Source: Paecilomyces variotii (lineage: Eukaryota). From it: 64,000 nucleotides of DNA. Positions 1 to 64,000 of this stretch are shown in pieces. The position numbers were made by a program, and so were the translations under genes. The notes under the pieces are model-generated. The model was not told where the DNA came from, did not search any database, and saw only the letters and a program-made list of their open reading frames with translations. Every line of letters begins with the position of its first letter. Within the stretch, counting starts at the first letter, position 1. The stretch is taken from assembly GCA_004022145.1 (NCBI GenBank), contig RCNU01000002.1. One strand, given 5' to 3'.

Positions 1-2037
<2,037 letters not shown>

Positions 2038-2866
2038 TCGTTTTTGGTTTCTTGCATTGCATCTTCTCAGCTTTCTTGGTTCTATTATCGGCGTCACAGG
2101 GTCAGCGATGCATGGGTTAAAAAGGCGAAGTAGGCGCCATGATGATTTTATGACTTGAGCCGCTGCTTACTATTATTAATTTCTATTATTACTTCTTCGT
2201 TTATATTGTCTTGTTGAACCGGCCGTGTTGGCGCTGGTAACATTGATTACATTTTGTGGTTTCTGATTCTAGTCTATTGTGTAAAGTGCGGTACATATGG
2301 ATGCATATGGAGATCTCAACAAGCAATGGGTTTTCAAGTACATTCCGATGTCGACTGAGAACGGCCGGCAGATTTTCTGAGAGGGGCCACCAAATGAATC
2401 TATTCGTCCAGCTATTACTGTATTCTCGACAGACGTTCATCACGTTATAAAAATAGGATTCAGATACTAAGGCGAGCTGCTGACAGAATTTCCAGATGTA
2501 TCAAAGGATCTTCTAATTCTAGCGTAGGCAGTCACGTATATACGGTCGGGTTAAGCCCGGCTAGTCAGTTACTTAGACCGCAGTCAGCGGGACGGACGAA
2601 TTCACGGACCAAATCGATACGGGGATAAATAGATGACAACAGCCAACGTCTGTGGGCAATGATAGATCTGTCTTGTTTCGTTTTATAAGATCACTTTACA
2701 ATTATTGAAGTTGGCGTTGAGGTGAAGTTGTACTACTGCACGGGATATCGCTTGAGCTGCAGCTTCAACCTACTAAGGGATCGACACCTCCAAAGAGAGA
2801 TTCGCTCAACACTGAATACAGACACAGGTTGAATTTCGAGGATATATATTATATACAATATCCAAA

Positions 2867-4144
2867 ATGGTCACTCTCCAAAAAGTCCGCGCCAATAATG
2901 CGTCTCTCAAAGAACTAGGCCCAGGCCTCGTTGCTGTCTTTGGTATGTTCTGAAACCACCTCCAATCCTCGCCCCATACCATACCATACCACACCACCGT
3001 CTAGAGATATAGGATAAAATAAAAAAGCCAAAATTGAATCCCTATTAACAAACCCCCATAGTCGGCGGTACCAGCGGAATCGGTGAATCGACCGCCCGCG
3101 AATTCGTCCGCCATACGCTCTCTCCGCGCGTGTATCTCGTCGGCCGCAACGAGACGCATGCATCGCGAATTATCGAAGAACTGTGCTCTCTGAACCCCGA
3201 TGGGAAAGTATCATTTATCAAAAGTGACGTGTCCCTCCTACGCAATGTCGATGAGGCGTGTGAGGATATCAAGAGGAGAGAAGACAAGGTGAACTTGTTG
3301 TTTATGAGTTGTGGGTTCTTGTCTACGAAGGGGAGAGATGGTGAGTTTCTTATTTTCCTTCAATTTCCTTTTTCCCTGCATATTAAGGATGTAAAAGTAC
3401 TGAACTGTGTCAATTTGCACTCTTATCTTTGTGTTTTAACTCATATCAAATCCAGAAACGTCCGAAGGCCTCGACAAGAAACTCAACGTCCATTACTACT
3501 CCCGAATGCGATTCATATACAACCTCCTCCCACAACTCACCGCCGCATCCACCACCACAACAACAATAAATAGCCCCTCCCCTCTATCCCGCGTCGTCTC
3601 CGTCCTGGGCGCAGGCCAAGAAGGCCCCTTGAACCTAACTGACCTCGCGTTAAAACACAACTACAGCCTACGAACATGCGGCGCCCACGCCATCACCATG
3701 AACTCACTCATGACGCACGAACTCGCCTCCCAGAATCCAGGGACGAGCTTCATCCACACGTACCCTGGAGTCGTGAAGACAGGAATCATGCGTGATCTTG
3801 GTCCGCTGGCGCGGTTCGGAGCGGAGGTGTTTTCAGTTCTGGCGAAGCCGTTTTTCGTTCCCCTGGAGGAGAGTGGAGAGAGGCACTTGTATGCGGCGAC
3901 AAGTCAGGTTTTTGTTCCGAAGAGGGATGGGGAGGGTTCTACTGCTGCTGTTGCTGCTGCGGCTGCGGTGGGAAGTGATGGGGTAAAAGGAAGCGGGGGG
4001 TATTTGTTGAATTGGAATGGGGACGTTGTCGGGAAGCAAAATCTATTGAGAAAGTATCGCGAAGAGGGAGTTGGGAAGACGGTGTGGCAGCATACGTTGG
4101 ATGTGTTTCAGAATGTTTGTGGTACGAAGGATGGGAAGTACTGA
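2867..4144 (+). CDS. Short-chain dehydrogenase/reductase-like protein; exons 2867-2942, 3062-3340, 3456-4144
   Basis: Spliced N-terminus MVTLQKVRANNASLKELGPGLVAVFVGGTSGIGESTAREF (GxxxGIG Rossmann motif), SDVSLL, and HTYPGVVKT; canonical introns. Confidence 0.9.
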
Positions 4145-4873
4145 TTTGTTTTGGTATTATTATACCTATACTCTTGTCTCGGATGAGGTGGAGGGTTCTG
4201 TAATAATATGCATGTATGTCCTCTCGGATTGTTTCCATGACAGATCTGTTTCTTATCTATCTAGGCGTTCCGGGAAGAAGAAGGAGGGGGGGTAAAGACA
4301 TCTCTATTCTAATTTCACCTCTCTTCAACTCATTCATCATACTACTGTTAGACGAGAATACAGACACTATACTTAATATATGTATCAACCAACAAAAACC
4401 CTCGGCATTTTCAACTTACAAACAAACAAGGAAAAGAACCCACGTGCTGTCCTACAGAATTCAACTCACCTTGTCCCCTGACCTGATGCGGTCCACATAC
4501 ATATATAGGTACATGTACTACACACTTACATCCTATCGGATATCTCCAATATATATGGCACCACTCCCCAAAAGGGGTTTAAGTCAGTGACACCGCGTCC
4601 ATAAATCCCCGCGCGACTTCGGAATATGGCCAAAGTTGGGCAAATTGAATTGAAGGAAGTCTAAAGCCTGAAGCCTGATTAAAGGCTGGAATCTGCATAT
4701 GATAATATCAAAAGAAAAGTAGTATTGGTTGGGATTGTTCATTACAAATTTTACCTGTACATTTCCCGGTGCACAGAAAGTTGTAGAGGTACAATATAGA
4801 AGGTTAATATCTCGTACAAAATTTCCGAAGCCCCTAATCATGTGCATGCAGCCAAAAAAAAATTGCTCTCCCT

Positions 4874-6205
4874 CTACAGCCCAAACAAGGCCTCAAAATC
4901 TGCACCTTCTGCTTTAGCCCTCGCCCATATCTCGTTACTTTCACGTGTATGCCGCTCAGAAGGCCTCTCAGACCGGGGGCCTAGGTACGAGGCGTTCTGA
5001 ACCGCATAATACAGATATGGCCAGATACGGTTGATGCTCAGGTCATCCAGCAGCTCCTCCGCTGTCCGGTCTGAGCCTGGCCGCGACTTAAATTTTTCAC
5101 TTCTCATAATGTCCTCAATCTTGTCCACGGCGTCACGCGCTGCGCACGTGCGCGCGTCATTCAGCAGGTCTAAGATGCCTTCTGTTTCCCACCATGTGGC
5201 ATATGAGTACTGCATCGCTTGGGCCATTTCGTCACAGCCGCCGCTTTCAGTTACTTCGGGTATGAAGTTGCATGCGTTATCTGGCTCGAGGAGGCTGGGC
5301 AGAATAAAGTAGGGGTTAATTGTGACCGCAGCCATACCGAGCTTGCGGGCTTTTTTCACGAGCTCGCTCTCGATCTTTAAAAGGGACACGGTAGATTCTC
5401 TCTGGAATTTCGCGGAGAGGGGACTCCGAATCACGGCCAACTCGATCGCCTCCCGAAGTTCGAAGGGGAGGCGAGTTCGCGTGAGGAGGATCTTTCGGGT
5501 GATCTTCAAGTTGCGAATATCCACGAGTAGTTTCAAATTTAGTATCAGGACAGCAATGATGTGGTTCAAATTCGGAAATTCGCCGAGAAGGAACCCGGGA
5601 TCCTCAAGAACATCAGCCCCGGAGATATTGAGGTACGGTAAGGTCATATCGCCCCAGTTGTAATCGCCGTCTGGGTCACACGTCGCCCACCACTTCACAA
5701 AATCATAGCATTCTTGGTCGCGATCCAGTCGCAGCATTATCGCCGGCACAATGTCTCGTATCCCCAGATTGTCGGCGCGGCAGAGTCTTAGCATATCCAG
5801 CAAGTGCTCGAGGGCTTCGTGGACACTATCAAATGTGCCAAGGGGAAGCAAATGATCCCATGCAAGCTCAAACCGTGCGCGCATATAGCCGCGCGTGTTG
5901 AAAATGCCCCAGAAGTGGCCGACATGCGTCTCAAAGGCGTTGGCGGGAGTCATGAAATCCGGCGTGGCATTGCGGACGCGGCGGTCTTCTTCGGCGAGTA
6001 TAGCGCGTGCTTTCTTAATCTGTTTACAAACAGATTTATGCAGGATAAAGTGAACGGTCTGGTGTTCGCGGTTGCAGTAGTGGACTGCGCGACAGCCGCT
6101 GCATCGGAGGAGCTTTCGGCCTGTTGCTGAGCATTGAGCACAGCGCCGGCAGAGGGATCCGGTCGGGCTCTTATATTGGCTTGGGCTGTGCAAGGTGCTA
6201 GCCAT
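4874..6205 (-). CDS. MYND zinc-finger protein, intronless
   Basis: CAQC...CSGCRAVHYCNREHQTVHFILHKSVC MYND signature followed by a helical domain (TRGYMRARF...LCRADNLGIRD); first ATG at 6205. Confidence 0.88.
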   Translation of the reverse strand: MASTLHSPSQYKSPTGSLCRRCAQCSATGRKLLRCSGCRAVHYCNREHQTVHFILHKSVCKQIKKARAILAEEDRRVRNATPDFMTPANAFETHVGHFWGIFNTRGYMRARFELAWDHLLPLGTFDSVHEALEHLLDMLRLCRADNLGIRDIVPAIMLRLDRDQECYDFVKWWATCDPDGDYNWGDMTLPYLNISGADVLEDPGFLLGEFPNLNHIIAVLILNLKLLVDIRNLKITRKILLTRTRLPFELREAIELAVIRSPLSAKFQRESTVSLLKIESELVKKARKLGMAAVTINPYFILPSLLEPDNACNFIPEVTESGGCDEMAQAMQYSYATWWETEGILDLLNDARTCAARDAVDKIEDIMRSEKFKSRPGSDRTAEELLDDLSINRIWPYLYYAVQNASYLGPRSERPSERHTRESNEIWARAKAEGADFEALFGL

Positions 6206-6671
6206 GATGCCTCCTGTAGGAACCAACCTTTGAGGCACCACAGCGGTCCAGGATACAACGCGATTGAGTCGTCCGAGTTGGACGGAGTACGGAGCAAGTA
6301 AGTATACAATGAGACGGTTGCTTATCTGCCCACCTACACCGCCTGCCCTAAGTACTAGTTACTGTCTTCGCCATCGCCAGACTCGTCTTTCCCGCATTCT
6401 CAGGCCCCAGGAACTCACTCTTCTGCCCTTAAATCTTCTCGTAATCATCTAATGAGCCGCTCTCATCTGCTTTATTTGGCCATTAGTCTTTGCCGTGTTC
6501 TCACCAGTCAACTTGGCCAGTAATAGTAAGGAGTCAGTCGACTATTCGGGTCTTTTTACATTAGACATCGATGCTATCATTCGCTTAATCCAACACAGTC
6601 ACTTTGATAGCTTTCGTTCTTCTCTTCATCCTGTGATCCTATCTGCGAGGCTGGATCCTCTTTTTTTCATA

Positions 6672-7667
6672 ATGAACGTCAATCGCGCCAGGGTTCGAAA
6701 TGTTTTCATCTACAATGGTGCTACAGGCGACCACTTCGGTGGAATGCGACAGAATGGATCGATAACAGAAGCGGTGTTTCTATGGATCCTGAGCCATATC
6801 CTGCTCATTACAGATGCTGAGCTTGAAGTCAAAGCTCGAGCTTCCCAACAGATCATCTTACCGACAAGCAACCGCCTTGAACCTGGTGATTATGACGTCT
6901 ACTGCAATGGTAAGTGTTATGATCTTAACAAGTACTTCTATGATCCTACTTTACTGACTGAAATAGGCTCTATTAAGCTCACTAACGAACCCTGGGTGCT
7001 ACGAATTCTATCACATAGTGTCAGTGGAAGAGAAGAGAGCTTTCGTGAAGGATTACGTAAACGAGATGGAAAGTGTGTCCTATCAGGTTTCGAAAATCTG
7101 AACGCGGATATTGGTGACTGGAGCCCCTTTGAAGGAGCCCATATTTTCCCGCTTGAAAAGGAGAATATATGGATTACGCAGAATTTCGGAAGATGGATCA
7201 CTGATATGGACTATGCGAATGGAGTTTCGAAGATAAACAGTTGTCAGAACGGATTACTTCTACGGCGTGATCTTCATACAATGTTCGACAATTACCTCAT
7301 CTCAGTCAATCCAGACGTGAGTGACTCCGCAGAAGATATTATTATTCTTTTGGTTACTAATATTTTTATTCGTTCAAAGGACGGCTATAAGATTATAGTA
7401 TTCAATCGTGACATCTTTGGTCTCGATGGACGAGTCCTGGATCCTGTATGTCGTAATCCAAGAGACCTGCACCGCGTCTCAGATGAGTTACTTCGGTGGC
7501 ATTTCCGGCAATCAGTCCTTGCGAACATGAGAGGCGCTGGTGAGCCTATCTTTGAACATGATTTCCCAGCGGGAACGGATATGATGAGGGAAATTTATGA
7601 AGGCCCCAGTGCGCAGGAAAGGTTTGAAATGGAAATTGCTTCGAGATTACGCGGATTCGAGATTTAG
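6672..7667 (+). CDS. HNH endonuclease-domain protein; exons 6672-6909, 6967-7316, 7380-7667
   Basis: RDGKCVLSG...EGAHIFP...NSCQNGLLLRRDLHTMFD is the fungal HNH_2-type motif; two GT-AG introns (6910-6966, 7317-7379) with CTGAC/CTAAT branch sites. Confidence 0.9.
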   Translation: MNVNRARVRNVFIYNGATGDHFGGMRQNGSITEAVFLWILSHILLITDAELEVKARASQQIILPTSNRLEPGDYDVYCNGKCYDLNKYFYDPTLLTEIGSIKLTNEPWVLRILSHSVSGREESFREGLRKRDGKCVLSGFENLNADIGDWSPFEGAHIFPLEKENIWITQNFGRWITDMDYANGVSKINSCQNGLLLRRDLHTMFDNYLISVNPDVSDSAEDIIILLVTNIFIRSKDGYKIIVFNRDIFGLDGRVLDPVCRNPRDLHRVSDELLRWHFRQSVLANMRGAGEPIFEHDFPAGTDMMREIYEGPSAQERFEMEIASRLRGFEI

Positions 7668-8103
7668 ATGATGAGGGAGAAGAGACATTTCCAGAGTGAA
7701 AATTACGTCTGTACGACTTACTGGTCTTATTTTTTTTTAGCGTGGAATGGGCAGTCATATAAGGAGCTTCAGAGAAGGGATGGTTAGCATGATCCAAAAG
7801 ACAGCGTCAGGTATCACCGTTTCTGGCCGCCAGTTAACCATCTCATCATTAGACAGAGTATATATATTCATTTCTATAGGTGAGATAAAATTCTTATTCA
7901 GAACTGGCGCTGTCAACAATGACCGGCAATAGTCGATATTCGAACGAATTAAGAAACCGGAGAGGTGTGTACTCGCATGTATTGTATAAGTCTCTCATAT
8001 CTCACAAAAACATATATATATAGCCCTCACATTAAACACCAACACCAATTAACACCCCCTAGACTAGTAGTGAAGTAGAAAATACGTGAGTTAAGAGAAT
8101 CTT

Positions 8104-8755
8104 TCAAACGCCCCTCGATGACCTCGTCCCAATCCCACCCGGACCGTGCCCATCTCTCCTGTCCGATCGTCCCCAGGATCGAGTACTAGCCCCAGCTCCA
8201 ATGGAATTGGACGGTGAACCAGACACAGACGCCCCACGAGAAGAAGACGTAGAGACCGCCGCAGATGATGCAGCGGATGTCGCCGAAGAAGATGTGTTGG
8301 TCACAGCTGCACCTTTTGCGGACGAAGCGGCGGTGACCGCCGTTGGATTGCACGTTGCGCAGATGAACACGTTGAAACCGTGTCCGTCGCAGCGTGAGCA
8401 GACGGAGTCTCTGGTAGGCGGGTTATTGAGTTGAGTGATTGGTTCTTTCGGGAAAAAAAAAAGGAGAAGAGAGGAGAAATATACAGGGAATGTTGAGTTT
8501 CAGAGTTTGATGGAAGAAGGGAATAGACAAAATTTTGCAACTTGTATGATAATAAATGCATGGCAGATAGGAAAGAAGATCCTACCAGAACATTGTGCTT
8601 GTGCGAGTCCTGAACAGAAATAGGCAAAAAAAAAAGATTTGAACATACCTTGGCGCATTTCCTGCACACATACTGCAGGTCACAACGGTTCTGCCCCTGA
8701 TGCAGGACACATGCTTAGGGTCTAGCGACAGGGGCGCCACGCTTGCTCGAGACAT
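8104..8755 (-). CDS. Small (137 aa) Cys-rich protein with DnaJ-like CxxCxG zinc-finger repeats and a Ser/Ala-rich tail; exons 8755-8649, 8410-8104
   Basis: ATG at 8755, GTATGT donor at 8648 and CAG acceptor at 8411 give MSRASVAPLSLDPKHVSCIRGRTVVTCSMCAGNAPR-DSVCSRCDGHGFNVFICATCNPTAV...; splicing preserves frame and joins the Cys motifs. Confidence 0.75.
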
Positions 8756-8969
8756 CACTGCTCTATAACAAAAAAATAACCCCGAGTAGTAGTGTTAGCC
8801 CGCAATTCGGCCTGAGTTGAGAACTGAAGAGAATCGCGGGTTTTATAATAGATAGATATGTATCCGTAAAATGGTCAAGACGATATATTGGTGCGACAAG
8901 ATTTTCGACACTCCCGAAACAGGTAAAGACAGGATTGTTTAGTTGGTGTCTGAAGATTTTTGTACTTAC

Positions 8970-10480
8970 TTCTTTCTCCCCCAAAACGATCTCCTGAGGT
9001 TACCCTGTTTATAGAAGATTTTCGCTCCTCGATCAGACAATGCTTCAACCGACACCAGACGGTAACCTGCCACGCAATGTGGAAGACACTGCAACAATAG
9101 GAAATTGAATATTTCTCAGGTAGAGCTGCAGTGTCACTCAACGCAAATTGGTATTCTACAATCACTGTGAATAATCAATATGGCAGAGACCTCCGCGATA
9201 CAGCATTGGTGATACTAAGTTTTAGTTCAACCTGTCACGGCTTTGGTGGTGGAGTATAAAAGATCAGCAGGACACAAGCATGAAAAGCCTAAGTTCTCAC
9301 GTTAGCAATTCATGTCAATTCTGTAGACTGCAGGCCAGGTCTCAAGCAGGAGAGAAAACATCTGGGACAGCAGCTGAAATCGAATGTTGGTGTGGTGTGT
9401 TCTATGATTTTATACCGTACTGCAGTTATCGATGGCTTCATGTTATGTCAGTGGTCCTTGACAGACATTATATTTGAAATTACCATCCCACAAGGTGGAC
9501 GGACAAGGGCACCATAGACATCTGAAGCTACGCCGGGTACATCCTACGCTGGCTCGTCCCCCAAAGGCCCAGTCACCTGTCCACCGAGAGAGGTTAGTCG
9601 AAAATAACTGAAATAGCGAGCGTATTGCACAGAAAAGGGGCCCCAATCCAAGAAGCTACACTTCGTGGATGTCAGACTCGACTAAAATCTACAGTTGTTG
9701 CGTTGTGCTGGCACAGCGAGTATCGAGGATCACCAAAATGGCTGCCTCCAATAGCAGTAAAACTAAATGTCGTACAGGCAATTGGCACTTGGGGAAATTG
9801 TCAATATCATCATCCTTCACCGCTTCGTGTCCAGCCTAGTAGTCATCTCAGATCTTTCGGAGCCGTTCGCGATTGTCGAATCAAGATATGCCAACCTCGG
9901 AAGGCTTGCTGCGGCTAGCATAGGGCATCAATAGATAATTCCTTGACAGCTTACGTTGACAGGACATATTTAGCATGTATGCGCGTGCTGACTGGATACA
10001 GGGGGTGAGCGGAACACGGAGTAACAGGACCTCATCGTATTCGTGGACACAGCAAGCCGGCCATGCCAAAAGTCCATACTGAAGTCGGGCGCAGCTGCTG
10101 TTACTGCAACGTTGACATCCATTAGAGAGGTAAAGGTGTACTGACGTAGCCAGGGCATAGTCATCTCTAGGCAAGAGATGAGATAGATTATCATTGAGAT
10201 CACAAGGACATGCACATACGGACTACAAACGCTGCATGCCGGTTGGTTAGGGTTGTAGCCGGCTGTTTGTCGCGATCATGTAGGTCCAGCGCTGGCGGCT
10301 GCTGAGGGGAAACAAGAGAAATTGCCCTGGGAGGTTAGCGCTCTACTGTCGATAAACAAGGTGATATGCGTGTAGCAGCCAGCGCAGAACAAGGATATCG
10401 GGGAAACAGGTCTTGAACCCAAGAGTATTACTACCTTCTGTAACAGGGGAGGATGTCATATTGTATTTTCCGTCATATCT
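8970..10480 (-). ncRNA. Candidate telomerase RNA (TER); both ends approximate
   Basis: Template AACCCUAACC (10254-10245); AGCCG/CGGCU stem ending 2 nt 5' of it; long-range helix between 10448-10434 and 9018-9003; 11-bp stem (9135-9085) followed by a 4-bp/5-nt-loop hairpin (9082-9070); GUAAGU at 8969 with a downstream GCUAAC branch point; no credible ORF in the interval. Confidence 0.65.
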
Positions 10481-12613
10481 CATGTTCCCCTATAATCCTT
10501 TTCCAAAATGTTATGCAGAAGTTTTCGATTCTCAGTTGGAAATTCTGCTCGTTTGAGCCACATAAATAAATAGACAAGGGGAGGCCAAATCCCGAGTTCT
10601 CTCTTATTGACTGGTGGTCATCTAGATCTCAAATATAAACCAAATACCGAGGGCCACTTTGAAACAGTCGATGGAATAAGGTACTTACGTCTAGTACAAT
10701 TCTTGACACTTGCCTTGGCAGAGTATTAGGCACAGCGAGAGCCAAATGAAAATGGACAACACGGAAAAAGAGCCCGCGCCAGTCGCACAAACAAAAGATT
10801 CCAACATCTCTATCTAGGTTCCTATGATTCTTACGCAGTATCAGAGTAATGACAGAGGAGACTGGAAGAGTACGAGCGTTTATAATCACCTGAAAGCTGC
10901 GCTCGCATCCTCCGTAGAGATAGAGAGTTGTGACCGACCTGAGATCCGATGAGATAGGAACAGAAATTCCTTTGGCAGGGATTGACGATCTAAGCCCCCG
11001 CATGAGACGGGTTACAGGCACTTAGGGTCCGCTTCTGCATGGCCGCAGTTACCGATAGAATTGAAAGTGTCAATCGCATGGTCGAGGTCAATAAGAGAAA
11101 TTCATTGGTGGAGATTTGTTTAGATGATAAAAAGGTTGAAATTGATTCCTTTCTCTGTATATCAGGACAGAGACTCGCCATCGTGCTCGAAGTCAGAGCC
11201 CCGGTCTAGAAACAAACGACGATCAGGTAGGTATGATGGGCCCAGACGTCCGCTCTGTCTTTGGGAATGCTATCCTGGGCGTGGGAATTTCTTTGATCAG
11301 CAAGCATGATCCAGCCAGATGTATGTACCGGAAGCTTTGATTGGAAGACATTGCCTAGAGACACAATTCTGTTCAACGTGAGTTCTGCGTTGGGACTCAA
11401 CTATCAATGATGGAGACTGCGGCATAGACACGTTATCCCCGGTCTCTAGAGATATCACGCCAGTTGTTTAGATGAAAAGAGTGTGTATGCAGGCCATACC
11501 TGTTCTTGAGTTCCGCTGTCTGGGTTGCCAGCCGGCGCAGGACCAGTGGTTGGAGGGGATGTCCTAGGTGATGCGGCAGAGACTCCAACTCAAACATCAT
11601 TCTGTACTTAAGAATCCGGGCCTATCGGGCAACTAATCAGATCGGGAAGGTATCAACGTCTCAATCTCGAGATTAGCAAGAGAGAGAAGAGGTCTGTCAG
11701 TCAGCTCGACAGCACACAGAGCCTACCAAACGGCAGAAAACAGGATGATCACGGTTGCCTCGCCTGGCCTGACCTCGACACTTGTCCCTTAGGTCCTTCT
11801 TTGAAACACCATGAATGCATTTCTGGAATGGAAAATTAGGCACACAGCGTATCTTGCTGCCGACCAACAGCGGACATCCATCAAATTAGTTCGTCTCAAT
11901 TTAAACGAGCGCTGCTGGACAGACAACACCCTTCAGCACCCAGGTCTGCCTCTCATACTACGTTAGAGCGGGGTCCTACACGGTGTAGGTACTCTCCAGA
12001 TTTTCGAACTAACGTCCTCGGAGCGCCCGTTCACGGAGTACGCGGAACCTTAACGGGAGAAGAAATATACCTGTACTACAATACCGATGCTACAGATATG
12101 ATGGTCCTGAAATGAATAAAAGAAAATTTGAATTGGTTTGTTGCTGGATATTCATAGGTAAAGCCTCACATGGGCCATATCACACAGCGGCCCCTGCTGA
12201 CTGCGATGAGAGGAATATTGGCCTCTAGACGCAAGATTTCTTCAGCGTGCAGTAGTGCAACCACCCATGGTAGCAAGTCGCCAGCAGGAAAGAGGGGTGC
12301 GAACCGGTGGGGGCGGGGGTCTCTGGAGATATGGTGACAGAGAGTCTGTAATAGTAAGGAAAGAAAGAAAGAAAAAAAGATCGAGCTGCAGCAAGAAACC
12401 TAATGTGAAGCCGTATTAGACAGTCACCCTGGGTAGCGATTCCTACGATGTCCACCGTATTCCCTAGCAGACGCACTAAAAGATAGCCTTCCCCTGAGCT
12501 AAACGCCTTCGAAATCCATAATCACATAGTCCCTGAAACGCCAGTCATTGTGTGATTCATCGCCATACGGCCGTAGGATCCATACTCGTTGTTCAATTGC
12601 ATGGAAATAGGCT

Positions 12614-14807
12614 TCAACCAGTGAAGAAATCCGGGGGTAGCGATGCCAGACCGGCAACAGTGAGAATGCTGCCGACAAAAACTCCGCCCAAAGCGACAAC
12701 TGCATCTCTGGCTAACTTGCGGCGACGGGAGGGAGCATGCGTTAGCTTTGCACGCTTTTGACAATGCCCGTTATCAGATACACCGTTCCCGGCGGATTGT
12801 TCCTCGGAGACAGCAGGGATCTTGATGAGCTCTGGAGGAGAACTGTCAAGGTCATTTATAGGTAGCTGTGGCTGAGCGTCTGGAAGCGAGGCCACATCAC
12901 CAAAGACACTTTCCAACTGAGCATCCCTAATAGACTCGCCGCAGTGACGTAGGTCAGAGAACTCATCGAAGTAGGATGGGCCAGAAACAATCGATTCCAA
13001 TTCCATTTCAGCCGCCTTTCTCTTCAGAGAGGTCCTTGGTTCCACTGGCTTGCAGTCATGAACAATATCAGCAATGGACACGCGTGTGGTTGCAGTGGAC
13101 TCTCCAGTTCGTCTCTCGGTAGCATGTTCAAGTGCCAATGCGGCCTTGTCACTGTTAGCAACACTACCACTCTGACCCGTACACTGCGGAAAGAGTGGCG
13201 AATGTGTGAAAGACGGAAGAGCGGTCTTTCCAAAACTGTTGTACCTAGGTAGCGGTTTCATGCGTTGTTCCTCCACGACTGGATCAGTACGGTGGTCCAC
13301 TAGGGTAGATGGCCCAGGGAGAATGATGGGTTCCATAGAGCCAACATTCTCAGTTGAGGGTCGCGTATGGTCGAGCATGAAAGGTCCATCAGAATATCCG
13401 TAAGAGCTAGGGGCTTTCACGAAGACACCAGATGGAAATCTGCAGGGCCGCCACTGGGATGCATGGTCCGCGGCCGATGGTCCTGCCCATTCATCGATAC
13501 ATGGTCCGGTAGAGAGGGTGGCGTAGACTGCAGGAGGGGGAGTGTACGACTTGTTGGTGGTATGAACGTGGCTGTTGGCGAAGCCTTGTTCGAACGACTC
13601 ATCGCTGGAACAGGATGCACCGGCGTCCTCATCATCTTCGAGCTCTTCCGACATTTGGGATTCGGAATCTTCCTCACTGCTGTAAGTCTCAAGATTTTCC
13701 CAGTCATGGTTGTCCGAGAAGGCACCTGGAGTGAAAGCCGCTGGTGGGGTCGTTGTTGGTGTCACCAGAGCCTGGTCCTCGTCAACGGTGACAGGCACCT
13801 TCCGCGTGCCTTCAGCCAAGTCTGATCCATTGGCCGCGGGCTTGGACTGGGATGCCTTAGGGCTCGAGGTCTCCGCATCGTCTCGCGTGCAGCCATCCGC
13901 AGCATCTTTGCTGAGAGGGGATGTAGCCGGGGTGGACTGATCTTTGGGGTGGGTAGAGTCTGCTTCAGATTCGTCGTCCGAGTCGGGAACCGTGAATGTT
14001 GTCACTTGCTTATGGCAAGAGTCACGAACTATTTCGATCACCTCATCGTCGTCGGGTACAGAGAAACTGTTCGTGGATGGCTTCGTGGGAAGCTCTCCGG
14101 GGGGTTCACTTGGCTCCTTATCACTAATGAGGGGTCAGTATATATAGTCATACCCAACCACCCAGGCATACATACTCATTATCGAACCACTGACACTCGC
14201 AGCGAACCTTGAGGGGAGCAAAAGTCTCTGGAGAAGAGAAAGTTAGCCCTGCATGTAGTACACACAGAAGAGACTATATAGGCTGGGACAGTCGATAGAA
14301 CAGAAAAAGCGAGTCAGGTAGTAGACATACCAGAACCGCGAGTGACTTCATTCCCAAAGGTGAGTATATCACCGCTCTGTACGGTGACATCTTTTCCGGT
14401 AGGGATCTTCTTGTCATTGAGTGCGGTACCATGCATAGAGCCGTTATCCCGAACGTAAACAATCTTTCGCAAAACGTCAGTTTGAATTTATCCCCTTGTC
14501 AAGCCAGAAACATAGATGGGAAAACCGACCTCCTTGTCCAGACGGACCCCAATGCGGGCATGATCCCTTGACATCACTCGCGATTCGAACCAAGCATTGT
14601 TATGCGCAGGGACAAGGTTTTTGGACAGGCATTTGGAAGACCGTCCGATACTGACGTTGTCTTTGTCCGAGGCAAAGGTCAGGGATCGAAAGGGGAGAGT
14701 GTCTGGTGAATAGATAGGGTGGAGGGTTATGACCGCTGCTAAGCGTCAGTATCCAAGATAACCGTCCTTATCGGTTGTGGATAAGACCTACCGTGTCGAC
14801 GAGGCAT
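12614..14807 (-). CDS. FHA-domain protein with disordered middle region and C-terminal hydrophobic tail; multi-exon, FHA exons at ~14320-14740 missed by the ORF track
   Basis: Spliced N-terminus MPRRH/AVITLHP...VSIGRSSK...WFESRVMSRDHA.../IVYVRDNGSMHGTALN...GDILTFG shows FHA GR, SRxHA and SxNGT-like motifs; C-terminus AVVALGGVFVGSILTVAGLASLP. Confidence 0.88.
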
Positions 14808-16371
14808 GATGACAGCGGTTAACCAGCATAAGTCTTGAAGAATATCCTTTCGATCGACATTCGAAGTCTGATGCCCGCAGTCAGGATGAGGGGACTCGAG
14901 GACAACTTGCTTTGGAAGCAGTCGACACCAGCGTAGCACAGCTTACCTAGTCGTACGCAAAGCAGCCCCACACGATCTATGGTATTCAGGTCTCTTTCTC
15001 TCTCTCAAAGGCAGAGCTCCGATCAGGACGGAACTCGCTGCCAGAGATCAGAAAAGGCCTGAGAGGTGATGTAGTAGTAGTAGATAGTAGATGGATGGAG
15101 CAGAGGATGAATGAATCCTCACGAGAGAGAGGGGTAGAGGGAAGTAGAGGAACGGACCGGAGACCCGATGAGGTGAAGCTGAGTTGGGCCCAACCGGGCG
15201 GAGAGAGAGAGAGAGTCCAACGCAGGTAACTTCGCTAGCAGGCAGAAAGACGAGTCACCTGCCTGGATGGCTCGCTAGCCTTGGATGACCGTGCTGGGAA
15301 AGCGCAATAGGCAGCCAGTCAGACGGTCAGTCGGAACGAGAAACGGGAAGGCTTCGCGGGCTGTTGACTCACTGCAGCCTGTCTGTACCGTTAATGAGGT
15401 GTATCTACTCGACAGGACCTTTGGAGATCGAGGCATGAGACTGTCGTCACCAAGGGGTGGCCCATGGATGTCTGCGATACATACAACAGACTGATAGGCA
15501 GAGAAACCCCGCCCCTTTTGGGCCCAGAAGAAGCGACGGAAAGCTTCATCTGTGATTGGGGCCAGCGGAACAGACAGCTATGGTACCGTAAAGAAGGAGA
15601 GGAGTACGAGTAATGTTTCGAATCGTGTCCCAGACCGTCGCAGATTTGATTATACTCGAATGTCACCATAATGCCTACCAGTTATCTATCGTCCATGGAG
15701 TCAGCAGCTCTTCACAAGGAACTCGATGACCCCAGATATCATTACTCTCATAAATCGACACTAATAAACGATACATACACCTGCGCTGGAGGGGCATCTC
15801 ACAGATGAGGTATTTGCAAGCTGATAGGCGGACATTGCGCCCGCTAGCTTAGGTACCCCGTTTGAAGTCAGATGACGGCGCCGATAAGCCCGCCCGCAAA
15901 CAGGACACTAATAATAGCCAAAAGAGCTCCAGGGATAAGATGAACAACATTCCAACACTCTCACATTTGATATAGTACAACTCTCTACGTACCTCGGCTA
16001 ACTGAACACCCTGCCAGTGATCCGTTCGACAACACCCAGGCCCTTCCTCTTGTTTGCAATGACCCCAGAGGCAGCGTTCATCGAGACAACAAACAAACCA
16101 AAGCAAAACAAGGCCAACAGGATCAAACCCGCTCCAGATATTAAAATACAATCACAGGAAACGACAGCGACCAGACCCGAAGGAAATAAGCCCAGGGAGG
16201 AAGAAGGATTCATCAGGCACATGTGACCCAGTCGTCCGGTTCAAGAGATCACAGGAAGATAGATACGAAGGGACACTGGCCGGCTGACAAACGAAGACAG
16301 TCCCAAGAGAGACCGTATTTACTACGTTTTTTTTTCCCGACCAGCTCAATCGATTGATCGAATGCCCAGGT

Positions 16372-18514
16372 TTACAGGCCAGGGGCGCCACCGATACCGG
16401 CTCCCATGCTCTGCAGACGGGCTGCCAGCTGGGGGTATTTCTCCTGAACCTCCAGCTGCGTCCGCGTAGCCTCCGCGTACGAAATGGCGTTGACCACTTC
16501 GGCCTCGGTACGTGCCAGTTCGGCCGCTCTCTCGAAGTACTTGAGCGCCTGCGAGACCTTACCCTGCTGCAGAAGCAGCTGGGCCATGGTGCCAACGGCA
16601 ATGTCGCATTCGGGGTCAACTGTGACTCGTCAGTGATTACATCCACTTGGTTCCTTATTATCCAGAAGGACTTACTGATGAGGGCCTTCTGGCACAGGTT
16701 CTCCGCCTCCTGGAAGTCGTGCTTCCACTGGAACACGGCAAGAGCCTTGTTGATCAGGGGCAGGACATTGATACCCATCGGCTTGCTGTTCTTCTCCATG
16801 TCCATGGCCTTGTCGAATTTCTCAACGGCCTCGGGGAACTTCTGCTGGTCGAGCAGAAGCTCACCAAAGTAGTTGTAGACATCGGGGATATCCTCGAAGT
16901 TCTTCTCGGATCGACGGAATGTCGCCATGGCAGAGGCAACAGAACCCAGCTTGTACTGTGTCACACCCAACTGGATGTGGGAATAAATGAAACTGCGGTC
17001 CAGATCAATCGACTTCTGATAATCCTTGGCGGCTTCGGCGAACTCTCCGAGGATAAAGTGGAGCTGAGCCCGGTGGTAGTAGATGTCGGGGTCATCCTTG
17101 TTGTGAGTAATGGCCAGTTCAAAGTCATCCTGGGCAGCATCCTTGTTTCCTGCTTGACGTTAGCTGCGGTTCAAGAGATCAACAAAGAACAATATGGCTT
17201 ACCGAGCTCAAGGTGCAGGCTGGCACGCTTGACATAGCTCTGAACCAGGGCCGGCTGCAGCTCCAGACTCTTGTTCAGATCGGCCAGGGCGGCCTGGGCG
17301 TTTCCTTGCAGGTAGGTGAAGGTAGCGCGCATGTTGAGCGCGTCCGCTTCATACTCACCCAGGTCACCTAGCTCGAGGGCCTTCTCGAAGGCCCGGGCAG
17401 CCTCCTCATAGCCGTCACCGGTCTTCTTTTCCAGGGCCAAGTAACCCTTACGGAGCTGGCCCTTGCCAGTGTCCTCGCTCAGTTCTGCAGACTCCTCCAA
17501 ACCGGCCGGTACCGGCTTGGGGCGGAAGCTCTGCAGGTAGTTCGAGACAAAGGTGGCATTGGGAAGCTTCTTTCCCTTGGCCTCAATGATCTCCTTGCCC
17601 TTCTTTTCCGCGACCTTCTTGAGCAGTCGCTCGAGAGAAAGACGGCTGGTGTCGTTTGTGAAGCTGTCGATAATGCAGCTGGCCGTGAAGTCAAGGAGGG
17701 CTTCGCTGAACTTGCCTAGGTGCTCGTAGGCAATGGCTCTCCGGTTGAGGGCCTTGACGTATCCACTGTCCATAGCAATGGCAGCACTGGTGTCCTCAAC
17801 CACCTTCTCCCACTCCGACAGAGCATTGTAGCAGGCTGCCCGGTTGGAGTAGAACACCGGATCGGGCTTGCACAAGATAGCCTTTCCATACAGGTCAATT
17901 GCTCTGTTGTAATCCTTTGACCCGTAGGCCTTGTTTCCGGCGGCTTTAAGCTTGGCGGCATATGCCTTCCTGGTCTATAAGACAAGTCAGCTGGAGTCGT
18001 TCCGTGACGGAACAAACGAACTAGAAAAAAAAAATGTTATGTGGTCCACACACCTCTTCGTCGAGGTTCCCGACGGTCGCCTCATCGACCTCAGGAAGCT
18101 CATCAGATGGCTCCCCAGCCTTCTTCTTGGCCGACTCTGAAAGCTCCGTCAGTATAAGGCCGTCCAGGCCCATAATGCCGCGGTCTCCGACGACATACCA
18201 TCCTGTGCGGATGCAGCCTTTTCCGCCTTCTTCTCCTCCTCGGCCCTCTTCTTCTCCTTCCGTCGCTCCTTCTTGCTCTTCCTCTTCTCCGCAGACGGTG
18301 CAGCAGGCTTGGTGCTTGAGTCCGAGAGGTAGTAGACCACTCCGGCGCTAGTCACTACCACCGCAACACCGGCGATGGTGTAGACAACAGCCTTATTCTC
18401 TGAAACCCATGTCGAAATGCGATCCCATACTGACGCTGAGGAAGATGAGGAGAGAGAAGATGTATCAAGGACCACGTTCTGAGTGGCCGTCGCTGGGGGC
18501 GGAGCGCTCGACAT
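16372..18514 (-). CDS. TOM70: Mitochondrial import receptor Tom70 (TPR), multi-exon
   Basis: N-terminal anchor ([21 protein letters not shown]) with basic stretch; LKAAGNKAY and [13 protein letters not shown] clamp; C-terminal TPRs ending [11 protein letters not shown]. Confidence 0.96.
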
Positions 18515-20218
18515 GATGCGCGTGAAAACAGGAAAAAGCGACCTTTTTTTCGCTTCCGACCGAAACGTCTGCTCCCACGAAAGCCGTAGGATTAAAAAGA
18601 ATTATACAATGTGATGATTAAAAGCAAAAGGAATAGAATGGAGAGAATGACGGAAGGAGATCCCAGGAGATAGACGAAGGCGAAGCCTTAGCGGAGGAAT
18701 GGCTGCTCTAGAGGGATAGACCTTTGAAAAGTTATCGAGTTCGATGATCCGGGCGGCTGTTTGGCTTCTTCGGGCTCGCTGCTGGTCTTCTTCCCGAGCT
18801 CTACCCAGCTGGGCCAATCAGCGGAGCCCCGGGCCGTGCTGACTGAGCGCGCTATTTGGTGTCTTTTTGCGGAAGATTGTGATAAATGCTCATCCGATCT
18901 TCAGACGAGTCTGTTTGGGGAGATGGGAATGGTCTATTCCTGAAACATTCCCGTACTGGAACCATCGTCGAAGATGGTGTTCCTGAGAGAAAAGCGCCTG
19001 ATCCGGATCGTATACTCCAGTAAGCGTCTTCCCGCAATAGCATCATGCGGGGACAGAAATCACAACAACGCGTCGTCCTGCAATTATCTTGCACAGGAGA
19101 TGGACTTGAAGTTAGATACGTAGAGGTTCCAAGGAGTATCCAGGGATAATTATCAGTTGCTTGTTAGCCTGTTAGGTCGCTAAAGCACATGAAGCACGAC
19201 CGGTCCAACGTCATAGTTAAGACTATGGCAGTAACCACAGAAATACGCACACAGGATCTCTATCTCTAACTATATATCATAATTTCTTCTCAGAATGAAA
19301 CGACCTGGATAAGGGATATGACCCTGTAATCGAACTGCTTACTAGTCTAGTAGTACTCAGTCATGGTTATCTTGTCGACTGCTCTCTTGCAGTATTGGAA
19401 CCGCTGCTTTCTAGGATCAAAAATTAGCCTCGACCATGCGGTGAAGACGACAACTCAAGTTGAACTGGGACGGTCTCTACACTAATCCGTAACAGAGGAG
19501 CACGGTTTTTCCTTTCCCCAGTTGCAGATCTTGAACGAGACTCCCCATGGTCCATGCTGAGAGTTCATGTACGCCGTGCATGGGTCAACGTGTCCAACTG
19601 CCGTTTGGGGTCGTCAACATTGGCTATCGGGTCTTTCGACGGGAGAAATTATGGCTGGGCATATTCCGGGGAGATCTAGGCCCCGCATACTTGCTTGTTG
19701 GTGTGGTCAATAACAGTGTGCCCTCGCGATCATCTCTCGACTCCAGCGATCGCGAGCAAATGAACCCTTTGTATCACCCTCCATAAGTCTCCGTGCACGG
19801 TTCCGCTGAGCTCTTGACGTAACTCTGCGCAGTCCAGCAATGCAGCCCTTTGTCTCTGTCGCCACTGAGCATATCTGCTGTGGAGTATGGAGTTCTGGAT
19901 ACGCTCCAGACTCCAGAGTATCAGGATTATTGCCTCCAGAGCTGCTCGTATTCTCCAGCGCATCTGGTCGCTGATTGGCTGGACACGGGGGTCTCACGTG
20001 AGGTAATGCTGACAACCCCGCGTTTCTGATTTGGTTAGCGCCGGCGACTGCAGGAAAGCTCTCGGAAGCAGAAAGTGCAGGATTGTCCGACCGGCCCAGA
20101 AGAAGCAGAAAAGCAGACGACCTCGGGCGCCTCCCATCTTCCATCCTTACTCCAGGATTCCCCCAATTCCCTCAAAACAAACCAATCCTCTACGTCCGGC
20201 GATGGGCATTTCGCAATC

Positions 20219-21043
20219 ATGAAGTTCTTCGAAAACGTTTTCAGCTACGACTATTCCTTCCCTGCTGTCTCTCTGGCTTATTTTCTCCGTTATCCCAACC
20301 CTTACTCCCGTCATGTCCTCACGACCGATGTCATCGACCGCTATGTTGACCCGGAAACTCAACGACTCCACACCACCAGGCTTCATCTGAAGAAGTCCAA
20401 AATCCCTTCTGCCATGCTCAAACTCCTTCCCAAGGGCATTGGCGGATCGGACAATTCCGGTCAGAGTTTCATCCTCGAAACGAGCGTCGTTGATCCCAAA
20501 GAAGGATGGATGAAGACGGAATCCCGCAATATGGAGTGGACGGGCATCTTGAGCGTCGTTGAAAAGCAATTCTACCAGCGACAGCCCGCCCTGGATGGTA
20601 GCCAGGACCTTGCCGGTCTCTCGATCGACCAGAAGAAAGATGAGCGAACAACGGTCAAGACGACAGTCACCTTCCTGTCGAGACTCGGACAAGGCAAGCT
20701 ACTCGGACATAAGAGGAAGCCTGAGTTGCCGCCTACCGGAGCCGACAGTGAGAGCGAGGAGGACGTTCCCAAGCAAGGTTTCTTCAGCTCGTGGTCCACG
20801 GCCGGTCTTCAGCGAACTATTGAGCTGATCGGCGTCAAGAGGACCCGCGATGCCATCCTGAAGAGCAAGCAGGGAATGAACGTTGTGCTGGAGCGTTTGC
20901 GGAGCGGGGGAATAGTCGGTGTTATGGAAGGCATGCGACAGGACCGCGAGGCGACTTCCGGCCCGGAAGGCCCCTGGAAGCGCGTCTGGCTGCAGGGCAA
21001 CAACCTCAAAGAAACGGCCTATCTCGAAGACGACGACAATTAA
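20219..21043 (+). CDS. UPS1: PRELI/MSF1-domain mitochondrial lipid-transfer protein, Ups1-like
   Basis: MKFFENVFSYDYSFPAVSLAYFLRYPNPYSRHVLTTDVIDR, with the RYPNP..HV PRELI signature; ATG at 20219. Confidence 0.88.
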   Translation: MKFFENVFSYDYSFPAVSLAYFLRYPNPYSRHVLTTDVIDRYVDPETQRLHTTRLHLKKSKIPSAMLKLLPKGIGGSDNSGQSFILETSVVDPKEGWMKTESRNMEWTGILSVVEKQFYQRQPALDGSQDLAGLSIDQKKDERTTVKTTVTFLSRLGQGKLLGHKRKPELPPTGADSESEEDVPKQGFFSSWSTAGLQRTIELIGVKRTRDAILKSKQGMNVVLERLRSGGIVGVMEGMRQDREATSGPEGPWKRVWLQGNNLKETAYLEDDDN

Positions 21044-21666
21044 CGTCGATGTACGAATGAAGCGGAAGACGAACGAAGAAAGATCTCTCATGCATATTCG
21101 GTTTTGGAGCGCGGAGTTACGGAGCTTGGATTTTGTTATTGACGGACACTCTCCCACCACCATCGACTATCGATTTACCACGTACTGGAGCTATTTTTGA
21201 GGGCACACAGGAAGCTCTGTTGTATTGGGCCTGAAAGACACGGCAAGATAAAGAAAAAACAAAATTACCACCAGTTGTATGATACTGGGAAAATCCCTGG
21301 TGACCATGGTGCTTTCGCTCTCGTTGCAGGAGGAAAGGCCAGCTGTACATTAGTGAAGCATATCTTCAATCTTCTTTGACTCTGTCAATGGTATTAGTAT
21401 TTCTTTTTGAAGACATCATCAAAGCATTTGGTCCCTTAGATCCCACAGTAGTTCATTCTGCAGCGAATGCCGCAGGTATTAAGGGCGCAAATGCTCCGCA
21501 GTCCACGGAGACCAGGCGCCGGAAGGATACATCTCATATAAAGGTAACACGTATCCTACAGAACCCCACGCTTTGGATACTACTTGAGTGTATAGTGACA
21601 CAAATTATCAGACGACCAATCCGGGTCTTCGATCAACGAACAGAAACATAAAGGAAGCAGGACAAG

Positions 21667-21708
21667 CTGAAATAACGCTGAAAAGCTGAAAGGCTGAAAG
21701 GCTGAAAG
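21667..21708. repeat. Short imperfect tandem repeat of GCTGAAA(G)
   Basis: Five GCTGAAA units seen directly. Confidence 0.7.
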
Positions 21709-23234
21709 ACTCCTAGACCCACACGGGCCAAGGGGAACTATTTCAGAACTACCTTGCACCGCACATTTGCTTAGAAAACCAAAAGAAGTCCCGGCGCCGA
21801 AAGGGGTAATTTCTAGCCATATTATCTCGATGTCTTGGATGGAACAATCTGCTCCGTGTGCTAATATTCAAGTCAGCTCAAGTCGAGATCATGGTCTCTG
21901 TTGCTATGACCAAGTTAATTTCAATCTGTCGATAGTCTCCTCCTAGTTTATGCACTTATATGATGCTGTGTGTAGATAGTATGTGACCATAGAAGACTAC
22001 TGTAGGTACTGGCGATGTTGTTTACTTGAGATTATGATTATCTATTGTTATTGCTGGTTGGGCGAGAGTGCCTCAGACGTCATTGTATATCGGCTCTTGT
22101 CCGTAATGATACCCGGGATCTTGGCAACGTTGTTCGAAAAATGTTTCTGGCGTTCCTGGATGTACTCCTGTAGTCCGTGCTGTACACACAAGGGTCAACA
22201 AAGAATAATCCTTTATCTTTTAGGTTGCTCACCACGGCTAATTGATTATAGTTAGCCGTCCTTCGTCGGATGACTTTTCCAAAGATCGATACTGATGCAC
22301 AGAACAAACACGTGAACTGTCACTGCGATTATCGATATCTCCCCGTTCGAGGTCCTATCAATGATCATCCAGGAACTCTCCCAGGCGAAGAAAGGATCAG
22401 CGGTGGCTAGAAGCCCCGCTAGCGTTGCAACGGCCAAGACACCGGTATGCTTGATGGGGGATTCAAGAATGCAATTGTTGGCATTGACACAGAGAAGATG
22501 GATCGCGGTTCATGCGACGGATGGGTGAGTCTGATGACATGGGAGGAATCTGCGTCGAGTTAACTATCTACTCGTCTTAAGGGAAAGCCCGAGGGGGGAA
22601 GACTCCGTTACTCTTCTGAAACAAAGCAACTCACCGATGGTTTATTCTTTTTTTGAGTTGAGTTGATCTCCCGCTCCGTTCAGGCTGTTGCGGTCTTTCT
22701 ATCCGGAGTCTTGGATCAGAATTACCATAATAATAATACTTAGTGAACGCCGTCAAGTGGTTTCATCTCCAGCGGGGTGGGTTCAGTAATGGCCGTCGCC
22801 CAGTGAGCACTCCGACGTACGCCGTAGTCACAAGTCACAAGCACAGTAATACTTTAGGAGTCATATAGCGAGCTGCTAGTGAGATACGGAACTTGCCGGA
22901 CAATCCGATAGAGCAGTCTCTTGCCTTTTAGTTTGTTCATGGCATGCCCTACTTCGAGTTTGGGTTTGGCCGCGTCGGGATAAGCGTACCTGTAGCAAGA
23001 CTACCGGCAAGCCTCAAAGGGACCCAGCGCGCCGCCAGCGCGCCTCCCACTTCATTCTCGCTGCCTCACCTCCTCTTCGTTCGATCCTCAATAATTCACC
23101 TCTTCTCCCCCCCAGCACGAGGTCGTGAGCATGCAAATTGCTGTCCAGATCCTCGACTCTCCGTCGTTGTCGCCCCTAGAGGTGACTGCGACGCTCTCCC
23201 GGAGATGAGACGACCTCCGAAGCTGCTGCTTTGG

Positions 23235-24102
23235 ATGGCCTTTCGCAGCGTGACCAAACTGCCGTCTCTGCCATTCCTCATTCTCGCTATCGTCACCCTC
23301 GTCAAGGCTCAAACGTGCGCCTTCACAGACGACAGCTGCATCGATCCCCTCGCTCAGACAGCTGTGCCGTTGTCTTTCAGCCCCCTGTTTCCGCAAAACA
23401 TCACCTTTTATTATGGCTTCGATGCCGCTTATCTTTCCGCCTCGGAGGGTTTGTCACTGGACGGACAGAGTGAAGGACCGATAGTGAAGGGCAGCTTCTG
23501 GCTTGGATACGGTTCTCATATGTCTTCTACTGACGTTCACGCCAATCATACCTCCGAAGTCGCCGTGCGCGTGGGAAACCTGACTGGCTCCCCTAGCGGA
23601 GGAAATAATGGCTGCGATGGTGTCTGGGGATCTGAATGCTCGCAGGAGATCAAACACCTGCTGCAAGGGTCCATCTACGACCTCTCTGTAATGGGATCCT
23701 ATTACACCAATCCCCTGCAGACAGTACTCAGGCAGCTATGGCAGACACCACTAGCAATTGTCTCATGCCCTTCAACTTTATTCACAGTCCAGACAATTCC
23801 GGCTGAATGTACGTGTTGCTCCATGCTCGCCCTTCTCTTGTTTCAAGATGTGCTGACGGCAGATCATAGCATTCGCCCAAGAAAATGAAGTCGGTCAGTC
23901 GGTGCAGATTATGGACCCGGGGAACAGTGTCTCGCCGTGGCAGACATGGTTTGTTCACGGGGTTTCTGCTTCTGAGCAAGCGGAACAGGTTGCAGTCGGG
24001 ATCCTTTCGAGAGGCCCGACCTATGCTTCCGAACCGTTGAAGAGTCCACATGATGTGCAGATTGAACTCGTCTGTGTCAGGGCCCCGCAAGAAGCACGTT
24101 GA
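23235..24102 (+). CDS. Hypothetical secreted Cys-containing protein; exons 23235-23808, 23870-24102
   Basis: Signal-peptide-like MAFRSVTKLPSLPFLILAIVTLVKA|QTC; GGNNGCDGVWGSEC motif; GTACGT..GCTGAC..TAG intron joins two ORF-track pieces in frame. Confidence 0.75.
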
Positions 24103-26991
24103 ACCAGACATGCTTTGTCCTCAGGACACAAAGAAGCTTCGATGTCTGACATCCACCTTATGGGATTCCAAGGAGGCGATACAAGGGTATGAGGAAGACT
24201 TCTGTGGGGTGTTTCAACGATCTCCGGACGCTCCCTACTCTCCACCCAATAGCTATATTGAGCACGCCCTAGCCCACGCAAGCACCACACCGCCTGAGGC
24301 TCAGTTGTTCAAGCACACTTATTCTCACTCTCGGTGGTTGAAAGCCAGCTGGTGGTTAGGAATATTCGCAAACGCGCTATCGTCGAGGATGACGCATTAA
24401 CCTTTTCTGAATTTGGACGCTAACTGCGGCCTCCCGCCTCTACACATAGCATCTTATGCTTACTCATGGATACCCAAGTCGTTTGAATGTTTATAGAGTT
24501 GTTTGCTCGAATCAATATTCTTATATCTCCTATTTATATCCTCATCGTGCAGATCTTTTCGCCTTGTTCGTTAGCCTGTGAACAAACAGATGCCGAACTT
24601 TCTTATCTGATCGGATAACGGTTTTAAGCGTGATCTGTCTCGAGAGGCTCAAGATATCTTGCGGGGACTCGGGGACAGACTTAAATGACTGTCCTTCGAT
24701 TAGATGAGGTCCGTGTCAGGCTTGTCGCTGCAGCAGGTCAAAACCAGAAGCGATTTACGGGTAACCGATGTGGATGTTTACCGTCCGCGCTACATCTCTC
24801 CGCCCCAGCGCTTTGCAGGATACTTTTCCTGGATAGACATTCCAACTTGCGACTCGAGTCGACAGTTATGACATTTCGGCATGCGAGTTGTATATACAGA
24901 ACATGGGATAATGCATCATTCCTATTTTTATGCAGCTCAAAGGGCTCCTTCCATCCTCATCATAAACCACGGCACCGTGTCTTCGTTTCTAGCCCACGAT
25001 CCTCACCATAAAGAACGCAGGACGGATTACAACGTTGTCCAGTGCATCTCTTCAAACCAAGTACATTGCCAGAATTCTCCAGGTCGGGTCCATTGGTAGA
25101 TTAGCTGGCAGTTGCAGATGTCAGCTTCGACCTCCAGTTGTGGAAGGACGGGCACGTTGAATTGGGTTTGCGCTATAGATGCACCACTAGGATAGGAAAG
25201 TGGTTAAAAGGGAGGGGAGACGAATTGTTATCAACGACAAAATTAGACGAACCATATGCTAGCATATCAAGCTTTTTACATCCTTTAATCAATCCTCGAC
25301 TCTTATCTACAGCGAACACGCATATACTATCAACTCTGCTGTTTGAAAACACACTTAACCAATATCTATATACATACATCACCAGGTCGCATCCATGCCT
25401 TTCTTTCTAGTATCTACAGCACAAGCTCCAAAACCAAAATTAATCCATGGACCCTCAACTTAAGCCAACTCAACAGGCAAAAAAAAATTCCCAACGGTAA
25501 TTTCCCCCGACTGAAATCCACAACGTACTCTCGACATCGGCAGCGGCTCCATCCGGCCTATGGTATGGCATAGTTACCGACGTTGAAACGGCGTCATAGG
25601 GAATCAATCGTCGGAGCGGCCGGATCTACTCTAAGAAGACGACATCAGGTTACTGTCTAGGTACATACCTACACGTACAAAACCGGTTTGGTCTATTCCT
25701 ATCCCTGCATAGGTGAAAGGAGCCAGTGGAGAATAATAGAGACTAGAGTTGCGCTGGTTATTGATAAGATCAAGAGTGCAAGATTATGTATGCTCTTTCT
25801 TTTATATATAATGTCATCGTCTCTCTTTTTTATTCTTAGTTAATTCCTCTGTGTATAGTTATGTAAATGCGAATAACTATAACTACCTATATATTCACCA
25901 TAGAAGGATGAATACGAATAATACTAGATAGAGTATGTACGTAGGTATATTATTCCACTACCTCCCCAAGTTTATATCTCCACTATGGGGTATTTCCCAA
26001 TAATAATCTAGGCTTGCCGTACCATATTATATACACCGCTGAGATGTATCATTCCCTCCCCATTTTTTTCCTTTTCGTATTAATTTAATTAATCCTAGTT
26101 TCGATTTTGTGTGGACTCCAAAAAATTCTGTTTTCGATCGAGAGGGAGAGAGAGAGCGCGCACGGGCAGAAGTCGATGATGTCATTTGGGAAATCGGCTT
26201 TTCCGCAGGAAAGTTCCGCATTCCTATCATGATGTATAGTATGGTATACGATAGATAACTTAGGTATCACAGGTGGTTTTAGTTCAATTGATTAATTGAT
26301 TGATTACTAGCTATAGCTTTTCCATGCATGGGATATTTTAAATGAAATAGTACGATTTTCTCAACCCCGGATAGTTAACTATTCCAACTAAATACATACA
26401 TAATTAAACGTTAGGACGGAGAGGCGCATGGACAGGACTCAAGAGTATTGCATCCGTCCTATATGCTTCTGGTCTTAATTGTCTCGTTCCGTGTCAATCG
26501 TAACCGTGCGCCATATACCGTCCGTTATTATTATTGATGGAGAAGATGTGTCTCTCATGGATTATACCCCCTGCCATAAACCCCATACCATACCGAGTCC
26601 AGTAGAAGAAACTTCTAGGATCCCCTCTCAAAGCTTCCTGGAGACCAGGGACCCTAGTAGACAAACGCAACGCAAATACAACCGAGAAACCAATTGGTAA
26701 TACAACCTCCGCAGGATGAGAGGATGGAACAGTAGTCGTCATAGTGCAGGCGTAGGAGGGTACAAGGCAGGGGTGAACCCTCACCATTCATCCTCACACC
26801 AGTCATATTAGAAGAGTAATTAGGGATTATATCGTAGGGACACCAGGAGCATGTATCCAGACCGATCCAGGACGGAACATTATGTCACTGGTTATAAATT
26901 CTCGTGCTGGAAATCAGTCAGATATCATTTCCATCAGAGTTCATTACCATCATTACTTACCTCTTTTATTCCCAGATCACGCCTCTCATAT

Positions 26992-27662
26992 TTAGACCTG
27001 GGACATAGCCGGGCCTCTGCGGGGAGCGCGGCTGCGCAGGTTGGCACCAGTGCTACGGGAAGCGAGGATAGAGAGAACCAACGAGCCCATAAAGCAGGCC
27101 CAGGCGAACCAGAGGAAGGCAGTCGAGGCCTGGCCTTCACGGCAGCGCTTTTCCCGGTGGCGGGAGTTGTTGGTCACATCGTTGTGGAGGAGGTACTTCT
27201 ATTGTTTCACATTGACGGTTAGTAGAGATGACTTAGAAAAATAAAATCATGGCAGATGATATGCTGGAGATGAGGAAAGACGTACCTGGTTGCTGCAGCT
27301 GTGCGCTTCCAGTCTCGCGGCCAGAACGATTCCCGAAGTCAGGAAAAAGATGGCGTTCAGAGTGTCGAGAATGATCGGGATAATTGCGTGGAGACCCCAT
27401 TCAGGCTCCCAAGTCATCGGGAAGAGGAGGAAGAGCGACACCATTGAGAAGGCCGATGTGAACATAGCATAGTTCACCGAAGCGGGGTTTCCTCCATCGA
27501 AGGCTTGGGCGATCATGTTACCGACCAGAGCCATTACAATGAGGGTAAACACGAACTATAGGAATTGTAAGCGCCATTGATTTATCACAGCTAGTAGATC
27601 CCTTGGGAATTGCTTCCTACCTCTAGTGAACGAAGCACTAGACCAACAGTTCTCGCAACCAT
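26992..27662 (-). CDS. NCE102: MARVEL-domain eisosome protein, Nce102-like; 3 exons
   Basis: MVARTVGLVLRSLE/FVFTLIVMALVGNMIA...NPASVNYAMF...AHSCSNQ/...KRCREGQASTAFLWF...PAMSQV; four TM segments. Confidence 0.88.
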
Positions 27663-29509
27663 CTTGACTGTATTCTTGGAGGGCTCGTTTCAATTGGACG
27701 GTGGTTCTCTTTGGTAAGTATAACCCTCTGGCAGTGATGCTTGCGCGCAACGGTGATCGGGAACAGTGGCGAGTCGATAAACCCCAGGCGATCCTTTCGT
27801 CTGTTCTTCTTGTCTTGACAAGCTGCACGAGTCGGATTTACCGTCCGCCAGGAGGGCTTCCTCGCAGATTTATGATGACTTCGGGGTTGGGCGGAGCGGG
27901 ATATGACGAGATCTGTCAGATGTCTGCTACGTCATACCACCGACGACTTTGACACGCAGTTTTGGACGGTGGAGATGAGGGTTTCAATCAAAGTAAAATC
28001 TAGATCTTGTCTTGCAACGGATTTTGATGGATAGATGGATAGTTAGATAGATAGATGGATAGATAGATAGCTTTTCTATTCGAGAGAGAAGCCATATCGA
28101 GGGTGGTTGATTGTATTCTATTCTACTGCCTAATCGCTGTCTCCCTGCAACGCCAATAATACCTCTTTGCTCTCTCTCTCTCTCCCTCTTCTTCCCCTCC
28201 AATGGAGAACTCGTTAGGGCATGTCACGCGGGCTGAGCCCTAAACCCCCGGTGCTGAGCCCTCAGCCCTAAGCCTCGAGACTGTCCTATCAGACGGCGAT
28301 TCCATTCCGCTACCATCCGACTACGAAACGCAGTTGGCAGTTTGGCCAGTCAAAGCAAGCGCAAGTGTTGACGTAGCTGTTGCACGATCCTTGCGCTGCG
28401 CCGGGTTGGTGGAATTTCGTGGACCAGTCATCATAAACTTGGTTCTACTAGAAGGAGCTGATAACGGACCGTGGAGTAAGTACCATACCATGGAGTACTC
28501 TAGAAGTACGTAGTGGAGAACAGCGCGTAGTTATCAGCCAGGATCAGGATCAGGATCAGTATCAGTTACTCTACAAGAGCGCCAACCAGCTTCTTCATCT
28601 CAGGGAAATTCCCCCTCGAGACTTATAATAATAACCCTTCTCTCTCTGTTTCTACAGCCACAAGCCATTCTGCAAAGATCCCTTTTCCCGCATCCGATAG
28701 TATCATAGTCCCGTCAACGCTGGTAGTCCAGTGGGTCAAGCAGCCCGGGTCCGCACATCCGGGTCCGTCGCGCGATGGGGATCACGCCTACCTTAATTGC
28801 AAACCTTATCTGGGCTGCACGAGTCACCACAGGTCCGATGCGATGCGACTCTCGCTGGGTCAGAAGGCTAGACTGCCATCTTTTAGCATGTCTGTTCTCT
28901 TTTTCCCGCGTTCTCCTAGTTTACTAGGTAGTTACTTAGTCCGGCGCTTAGGGTAGGTTTACATCATCCGAGGTTCATGGCTGCTACATTCTCCGAGAGA
29001 GAGAGAGAGGTAATTATCGTGCTGTCGGAAGAGGAGGGTTGCGATACTTGACTGCATTCCAACGTACAGAGGATATTTGCCATTCCATGACAGCAATTGA
29101 CTCTCGTTCTTTCCGGGTCCTTATTGTCGATCAACAGCTGGACCTTCAGGATGCACGTCAGACCGTACGCTGAAGATATATATATATATATTGGACTTCT
29201 AGCTGGGAAGATGTATTGTGCGTGTCAATTGTAGTGCAGTTAAAGGTGCATAGGTCCAAAGCTGGATTCTGAAAGACTGCTGGTTAACGAGTTGCCCCGC
29301 TTATTTCCAATTGCACTCTAAATCCTAGATACCGTGGCCAGAGGTACGACCAGTACGCTGTGCGAATAGTAGTAGAAATAGGAAACACATCAGTGCTTCC
29401 TGTCGAACAGAGAAGAAAGGGTAATTGTTCCTGATGATTAAAAGGTTTTTCTAAGACGAATATCTCCGTTGTTTAAGAATTCATTGGTCGCCGTCACATA
29501 TTATCCCGC

Positions 29510-31839
29510 TCAGCTCTCCTGGCCTAGCTTGCCTAGCGCTTCGTTCAAGAAGTCATTGGCGTTCATCAACTCCGTACTTCCATACACCACCCTCCGGCGC
29601 CCGTGCAGACCGGAAGATCCAGCTCCAGGGCCTCCCGCACCTCCCGCACCGCCAGCCTGACCGCTCGTCCGCTGCACCCAATCTTGCAAGTTACCGTACT
29701 CGTCCATGCTACCACCGCCAACCGTGAAGACAATGGCCTCGTTGAAGCCTTGTCGCCGTTGACCAAACGTCGCGCTCGTTCCGGGTCCAACGCCTCCCTG
29801 CGGTCCGCCGCCGGGAGAGCGGGACGCGGTGGGTGGCATAGCACCGCGCGCGTTAGAACTCCGTGGATCGAAGTAAAGGTAATCCTCTGTCTTCGCAATG
29901 GCAGAGCTCGAGGCCGAGGCAGGATCCATTATAGACTCGGTGATCTTGGTGAGCGTAAGATCCTTGTTTGCAGGTAGGAAGTTCTTCACCCCCGAAATAA
30001 GGGAGTCGAAGTTGGCCCCCAGGGCACCAGAAGTGATCCGGTCCGTCAGACGGTTGGATAGTGAGGAGAACCCGCGGAAAAGGTCCGACGATTGCTGCTG
30101 GGGTGCACCAGTCGCAGCGCTCGTCATCATCGTCATACGGGTGATTTCGCGAACACGTCTCACGTACTTGATGGAGCTAGTATCGCGGACACCAGCCCGC
30201 GTAAGTGCTTCCTCGAACTGGGTCATCTCATTTCGAGAGAGATCACTCTCAGTACTGAGGAACCAGATAATGAAGAGGCGGAGTTTATCTGTGGGATCAC
30301 TACCCTTGTTCGGATCGTTGATGAGTTCCAAAATCTGTGCTTTGGTCTGCTTCCCGATATTCTCTTCGAGCTGGAAGAAGTTGTCAAGCTGGCGGTCCTT
30401 GATACCTTTCAGCAGAGCGGTAGCGATGTTCATATGCATATCCAATGTCGCCTTGCGTTGGCGCAGCTCTGGAAGAAGCGTGATAGCGGCCTTCAATTGC
30501 TGCGCGGAGGCACTGGTATCATTCTGAAGATCTTCAATGGATGAAGCGCCAGTTTTTCTCGTGATCTCGTTGGCGTCCTCCTTGTACCGAGTCAGCTCTG
30601 TGTCGATATTTTCCGCTACCTGCGGGAATGGGACGCCAGCATTGTTTTTCCAGAAAAAGTCAGTTGAGTTCAAGTCATAGGACCGTTTAGTGGTTCCTTT
30701 CGCTGGGTTGGACTCGTCCACGGGTGTCTCCACTGTAATGCGGTTTAGCCGCATTTCGAGGACGTCCTGAACAAGAGACTGGTATGTCCATGAGTGTGAA
30801 AGCATAGGGACAAGGTCAACACTGCGGTCGACGATTATCAGGACAGGCCTGGAGGAAGGGACCCCAGCAGCACTCTTCTTGCTACCAGAGAACAGGTTGT
30901 CCTTGGAATTAAGAATATGATCGCGTAGTTTTCGGTCAAGCTTGGTTGCAATCAACTCAGCTGGACCGCCCTTGGGACACCGTATAATTGGAATGCTCCC
31001 TATGATTTCAATGAGTAACATGGCCCGTCGAACCAAGAAAAAGGGCCTCACATACCCATGGTAACGCTGACGCTGAATAGCCCGCTCACTATCTTGTCCA
31101 CCGTGGCATCCAGATCCTCATCGGTTGTTTCTGAACTGTTGATCTTCCAGTAGACATCCCTTCCCATTCCCAGACTGAAGAGGTCGGGTTCTGCCACAAC
31201 AAAGTTCAAATATTGATCGTATACTTGTGCGACATATTCTGCCGTCCCCGTCGATGCAATCTGCGACGCGAAATCTTCAAGGAGCGGCCGGGGAATGGAA
31301 GACAAGAAATTTACGTAGGCCGGAGAGTAAAGGCCCCGGGAGAGGTCTGAAGTAATAAGTTGGATATTGACGGGGGTCGGTTCGACTAGGTAGACCACAG
31401 GAACATCTGGAATTGGGTATCGAGGAGAGTTGATGTTCCTAGCAGCGGACGGTCAGTTGCGATGCTACAATAGATACAGGATGAACAAGGAACCGCATCT
31501 TGGGAGCACACATACAAATGAATCGTTACACCCCATGCGCGCAAGTCATTAACCCGCAAAACACTACTAATCACATCTCGGCCCATGTTGTCGAATACCA
31601 GGACCTTCCATATGGGGTCGCCATCTTCATTCAAGATAGGAGTTGACTGTGAAATAAGTCCATTGGTGGACGATTCGTGCGACGTATCCGCGCCATGATG
31701 GGTGTCATGATTCAAGTTAAGTATCTTTTCGATCGATGCTATCGAATGTTGTCAATCTCAGTGAGTTTGGCTGGATTCCTAGAGTGGTGCACAACCTACC
31801 GACCTGACGGTCCCGAAGCGACGCTGGATGCGATGCCAT
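29510..31839 (-). CDS. SLY1: Sec1/Munc18-family ER-Golgi protein Sly1, multi-exon
   Basis: SLRDRQ, WKVLVFD..GRDVISSVLRVNDLRAWGVTIHL, RPVLIIVDRSVDL, DMHMNIATALL, VVYGSTEL. Confidence 0.96.
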
Positions 31840-32989
31840 GGTGGGTGGCAGCTCCAACACTAAACGTTCACGAAGAATGAGCACTCAAGAGAGGCTTCAT
31901 GACACAAGGAAATCGCACAACACACCCCAGTCACCATAAAAACCAGTGCAAGGAACGTCTTGTCTATCAACGCTTCACCAGGTGGCCGCATCGCCCTCAC
32001 CATCCACCTGGCATCCCGAGGAGCTGTCCCCGGCCGTGCTGACATAATCTAGGCAAAACATGCAAACTGCATAGTTACATGTTCTCGCTAGTCCCAAACA
32101 GGCATAGTGACACAACACCTCAAACTGCCCAACCTCACCCAGTCTCTCCCTCTCCTCCGTCCTGTTCCAACAACCACACTGCGACCATCCGATCCTTTCG
32201 TAAAGCGAATGTCTATCCTACTGGATAGCTTTTGAGAATGGCCCTTGGTATGAGGGTTACTTATTTTCTCGTTTAAGGCAAGTTTAGGACGGGAATCACA
32301 ACTGAGCAGGTTGGACGTGCAAAAGTCGTCCGCAGTCACTTGTGTCAGGGAGAGTGAAAAAAGAAAAGGCAGAGTGACCCAGACGTGAGAGGCCAAAAAC
32401 AGTGGGAGGAACTCAGAGGCACTGGATTTCTACATCTACTGTACTTGCCGGTGTATTTGAGATTTTGAATCCTTTGGAAGATCACCGTCTTTTAAAAGGG
32501 CGAGGCAAGCACGCCGTGGAGCGCTTCAAGACCTGGACGCGACCCGCCTGAAGGGATCAGTGAAAGGGGAGGACCTTAAGGACGCCTGAGGCATCTACGC
32601 CGATCTAACGCAACGTGATTCGGTGGGCCTTGTCCCGCGCTTTCTGCCACCGTTCTAAGGCACCTATCTTACCACAGTCGGGACCTCGACTCGCCGCTTT
32701 TTGCGCCACTGTCTGTACCAGCATTTTCTTTTCCCAAGACAACGCATTTTTTCTTTTTTATCTGGCCGTCGTCTACATTCGGCCATTTGCGACTATTCTG
32801 TGCCGTCGTTGCCCAGACTCGCATTATTTGCATGTTGGCTCGCCCGGTCAGAATAATCTAATAAGCTCCACTGGCGTCCCATTTGACTCCGATCTAAAAG
32901 CGGCGAGCGGTGTGCCTTCCGAGAGCACGTGTCAGTCACGTGACCACATTCACTTGGCATCCGCATATACTCTTATCACTGCGCCCAGC

Positions 32990-35900
32990 ATGGAGCAGTC
33001 ATCGGCGCAGAATAATGTGCCTCATATGCATCCTCCATCAGTAACCTCTGGTTCTGTACATCCAGAATATTGGAGCTTGTATTCAGCTGGACCGGACCAG
33101 CAACAGCCATTGGGCAGCGGTTGGAACCATACAGTGTTCCAACAAGCTCCTCAACAACAGCAACAACAACAGAATCATGTGCAACAGATACAAGAGCCTA
33201 ACCAAGGTATCTACTCCCAGAACCCGCCATCCTGGCATCAGAGTCCATCCCTGCAACATCATGCAGTTTCTCAGCAGCATTCGATCTCCCCGGGGCCACA
33301 AGGATATAACATTCCGCCCCAATACCAAATGCAACCTTACCGCCAAGAGCACGTTGCATATGAGCCTCGTTCTCTGACGCCATCCAATCCCCCGGCATAT
33401 GAATCTCCATATAGCTTTGAGCCAAGTTTCTTTCAGCCACACCAGGTTCAGCTGCCGGAGACGTACTCGCAACCGACATCACAAAGCGTACAACGCCAGA
33501 ACACTCAACCATCAAATGTGCCTTCCAACTCTTTCCGGCAGCCTATTACACAGTATCAGATGCATGCTGATTTTCCCGAGAATATTGCGGTATGTCAACG
33601 AATACAGGAATATTCTTATAGGTCTTCGATACTAATGTGGACCAGCATTCTCATGTTAACTTCCCTTCTACTTCTTATCATGAACAGACGCCTAATCTCG
33701 CTTATCAAACGAGCACTATCAACCCGCAGTTCCTTACCACGTCACAGCAGGCATCTAATCAGGCTCATGCCGCTTCTCATCAAAATGAGTTCTTCCAATT
33801 CACCCCCGCTGACTTCGAGCGTCCTGATAACACCAAGTAAGTCTCCCCAGAGCCTATCTCAATACCAGTCAGGAATGCTCATGTTAGGTGTAAGAAACTA
33901 CGAGTTTTATCATCATCAAGACTTTCAGCCAAATGCCCTTAATCAGACAGTTCAACAACATCATGAGCCTACCCAGCAAAGCCAGCTTGACCTGTCTACT
34001 CAGCCTACTATTCCTCAGCTTCTCCAGTTCCGGAACATTACGTCACAGGGTGACAATCAAATACCCGTGATCAAACAAGGTAAGCTCAGATTCTGCTTCC
34101 ATGTAAGCCCTTTAATGTTAACGCGCGTAGACCCCGGTGTAGTGCCGCCGGTGAAGCCTGCGAAAGCAGCCGCACCGAAGAAAAAGAAGTCCAGTCCGAC
34201 AAAGTCGTCGCAGACAAAGGTCAAGAAGGCTACTAGCAAGGCATCTACTAAGAAACAGGGCTCCAAATCTGCCTCTTCCAGTTCTGAGAGCGACAGTTAT
34301 GACGATTCTGATCTTGACATCGAGATACCCGAGGAGCCGTCTCCTATTCCGGCTACTCGTCCGCAGGATCCGGTGGCTGCAGCCGAGTATGATACACTCA
34401 AGGCCGTCTGGTCGCCACGTAATAGGCGACCAGCTGTTGACACAATAAAAACCGCCCTTGTTGCGTTCAAGGATGTCGTCAAATCTGTAAGGGATGCATG
34501 GAAAGAACAGAGCCAGGCCATGAAGGTAGCGGAGAACCAATCCGACAATAACAAGGCAGCCGAGATCAAGAAGAATGTCACTCTTCAGCGCCGGTTAATG
34601 GAGGTTGTTGTCAATACGGCCTTGGAGAAAGGCCATCCGATCATTGTCGAGAAGTATGTCCATGCTGATTCATTTCTTAAACACTTGGCAGAGCGTCATT
34701 GTTTTCATGGGTGTAGATGTCTGCAGCAGAATGAGAGCTACTACCATGTAAACCTGTTAGCGCGGACTCTCGGCCTGCTTTTGAGAAAAGGTATAGATAA
34801 AGGCTGCTGTCTCCATATCCACGGGCTACCGTATGCTTCAAACGAACATGGTATCATCCCAAAAAGCTACGCCGGTATAAAGATCCCGTTAAGATGCAGA
34901 CTGGAAACACCGGTCGAGAAATCACGCGCTATATGGTCATGGAGTACTCTCAGATGCGACAACATGAAAAGACCCAAAGATATTTGTTTCTGCCTCCAAT
35001 TTATCCTTTCCATCTCTTGCCATCATTCTCTTCATGAAGAAACAGTTACTGACCAGATGTCCAGACTAGGTGAACATCCTATGGCTGTTGCGGCAATGTA
35101 TTCTTTTCTCTTGGACCGACACCAGGCTTCTGATTACGAGGGCAATTTAACGGTTAGCCTTCTGAAGGTAAGATCTTCCCATTAATAATTTCTTTCAGTG
35201 CAAGACTAATATGTTGAAAATGATCAGCTTCTGGCTCGCTTTGTGACTATGGATGAAGATGTGCTGCAAAAAACCAATGTTGCAAAGCTTCTGCCCAGGT
35301 TCATGAAAAAGGGCGGGCAAACAGTCAAGGACTTGGCACAAAAGATCATAGATAATGCGGCTGCCTCCACCAAGAGAAAACAGGAAGCGGCAAAGGCACC
35401 GACTAAAGAGCAGCCTCCAGTGAAGACAGCATCTGACACTACTAATGGTACTTCTCAGACTGAACACGGGGTTAAACGTCCTCGTGAGGGTGAAAGTAAT
35501 GGTCTACCAGCCACTAAGCGTGCAGTGACTCCCTCAAATGTCAAGACTGCCACCAATACTGTCACCGGTGCCAGCGCTAGTAGCAATGCCACTGTCCCCA
35601 GTAAACGTCCAGCAGAGGGGAACGCCGATGCAAAAGCAACATCGGCGCCCAGTAACGGAACTGCACTTCGGCCCAAAGCTAATATTGTTGCTCCAAAACC
35701 TACTAGTCTTTTCGGAAGCCTAGCTTCTGCTTCCAAGAGACCGGGCACTTCCAATGCGGCACGCGCTGCTGCTGCTGCGAAGGAAAAAGCGAGGTATGTT
35801 GTGAAAACTCGTGTTGTTCATACGTCGTGTACTGACAATCACAGCGCTGCTGCTGAGAAGAAGGACACTCCGCCTCCACCCCCTCCGAAACCAACATTTT

Positions 35901-37306
35901 CGTTCGGAGATCTCCTGGCCGACCTTAATAAACCGAAAGACACCGCCTCTGAGAAGCCAACGGAGGAGAGGCCCCCTGAAACAGAAGAAGAGCGCAAAAA
36001 GCGGCTTCGGAAAGAGGAAAGGCGAAGACTGCGCGTTACTTGGAAGCCCGACGACTCGCTTACGGAGATTCGCCTCTTCACACATGATCCTGAAGAGGAG
36101 ACCGGTCGTGATTCGAGTTCGATTCGCGATGTAGGCGACATCAAGGGAGAAGGCCGTGTGCTTAAAGAGCACAAGGACCTGGACGACTTAGAAGACGACG
36201 AAGAAGTGGGAGCCAAGGAAGAAGAGCTGCAGCCCTATGGTGGAGTCTCTGGTACGCCCATTTGTGTCTCTGCTAATTCTAGATCCCGGCTAACTCTCCT
36301 AGAAATCGACTTTACCGTAATCGAAGCGGAAGACAGGGCGCGGAATTATGTCAAACGGGCAGGCAATCTACAGCCATCGAGCCCCGAGAAACAAGCTCAG
36401 GAGCATCGTGAAGCTACCACGTTGATGGTGGTCCACGCATCGCCTGCAGATATACCCTCAACCCCGAAGGAGCCGCCGCCTCCAGGTGACGAGGAAAAGG
36501 CGCCTGAGGAAGTATCATTTGGTGAGCTTCCGGATCATGTCAAGGCTAGGCAAGCACGTTACTTTGCGATGGTCAACCCCCAACCAGCTCTGCCGCCTCA
36601 GCCATCCGTGCCAGTGCCAGCGCCTGCTGCGCCTGGTGGTGGACTTGACATATCAAACCTCCTCAAGATAATCCAAAACGCACCACAGCAACGTCCGACA
36701 CCTCCGCCCCAGCCTGTTCAGCAGGCTCCGCTGTCGGATCTTGAAAAAACGATCAATCTGTTCCGCCAACAGCAAGGCCAACCACCATTGCCCCAACTCC
36801 CTCAATTCCCTATTGCGCAGCCTCCTGTTTCTCAGCCTCCAGCTTCTCAGGACATCAATTTGCAGAAGATCCTGGCTGTCATCAATGCTCAAAAGCAATT
36901 ACAGCAACCTCCTGCTCTGCCACAAAATCAACCGCCGCAACCTGCTATGCCATCGAATCTCGCTGCTATTATTTCCCAGTTTACCAATCCAGCCCAACAG
37001 GGTTTTCAGGCACAACCTCAGCAGTCGTCCAATCAGCATTATGAAGACCCGGAGCGCAAGCGCATGCGTGAAGGTCTTGGCTACGACGGTCCCAGTGACG
37101 ACAGATACAGCCAACAAAAGCGCCCGAAGATGTATGTGGATCCTAAGGCAAAGAAACATGTAAGTAGCGGCCTCGTCCTAACTTAAGACGCGCTGATACT
37201 GACTTCATCATAGCCCAAGGCTGGTCTGGTCGCTTGCCGGTATTGGCGCGAGGGCAAATGTCTGAAAGGCGAGGATTGCACGTTCCGCCATGACCCTCTT
37301 GACTGA
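32990..37306 (+). CDS. PNUTS/Ppn1-like PP1 regulatory nuclear protein (TFIIS-N-like helical region, RVTW motif, C-terminal CCCH finger); 9 exons
   Basis: Introns 33590-33645, 33837-33894, 34080-34130, 34654-35064, 35168-35227, 35794-35844, 36252-36302, 37160-37213; RRRLRVTWKPDDSLTEIRLF; last exon CRYWREGKCLKGEDCTFRHD. Family assignment is inferred from architecture. Confidence 0.75.
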
Positions 37307-38138
37307 GTCGTCGGGCGTCACATTCAACCAACTTCCTTTCGTTTGATACCCCTGTTCTTTTTTATCTACGTGGCGGATGTCCTCGTTATGCATTGTGGGT
37401 CGTACTGGAAATAGTTGTTTTCTTCCTACACCGGTCACAGGTCATGATTATGCATTTTGTCATCGGACGGTCAAAGATCACTCTCCCACAGTTTATACGG
37501 CGTCCATTCCAGGGGTACTATAATCCGGTCGGGTTTCGGTATCGAATCATCTTTGCCGTTTCAAAGCGTTCAGTCGATCATGTTTCAGAGAAGGTGTTTC
37601 CCCTCAAAAGACCTGTTACTTTACCTTTTCTTCATGAAATTCTTCTCGTTCACATCACGGGCGGTCATCTTCACCGCTATCATTCAGTGGCGAGGCATCG
37701 AGCCATGGCATTTCTTTCAGGTGTTCTTGTCAGTATGTTATTATCCGTTTGAAATACTGTACATTAGATGGCGGTAAACCTAGCCATAGAATAAGTATGA
37801 AGTTATGATCCATTGAATATTCTCTGTAAATCGGCTGCAACTCGGGACTGTCCGACACATGTACATACGATCCTAAGGATCTATGGCAATCGAAATAGTA
37901 CTAGTAATCCCTGGAGTAGTTATCTGCGATAAACAGTTCTGCGCCGACGCATATCTTATCTGTGGGGACTTCTGGTTGCTCCCCACGTTAACGACCCCCA
38001 TCCCTGTCACTAGATCCTCCGAAGCTCTGACAAATAAGTACCCATTCATTTGTTCCACATGCAATATAATACGCTGTCTGTCTCCCTTTTTTTAATGCTG
38101 ATTCACCACACTCCTTTATCTAAGATATCACAGAAATA

Positions 38139-39670
38139 ATGGTTTTGCGCAAGATCTCAGCAGCCGAGATCAGCGGCCATTGCCATGAAGACGACGCCTG
38201 GATGGTCATCAATGGCGTCGTATGGGATGTCACTGGCTTCGCTGCGAAGCATCCTGGAGGACCAAAAATCATCGCAGACCACGTTGGAAAGGACGGAAGC
38301 AGCATGTACAATGATATACATGGCCCTGGACTCATTGCCTCTCACCTTGGGTCTGACAGACAGATCGGCGTGGTGGACAACCAATACAAGAACAGCCTGG
38401 TAAATGAAACCAAAAGGGAACCTAGCATTCCCAAACCAGACTTGAAATCGATTGTGGATCTTTCGCAATTCGAAAAAGTGGCGGAGAAAGCGCTGAAGCA
38501 AAGAGCCTGGAAGTATATTTCTGGTGCAACGGAGGATGGAGTGACGCACGAAGCAAACTGCGAGTTCTACCGGCGAATTTTCTTCCGACCTCAGATGCTC
38601 AATGGTGCAGGCAAGATCGATACGAGCACTGTTTTCATGGGGAAGAAATGTGCACTGCCTTTCTTCATCGCACCCACGTCATCTGTCAAGCTCTCTCATC
38701 CGGACGGTGAACTCGCGCTGGCAAAGGCCTCCGTGGCTCATGGAGTGCCACCCTGCCTGCCTACTATGTCCTCGTATGCCCTGCCGGAGATTGTGGACGT
38801 CATGCCTCCTTCATATCCCTTCTTCTTCCAGCTGTATATGAATCTAGATCGCTCCCAAGCAGCACGGACGTTACGGCAGGCACGGGACTTGGGGGCTCAA
38901 GCGATCCTCGTAACGGTTGACTTGCCTGTGATGAGCAAAAGACAAAATATCGACAGGCGGCAGTCGCCACTCCAACGAGAGACACAGGAGGCTCTTGAGA
39001 AGAAAGAGGAACAACGCCCAGCTGCTCAGGAATGGTCATATACCCCGAACAACGTCGCCATTGACCCAGACCTTCAATGGAAAGATATCGAGTGGATCCG
39101 GAAAGTGACCGGATTACCTGTCATTCTGAAGGGCATCCAGAGTGCAGCAGATGCAAAGCGTGCATTCGAACATGGCTGTAGCGGTGTCTACATTTCCAAC
39201 CATGGCGGCCGAGCTCTGGACACAGCACCTCCAGCGATACTTGTTCTCCTCGAGATTCACGCGACTTGTCCCGAGATCCTGGGCAAATTGGATATCATGA
39301 TCGACGGAGGTATTCGAAGAGGATCAGACATTCTGAAAGCTATATATGTCTTGGCGCGAATGTCGTTTGTATCGGGCGCCCATTTCTCTATGCTCTTTCC
39401 TACGGAGAGGCGGGTGTGAACCACGCCTTTGATAGTACGTCTTATCGCCCCAACGTTTCGTTCCATTGTGGAACTATACTGACTAAAGAGTCACTGGCAG
39501 TCTTGAAACATGAGCTCGAAACTGCTATGGCATTACTAGGAATATCCAGTCTTGACCAAGCACATCCAGGGCTCGTCAACACGAGTCTCCTAGATTTCAT
39601 GGTCTACCGTACTGACAAGCATCCATGGGCCGCATATCCGGTACCACGGATAGGTGGAAGTAAGCTGTAA
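38139..39670 (+). pseudogene. Cytochrome b5 + FMN-dependent alpha-hydroxy acid dehydrogenase (cytochrome b2-like) with a 2-bp frameshift at ~39341-39347
   Basis: HPGG heme motif, SNHGGR, DGGIRRGSDILKA; the expected continuation ICLGANVVCIGRPFLY is in another frame; intron 39435-39500; repaired protein ends -SKL. May be an assembly error rather than a true pseudogene. Confidence 0.8.
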
Positions 39671-40165
39671 GCTATGAGCTATATAAGGGATCCAAAAATA
39701 GAATAAAGACGCTTGTGCCGGGGAATTTGGGAACAAGCTGCAGATAGAGTTTTGACTTTGACAATAAGAACGTGGTGGTTGAGAGGTTTTCGATCAAAGA
39801 AAAAGAACTTAAGTGACTAGAGTAGTTGTCAGGAGGACAAAGATTATTATAGGAAGTAAGGAAGATAAGAAAAGCGAATCTGGCATGTTACAATTGTATT
39901 CTAAAATCTATCCTGCGCATAAGTTGTTGTTTTTCGAACATAAATTCTGGTTCATTTGATCTATAGCACGCTGGTGGGGTAAACTTTCGACAAGTGGCCA
40001 AAGTTAACAGACAACCGTTCAAAAACAATTAATGGCGCTCAACCTACTTGGATATCTCATCACGTCCTTGGAATCTAGCCTTTAACGACTCGCTATGGGA
40101 TTGACCAGGGCAATCAATCTAGAGATAAACGGCTAAAAAAGAGATTGTTCAACTAGACATCCAAC

Positions 40166-41395
40166 ATGGAGGACGGAGCAACTCTAACAAGATGCGACCA
40201 CCTTATCATCGTCTGCTGTCATGCCATTTACATTGGGGGACCTAAACATGGATTCTCAGAAGATGAATGGTACGTATTCCCTGCTTTGCATTTCGCCTGG
40301 TATTTCTTTCTGTTAGTTTCAGTTGCTTAAACATGCTCGCCACTAACTAACTACATGTAAAACCCCTGTTTATATAGGCTGATAGAACCATTCCAAACCG
40401 GGGAAACACCAACTTTTATTAAACACATTGAAGAAGGGATCAGACAACTGCGAAAGTCTCCAACTGGTCTACTTGTCTTTTCTGGGTACGTATCATATCT
40501 GCCAACCTGTATCATTTATCCCGAACAGGCATGTATTAATATCATGGCTAATCTTTTCGTGTTTGAAACTTGTAGAGGGCCTACTAAGAAATCGAAAACG
40601 GATTTGAGCGAAGGAGAGTCTTATCTGGTGAGTAAAAAAACAAACCTAGTCTATCGAGCTTCTTTTCTTTTCTTTTCTTTTCTTTTCTCAGCACCATGAT
40701 CGGAGGTCACATAGGGAGTGAATATAACACTTCTCATTCTTATATTCAGCACTTCCAATTGACATCAGACCCAGAACCTCGCCCGGGAAAATAGCATTTT
40801 CACCAATACCGAAGCATCTGGTCCAGCAACAAGTGTCAATCCTGCGCGTATCATCGCCGAAACTCACGCTACAGATTCGTACCAGAACGTCCTATTCTCC
40901 TTGCTCCGCTTCCGGCTATATACAGGGAGATATCCCGACCGGATAACTGTCGTGTCTCACGAGTTCAAGCGAAGACGGTTTCTAGATTATCACTTTCCTG
41001 CCATTGGATGGATTCCCAGGACGATAGCTGAGAATGCAAGCAGCATGCAGGGATGGGAAGGAGAGGGATGCAGGGTCCATTTCGTAGGGATAAACCCTCC
41101 GCCGGAGATCACATCTCCGGAGTCCTTGGTCGAAGGAGAAGAGAAGAGAGGGGTTGCTTTGTGGGAAAAGGATCTGTATGGGACTGGGCCTAAGCTGGTG
41201 GAGAAGCGTAGGAAGAGAGGCTGGGGAGATGGGATGGAAGATGGGATCTTTGTCAATGTTGGCTTAGAGCCTGTTGTGGAGAGGTTGGTGCGGTGGGATG
41301 GCGGCGCCGAGAAGAACGAATGGTTCAATGAGATTGATCAATTACCGTGGAGTTCATCGGATGATGCCAGTGGGATCAGGAGGGTTCCTGTTTGA
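40166..41395 (+). CDS. Conserved hypothetical protein (DUF218/YOR238W-like), 4 exons
   Basis: [11 protein letters not shown]..., [57 protein letters not shown]; 5' exons missed by the ORF track. Confidence 0.8.
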
Positions 41396-41617
41396 GGCCC
41401 CTATTACCTGTCACATCTACCGTGGAGAAAGGAAATTGAGGAAGAAGAAACCACATAGCGCTTGCTACACCATTTCTGCCTATATTCACATAGGCTCTAT
41501 ATCATAGCCGACGTGATAAAATGGATACCATGCAATATACCAGCGCCCCTTGTCAGAAAGACCCATTCCCCGAAACGCCAGACATCAGATAGCTGTGATA
41601 CTGAACAATTGTGTAGT

Positions 41618-42682
41618 TCAATCCGCCAGTCTATAACTGACTAGTGTATCGACCCTATGGTTATTTGTGCTGAAGCTCCGCAGCTGAACCTTTTCACCGT
41701 TCTTGATCTCCTTCGCATCACTGTCTCCCCACTCGACGGGCACCTCGGAATCCGCATCGGCGTATACGAGGACGTTGAAGGTACAGTCGCCATCTAGCAC
41801 GGGAAGGAAAGTCACGGAGGCGGTAATCTGCCGGAAAATTGCCTGGATCTCGTCTTGAATCTCCTTTTCGGTCTTTTTCTCGGCGGGCTGAGCATCAACG
41901 TCGCTGCATAACAATGGTCAGCCACAGGAGTCATCGGGTAACATAGTCCAGATCCATACCCTGACGAAGCATTCTCCTTGTCCGCGGTCTTGCGAGAGGA
42001 TTTGCTCTGCGCTGCTTTCCCGAATATTTGCACCTGGAGAGTATGTGCCGTTAATTCTTGCCTTGAATCAGAAGACGCATGCACCATGGTGGTTCCGCAC
42101 ATCGAATTGCCATCTCTCAACATGTTCTCCGGTCTCCTTATTTGTAATGACAACAACGAGCTTAGATATTTTCCCTCCAATCATCCACTTGTTCAGCTGT
42201 GACATAATCTTCTTGATGTAGGCTTTGACCTGGTCGTCGGCGGTGACTGGGGATTTCGATCAGTATCGGGGCATTCGAGGACAGCGATTGAGGAACGAAC
42301 CAAGCATGTTGAGGCCATATTTCTTGACACTATAGAAGTCAGTAGGGTAAGACGATACTGAAGAAGGATAGGAAACCCTCACGTTGTAAAATCCTCGGCA
42401 GGGTAAACACCTCGCTGGAATCTAGACGTCGATCAGTGTGTGCGTTATTGGACTCTCAGTCATAGCTGTAACGTACAGTATAGAATTGATTGAATACTCG
42501 AACTAGAAGGTATCAGTGCTGAATCTCTATTTGGGATAAAAAGGTACTGACAAATTCAGAAACGAGCTTCGACGATCCTGTCCTTGGTGAGTTCACCAGC
42601 CTCTAGGAGCTGTAGGGGACATTGAATCCTTACCCTTCAGGGACAGCTTGTGCACCTTTGACTTGTCCTTCTCAGCAGACAT
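41618..42682 (-). CDS. MAD2: Spindle checkpoint HORMA protein Mad2, ~8 short exons
   Basis: LSLKG/SSKLVSEF/FEYSINSIL/FQRGVYPAEDFT/VKKYGLNML...IQAIFRQITASVTFLP...VQLRSFSTNNHRVDTLVSY. Confidence 0.95.
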
Positions 42683-42948
42683 CTTTAATCGCAGTCTTCC
42701 TGATTTCCGCAGACAGGTAATGATTTGTTCCGTGAAAATGGTGGTTGAAGAGCAGAGATCTCGCTTGTTTACCCCGATAGTCGCCCTGGCGATCACTGCT
42801 TAACGCCCGCCGAGGTCTCCACACCAGAGCCAGAGCCGCATCCTGACCCGGAGCCGGAAATTTTTAGAGGCTCATGCCAGCACCGCGAACAAGATCCCAG
42901 GTCTAGATCCCATAATTGTGGTCGATCCTGATCAATGCAGATACCCAG

Positions 42949-44987
42949 ATGCGAGGATGTCTGCAGTTAGCCAGGTGGCTGGGCACCGCTGCGGCGAGAC
43001 GTCCGGCTGCGAGCCTGCTCAAGCCGACCTTTACTCATGATGGCCGCCGATTCTTCGCCAGCTCCGCGGCACGATATGCACAAGCAAGTAAGACCGTTTC
43101 CGATTTGGAGAAGAGGATCGCCGCGATACCTCTCGAACGGTACCGCAATTTCTGCATCGTCGCCCACGTCGACCATGGCAAGAGCACGTTGTCCGATCGA
43201 TTGCTGGAGTTGACGGGCACGATACAGCCGGGATCAAATAAGCAGGTTCTCGACAAGCTTGATGTGGAGCGAGAAAGGGGTATTACAGTCAAAGCGCAGA
43301 CGTGTACAATGATATACAATCACAATGGAGAGGATTATCTGTTGCACCTGGTCGATACGCCCGGACATGTCGACTTTCGCGCCGAAGTGTCACGAAGTTA
43401 TGCTAGTTGCGGAGGAGCTCTGCTTCTCGTGGATGCCAGCCAAGGTGTCCAGGCGCAAACGGTTGCTAACTTCTACCTGGCCTTCGCTCAGGGACTGGAG
43501 CTGATACCGGTTATCAATAAAGTCGATTTGCCCTCAGCAGACCCCGAACGAGCTCTGGAGCAAATGAGAACATCGTTTGAAATTGAGACAGACAACGCCG
43601 TGCGGGTTTCAGCAAAGACTGGACTAAATGTCTCTGAAATCCTGCCGACAGTTATCGAGAAGATCCCAGCGTATGTCGTTCCGCCCGTATAGGTTCGGCC
43701 TTCACTAACTGATTGACGAACAGGCCGATCGGTGACAGCAAGCAACCACTCCGCATGCTCTTGGTAGATTCGTGGTACGATACATATAAGGGGGTTATCC
43801 TACTGGTGCGCATATTCGATGGAGAGATCAGAGCTGGCGATCAAATCGTCTCCTTTGCAACGGGTCTCAAATATTTCGTTGGCGAGGTCGGTATTATGTA
43901 TCCAGACCAAACCCCACAGACTACGCTCCGTGCCGGCCAAGTGGGTTATATCTACTTCAATCCCGGTATGAAGCGAAGTAAGGAAGCGAAGATTGGGGAT
44001 ACATTAACCAAAGTTGGCTTCGAGAAGATGATTGAGCCGCTCCCAGGTTTTGAAGAACCACAGGCCATGGTCTTCGTGGCAGCCTATCCGGTTGACGCAG
44101 ACCACTTCCCTCACCTGGAGGACAGCATCAACCAGCTCTTACTCAACGACAGGAGCATAACCGTGCAGAAGGAATCGTCAGAAGCTCTAGGGGCTGGTTT
44201 CAGACTTGGCTTTCTGGGCACCCTGCACTGTTCCGTCTTCGAGGACCGGTTGCGACAGGAGCATGGCGCAAGTATTATTATCACGCCGCCGACTGTGCCT
44301 GTCAAGATCGTCTGGAAAGACGGTAAGGAGGATGTTATCACCAATCCATCCCATTTTCCGGAAGACGATGATCTACGCTTGAAGGTCGCTGAACTTCAAG
44401 AACCCTACGTTCTCGCCACTATCACCTTCCCGGAGGAATATCTAGGTAAGGTGATTGAGCTGTGCGAAGCGAACCGGGGTGTGCAGCAGAGTCTGGAGTT
44501 CTTCACGGCCACCCAAGTCATTTTGAAATACGAACTTCCCCTTTCCCAGCTGGTGGATGATTTCTTTGGCAAGCTCAAGGGATCTACAAAGGGATATGCC
44601 AGCCTGGATTACGAGGACGCTGGCTGGCAGCGGAGTAGCATCGTCAAACTGCAGCTCCTAGTGAATCACGCGCCTGTCGATGCTGTCTCACGGATCGTCC
44701 ACTACAGCCAGGCGGAGAGATTGGGTAAGCAATGGGTTACCAAGTTCAAGGAGCACGTCGACCGCCAGATGTTCGAGGTTGTCATCCAAGCTGCTGTCGG
44801 ACGAAAGATCGTCGCGCGAGAAACCATCAAACCGTTCCGCAAAGACGTGCTTGCAAAGCTGCACGCTAGTGATATTACACGACGAAGGAAGTTGCTGGAG
44901 AAGCAGAAAGAAGGCCGGAAGAAGCTCAAGGCGGTTGGCAACGTTGTCATCGAGCACAAGGCGTTCCAAGCCTTCCTGGCCAAGTAA
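42949..44987 (+). CDS. GUF1: Mitochondrial translation factor Guf1/LepA; one intron at ~43671-43723
   Basis: [71 protein letters not shown]. Confidence 0.96.
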
Positions 44988-45162
44988 GCATTCGCTGCTA
45001 CTTGACCTGATCTGTACAATAGCTGTATATCAGAGCAACGATACATGTATAACATCTATATCAGGATACCCTAACATAACAGAAAGGTGGAGTTCTAGTT
45101 TGAAAGTACCCAACCAACTGAGAGATGCAAAACTCAGCGCCATAGATCCAGAAGCTATGCAG

Positions 45163-45189
45163 TATTATTATTATTATTATTATTATTAT
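45163..45189. repeat. (TAT)9 microsatellite
   Basis: Seen directly. Confidence 0.95.
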
Positions 45190-45542
45190 TCCTGTCAATG
45201 TTCCAGTTAGAAGAAGACACCGCGTGTTGATCATCGCAGAGAGCGGCAGGCGGTGGCGCTGCCGGAGATGCGGGAGCTGCGCGGCAGAAAAAAGTTTAGC
45301 CAACCCCGCCGCGACTATTGATGATTAATGGGATATGACTCTTCACACTCAAACCCTCAACTCTCTCTCTCTCTCTTTCTTTGCCGCTTTGGGACTACTT
45401 GGTTGCGATATCAACGTTTCCTTAGCCGAATCTCGTTTCTGCAGCGCCCCCTGTTGGCAGTGTTCTCAGCAACAACACCTGCCCGACGCCATAGTCGTCT
45501 CTCAACTTCAACTTCTGCCATGCTCTGCCCGTGACTACAGCG

Positions 45543-48500
45543 ATGCAGCCTCCGGAAGCTGTGCAGGTCGACCTGGGCAAGGCCCAGGTCATCGATCGCG
45601 TTCCTAAAGTGATCAAGGAACTGAAATTTGGTGTTATGTATGTGTATCCTGGCTTCGTTGGTCTTCTGTGTTCGGCAATCTGACAGTTACTGACATGCAC
45701 GTGCGATAATTTAGGTCCAACGATGACATCGTCAGCCAAGCCGTTGTTGAAGTCTCGGATCGCAAGCTGTTCGACTTGGAACATGATAGAGCTGTCGTGA
45801 AGAATGGTCCTCTCGACGGGCGCATGGGTATATCGAACAAGTCCGGCACCTGCGACACCTGCGGTGGCGCTCTTCAAGTTTGCAACGGGCATTTCGGCCA
45901 TGTCAGATTGGTATTGCCAGCTTTCCACGTTGGTTACTTCAAGCGCGTCATTAGTATTTTGCAGGAGATCTGCAAGGTAGATAAGCCTCTTATTCCGGCT
46001 GTCTTTGACCTCTTACTGACATCTCTAGGAATGCTCTCGAATTCTTCTCCCTGAAGCGGAGCGCCGCTCATACCTTCGCGAGCTCCGACGCCCTGGACTC
46101 GATAACCTACGTCGAATGCAGATTGCCAAAAGGATCAATGAGCGGTGCCGAAAGACCCGAGTCTGCGAAGGATGTGGCGCCATCAACGGTGTGGTGAAGA
46201 AGGCCGGTACCAGCGCTCTCAAAATCACCCACGACAAATTCCGCGCTTTCAATGCATCCACGTCTGTGAAGAAGATCCCGCCTCCCAGCAAGATTGTCTT
46301 CGATCGCTCCTTCGAGGAGGCCAGGAACTCTAACCCGGAAGTCGACAAGCATGTGAAGAAGGCCCAAGACGACCTTAATGCTCTTCGAGTTCTGAACCTA
46401 TTCAAGGAGATCACTGATAGTGATTGTGAGCTCTTGGGTCTGAACCCGAAAGAAGCACGCCCTGAAATGTTCTTGTGGCAGTTCATTCCCGCACCACCGG
46501 TTTGCATTCGTCCATCGGTTGGCCAGGAGGCTGCTTCGACTGAAGATGATCTTACTGCTAAATTAGGTGATATTGTCCAGAGCAATATCAACCTGAAAAA
46601 CGCACTATTGAAGGGCGCACCTGTTCAAACGATCATGGAATGCTGGGATTACATGCAACTGCAGATAGCTGTGTATATTAACAGCGACGTTCCAGGTCTG
46701 AACAAAGCTGATTTCGGAAAGCCCATCCGTGGATTCTGTCAAAGACTCAAGGGAAAACAGGGTCGATTCCGTGGAAATTTGTCGGGAAAACGTGTTGACT
46801 TTTCTGGGAGAACTGTCATTTCTCCTGATCCGAACTTGCGCGTAGATGAAGTCGCCGTTCCGATCCTTGTGGCAAAAAACATGACCTATCCTGAGGCAGT
46901 CACCAGGTATAACAAAGAGAAACTGCAGCAAAGAGTCAGGAATGGTACCAAACATTGGCCTGGAGCAAATTACCTCGTCAAAAAGGGAACAAGCTTCAAG
47001 ATGTTCCTGAAGTACGGTAACCTTAATATGATGGCAGATCAGTTGCAGGAGGGAGACATTGTTGAGAGACATATCGAAGATGGAGATATCGTCCTCTTCA
47101 ACCGCCAGCCGTCTCTACACAAGTTGAGTATTCTCTCTCACTTCGCCAAAGTTCGCCCGCACCGAACTTTCCGTCTCAACGAGTGTGTTTGCAATCCTTA
47201 TAACGCGGATTTCGACGGAGACGAGATGAACCTCCATGTCCCCCAGACGGAGGAGGCTAGAGCAGAGGCCATGGAACTGATGGGTGTGAAGAACAACCTG
47301 GCTACGCCCAAGAACGGCGAACCCATCATTGGTGCTATCCAAGATTTCATCAGTGCGGCATACGTCCTGAGTAGCAAGGAGAGATTTTTCAATCGGAAAG
47401 ACTTCACGCAAGTCTGCCTCTACATGCTGGGCCCCGAAGTCCGGTTCGACCTACCTCCGCCTGCGATACTCAAGCCACAGATGCTTTGGACTGGTAAGCA
47501 AGTCTTCAACATTCTGATGCATCCGAATAAGGATGACCCTGTTCTTGTCAACTTCGATGCCCCCTGTCGAGAATTCAAGCAACCCAAGGGTAATACACCC
47601 CGTGATCTCGACCCTAATGATGGCTGGCTGGTTATCCGTAACTCGGAAATAATGTGCGGTGTTATGGACAAATCCACCATCGGTTCGGGAAAGAAAGATA
47701 ACGTCTTCTATATCATGTTGAGAGATTACGGCCCCGCTGCAGCAGCAGAAGGTATGAACCGTCTCTCGAAATTGTCTGCTAGATGGTTCACAAATATGGG
47801 TTTCTCAATTGGTATTACCGATGTTTATCCAAGTGAGAAACTGCTACAGTCAAAGGCAAAGCTTGTCGAGAGTGCCTACGCCACCTCCGATGAGGTCATT
47901 GCCAAATTCAAAGCCGGTACTCTCGAGAAATCACCAGGTCTCGATGAGTCGCAGACTATGGAACAGCAGATCTCCGGTATCCTGTCCAAGGTTCGTGGAC
48001 AGGCTGGAGAGGAATGTATCTCCCAGCTGAGCAAATGGAACTCGCCCCTAATCATGGCCACTTCTGGCTCCAAGGGTTCGAGTATCAACGTCGCTCAGAT
48101 GGTTGCCCTTGTGGGTCAACAGATTATTGCGGGTCAGCGTGTCCAGGATGGTTTCCAGGACCGAACGTTGCCTCACTTTCCGAAGAATGCTCGTCAACCT
48201 TTATCGAAGGGTTTCGTTAGTAACAGTTTCTTCTCTGGACTGACACCTACTGAGTTCTTCTTCCACGCTATCTCTGGACGTGAAGGTCTTATCGATACCG
48301 CCGTCAAGACCGCAGAAACAGGATACATGTCTCGCCGTTTGATGAAGTCTCTTGAAGATCTCTCTTGTCGCTATGATGACACGGTCCGAAACTCGTCCGC
48401 CAGTATCGTGCAGTTCCAATACGGTGACGACAAGCTAGATCCCGTCGACATGGAAGCCAAGGCCAAGCCTGTGCACTTCGACCGGACCTTCATCCACGCT

Positions 48501-50024
48501 GAATCAACCACGTACAAAAACGATGAGCGCAGCTTGCTTCCGGACGAGATCATGAACGTATGCAGCGAAATGCTGGCGCCGGAGAGAGCGAAGCTCGTAC
48601 GAAAGGATCTCCTCGGAAATGAACTTGACTATAAGGACACGAGTGACAATGGTGTCGATCAGTTCGAGAGCGCTCGCGAGTTCCTGGATTCTATTGAGCA
48701 TTATGTACAACTTAAGGCTAACCGTCTGGAGTCCCGGGCTGGAGACGCCAATGCATCTGATGAGGACAGTAAAAAGGGTCTTAACCATACCGGAAAGTTG
48801 ACGGAGAGAACACTGAGGGCTTTCATCACTTCATGTTTGACCAAGTACAAGAAGGCTCAAGTGGAACCTGGTCACGCCGTGGGTGCAGTCGGTGCACAGT
48901 CTATTGGTGAACCTGGAACGCAGATGACGTTGAAGACCTTCCACTTTGCTGGTGTTGCCGGTATGAGTATCACACAGGGTGTTCCCCGTATCAAGGAAAT
49001 CATCAACGCTTCCAAGGAGATCAGTACTCCAGTCATATCCTGTGAATTGGTCACCAAGGACAGTATCATCGCAGCCCGAATTGTCAAGGGTAGGATCGAG
49101 AAGACCTATCTTCGCGACATCATTCACTATATCAAGGAGACGTGGACTGGCAAGGAAGCTTACATCACTGTCAAGATCAACTGGAAGACGATAAGTGACT
49201 TGGCTCTTGAGCTCACTATCAGGGACATCGTCGAGGCCATCAAGAGGAACAAGCGTTTCAAGTCCGAGGACATCAAGTTCCGTCAGTCGAGATCTCACAT
49301 TCATGTGCACGTCGACCAGGATCCGAATAGCAAGATCTCTCTGTCGAAGACAGAAATTGCTGCGACAAGCGCGGACCCATTCCTTCGCTTGAAGCACCTG
49401 AAGCGTCTCCTGCCAGATATTCAGGTGCTCGGTCACCCTCAGGCTGCCCGTGCCATTATCAGCACAGACGATATTAAGGGGACCAACAGGCTCCTTGTCG
49501 AAGGTTACGGTCTCCGTCAGTGTATGACCACTGATGGTGTGGAAGGCCATCGCACTGTCACGAACAACATCATGGAAATGAAGGATGTCCTGGGTATCGA
49601 GGCCGCTCGTACGACCATCGCCAAGGAAATCAGCGACGTCATGGGCGATATGGGTATTGATCCCCGTCACATGCAGCTTCTTGCCGATGTCATGACCTAC
49701 AAGGGAGAAGTGCTGGGTATCACTCGATTTGGTCTTGCTAAGATGCGCGACTCCGTCCTGCAACTGGCTTCGTTCGAGAAGACTGCCGACCACCTCTTCG
49801 ATGCGGGTGGTGCGGGCCGTACCGATCTCGTCGAGGGTGTCTCGGAGTGTATCATCATGGGCAAGTCCATCTCCCTTGGTACCGGCGCAATGGAAGTTGT
49901 CCGCAAATTGAACTTCTACGAAGGCCAGATTGGGCCCAAGAAGACAATCTTCGAAGACTCTTGGTCTGAAATCTACGACGCACCGCTTGAGGCCCGCAAA
50001 ACCAAACGAAGAAAGAGAGTCTAG
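45543..50024 (+). CDS. RPC1: RNA polymerase III largest subunit; exons ~45543-45637, 45715-45976, 46029-50024
   Basis: CNGHFGH, RGFCQRLKGKQGRFRGNLSGKRVDFSGR, NECVCNPYNADFDGDEMN, GEPGTQMTLKTFHFAG; no heptad CTD. Confidence 0.97.
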
Positions 50025-51154
50025 ACGCATCTTACTTCCCACGACATTTGAGCGGATCAGTGAGCCATATTTCCTGATGCCCAAAGAAAAGCAGTTGTAT
50101 TTATACCTGTATGATGGCCACACCATCACTGCAGAAGAGCCAAAAAACATGGTCACAAAAAAGGCGAGAAGGGACACAAAATTTCAAATGGAAGCATCGT
50201 CTCTGGGCGTCTTGTTCTTTCTTTTTTATATAATTGGAGGGTATCTCTGCATATTCAGCGGTAGCGGGTCTATTTTCTGGTGATTTTTTTCTTCTTTACT
50301 TCTCTCCCATTCTGGATATTCCTAACGTTCCATACAACATCATCGGTCGTCATGTATATACCATTGTATGCCTAGATGTATGTGTATGTAATCGGAGACG
50401 GAATAAAAAAATAAACAAGAGCAAAACAGATCTCGCAATGAATGAATGAGCTTACAGATGAAATGGATAGAAATAGAATGAAAACATAAACCCAGCTGTA
50501 TTCACGGTTGGTAATAGCTTAATTATCCTGTTTGCCGTATAGTAGAAGAAAACAACATTGGATCGATCGGTTCCCTCTCTTTTAGTTTGTCCATATTTAT
50601 CTCAGATGCTCTCTCTATAGCTATATCGAACGTTCTTGATGCTTCTGGGCTGTGGACTACTTGGAGACGACAAAATGAGATGGGTAAAATTAATGTCGCG
50701 GCAGGGCGATAATAAAGAAAGGCTTCAAGACATGTCAAAGCCGTAGGGGTCGGTAGAGGGATTAGAGGGATTGATTGGAACAAATTCGCTGAAAATGAGA
50801 TTGGTGAATTTGCATGTAATTTAAATTTGTCTCCATTGAAAAAGAATAAACAATGTCTGATATCGCTACAACAACAGAAGACAATGGGAATATAAGAAAA
50901 AGGAAAAGATGAAACCCAAAAAGGTCAGGCTCATACACTATCGGGAATAAAACAGGATCCCTCCTTAGAAAAGGCCTGGTAATCCATTCGCCCAAGCCAC
51001 AAATAAGCGCCGATTGTGTCAACTGCGTCTTCTCCTCGCAGAGACGATTTCTCCCGGAGAATAAAAAGAAAAGGATGATAAAATACACGCAGTTAAAGCC
51101 AGGGTGGAAATGGAACGAGAGAAAGGAAGCCCATTGGAAACAACGTCGTCATAT

Positions 51155-52560
51155 CTACGAAGACTTCACTTCGTTTGAATCAGCGAAAGGGCTCGTGTTT
51201 CTTAGTGACGATGACCGAGAGTGTGAGCTCCCTCGCTCTGACTTGGAATCTCTGGCTGCGTTCGTCAAAGCTTCCTCTAGGAGGCGAGTCGATCCGACAC
51301 TGCTCCTCTGACGGTGAGTGCCTTTCCCATCCAGACTATTTCGAGACGTCGAAACCGCTGTGTTGATAGCGGGGCCAGATCCTGACGTCGCGTGCGTATC
51401 CGCGAAAGGACTGTCAGGGGAAGTGTCAGCGACAGATTGTCGGACACTCTTGCGCGTCGGCCCAGCGGAATCCTCCTCGTCCGAAGACTCATCGTCGAAT
51501 GTTGAAGTGCCTCCTTCACTGGGCTGATTAGCGGAGGACTCGGGTTGTCCCTTAGCACTAGACTGAGGAGAATTTGACGAGGCGCTGTCCTTCAGGGGCG
51601 AAACCTTTCGGACATTGACCGGTTTGGCAGTAACCGTACGCGCCACGATCGGACTACTCGAAGTTTCAACGACTCCAGCCTTGGCCAATTGCGCTGTAGT
51701 TATCGCAGGAACTTCAGGGGCATCCATGCCAGGCTGTGGACTCCGCGGTGGCGTTTGAGAGGGTATGCTGCCTGCGGACTTGACGCTGACCATGGCAGCC
51801 TTAGTTCGGACGATCTGTTGAGCAGGAACGGGGCTGACGATAGCATTGCTGCGATAGATGGTAGTAGCAACACTACTGCGTGCCAGGCTGGGCGCGAGAC
51901 TACGACGCTCGTTCTCAGACATGCCTGACCAGGATGAGTCACGTAGATCACTGGGCATGAAGAAGTGCTGATCCGCAGAAGCGCCTGGCAGCGGCGGAAC
52001 CGGTGGCACCAATGTCCCCGGCGTGTCTGGAGGCGACCGGTTGGTGACGCCAGGAATATATGCAATCTGAATGACGTTTGATGCGCGCGTGAAGACTGTC
52101 GAGGCAATTGAGGCCACCGATCTTCGCGCCTGCATTGGTTGCCGGTTGTCTGCGGTTGCGAAGTTCTTTTCGAAAGCCTCCTCTTCCTTGCGCTTCTTGC
52201 GGATGACGAACCACCAGAAAAGAAACACGCCAATGGCAATGACTGCAATACCTCCAATAACTCCACCGGCAATGGCGCCTGCATTGCTTCCGCCCCCCGA
52301 ACCGCTGGAACCAGAGTCTGAGCTGCCGTTATCGACAGGGGTGCAGGTCATCGCCGCGCAACGGTCGCAAGTCTGCGCGATCATGGTACAGGCTTCGTTC
52401 TTCGCACATGGCGGGCAAGAGAGGCTTGTAGTAGGACATAGTACGCAACGTTTGAAGATTGAACGTGCAGCTGAGAATTGGGAGTCTAGTAAATGACTTT
52501 CATCAGAAATCTGTCGCAACGAACCGGCGAGACTGTTCACCTACCGTCAGAGAAAGACAT
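51155..52560 (-). CDS. OPY2: Opy2-like membrane anchor protein (short first exon MSFSD, then intron)
   Basis: Cys-rich CVLC...CPPCAKNEACTMIAQTCDRCAAMTC, GAIAGGVIGG TM helix, RASNVIQIAYIPGV motif. Confidence 0.9.
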
Positions 52561-55500
52561 GGCGAAAAAATATGTACGACAAAAAGGTTGAATCCAAGTG
52601 ATATCCTGGTCATGTAGAGGCGGCGAGCCGATCGTTAAGGTTGTAAAAGGAGAGTCAGACCGATCAACGGTACAAACAAGAGGGTTGAGCGAGTGTACGA
52701 AGTGGGTGGTTGGGGATCAAACGAGCATCAAGCGCGGTCGAAAGCCGGATGTCCGGATATCATAGGGTTGTCTCGAAAGGAACGACGTGGAATTGGATCA
52801 TCAGATGCTGGACATGTACAGTCAAGCTGCAGTGATCATGGTCTTCTCGTGAAGCAATCGAGACGACGAGGCGTTAGTCCCTTGCTACCGGCGGTTAAGG
52901 TCCAGCAAGATGTAGCAACCGTCCTAGAACCAGGAGGATGCCCTTCTGCGGACAATGACCAGCAGAAGAAAGTATCGAAAGAAACCGCGATGCCGATACC
53001 TGTCGCGGGGAAGAAGAAGCAAGATTGTAGACGTTTAGATGGAGACGGGGAGGGAGAGGAGAAGACGGTGGAGAGCGAAGTTGGTGCCGCACCAAGCCGT
53101 GCCTGAGTCTGGTCCGCACACGCACCACTGTTGCTCCACGACGTTTTGTTCACGATAATCTCAAGGAATCATCGCGACAGGATGATCTATCTATCTCCAT
53201 CTATGGCTTCGCTCTTTTTGCACATCATTGCAATCTCGACCTGATCATCGACGTCGATCTACTATGTCGTGCTCCCCCGTTTATCTAGCCTGCACATCTT
53301 TCTGTTCTCCCAACTCCGCCGCATCTTGCTGATTGATTGACTGGCTTTGCCAACCAACAGTACCGGCAAATGCGTCTCTCCCATTGCCCGTACGACCTCT
53401 CTGGCGCCAGTGTTTCTTTTGCTGCACCAATCGTTCTTTGTTCACCTCTTGTGCGTGGCCCGTGGGAATATGATTATGATTCTCTAGTCTCCTCGAGTTC
53501 TCCTGGCCCGAACGGTCCCACGTCTCCTGGCCGCGTTGCTCCTGAGATTATTATTACTTGCGCTCTCTTCGAATCAGCCGTCATGATGTCCACCCACTCT
53601 GCCCGCTAACACAAGGCCCCCAGACTGGCCAGCCGTTTTTCTCCTGGCGCCTTTACCTACTTAGGTCTGGTCGTCGTGCAAAGACCCATCGTCGTCTGCG
53701 CGAACGTGGGAGGTTACAGGGCTGGAGGTTGCATCAAGTCGTGCGAAGTTAAGAATTCAGTGATACGGACATTTTCCATGGTGTGTACTCAGCCGGCAAC
53801 AATGCTTCTGGCCTATCATGGTTGCAGGGTCTTATGTGCGACAGACGCATCCATGAGTATGTGTCCAGTGCATGCCATGACGCCCCAAGAAAGGGGGTTT
53901 TTGCGGACTTCCAAGGACGAAACTCGTCTCCCCTAACTTCTAAGTACCCGAAGATAACTATTCCGCATCAGACTATTGTGCCGTCCAGAAACTCTCTGTT
54001 TGGCAATCCATCCCTGCCACAGGTAGATGGGCGTAAATAAGTCGTTATGCCTATTGAGGCCAGACAAATTATACGTTATTATTGTTTAAATAAACTTTTA
54101 TTGTTCGATTCATTCCGGGGGGTGACATTCCACCGAGCCTAGGTCGTTTTCGTTCGCGGAAATGAGCTTTATGCCAAACAGGGTCCCTGGATGAATCGAT
54201 AATATCCGTTAAATATGTGGCTATGAGAATGTCCACATGGCATTTCTGGGTATCGTCGTTATCGTGCTGTCAGCTCTAAGTTATCAAAGTTCTTGAGATT
54301 GGAATGCCAGAAAGGCTCGAATCTAGACCACCTGCCAGGGGCATCATTTCCTGCTTATGGCTGCTGCGGATGGCAACTCGTTTCGAATCGCAAGACCGTA
54401 TATTTTCCTATGTCACGGGAATGGTTCTCGTTTAGCTATAGCAATGGTCTAGAGGCTTCAATAGACGCTTACACTATTACTCCGCACAAGTTCGCTAGAT
54501 CGAATATTTATCCACCACATACCGAATCGAGACTCAACGCAATAATATGTAGTGTAGACCCGACACGCCAACGATGGAATCCTGCTATCGATTTACTGAC
54601 ATTCAAAATAAACATATCTTGCACGCGTGGTGATTCTCGACCCTATAGACTGTTTGGGATCTCGCCGGTGATGACCGAAACAATTTCAACGTGTTCTAGC
54701 AGTTTCATAATGCAATTGCCATTCTACTCTACCAAAGGCCCATAAGGATCTGCTTCAGGGCACAGTCATTCAACGGTAGTTGGTCAAGATCTAGTTAATG
54801 ATGATCTTGCGCAGACAAGGTCATGGTAACAAGACAGGCCCGACAACTTTATACCACCTATTAAATGCAGATGGCAATCTCTCTATGAAGCATATCCTAG
54901 CGTATCGTCTATATAAATTCGTTAGTTACCGGTGATCTTCATTATTAGTCATGTCATGAATCGTAACTAGTTAACTAAGTACTCCTTTCGATTACGGATG
55001 ACCTTGTCCAGGCCCCAGGGGTTCAGGAAGCTGTGGCACTCGAACTGTATAAAACGGCCTTTTTACCTCCAGCAACGAGTGTCCTTTGAGTATCTCTTTG
55101 AAAGAAACGCCATTCCTACTGTAATTATCCAGCAACCGAATTTACATGACTCGCGGTAACTACTCGCACAGTTGGCGCTCGATGCCCACCGCAGCATGGA
55201 TTATGTGGGAATCCAGGACCACAGAAGCAAATGTTCTGAAGGTGCATTTAATACAGGAATAAAATCTTGATTGATTGCTTAGAGAATTAAAGGTAACCGA
55301 AATCTATCGGCTATTTATGCTCCCTGACTCTATCCTAACATTACAGCTACCTGGAGCTGAACTGAACACTATCTTCACCGTCCCATGGTTCCAGCTCCAT
55401 CTGTTTTGATCCGGGAGCATCCCATTGCAGCTGCTACCCGGTTTGTCTGTATAGGATGGGAGCAGCGGATTGCAGCAGGTTTGCAGCTCGTCTCCGCAGA

Positions 55501-56115
55501 AGCCGTGAGCGCTGACAAAATATATATATCTCCTCAGCCCCCTCCCCCACCTACACTCGCGACGTCAACAGGCGAAGCACCATCTAAGATGGAAATCATA
55601 GACAGTTATACGTAGTTACCCCTTGCTCACGATGTTCCGTACCAAATACTAAATAACAAAGCGCGTGGCGCTCGTCTATTATGCGATAAATCAGAAAGAC
55701 AACATTAGGCGCGTCGGGGGACGCGCGGCCAACATTTGGCGGCCAAAGTTTGTTAAGTCTGACTGACAAACGAACATATCATATTGCAAAGCATGAAAGA
55801 ACCAACTGGAACGGGCCGAGATCCGAGAATTCTTCTTCAAGTGGGAACATCAGCATTGAAATTTTGAGTCAAAAAGTTACAGTAGGGAAAGCATCCTAGT
55901 GGTTCTCGGGTAAAGGAGGAGAAAGTGGATGAGGGGATTTCACGCGAACCGGAAGAGTTTATAAGCCGATTTAACTTAATCTTCATAATCATAAAAATAA
56001 TAATAGTTCATTGTGCAGAAACTGCGAGAAGAAAAAGAAGTCCGGATGAAGAGGTTCGTTTTTCCATTCTGCTGCAGATAAGCCATAACGACCTACATAG
56101 GTAGGTATTTATACT

Positions 56116-56125
56116 CTATATATAG
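56116..56125. promoter_or_regulatory. Rlm1/RlmA (MEF2)-type consensus CTA(W)4TAG within a 16-bp palindrome
   Basis: ACTCTATATATAGAGT at 56113-56128, in the OPY2-chitin synthase divergent spacer; function inferred only. Confidence 0.3.
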
Positions 56126-56707
56126 AGTTAAGGGCACCCTTTTGGGGATATTTATGTTGACTCTCGATTAAATTACCGGTCTATCTAGCGTGAAGAACCA
56201 ATTCAATAATAATAATAATAATAACATACCAGTTTGTAAAAGACAATCTAAACGCGCTATCTAGAGTTATCGATTCCTTCCGTCTTACACTGCCGATCTC
56301 CTTTCTCGAGCTTCTAGAAGTCTAAAAGAGTCGAGAGTCCGCCCCACGTTGAGAAATGCCCTGTGAAAAGGAAGGTAATAATACAATTTCGATTAAGGTC
56401 GTTCGAGAACAATAGATCGACAAATTATCCGCGATCGCCAGTATCCGAGCCCCAGGCCTAGAACCCGAGTACGGTACTATTAAATAACGGCGAGACCTCA
56501 TGAGTAGAACCAGAAAGGGATTATTTATTTCTGGTAAGCCTATTCGTCCCCGAAGCAAATGAGAGGATCGTGGACGCTTGGGAGTGTGGCTTGTGGGATG
56601 TTCTTGTTCATTTATGGTGGTTACCGAATACTAATGGTAGCCTTATTTACCGTGGGCCGCGAAAATATCTAACTATTACCTCTGATCAGGGTTCAGGAAG
56701 ATCATCG

Positions 56708-56728
56708 GAGAGAGAGAGAGAGAGAGAG
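56708..56728. repeat. (GA)n microsatellite
   Basis: Seen directly. Confidence 0.9.
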
Positions 56729-57747
56729 TGATGCCGCTCAATAGTCGATAGTAGTTGCATTATTTTTATTCTAAACTGTCATTGGAGATTGAGCCGCGTC
56801 AGGGTTGAAGAAAAGGATTTTTAGTACCCAAAAATAGATGCTACTATGCAGCTTCCCGGTGCCATTATTTAGGGATACGATAATTGAATAAAGTAATTTA
56901 CTCTGTTTCTCGGGAGTCGGAACGTCATGAACGAGCCACTCAGGGAGCAGTACACGCGATAGAGTTAAACAGACGCGATGCTACCATGCTGGCAAGTCAA
57001 AGCATCATCGGCAAGTCAAGGCATCATCTGCAAAGTCAAAGTCTGGCGGTGTCGCAATTTGACAGATGCAGTGTCCTTGGGTCGCAGCGTTATTGTGGCT
57101 GAGCGCACAAGATCTGGTGCAAAAGGGACGCCGTAAGCACGCGCTGGCGACGAGACTGGCCGTTATTGGGGCAAATAGAAACCCCTAAGTTAAGATCTAG
57201 ACCGGAACCAAAGGAAAGTCAGCGGATCAGAACGTTGGCCGTCTCAGGGGCCTGTCTGGGACAGCGGATATCCAGTCAAAGGCGCCGGCGGGGACAGTGG
57301 CCACCGAGTAGTTAAGTCGACGTGTAGTCAGATTGGTCAGACGGATCGCTCATGGGGTGAATCAGCCCTCTCGACAGGGCTATATTTGGAACGACGATGG
57401 ATTTTCTCGGGATATGGTGAAGACTACCAACGGGAAGGCGCCGGCGTCGGAGTACAGTAGTACTAGCAAGTCAAATGCTTGGTGTCGCGCGCAGACTGTT
57501 CAGATCGGTGAAAATGGCAAGGAAAAAAAGAAGACGATCGATGATCCAACGTGTCATTCTGGCGAGGGATTGGAATGCGACCGCAGGTTGGGTCGTTAGG
57601 GTATTGAGACTTGGCGGTATTCTCAATCCCAGGAGTTGCTCGCTAGATGACGGTGGGAGGCGTTGACTGGGAATCCTGCGCACACTGTTAGTCAGGATCG
57701 AAATGTATAGTTAGTTACGGAAGAAATAGAAGGCCTCAGTCTTTCTA

Positions 57748-57754
57748 GAGGCTG
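57748..57754 (+). promoter_or_regulatory. CDRE-like GAGGCTG (Crz1/CrzA site) upstream of chitin synthase
   Basis: Motif seen ~0.9 kb upstream of the ATG; a short motif that could occur by chance. Confidence 0.3.
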
Positions 57755-58637
57755 GGTTTGGTGAGAATTGTTGACTAGATACTCCGTACATGTCTCAGCT
57801 CTCCCGCCACGAAGTGGGGAGGACTACGAGGGAAGGAGATCAGCGCGTGGTGAGGCGGGTTTCAGACGTCGAGTAGTTCCCTCATAACGATCTCCTGAAT
57901 CATAACACCAATGGTGCCCCCGTCTGTGGTAACTAACGGGCGTATACGAGAGGGAGAGGAGAGAAGATGCAGAAATGGTGTAGGTCAGCGAGTGTCTGGC
58001 AGCCGGGTGCATGCCAGAGGGAGAATGGCAATAACAATACGGAATCTTTGATGGGTTACAACGAGGCTAAGAAGGAGCTGAGATGAACGATGTATTATTA
58101 TTATTATGCATAGCATGGCGTCAAAGACACCCTGTGCCTGTAGATCTCGCCGTCGCCGAGTATGTCTGGTGAACCAGCGCCCGGATGGTGTTGTCCAGCA
58201 TCGCCATACCCACCGGCCCAAGGACCAGCGCCCGTTAGCGACCTTAGGTCCAGAAAAAGACCTCCCCAGTGACCCCGGCCGCCGACTACAGTTGTCCTAC
58301 TGAGATCCCCTGGCCGTGCTTTTTTTTCTGAACAACAACAATAATAACTTTTTCTAATCTCCATCCCACGATCCATCCTGGATCTCTAACAGAAACACGC
58401 CGCTCATCCAGAACAGGAGTTCTGCTCCCGTTCCGCTTCTCAGCCCTGGCGGCTCTGCCTTGACCTACGCCCGCTTCCCCTCGTTCGGTCGGTTCCCAGC
58501 TACGCTCGTTGTATTTGCTCTCTTTAAAAATACCCCAACACCGGCGACCTGTCGTGTAGCCGCGTGTCTTTCTTAAAATCACTCGACTGCTCAGTTTTCT
58601 TTTTGGCTGGGATCTTTAGATCTCCTTGTCCTCTACA

Positions 58638-61719
<3,082 letters not shown>

Positions 61720-62470
61720 ACGCCTCCAGGGCGACGTGCAGTGGACGGGCTGCTGCTTGCAGCTGGCTGGATGGCAGAGGCTCCGTGGCACAGTGCTCAA
61801 TACCCGTCGGAGATTTTTGTACTGTACTTTAGATGCCATTGTTTCGTCGGTCTTATTGATTTAGGTTGGATCTGTACTACTCGACACGGCTGAGCTTTTT
61901 TCTTTTTCCCATGTTACATGCAAAATTTTCCAGCTATTAGCGATTAAAATTAAATGCATTCGAAACTATATACAGAAGCTTTATTATTCTTTCAATGTAT
62001 GTCTTTGTGCTCCTATATGCTATGATAATGTGGCCTTGTAGACGTTGTTAGAAGGTAAACGACAGGCTGGGCAAGTCGTGGCAACATATCATGTCTTAGG
62101 TCACGTTGGTTCCGGGGATAAGATCGTTATCGGTTCCATGCTTTTCCCTCAAGTCTCACGCCGACGCCATATTGACTTCCTTTTACCAACCAGCATCACT
62201 TTCTTTACCTTCACAGAACTAGCACATAGTCCTCCCTCTGACCGCTTTTCTAGACCGTACTCCCCGTCAATCTACTTGAAACGGGCCACAGCCTACAGGG
62301 ACTCTGTCGCCCGCACCGCTTTGCGGAGATCCTCGCGTGCCGCATAACCCCGCAGGTCCTCTGCGTTTGCAACTCTTACCACAGGAGCTAGCTTCCACTC
62401 TCCCGCACGGGCACCTATCTCTGATATAGTTTACTGTGAGCTTTAGGCCTAGGCCGCTGGTGCAGTCAAA

Positions 62471-63263
62471 ATGTTGAAAATATGGTCAATGGTATGCTCG
62501 CAAGACTTCGTGACAGTCGGGGGCGAATCTTCGGATGACTAACAGGTGTTCGTTGTACAGAAGCAGAAGCAGCAACAGGCTGAGAATGCTGCAGGGGGTG
62601 CTGCAAACAAGAAGAAAAAGGTTACAGCTGCCCAGCTGCGAGTACAGAGAGGTGCGTATGATCTCACCTCCCCCCAACTCTGGCAGCCGTGTGTCTTGAG
62701 CCGTTGACATGCTGACATGGCGTTTTACGCATCTATCAGATCTGCAGGAGCTCTCTCTCGGAAGCACGATGAAACTGTCATTCCCTAACCCAGACGATAT
62801 CCTTAACTTCACCCTCACGATCGAGCCTGACGAGGGCATGTATAAAGGCGGCTCCTTCCACTTCAACTTTGCCATCAACCAGAACTTTCCGCACGACCCT
62901 CCCAAAGTCAAGTGCACGCAGAAGATCTACCATCCCAACATCGACCTGGAAGGAAACGTGTGTCTGAATATTCTGCGAGAGGACTGGAAGCCGGTGCTGA
63001 ACTTGAATGCCGTGATTGTGGGATTGCAGGTGAGTTTACTTTGCTTGATTCTGTCGATTTCGCAGAACATCATAGCTTCAACTAGAATTCTTGCTAACTT
63101 GCATCTCTAGTTTCTCTTCCTCGAGCCTAACGCGTCCGATCCCTTGAACAAGGAGGCGGCCGAAGACCTACGTACGAACCGGGATGGCTTCAAGCGCAAT
63201 GTGCGGTCGTCTATGGCTGGTGGATCCGTCCGTGGTATACAATATGAGCGCGTGATGCGATAA
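62471..63263 (+). CDS. UBC12: NEDD8-conjugating E2 enzyme Ubc12; 4 exons
   Basis: MLKIWSM/KQKQQQ...[18 protein letters not shown]...[39 protein letters not shown]. Confidence 0.96.
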
Positions 63264-64000
63264 TGTTATAAGATTCAAGGTTAAGTGAAGGAGGCTTGTC
63301 CCCAAACATAATCACAGCAGTCGTCGGTCAGAAAACCTCTAGAATAGATGGGAACGGGGAGTAACCGAAAGTTTGACGGGCGTCCTCATCATTGACAATC
63401 GGGGCAGTGGATTTGGAAGCACTCATGTTGTTAGGGAGTTGAGGGGCGTTGATAAGAGACCTAGGAGGGAAAGAGAAGAGGCGGCTTGGAAGACACTTGC
63501 TGTGCTCGACCCGTCACCACGATACTGGCACTTCTATTCTCACCATAGCGTTTCATGATTGGTACTTACGAAATAGAATCGTGTTTATAGTTTTGCTTCG
63601 TGTTCTGCGGGCAGAAATGGAATGGGACGATTACATATGGCTGATATGCTTTTTATTGCTCTACTGGACTTCTTTCCGGGCGAAGATAGTATTGTGGCGT
63701 ACATACTTTGCAATATACTGGCCTATACGTATCAGAGTTGGTTGTGCAGGCGAGTCATCCGGTCAGGAGCGCATGGAAGAGGCATTTCCAGCCCTATAGC
63801 AGACTAGCATAGCTCCGGCTAGCACAACCAATGCCCCGGATATACGGTGCTACCACGGGAAGAATCGTTAGGAGTATATGGGGGAACACCGATTCTTGAA
63901 CATGTATATATACACAGCGGATCTGGTTCAAACTTCGCATTTCATTCCGTCTGCATCCTTAGGTCTGACTCTTATCTCTATGAATCGATCCCGCTTCCAA

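Follow-up and report, generated by a model that had tools for sequence, protein, structure and literature searches.

A completely spliced 5'UTR intron in the conserved leader of a small cysteine-rich protein gene of Paecilomyces variotii, assessed as a candidate telomerase RNA terminal intron

The telomerase RNA (TER) of Schizosaccharomyces pombe, TER1, is reportedly processed by splicing that stops after the first step. This mechanism needs a weak pyrimidine tract, and a long distance between the branch point and the 3' splice site together with such a tract is said to slow the second step, so that the cleaved 5' exon accumulates. In the Pezizomycotina the TER 5' splice site AUA(A/C)GU is reportedly conserved, and it is conserved in 13 of 13 Aspergilli TERs. 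Aspergilli TERs are deposited as BK008581 and BK008635-BK008644 (PMC3603654). Fungal 5'UTR introns and uORF-rich leaders also exist, for example those of the cpcA/GCN4 type. The Aspergilli-type TER lies between the genes for a TATA-box-interacting protein (TIP) and Zpr1, near PPIase and arrestin genes, and the word CRCGDCGCG occurs 39-48 nt upstream of its 5' end. The Aspergillus/Neurospora-type TER has its 3' end made by spliceosomal cleavage (Kuprys 2013, PMC3603654; Kannan 2015, PMC4299874), and an A1G change in the A. niger TER intron gave mostly the spliced product, the cleaved RNA being reduced more than 10-fold (PMC4299874). The TER of Ustilago maydis derives from the 3'UTR of the Emi1 mRNA (Logeswaran 2022, PMC9564094).

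We analyzed a 64,000-nt stretch of P. variotii DNA (the window), in which the parts of the locus described below lie on the minus strand. The initial annotation had proposed that the terminal intron of a putative TER is spliced onto a 137-aa zinc-finger open reading frame (ORF), such that arrested splicing would release mature TER and completed splicing would give an mRNA. Our analysis showed that this intron is real and is spliced completely onto the gene of a small conserved cysteine-rich protein. It is probably an intron of the ordinary 5'UTR type, set in a leader of that gene that is long, rich in uATGs and very conserved.

The intron (intron 1, 8763..8969, 207 nt) has the form GUAAGU...GCUAAC...U tract...UAG. 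The GTAAGT 5' splice site (8969-8964), the GCUAAC branch site (8794..8799, with the branch A at 8795), the terminal UAG, the ATG of the ORF and the UUUUGG tract were all found on the minus-strand sequence where they had been placed. The distance from the branch A to the 3' G of the intron, put earlier at about 30 nt, was measured as 32 nt. The U-rich tract UUAUUUUUUUGUUAUAG ends in the AG at 8764-8763, with a U7 tract preceding the AG (U fraction 0.47), and the ATG (8755-8753) begins 7 nt past it. The RNA data were assembled contigs, and splice joints were visible in one of the four runs mapped (X1). Two further runs, X9 and X11, from other organisms, matched at 5-6% of words. Record 1 of X1, an RNA contig of 2476 nt, maps to 8970-9454, 8649-8762 and 7600-8410; its joints, 8762/8970 and 8410/8649, leave out two segments, 8763-8969 (207 nt) and 8411-8648 (238 nt), each of which has the ends CT..AC on the plus strand and hence GT..AG on the minus strand. 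Exactly the segment predicted to be an intron, 8969..8763, is thus removed, and X1 depth was zero in bins within both introns (8512-8625 and 8854-8967). The metatranscriptome runs X2-X4 read both introns unspliced, resemble DNA or pre-mRNA, and give no splice information; stretches uncovered by every run were given no weight. Because the signals of intron 1 are used in RNA, they are beyond a chance pattern; among the four RNA-verified introns, intron 1 was the only one with a consensus CTRAY branch site.

Like S. pombe TER1, the intron has a canonical GU 5' splice site, a consensus branch site and a rather long distance (32 nt) from branch point to AG. Unlike TER1, it carries the U7 tract ahead of the AG, and the ligated form is the only form seen. 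Complete splicing is what the canonical GUAAGU, the GCUAAC and the U7 tract before the AG lead one to expect, and the A. niger A1G result agrees with full splicing at a GUAAGU with G at position 1. The proposal that arrested splicing releases a mature TER is not supported: the splice signals predict full splicing, and the ligated form is the one seen in the X1 contigs. The locus resembles ordinary fungal 5'UTR introns in that its GT..AG intron closely precedes the start codon and is spliced completely, and in that the leader is long and carries multiple uATGs. It differs from them in that conservation exceeds that of the coding exons both in the leader and in the first 98 nt of the intron, and in that a 10-nt word occurs three times around the splice site.

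The 137-codon ORF (8755..8649 plus 8410..8104) is open only once intron 2 is removed. Exon 2 (8649..8762 in X1 record 1) consists of 7 nt of leader, the start codon and the first 35 codons, which encode LDPxHxSC...CxxCAGNAPR and align with the N-termini of homologues. It is followed by intron 2 (8411..8648, 238 nt, GUAUGU..CAG, phase 2) and by the coding part of exon 3 (8104..8410), which encodes CxxCxGxGFN..FICxxCNP and a Ser-rich tail up to the stop codon at 8106-8104; in X1 the transcript extends below 8104 as 3'UTR. An exhaustive search with exon 3 as query returned 13 proteins at E <= 1e-3, and a word-based protein search with the same query gave no match at near lengths. Twelve of the 13 proteins were retrieved, P0126 being omitted (2148 aa, match confined to the Ser-rich tail). 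The named members among 10 looked up were from P. variotii, Penicilliopsis zonata, Aspergillus nanangensis and Penicillium rolfsii, representing four genera of the Eurotiales. In the alignment the residues C40, C43, G45, G47, F48, C53, C56 and P58 were near-invariant, and both the start region LDPxHxSCIGGRTV and the position of intron 2 (after GNAPR) were common to the homologues. P0123, P0127 and P0134 are spliced there, the second intron of P0134 (the NCBI model from P. variotii) being identical, whereas the models P0121, P0124, P0128, P0129 and P0132 read through this position. Exon 3 differs from the sister lineage at two sites (8236 and 8272), both third codon positions.

These results indicate that the ORF is a real conserved protein gene. 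The earlier claim that completed splicing yields an mRNA for a protein was borne out, since the leader, both junctions and the exons of a conserved ORF are joined in a single X1 contig. The cysteine-rich family has no Pfam entry. Assignment to the DnaJ-type zinc finger (PF00684) or to BSD2_CRD (PF25436) was rejected: BSD2_CRD scored E 0.15-0.53 and 11-12.7 bits, below its cut-off of 27, and the likeness to the DnaJ-type finger is limited to the CxxCxGxG spacing. The best feature score in the protein Atlas was 0.78, and structure rows of the DnaJ_CXXCXGXG cluster had TM values of 0.24-0.32, both of which are leads only. An AlphaFold2 model of the homologue P0123 (alignment A1) had a mean pLDDT of 46.7 and was unusable.

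The leader exon (exon 1, 8970..9454, positions 1-485 of X1 record 1) is at least 485 nt long, is devoid of a long ORF and contains five upstream ATGs (9441, 9361, 9313, 9281 and 9206). A homologue search with uORF1 (43 codons, 9441-9313) was empty, a result that is uninformative for so short a peptide. Five uATGs would hinder access to the main ORF. A separate transcription start site had been suggested at about 9000-9100; this position is wrong, because the upstream exon of at least 485 nt spans it and overlaps the supposed 3' domain of the TER. Two observations point to an own start site near 9454 instead: X1 is without any contig across 9455-9621, and a TATA-like ATATAA (9468..9473), a candidate core promoter, lies 14-19 nt upstream of the contig end at 9454. 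The position 9455 is not touched by any repeat of more than 10 nt. The contig end is a hint only, because contigs cannot show start sites. The X1 contigs on the same strand have depths of 17.3 (10831-9774), 2.8 (9772-9622), none, and 645 (the contig ending at 9454), depth being a single figure per contig; the value of 645 is not the depth of the zinc-finger mRNA, because record 1 continues into the convergent HNH gene. The gap at 9455-9621 and the start that it suggests near 9454 favour the simpler alternative already offered by the initial annotation, a 5'UTR intron of an independently promoted gene.

Under a different reading, the mRNA belongs to a single long transcription unit with no promoter of its own: it would come from starts at or above 10831, by reading through the poly(A) site at 10571 or within a long non-coding unit; its introns would number four, its leader would exceed 1.7 kb, and the break at 9454 would be an accident of assembly. 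Same-strand X1 contigs cover 10831-9774 (with two GT..AG joints), 9772-9622 and 9454-7600, leaving only a gap of 167 nt (9455-9621) and one of a single base (9773); the stretch is uninterrupted by ORFs, and record 12 of X4 spans 9454 (9406-9696). This near-continuous transcription from 10831 to 7600 means that some mRNAs may start far upstream. Nevertheless, the contig depths are far apart, although contig depth is of limited worth, and the X4 cover may be DNA, because X4 is also unspliced through intron 2. The poly(A) site, seen in X4 as a contig in which 23 T precede 10571 on the plus strand, at a place where the genome has no A run, terminates at least some of the upstream minus-strand transcripts, and the TATA-like box and the edge of a conserved block sit just above 9454. 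We therefore regard the single long unit as unlikely. In the ordinary 5'UTR-intron reading, RNA polymerase II would initiate near 9454-9475 and produce a pre-mRNA with a leader exon of about 485 nt, the 207-nt intron, a 114-nt exon, the 238-nt intron and a final exon. X1 shows that the two introns are fully removed, and the mRNA encodes a 137-residue protein with CxxC and CxxCxGxG motifs that has relatives across the Eurotiales.

The leader is the best conserved portion of the locus and is better conserved than the coding exons. Between the P. variotii sequence and the sister lineage, there was 1 difference in the 626 nt of 8872-9497 (P = 7.5e-5, for a region picked post hoc) and 1 difference in the leader exon itself (8970-9454), whereas the neighbouring introns differed by 2.5-8%. 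The conserved block takes in the first 98 nt of intron 1. Conservation of this intron segment is not explained by a plain leader. Past 9497, the segment 9498-9618 is variable (8 differences in 121 nt) and 9619-10061 is moderately conserved. Furthermore, the word CGAAAAUCUU, CAAAAAUCUU in RNA sense (family D1), occurs in three copies (9024-9015, 8962-8953 and 8907-8898), which are spaced 55 and 62 nt apart within 8898..9024 and lie on either side of the 5' splice site. The long uATG-bearing leader, its high conservation and the triple 10-nt word make the locus a reasonable candidate for post-transcriptional control, and the leader probably governs translation or splicing of the zinc-finger gene.

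A locus shared by TER and mRNA was the second alternative. A TER of about 1.3-1.5 kb would run from about 10500 to 8970 with its 3' end made by first-step cleavage at GUAAGU; the same splice site would also serve the zinc-finger mRNA, the TER 3' domain would form the mRNA leader, and an internal promoter near 9454 would be optional. We consider this arrangement quite improbable. In its favour, the region 10600-8970 lacks a long ORF, is transcribed on the same strand and has the conservation pattern just described, with a conserved 3' block, a variable segment and a moderately conserved one. It also contains a perfect 10-nt template-like word, AACCCUAACC (10245..10254), which spans over one telomeric repeat (CCCUAA plus repeated ends) and is the only such word in the window outside coding exons; a second template-like site (CCCTAACCC at 62783) was rejected, as it belongs to a coding exon of UBC type. 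When 10330-10255 is folded, a 5-bp helix (AGCCG/CGGCU) stops 2 nt short of the word on its 5' side, about the spacing of a TER template-boundary helix. However, such a 10-mer is expected by chance 0.12 times per window (2 x 64000 / 4^10), compared with a probability of about 0.002, by arithmetic, that the window contains the sole TER when the genome measures about 30 Mb. The helix-bearing fold had a z of +1.21, with 178 of 200 shuffles folding at least as well. In X1 record 3, a 53-nt intron (10167..10219, joint 10166/10220) is excised 25 nt downstream of the word, and the same low-depth upstream transcript has a spliced 67-nt intron (10622..10688, joint 10621/10689); the X1 cover that includes the leader stops at 9454. 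Chance is the most likely source of this telomere-like word, which lies 1.3 kb upstream in a spliced transcript of weak expression that is either non-coding or read-through.

The leader provides the other structural argument for a TER. A CR4/5-like three-way junction (9064..9149) can be drawn from its minimum-free-energy fold about 100 nt upstream of the splice site, with a 6-bp P5 (AAUUUG/CAGGUU), a P6 formed by an 11-bp hairpin (9135-9085), and a P6.1-like element, CCAC-AUUGC-GUGG (9082-9070), with a perfect 4-bp stem and a 5-nt NUNGN loop. The one sister-lineage change in the junction, at 9143, retains pairing as U.G. Against this, the P6 measures 51 nt, compared with the compact P6 of Pezizomycotina. 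The junction appeared in 40 of 400 shuffles with a loose descriptor and in 4 of 2000 with a strict one, which was set post hoc. The leader folds with a z of +0.49 (67 of 100 shuffles at least as well), and the template, junction and 3' pieces gave z values from -0.44 to +1.21; these folds do not surpass those of shuffles and carry no thermodynamic signal. For a pseudoknot with U-A.U triples (U runs in CS3, an A run in CS4), the candidates were limited to two U/A helices of 8-9 bp (10070-10062/9977-9969 and 9738-9731/9248-9241); a second U run and comparative support were absent for both, and neither was convincing. Three metagenome loci (L001-L003) that matched a 20-nt word of the P6.1-like region were set aside as chance matches, because they are otherwise unlike the window at blastn E <= 1e-5. 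A snoRNA was rejected, because the Rfam C/D-box rows, at 9032-9124 (23 bits, where the gathering score is 85) and at 9404-9491, were weak and no C box was visible by eye.

The signals at the 3' end were compared with those of the Aspergillus/Neurospora TER. In both, a long ORF-free RNA with a CCCUAA-containing word is followed by a Sm-like U tract, the 5' splice site, the GCUAAC branch and then the 3' splice site. The branch GCUAACA matches 6 of 7 positions of the Aspergilli GCUAACU, which also reflects the general fungal branch consensus. The UUUUGG noted by the initial annotation is indeed present (8981..8986), 11 nt upstream of the 5' splice site, but it does not fit the Aspergilli Sm site: the tract here is U4GG, within CGUUUUGGGGG, and CGGC3-5U7-12 is absent on either strand of the window. 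Intron position 1 is G here and A there; no AUA(A/C)GU occurs on the minus strand at 10250-7000, and splicing uses GUAAGU there. A branch-like site accompanies just one AUAAGU (21959, minus strand), which was rejected, as a U run and an upstream template are absent. The promoter word CRCGDCGCG had no exact match in the window and none within one mismatch at 10260-11000, upstream of the template-like word; window-wide, 47 one-mismatch sites were found against 51 expected. TIP and Zpr1 were not found among the genes of the window, where the neighbours encode a SNF1-like kinase, an SDR, MYND and HNH_2 proteins, a 506-aa protein without family, TOM70, PRELI and Sec1; the A. nidulans TER is likewise without TIP-Zpr1 synteny. 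Rfam contains an ascomycete TER model, and no telomerase family of Rfam 15 was found at the gathering score in the whole window or at E <= 10 in 7600-11200. Unlike the known TERs, to which homology is not demonstrable, the locus has its intron fully spliced onto a conserved coding gene.

The identification of the upstream RNA as TER, as first proposed, is accordingly weak. Since this RNA fails most TER tests, an ordinary leader intron, albeit one of unusual length and good conservation, is most likely. A link between TER biogenesis and an mRNA has a precedent in Ustilago maydis (PMC9564094): in both cases TER and a protein-coding mRNA would come from one precursor, although in Ustilago the TER is excised, bearing a 5' monophosphate, from downstream of the ORF, whereas the putative TER here lies upstream and would end at a splice site. 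It is very unlikely that P. variotii (Thermoascaceae) makes its TER here, having lost the AU splice site that other Pezizomycotina possess and turned the terminal intron into the leader intron of a zinc-finger gene, so that one 5' splice site gives either TER release (first step only) or mRNA. If the TER reading were true, this would be the first ascomycete TER with a splice site and an exon in common with a protein-coding mRNA, and the cleavage mechanism of Pezizomycotina would have a naturally occurring G1 variant. The supply of telomerase RNA would then be coupled to expression of a protein gene, and the mRNA leader would be the three-way-junction domain of TER. As an ordinary leader intron, intron 1 was predicted correctly, in a gene which most annotations overlook or model wrongly, and the exon structure found here can mend the public models, many of which read through intron 2.

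The splice signals assigned by the initial annotation were confirmed as exact on the minus strand when the sequence was checked: a UUUUGG word (8986-8981), the 5' splice site GTAAGT (8969-8964), the branch site GCTAAC (8799-8794), a U-rich tract terminating in TAG (8763) and the start codon ATG (8755). The branch A (8795) lies 32 nt from the 3' G, in agreement with the ~30 nt given earlier. In X1, a run with assembled contigs (records) that is listed as possible RNA and comes from the same organism as DNA runs containing the stretch in full, four joints were found, each CT..AC on the plus strand and hence GT..AG on the minus strand, indicating that X1 is RNA. Record 1 (2476 nt) joined 8970-9454 to 8649-8762 and 7600-8410 and extended below 7600. 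Because this record skips both introns, intron 1 (8969..8763, 207 nt) and intron 2 (8648..8411, 238 nt) are removed, the former being spliced out onto the ATG exon, and X1 depth was zero within both (bins 8512-8625 and 8854-8967). The exon 5' of intron 1 is at least 485 nt long. In three metatranscriptome runs (X2, X3 and X4), whose lineage is ~2% divergent from the window, the joints were absent and cover passed straight through the introns; therefore, these runs resemble DNA or pre-mRNA. The first long ORF of the X1-spliced mRNA begins at 8755 and has 137 codons, preceded by five upstream ATGs in the leader (9454-8756). Thus, the proposal that completed splicing yields an mRNA was borne out, the exon upstream of intron 1 being joined in X1 to the ATG exon of a conserved ORF.

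Differences from the sister lineage (X2) were taken from 40 rows in positional order, including those with the weakest support, and were treated as complete to 10061. The 3' flank differed at 9/135 positions (6.7%), the last coding exon at 2/307 (0.65%, both third codon positions), intron 2 at 6/238 (2.5%) plus four indels, and the ATG exon at 0/114 (0%). Within intron 1, the first 98 nt showed no difference (0/98, 0%) and the 3' part 9/109 (8.3%). The leader exon had 1/485 (0.2%), followed by 8/121 (6.6%) in 9498-9618 and 5/443 (1.1%) in 9619-10061. The leader is unusual: the block 8872-9497, picked post hoc, carried a single difference over its 626 nt (binomial P 7.5e-5). Within this block, the best conserved of the locus, the word CGAAAAUCUU (RNA sense; CAAAAAUCUU in one copy) occurs three times on the minus strand (8898-8907, 8953-8962 and 9015-9024), spaced by 55 and 62 nt and flanking the 5' splice site on both sides. 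It is possibly a protein-binding or splicing-control element. Beside the locus, the match of the sister lineage (X2 and X3) to the window stopped at 7969 and resumed with letters equal to 5789-5816, indicating that ~2.15 kb (5819-7968) is present in the window and absent in the sister lineage. The segment carries an HNH_2/DUF7881 gene (6456-7667) together with the part of a MYND-finger gene that encodes its N-terminal half.

A TATA-like ATATAA (9473-9468, minus strand) lies directly above the X1 contig end at 9454, and no X1 contig covers 9455-9621; assembled contigs tell neither transcript starts nor expression levels. Farther upstream, X1 record 2 (contig depth 2.8) spans 9772-9622, and record 3, which is 938 nt long and has a contig depth of 17.3, spans 10831-9774 with introns 10688..10622 and 10219..10167 removed. 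Both introns (67 and 53 nt) are GT..AG on the minus strand, in a low-depth transcript without an ORF of >110 codons; the 5' splice-site context AGACGUAAGUAC (10692-10681) is almost identical to AGAAGUAAGUAC (8973-8962). An X4 contig carries 23 T ahead of 10571, placing there the poly(A) site of a minus-strand transcript upstream. At this site ends a stretch of ~2 kb (10571-12613) without minus-strand ORFs >130 codons or a Pfam match, overlain by a deep X1 contig (record 4, 10890 upward). The stretch represents either an exceptionally long 3'UTR belonging to the gene for a 506-aa protein (14134-12614; serine-rich and tail-anchored-looking) or a separate non-coding RNA.

Most likely, this is an ordinary gene with its own transcription start, near 9454-9475, in which a long, conserved, uATG-rich leader would precede a constitutive 5'UTR intron (intron 1). 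The spliced upstream RNA would be a weak non-coding or read-through transcript, and the telomere-like word at 10254-10245 a chance match. This simpler alternative had already been named in the initial annotation and is the favoured account. One long transcription unit without a promoter of the zinc-finger gene's own seems unlikely.

It is highly doubtful that the upstream RNA is a telomerase RNA (TER) sharing the locus with the zinc-finger mRNA. In its favour, the proposed template word AACCCUAACC (10254-10245, minus strand) is the sole such word outside coding exons in the window, 10600 to 8970 lacks a long ORF, a 5-bp helix stops 2 nt ahead of the word (its fold being no better than shuffles), and 9149-9064 can be drawn as a three-way junction (an 11-bp hairpin, then CCAC-AUUGC-GUGG). 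A loose descriptor of the junction matched 40/400 dinucleotide shuffles, and a strict one, tuned after the structure was seen, 4/2000. However, by our own arithmetic any given 10-mer is expected 0.12 times per 64 kb on two strands, and the chance of the single TER of a ~30-Mb genome falling in a given window is ~0.002. The features given for 13 Aspergilli TERs by Kuprys et al. (PMC3603654) were mostly missing: AUA(A/C)GU was not found on the minus strand from 10250 to 7000, CGGC3-5U7-12 and CRCGDCGCG were not found in the window, and TATA-box-interacting protein, Zpr1, PPIase and arrestin were all absent from the nearby genes. An Rfam search gave no telomerase match, folds of the upstream RNA were no better than shuffles, no convincing U/A pseudoknot was found, and a spliced-out intron begins 25 nt past the template word in X1. 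According to Kannan et al. (PMC4299874), changing the first nucleotide of the A. niger TER intron from A to G lowered cleaved RNA >10-fold and left the product mostly spliced; the natural GUAAGU with a U7 tract here should therefore splice, and X1, with only the spliced form, agrees. A second telomere-like word, CCCTAACCC (62783-62791, plus strand), falls within protein-coding sequence, in an exon of a gene for a UBC-type ubiquitin-conjugating enzyme, and illustrates that such words arise by chance. A metagenome scan for related sequence gave chance matches only.

The 137-aa zinc-finger ORF was upheld as a real gene by homologues with kept cysteines, start region and intron position. A word-based protein search with the last exon gave zero matches; an exhaustive search gave 13 proteins at E <= 1e-3, 12 of which were retrieved (P0126, of 2148 aa and matched only in its Ser-rich tail, was omitted). 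Ten were looked up, and those with a species name belong to Paecilomyces variotii, Penicilliopsis zonata, Aspergillus nanangensis and Penicillium rolfsii. Aligned homologues share the start region LDPxHxSCIGGRTVxTCxxCAGNAPR and a C-terminal PRN, with C40, C43, G45, G47, F48, C53, C56 and P58 near-invariant. All families fell below cut-off in a Pfam search of the protein, the structure predicted for the homologue P0123 (pLDDT 46.7) was not usable, and Atlas comparison gave weak DnaJ-zinc-finger leads only.

A TOM70 gene lies 8 kb from the zinc-finger gene in the window; its exon matched proteins of P. variotii (100% identity), Thermoascus (87-88%) and Aspergillus (~84-86%). Because the homologues of the two genes are on equally long contigs in two species (P0012/P0122, 1,763,385, Penicilliopsis zonata; P0025/P0123, 690,982, Aspergillus nanangensis), linkage across Eurotiales is suggested. 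Three homologue models (P0123, P0127 and P0134) splice after GNAPR, the exact X1 position, and five (P0121, P0124, P0128, P0129 and P0132) read through intron 2; hence, this intron's position is old and the family is frequently mis-modelled.

Follow-up and report, generated by a model that had tools for sequence, protein, structure and literature searches.

Why does one intron of a PNUTS-like gene in Paecilomyces variotii reach 411 nt when the seven remaining introns of the gene model have 56, 58, 51, 60, 51, 51 and 54 nt, and what might the long hairpin inside it be for? Introns of filamentous ascomycetes are almost all ∼50–70 nt long, and the contrast with 51–60 nt, already pointed out in a first-pass annotation made from the sequence alone, is borne out by the gene model. 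The intron occupies positions 34654–35064 on the plus strand of the window, i.e. the whole 64,000-nt stretch of DNA analysed here. The answer that we favour, tentatively and at somewhat less than even confidence, is that this is an ancient, oversized and poorly spliced regulatory intron, whose long-range stem influences its splicing in cis and which has become exitron-like in Paecilomyces.

The borders of the intron are those of a canonical GT..AG intron. Exon 4 (34131–34653), whose model is identical to the 1174-aa P. variotii models P0002 and P0086, encodes the first helices of a TND-like domain and ends with ...GHPIIVE-K, the border falling after the AA of the lysine codon (phase 2); exon 5 (35065–35167, beginning with LGEHPMAVAAMYSFLLDRHQASD) encodes further helices of the same domain. 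The 5′ splice site GTATGT (34654–34659) has the form GTAYGY or GTAATG in all seven orthologues. The predicted branch site ACTGAC (35048–35053; branch A at 35052, 12 nt upstream of the 3′ splice site) has counterparts in CTRAY-type motifs close to the 3′ ends of the orthologous introns, and the 3′ splice site CAG (35062–35064) is placed by both the sequence and the gene model. Removal of the 411 nt creates the junction ...IVEK-LGEHP..., conserved in 52 of 80 orthologous proteins, and a spliced model of 1174 aa, equal in length to the NCBI models of P. variotii. Judged by these borders, the fungal 5′ consensus, the CTRAY branch site and the restored frame, the interval is a genuine U2-type spliceosomal intron.

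The assignment of the host gene to the PNUTS-like type stands. The encoded protein has a predicted RVxF-type PP1-docking motif (...RRLRVTWKPDD...), in which R786, V787 and W789 are invariant in 25 orthologues, and a zf_CCCH_4 match at residues 1152–1170 that scores 25.8 bits, below the cut-off of 29, with nearly invariant Cys and His positions. The AF2 model contains a confident helical domain at residues 395–590 (pLDDT ∼90). The best VIA-align match of the domain is the Spn1/Iws1 domain 3nfq (Z 11.9, 145 aligned residues, rmsd 3.8), and the PNUTS N-terminal domain 7lqt is matched with Z 9.2 (142 aligned residues, rmsd 5.0); both scores lie below ∼13, where results for helical folds are ambiguous. 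No TND was detected in the protein by sequence searches of Pfam and PDB, and Foldseek with the full-length model against PDB returned weak 14-3-3-type helical matches alone (rmsd ∼13). Overall the protein looks like a PP1-targeting subunit of the transcription-termination/3′-processing machinery.

An intron with the same site and phase is present in all seven distinct orthologous DNA sequences that span the site, taken from Eurotiales, Onygenales and Chaetothyriales. The introns of Penicillium-like L001, L002, Thermoascus-like L003 (identical to L004 and L005 and counted once), L008, L009, Chaetothyriales-like L010 and Arthroderma-like L011 have 366, 384, 490, 428, 467, 326 and 441 nt, respectively, while the next intron downstream has 53–65 nt in the six orthologous loci where it is measurable and 60 nt in the window. 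Because position and phase are shared across three orders, the long intron is, on this comparison, judged not to be a recent mobile insertion. Two outcomes that the first-pass annotation had named as fatal to its reading did not materialize: the seven introns recovered (326–490 nt) are not short, and the position is ancient rather than that of a recent MITE insertion.

The nested hairpin described in the first-pass annotation is reproduced by RNAfold as a long, imperfect structure, and its arms are found where they had been placed: TTTTCATG (34702–34709) faces CATGAAAA (34963–34970), TAGCGCG (34758–34764) faces CGCGCTA (34925–34931) and TCTCGGCC (34768–34775) faces GGTCGAGA (34912–34919). In the MFE and centroid structures and in the pair list the 5′ arm extends over 34702–34775 and the 3′ arm over 34912–34970, both internal to the intron (48 and 94 nt from its ends); the stem has ∼60 bp and closes ∼270 nt. 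The apical region (34776–34911) forms small local stems and is poorly conserved, with 63 of 136 nt identical to L003. An internal hairpin proposed near 34825–34855 appears in the MFE structure as one among several such apical stems.

How far the hairpin exceeds chance varies with the test used. The whole 411-nt intron folds with a z-score of −1.32, and 10 of 100 shuffles fold as well; the 281-nt hairpin region, which is a chosen segment, gives −3.18 (1 of 200 shuffles); the duplex between the 5′ and 3′ halves of the intron gives −5.4 (0 of 150 shuffles). The same half-versus-half measure in 26 control segments of 411 nt from the window has a mean of +0.43, a standard deviation of 1.06 and a minimum of −1.79. 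The antisense strand of the 281-nt region has a z-score of −3.02, about equal to sense, and because both strands fold equally well the strand of the hairpin is taken from the gene. Whole-intron MFE z-scores were modest throughout the comparison (−1.3, +1.4, −0.9, −3.5, −1.4, −0.8, −1.3 and −2.2). The halves of the orthologous introns show excess complementarity in L010 (−3.0), L011 (−2.9), L002 (−2.4), L006 (−1.8) and L001 (−1.5) and none in L009 (−0.4), L008 (−0.35) and L003 (+0.4); z-scores of −1.5 or below are reached by five of eight orthologues versus one of 26 controls (Fisher p = 0.001), and the two distributions differ (Mann–Whitney p = 0.0009).

Covariation in the orthologous introns, the check suggested for the hairpin, turned out to be weak. 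The fates of pairs in L003 were counted on a pairwise alignment, since MAFFT, applied to whole introns or to the hairpin region, mis-registers the 3′ arms. The core of the hairpin persists in L003: compared with the window, 35 of 59 pairs are unchanged, three changes are compensatory and five are compatible on one side; among the 20 window pairs that differ, eight still pair and 12 are broken. RNAalifold recovered the helix UAGCGYG/CRCGCU with a C-G to U-A switch. The ORF P0117 from a sister species implies at least 57 nucleotide changes, which affect nine of 118 paired positions versus 16 expected (binomial p = 0.018), and of the differing window pairs two are kept, five broken and one ambiguous.

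The structure also bears on the geometry of the splice signals. As in the zipper-type introns of yeast, stretches of the window intron that lie between its 5′ splice site and its branch site are complementary to each other, and in its MFE structure the two sites lie one step apart, a distance matched by none of 60 shuffles (shuffle median 20.5). The corresponding distance is not below that of shuffles in six of the seven orthologues and is marginal for L002.

Apart from pairing, the intron carries a conserved block of primary sequence, Box A (34702–34766), that coincides with the 5′ arm of the hairpin and does not figure in the first-pass annotation. It consists of TGTAG (ending at 34716), 31 nt (34717–34747) and GTAAAC (34748–34753), was aligned across eight sequences and is identical to the window at 52 of 65 nt in L003 and 37 of 65 nt in L002. 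Gene models of Aspergillus niger and section Flavi that read through in the same frame also show Box A, and its motifs differ in Penicillium-like L001 and L006 (TATATG, TGTACA). A short Box A probe found a significant partner (p ≤ 0.05) in the downstream intron sequence in three of the eight sequences, namely the window, L003 and L011.

The facts given so far allow a neutral reading, in which an old intron is long by chance and the hairpin is the functionless remainder of an inverted duplication or of a degenerate mobile intron (an introner-like element or MITE). We consider it unlikely, though it survives better than any other rival. The weak covariation is as it predicts, and so is the lack of excess complementarity in three of eight orthologues; both strands fold equally well, which is how a DNA palindrome would behave; and the density of within-species SNPs in the intron is about twice that of the exons (6 in 411 nt, two of them in the apical region, against 9 in ∼1190 nt). 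Parts of the relevant papers describe introner-like elements as longer than regular introns and stably structured by prediction (PMC3609843), and fungal internally symmetrical (stw)introns as having inverted repeats at their ends, by which the intron RNA could become double-stranded (PMC8469720); the window intron resembles both in length and predicted structure. Unlike such elements, which these sources present as multicopy, recently proliferated and located at species-specific positions, it keeps one orthologous position in three orders, and unlike those of (stw)introns its arms are internal rather than terminal. Position, phase and outlier length are retained in seven of seven orthologues next to a neighbour of 53–65 nt, Box A is conserved into Aspergillus, the 37-nt core of the arm is single-copy in the 64-kb window (at up to three mismatches), and long-range complementarity recurs in the unalignable orthologues L010 and L011; besides, fungal introns free of constraint would be expected to shrink.

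RNA contigs suggest that removal of the intron is incomplete. In run X16 (metatranscriptome contigs) three short neighbours are spliced: intron 3 is skipped (34077>34129), intron 5 is skipped (35165>35226) and a loose end at 35793 continues into exon 7. In the same run record 6 is continuous over 34275–34725 and crosses the 5′ border of the 411-nt intron, while record 8 consists of 34970–35165 joined directly to 35226–35454, and crosses the 3′ border in a contig that lacks intron 5. Contig depth is 5.2–19.6 in the intron, 6.55–8.77 in the flanking exons and 1.9 and 0.9 in introns 5 and 6; these values are constant along each contig and give no ranking of gene parts. The spliced joint 34653>35065 is not listed in any of the four RNA runs, whose contigs drop minor forms, and the spliced form is supported by the gene models. 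The observation of retention comes from Logan contigs of one metatranscriptome and of a strain that differs from the window by SNPs; such contigs cannot prove the spliced form absent, and nuclear pre-mRNA may contribute to the intronic ones. Runs X15 and X17 are uninformative on splicing because their contigs keep short introns too. The T>C and A>G differences in the RNA were also considered as A-to-I editing; this was rejected, since an unspliced contig of 18.7 kb and the Logan ORF P0001 carry the same differences, which makes them strain SNPs. The first-pass suggestion of a cis-regulatory element fares unevenly on this material: an unspliced intron beside spliced neighbours fits a cis-regulatory or retention role, and the weak covariation does not lend its support.

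The intron could instead host a stable non-coding RNA, for instance an H/ACA snoRNA, a milRNA precursor that depends on Dicer or some other RNA derived from the intron, to which Box A and the stem would belong. A conserved block in a deeply conserved intron would suit such a host, class-spanning intronic H/ACA snoRNAs are described for these fungi in parts of PMC8216456, intronic depth in X16 equals or exceeds exon depth, and the intron of L009 has one weak Rfam match (SNORD15, E = 0.18, 25 bits versus a gathering score of 75). Still, we regard this explanation as improbable. The Rfam 15 scan proposed in the first-pass annotation gave no match inside the window intron at E ≤ 10, and none reached the gathering score in the window region and eight loci; the combination of C box, D box and terminal stem occurs in none of nine introns; RNAalifold found no conserved local pairs in Box A and its flanks across the eight sequences; and the X16 contigs run from the exons into the intron without marking off a discrete unit.

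About equally small is the chance that Box A, written as UGUAG/UAUAG ... 31 nt ... GUAAAY/AUAAA, is an intronic cleavage/polyadenylation or termination signal masked by the hairpin, through which the gene limits its own full-length mRNA. The near-invariant UA-containing motifs and their spacing may resemble the efficiency and positioning elements of fungi, and depth in X16 falls from 19.6 at 34704–34767 to 5.2 at 34768–34831, although depths that are flat per contig are unable to rank parts of the gene. There is a precedent in vertebrate PCF11, a 3′-end/termination factor autoregulated through intronic premature poly(A) sites; there too, an intron of exceptional size is conserved in a gene that serves termination. 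Unlike PCF11, the window intron shows no intronic 3′ ends in the RNA contigs: neither an A-rich loose end nor a cluster of molecule ends is listed within it in the four runs, and the check for intronic poly(A) sites found no poly(A)-type loose end in X16, the one informative run. The motifs are, moreover, degenerate and take other forms in L001 and L006.

The same motifs can be parsed as a poison micro-exon, with the YAG of Box A as an internal 3′ splice site after a first intron of 51–67 nt and GTAAAY as a 5′ splice site 29–35 nt further on, the inclusion of which would shift the frame. YAG is followed after 31 nt by GTAA in the window, L003, L002 and L008, after 35 nt in L009 and after 29 nt in L011, none of these lengths being divisible by three; the segment upstream of YAG is pyrimidine-rich and has the length of a normal fungal intron; and section Flavi gene models begin an internal exon directly after YAG. 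Against this, no sequence has a G at +5 of the putative 5′ splice site (GTAAAC, GTAATT, GTAAAT, GTATCT, GTAGCC), both motifs are missing in Penicillium-like L001 and L006, and record 6 of X16 is unspliced through 34654–34716, with no internal joint listed. Arguably, the micro-exon is less probable still than the two preceding explanations.

It had also been claimed that the intron is free of stops, and this is correct: there are no in-frame stops in the 411 nt (137 codons) in the frame of exons 4 and 5 versus seven in each other frame, a state found in 12 of 20,000 dinucleotide shuffles. The frame is open with identical length in P0117 and open over ∼135 codons in P0118, both of them ORFs of sister species that go beyond what the first-pass annotation saw, so that three Paecilomyces-type sequences share the property, and X16 contigs cross both borders while the spliced joint is absent from the four runs as listed. 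One could read this as a constitutive coding insertion of 137 residues that is not an intron in P. variotii at all. This we find very improbable. Five of six within-species SNPs in the intron change a residue versus two of nine in the flanking exons (Fisher p = 0.04); P0118 reads one segment in another frame and has a stop at the 3′ splice site; each of the seven orthologues outside Paecilomyces has 2–9 in-frame stops; and the splice signals are intact and conserved. The 137-residue peptide has no relative but P0117 among 1.84 billion representatives and no Pfam match, and is predicted at pLDDT 31–46 in a place where it splits a helix of the domain predicted at pLDDT ∼90. In its pattern of change, the open frame behaves like non-coding sequence. 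An intein was rejected, as the in-frame insert has no Cys/Ser start or His-Asn end and is bordered by canonical splice signals.

We return to the regulatory intron. It interrupts the coding sequence of a helical TND-like domain, and its removal would be inefficient. Its complementary halves are predicted to fold into a long-range stem that loops out ∼270 nt and would act in cis on the splicing of its own intron: it would bring the 5′ splice site effectively closer to the branch site, in an organism where introns otherwise have ∼55 nt, and it would bury Box A with its splice-site-like or processing-signal-like motifs. By these two effects, formation of the stem would determine how much mRNA is spliced and encodes the intact domain, relative to mRNA that keeps the intron. 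The retained form of Paecilomyces, in frame and stop-free, may yield a protein of 1311 aa, carrying an unstructured 137-residue insert within a domain helix, rather than a nonsense transcript. What the analysis shows directly is the set of intron signals, an intron kept in place and in size, Box A, halves that are more complementary than expected, RNA contigs left unspliced at this site and an open frame; control of splicing by the stem, regulated retention and translation of the retained form are inferred.

The nearest known systems each match in part. Long yeast introns such as RPS17B/RP51B need long-range ‘zipper’ stems for efficient splicing, as described in parts of Rogic et al. 2008 (PMC2536676). 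The window intron resembles them in that segments following the 5′ splice site are complementary to segments that precede the branch site, in a length far above the norm of the organism and in an MFE structure that brings both sites adjacent. Compared with the zippers treated there, its stem, with ∼60 bp enclosing ∼270 nt, is far larger and includes a block of conserved sequence, six of seven orthologues do not show the reduced structural distance, and the RNA evidence is for poor rather than efficient removal.

The open frame recalls a second class. Exitrons, a term that reportedly goes back to Marquez and colleagues in 2015, are said to be introns within coding sequence that keep the frame, have no stop and are retained in some transcripts. 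The window intron shares with them flanking coding sequence, a length of 411 = 3 × 137 nt, the lack of a stop, canonical splice sites and a retained form in one RNA run (X16). Exon-like constraint on the retained segment was not found in the SNPs, the P0118 frameshift, the search for homologues or the predicted fold; and, unlike with exitrons, the part of the protein that it splits is folded and not disordered, with an open frame confined to the Paecilomyces lineage of an ancient intron that carries stops elsewhere. Among the literature matches listed, no title concerns fungal exitrons.

Finally, conserved non-coding elements tied to one gene across Pezizomycotina are known from fungal screens (Li & Breaker 2017, PMC5640933; Gao, Jones & Rivas 2021, PMC8216456). 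The window intron is similar in kind, and its covariation is far weaker than these screens, by their main-text parts, require. The main-text parts of the two papers do not name the PNUTS-like gene among their mRNA-associated structures; ‘PNUTS’ and ‘TFIIS’ do not occur in the two main texts, and ‘CCCH’ is absent from that of PMC5640933 and present in one reference alone in that of PMC8216456. A literature search, which for these two papers covered main-text parts, found no paper on the intron; their supplementary lists could name it.

A bolder version of the regulatory intron can be formulated, and we hold it to be doubtful. Across Eurotiomycetes the intron would serve as a conserved sensor through which the PNUTS-like/PP1 termination module adjusts its own dosage: the speed of Pol II or the activity of termination, governed by this very factor, would decide whether the halves pair before events at Box A, and hence among splicing, retention and premature termination, while in Paecilomyces the retained form would have been kept translatable as a second isoform with a disrupted TND. 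Autoregulation of the intron by the encoded factor is, for its part, pure conjecture.

For annotation the locus carries a warning: in Aspergillus niger, section Flavi and Penicillium the gene models extend into the intron, which adds spurious residues to the proteins. For the biology of the group, an intron 5–9 times longer than usual at one position across three Eurotiomycete orders, together with Box A, marks a probable point of post-transcriptional control, and the intron is probably a built-in control on the amount of working protein. If the stem does tune splicing, the gene would lend itself as a tractable model, in a fungus, of intron retention controlled by structure and, in Paecilomyces, of an exitron-like in-frame intron.

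The 411-nt segment lies between exons 4 and 5 of an eight-intron PNUTS-like gene, modelled from ATG 32990, whose other seven introns measure 56, 58, 51, 60, 51, 51 and 54 nt. Its borders, read from the sequence on the + strand, are canonical, from GTATGT at 34654 to CAG at 35064, with branch site ACTGAC at 35048-35053. Protein searches identify the source organism as Paecilomyces variotii (Byssochlamys spectabilis). The modelled protein has 1174 aa with the segment removed and 1311 aa if it is read through; all 10 members of the NCBI model cluster (1172-1174 aa) have the segment annotated as an intron. In an AlphaFold model, for which the input alignment comprised 25 orthologues, a confident fold is confined to a helical domain (residues ~395-590). 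This domain best matches the structure of the Spn1/Iws1 domain (Z 11.9), followed by 7lqt, the N-terminal domain of PNUTS (Z 9.2); such scores are ambiguous for helical folds. The RVTW motif is invariant in orthologues, and the C-terminal CCCH finger falls slightly under Pfam cut-offs. Judged from model and sequence, these two features would complete with the helical domain a PNUTS-like architecture; the features taken to define PNUTS are an N-terminal TFIIS-N-type helical domain, an RVxF-type PP1-docking motif and a C-terminal CCCH zinc finger. Within the helical domain, the long intron lies in a short helix predicted at residues 495-503.

Three AG dinucleotides follow the branch site within 14 nt (35055-56, 35063-64 and 35068-69; region 35060-35074), and only that ending at 35064 keeps the frame; in a variant strain 35055 A>G abolishes the first. 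A single + strand frame is open for 858 codons (32609-35185), through exon 1 and introns 1-4 into intron 5, although between introns 1 and 2 the gene itself uses another frame; ORF-based gene callers therefore give long artefactual proteins, Logan ORFs P0001 and P0083 (718-719 aa) among them. The upstream neighbour (29510-31750, minus strand) is, by ORF translation only, a Sec1/Munc18-family-like protein split by short introns.

The intron is long throughout the orthologues found. One metagenome scan gave 11 loci, nine of which span the site and yield seven distinct sequences (L003, L004 and L005 are identical and were counted once). By protein identity L001 is Penicillium-like, L003 Thermoascus-like (94% identical to T. 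aurantiacus), L011 Arthroderma-like and L010 Chaetothyriales-like (64-73% identical to Exophiala and Rhinocladiella); L002, L008 and L009 are unplaced Eurotiomycete-like sequences. An intron stands at the identical codon position and phase in 7/7, with lengths of 366 (L001), 384 (L002), 490 (L003), 428 (L008), 467 (L009), 326 (L010) and 441 nt (L011); the following intron has 53-65 nt in the six loci where it is measurable. A further Penicillium-like intron, in L006, has at least 421 nt with its 5′ border missing, so that the sample comprises seven full and one partial DNA sequences. The first-pass annotation had held that short orthologous introns would speak against its regulatory reading; at 326-490 nt, none of the seven is short.

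Every hairpin arm listed in that annotation was found in place, and RNAfold, a check it had named, reproduced the nested long hairpin. The excess over chance depends on the test: the whole-intron fold has z −1.32 (10/100 shuffles equally good), a chosen 281-nt hairpin region −3.18 (1/200 as good; its antisense strand is on par at −3.02), and the 5′ half against the 3′ half as a single duplex −5.4 (0/150). The same duplex measure in 26 control 411-nt segments across the window has mean +0.43, sd 1.06 and minimum −1.79. Given these fold, duplex and control results, the long hairpin is real and exceptional for this locus.

Evidence for conservation of the structure is mixed. The MFE fold of the window's intron has 59 long-range pairs; in L003, 35 are unchanged, three compensatory (34704/34978, 34739/34946 and 34763/34926), five compatible through a one-sided change, 12 broken and four in gaps; thus 8/20 changed pairs still pair, no better than chance. 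For P0117, a sister-species Logan ORF, at least 57 changes follow from minimal back-translation. Only nine of these affect paired positions, of which there are 118 (P = 0.018), yet five of the eight affected pairs are broken; the stem is therefore kept mostly at the sequence level. Half-against-half z values are −3.0 (L010), −2.9 (L011), −2.4 (L002), −1.8 (L006), −1.5 (L001), −0.4 (L009), −0.35 (L008) and +0.4 (L003), and as a group they differ from the controls (Mann–Whitney P = 0.0009). Long-range self-complementarity of this intron is recurrent, not universal.

Four sequencing runs were compared with the window as Logan contigs. X13 is a DNA run. An 18.7-kb contig of X15 still carries every intron, and one contig of X17 continues into intron 5 without splicing; contigs of these two are thus DNA-like or unspliced, and only X16, a metatranscriptome, is informative on splicing. 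(X15 is labelled metatranscriptomic RNA; its contig, carrying the gene at 34000-35900, is DNA or unspliced RNA.) In X16 contigs introns 3 and 5 are skipped and a loose end shows intron 6 removed. Record 6 continues without a break from exon 4 across the first 72 nt of the long intron, and record 8 joins its last 95 nt to exons 5 and 6 with intron 5 already out. Depth over the long intron is 5.2-19.6, at or above the flanking exons (6.55-8.77), against 1.9 and 0.9 in the bins of introns 5 and 6. Among the contigs of the four runs, none is listed as joining exon 4 to exon 5 with the long intron spliced out; contigs cannot show absence of the spliced form. The X16 assembly shows that intron-retaining, partly processed transcripts are present in that one sample.

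Our reading, held tentatively, is that the intron is ancient and oversized, is spliced inefficiently, and has a long-range stem that acts in cis on its removal. The stem would loop out the interior, bring the branch site up to the 5′ splice site (they adjoin in the window's MFE fold; 0/60 shuffles as close) and mask Box A, a conserved block at 34702-34766, and its state would set the spliced-to-retained ratio. The boldest reading, autoregulation of the gene by the termination cofactor that it encodes, is improbable. That the intron is a relic without function, or a degenerate mobile intron, is unlikely; the arm core occurs once in the 64-kb window, and the multicopy MITE remnant considered at first pass finds no counterpart there. 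A stable RNA hosted by the intron and premature 3′-end formation within it are, each to the same degree, improbable.

Box A coincides with the 5′ arm and reads approximately TCATGGCTRTAGAAGTCTGAAGCGAATTGAGAGC...GTAAAY within the orthologous introns. It matches L003 (3503-3570) at 52/65 nt and L002 (3481-3550) at 37/65; it can also be made out in L009 and, in part, in L008, L001, L006 and L011. A similar motif, ATGGCTRYAAnTAARGGC, lies ~80 nt downstream in most orthologues. Since the window and L003 differ with no concentration of substitutions at third codon positions, constraint on Box A is non-coding; RNAalifold found no conserved local fold of it. Its layout of YAG, 31 nt (29-35 nt in two species) and GTAAAY suggested a poison micro-exon, but the +5 G of the 5′ splice site is missing throughout and the Penicillium-like L001 and L006 lack both motifs, and we consider this highly improbable. 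Extra residues occur at the junction in 7/80 orthologous proteins, from gene models reading into the intron, and Box A is recognised, in the same frame, in those of Aspergillus niger (...SLKRIESLSHVIYLVW...) and section Flavi (...SQKRIESLSRVISLVW...). Models P0005, P0013-P0015, P0049 and P0059 (A. niger, three section Flavi species, Penicillium paradoxum and P. roqueforti) carry 29-75 extra residues from this intron at the site of window position 34654, the Flavi models as an 84-nt in-frame micro-exon directly after the YAG. Such models are probably annotation artefacts, and could reflect real isoforms.

A constitutive coding insert would account for the 137-codon stop-free frame, which is matched in 12/20 000 shuffles (the other two frames have seven stops each) and is open in two sister-species Logan ORFs. 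P0117 has the same length and runs in frame into exon 5, with 91/137 residues identical in the segment vs 159/174 in exon 4; P0118 keeps an open frame over ~135 codons, with one segment in another frame, and terminates at the 3′ splice site. A coding role is nevertheless disfavoured, and very improbable, because within the species 5/6 SNPs of the segment change the residue (2/9 in exons; P = 0.04), the peptide has no relatives but P0117 among 1.84 billion representatives and no Pfam match, pLDDT over the insert is 31-46, and all seven other orthologues have 2-9 in-frame stops. The simplest reading is that in the Paecilomyces lineage stops would have been selected against in an often-retained intron, rather than the peptide being selected for.

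Exitrons are among the closest known systems to the long intron, as are the structured mRNA-associated elements of fungal screens. Close, too, are the long-intron pairing elements of yeast (PMC2536676) and introner-like elements and symmetrical stwintrons (PMC3609843, PMC8469720). The PNUTS-like gene is not named in the parts consulted of the main texts of two such fungal screens (PMC5640933, PMC8216456). We class the long intron with a known kind, the cis-acting structured, retained intron, in which the role of the stem is predicted.
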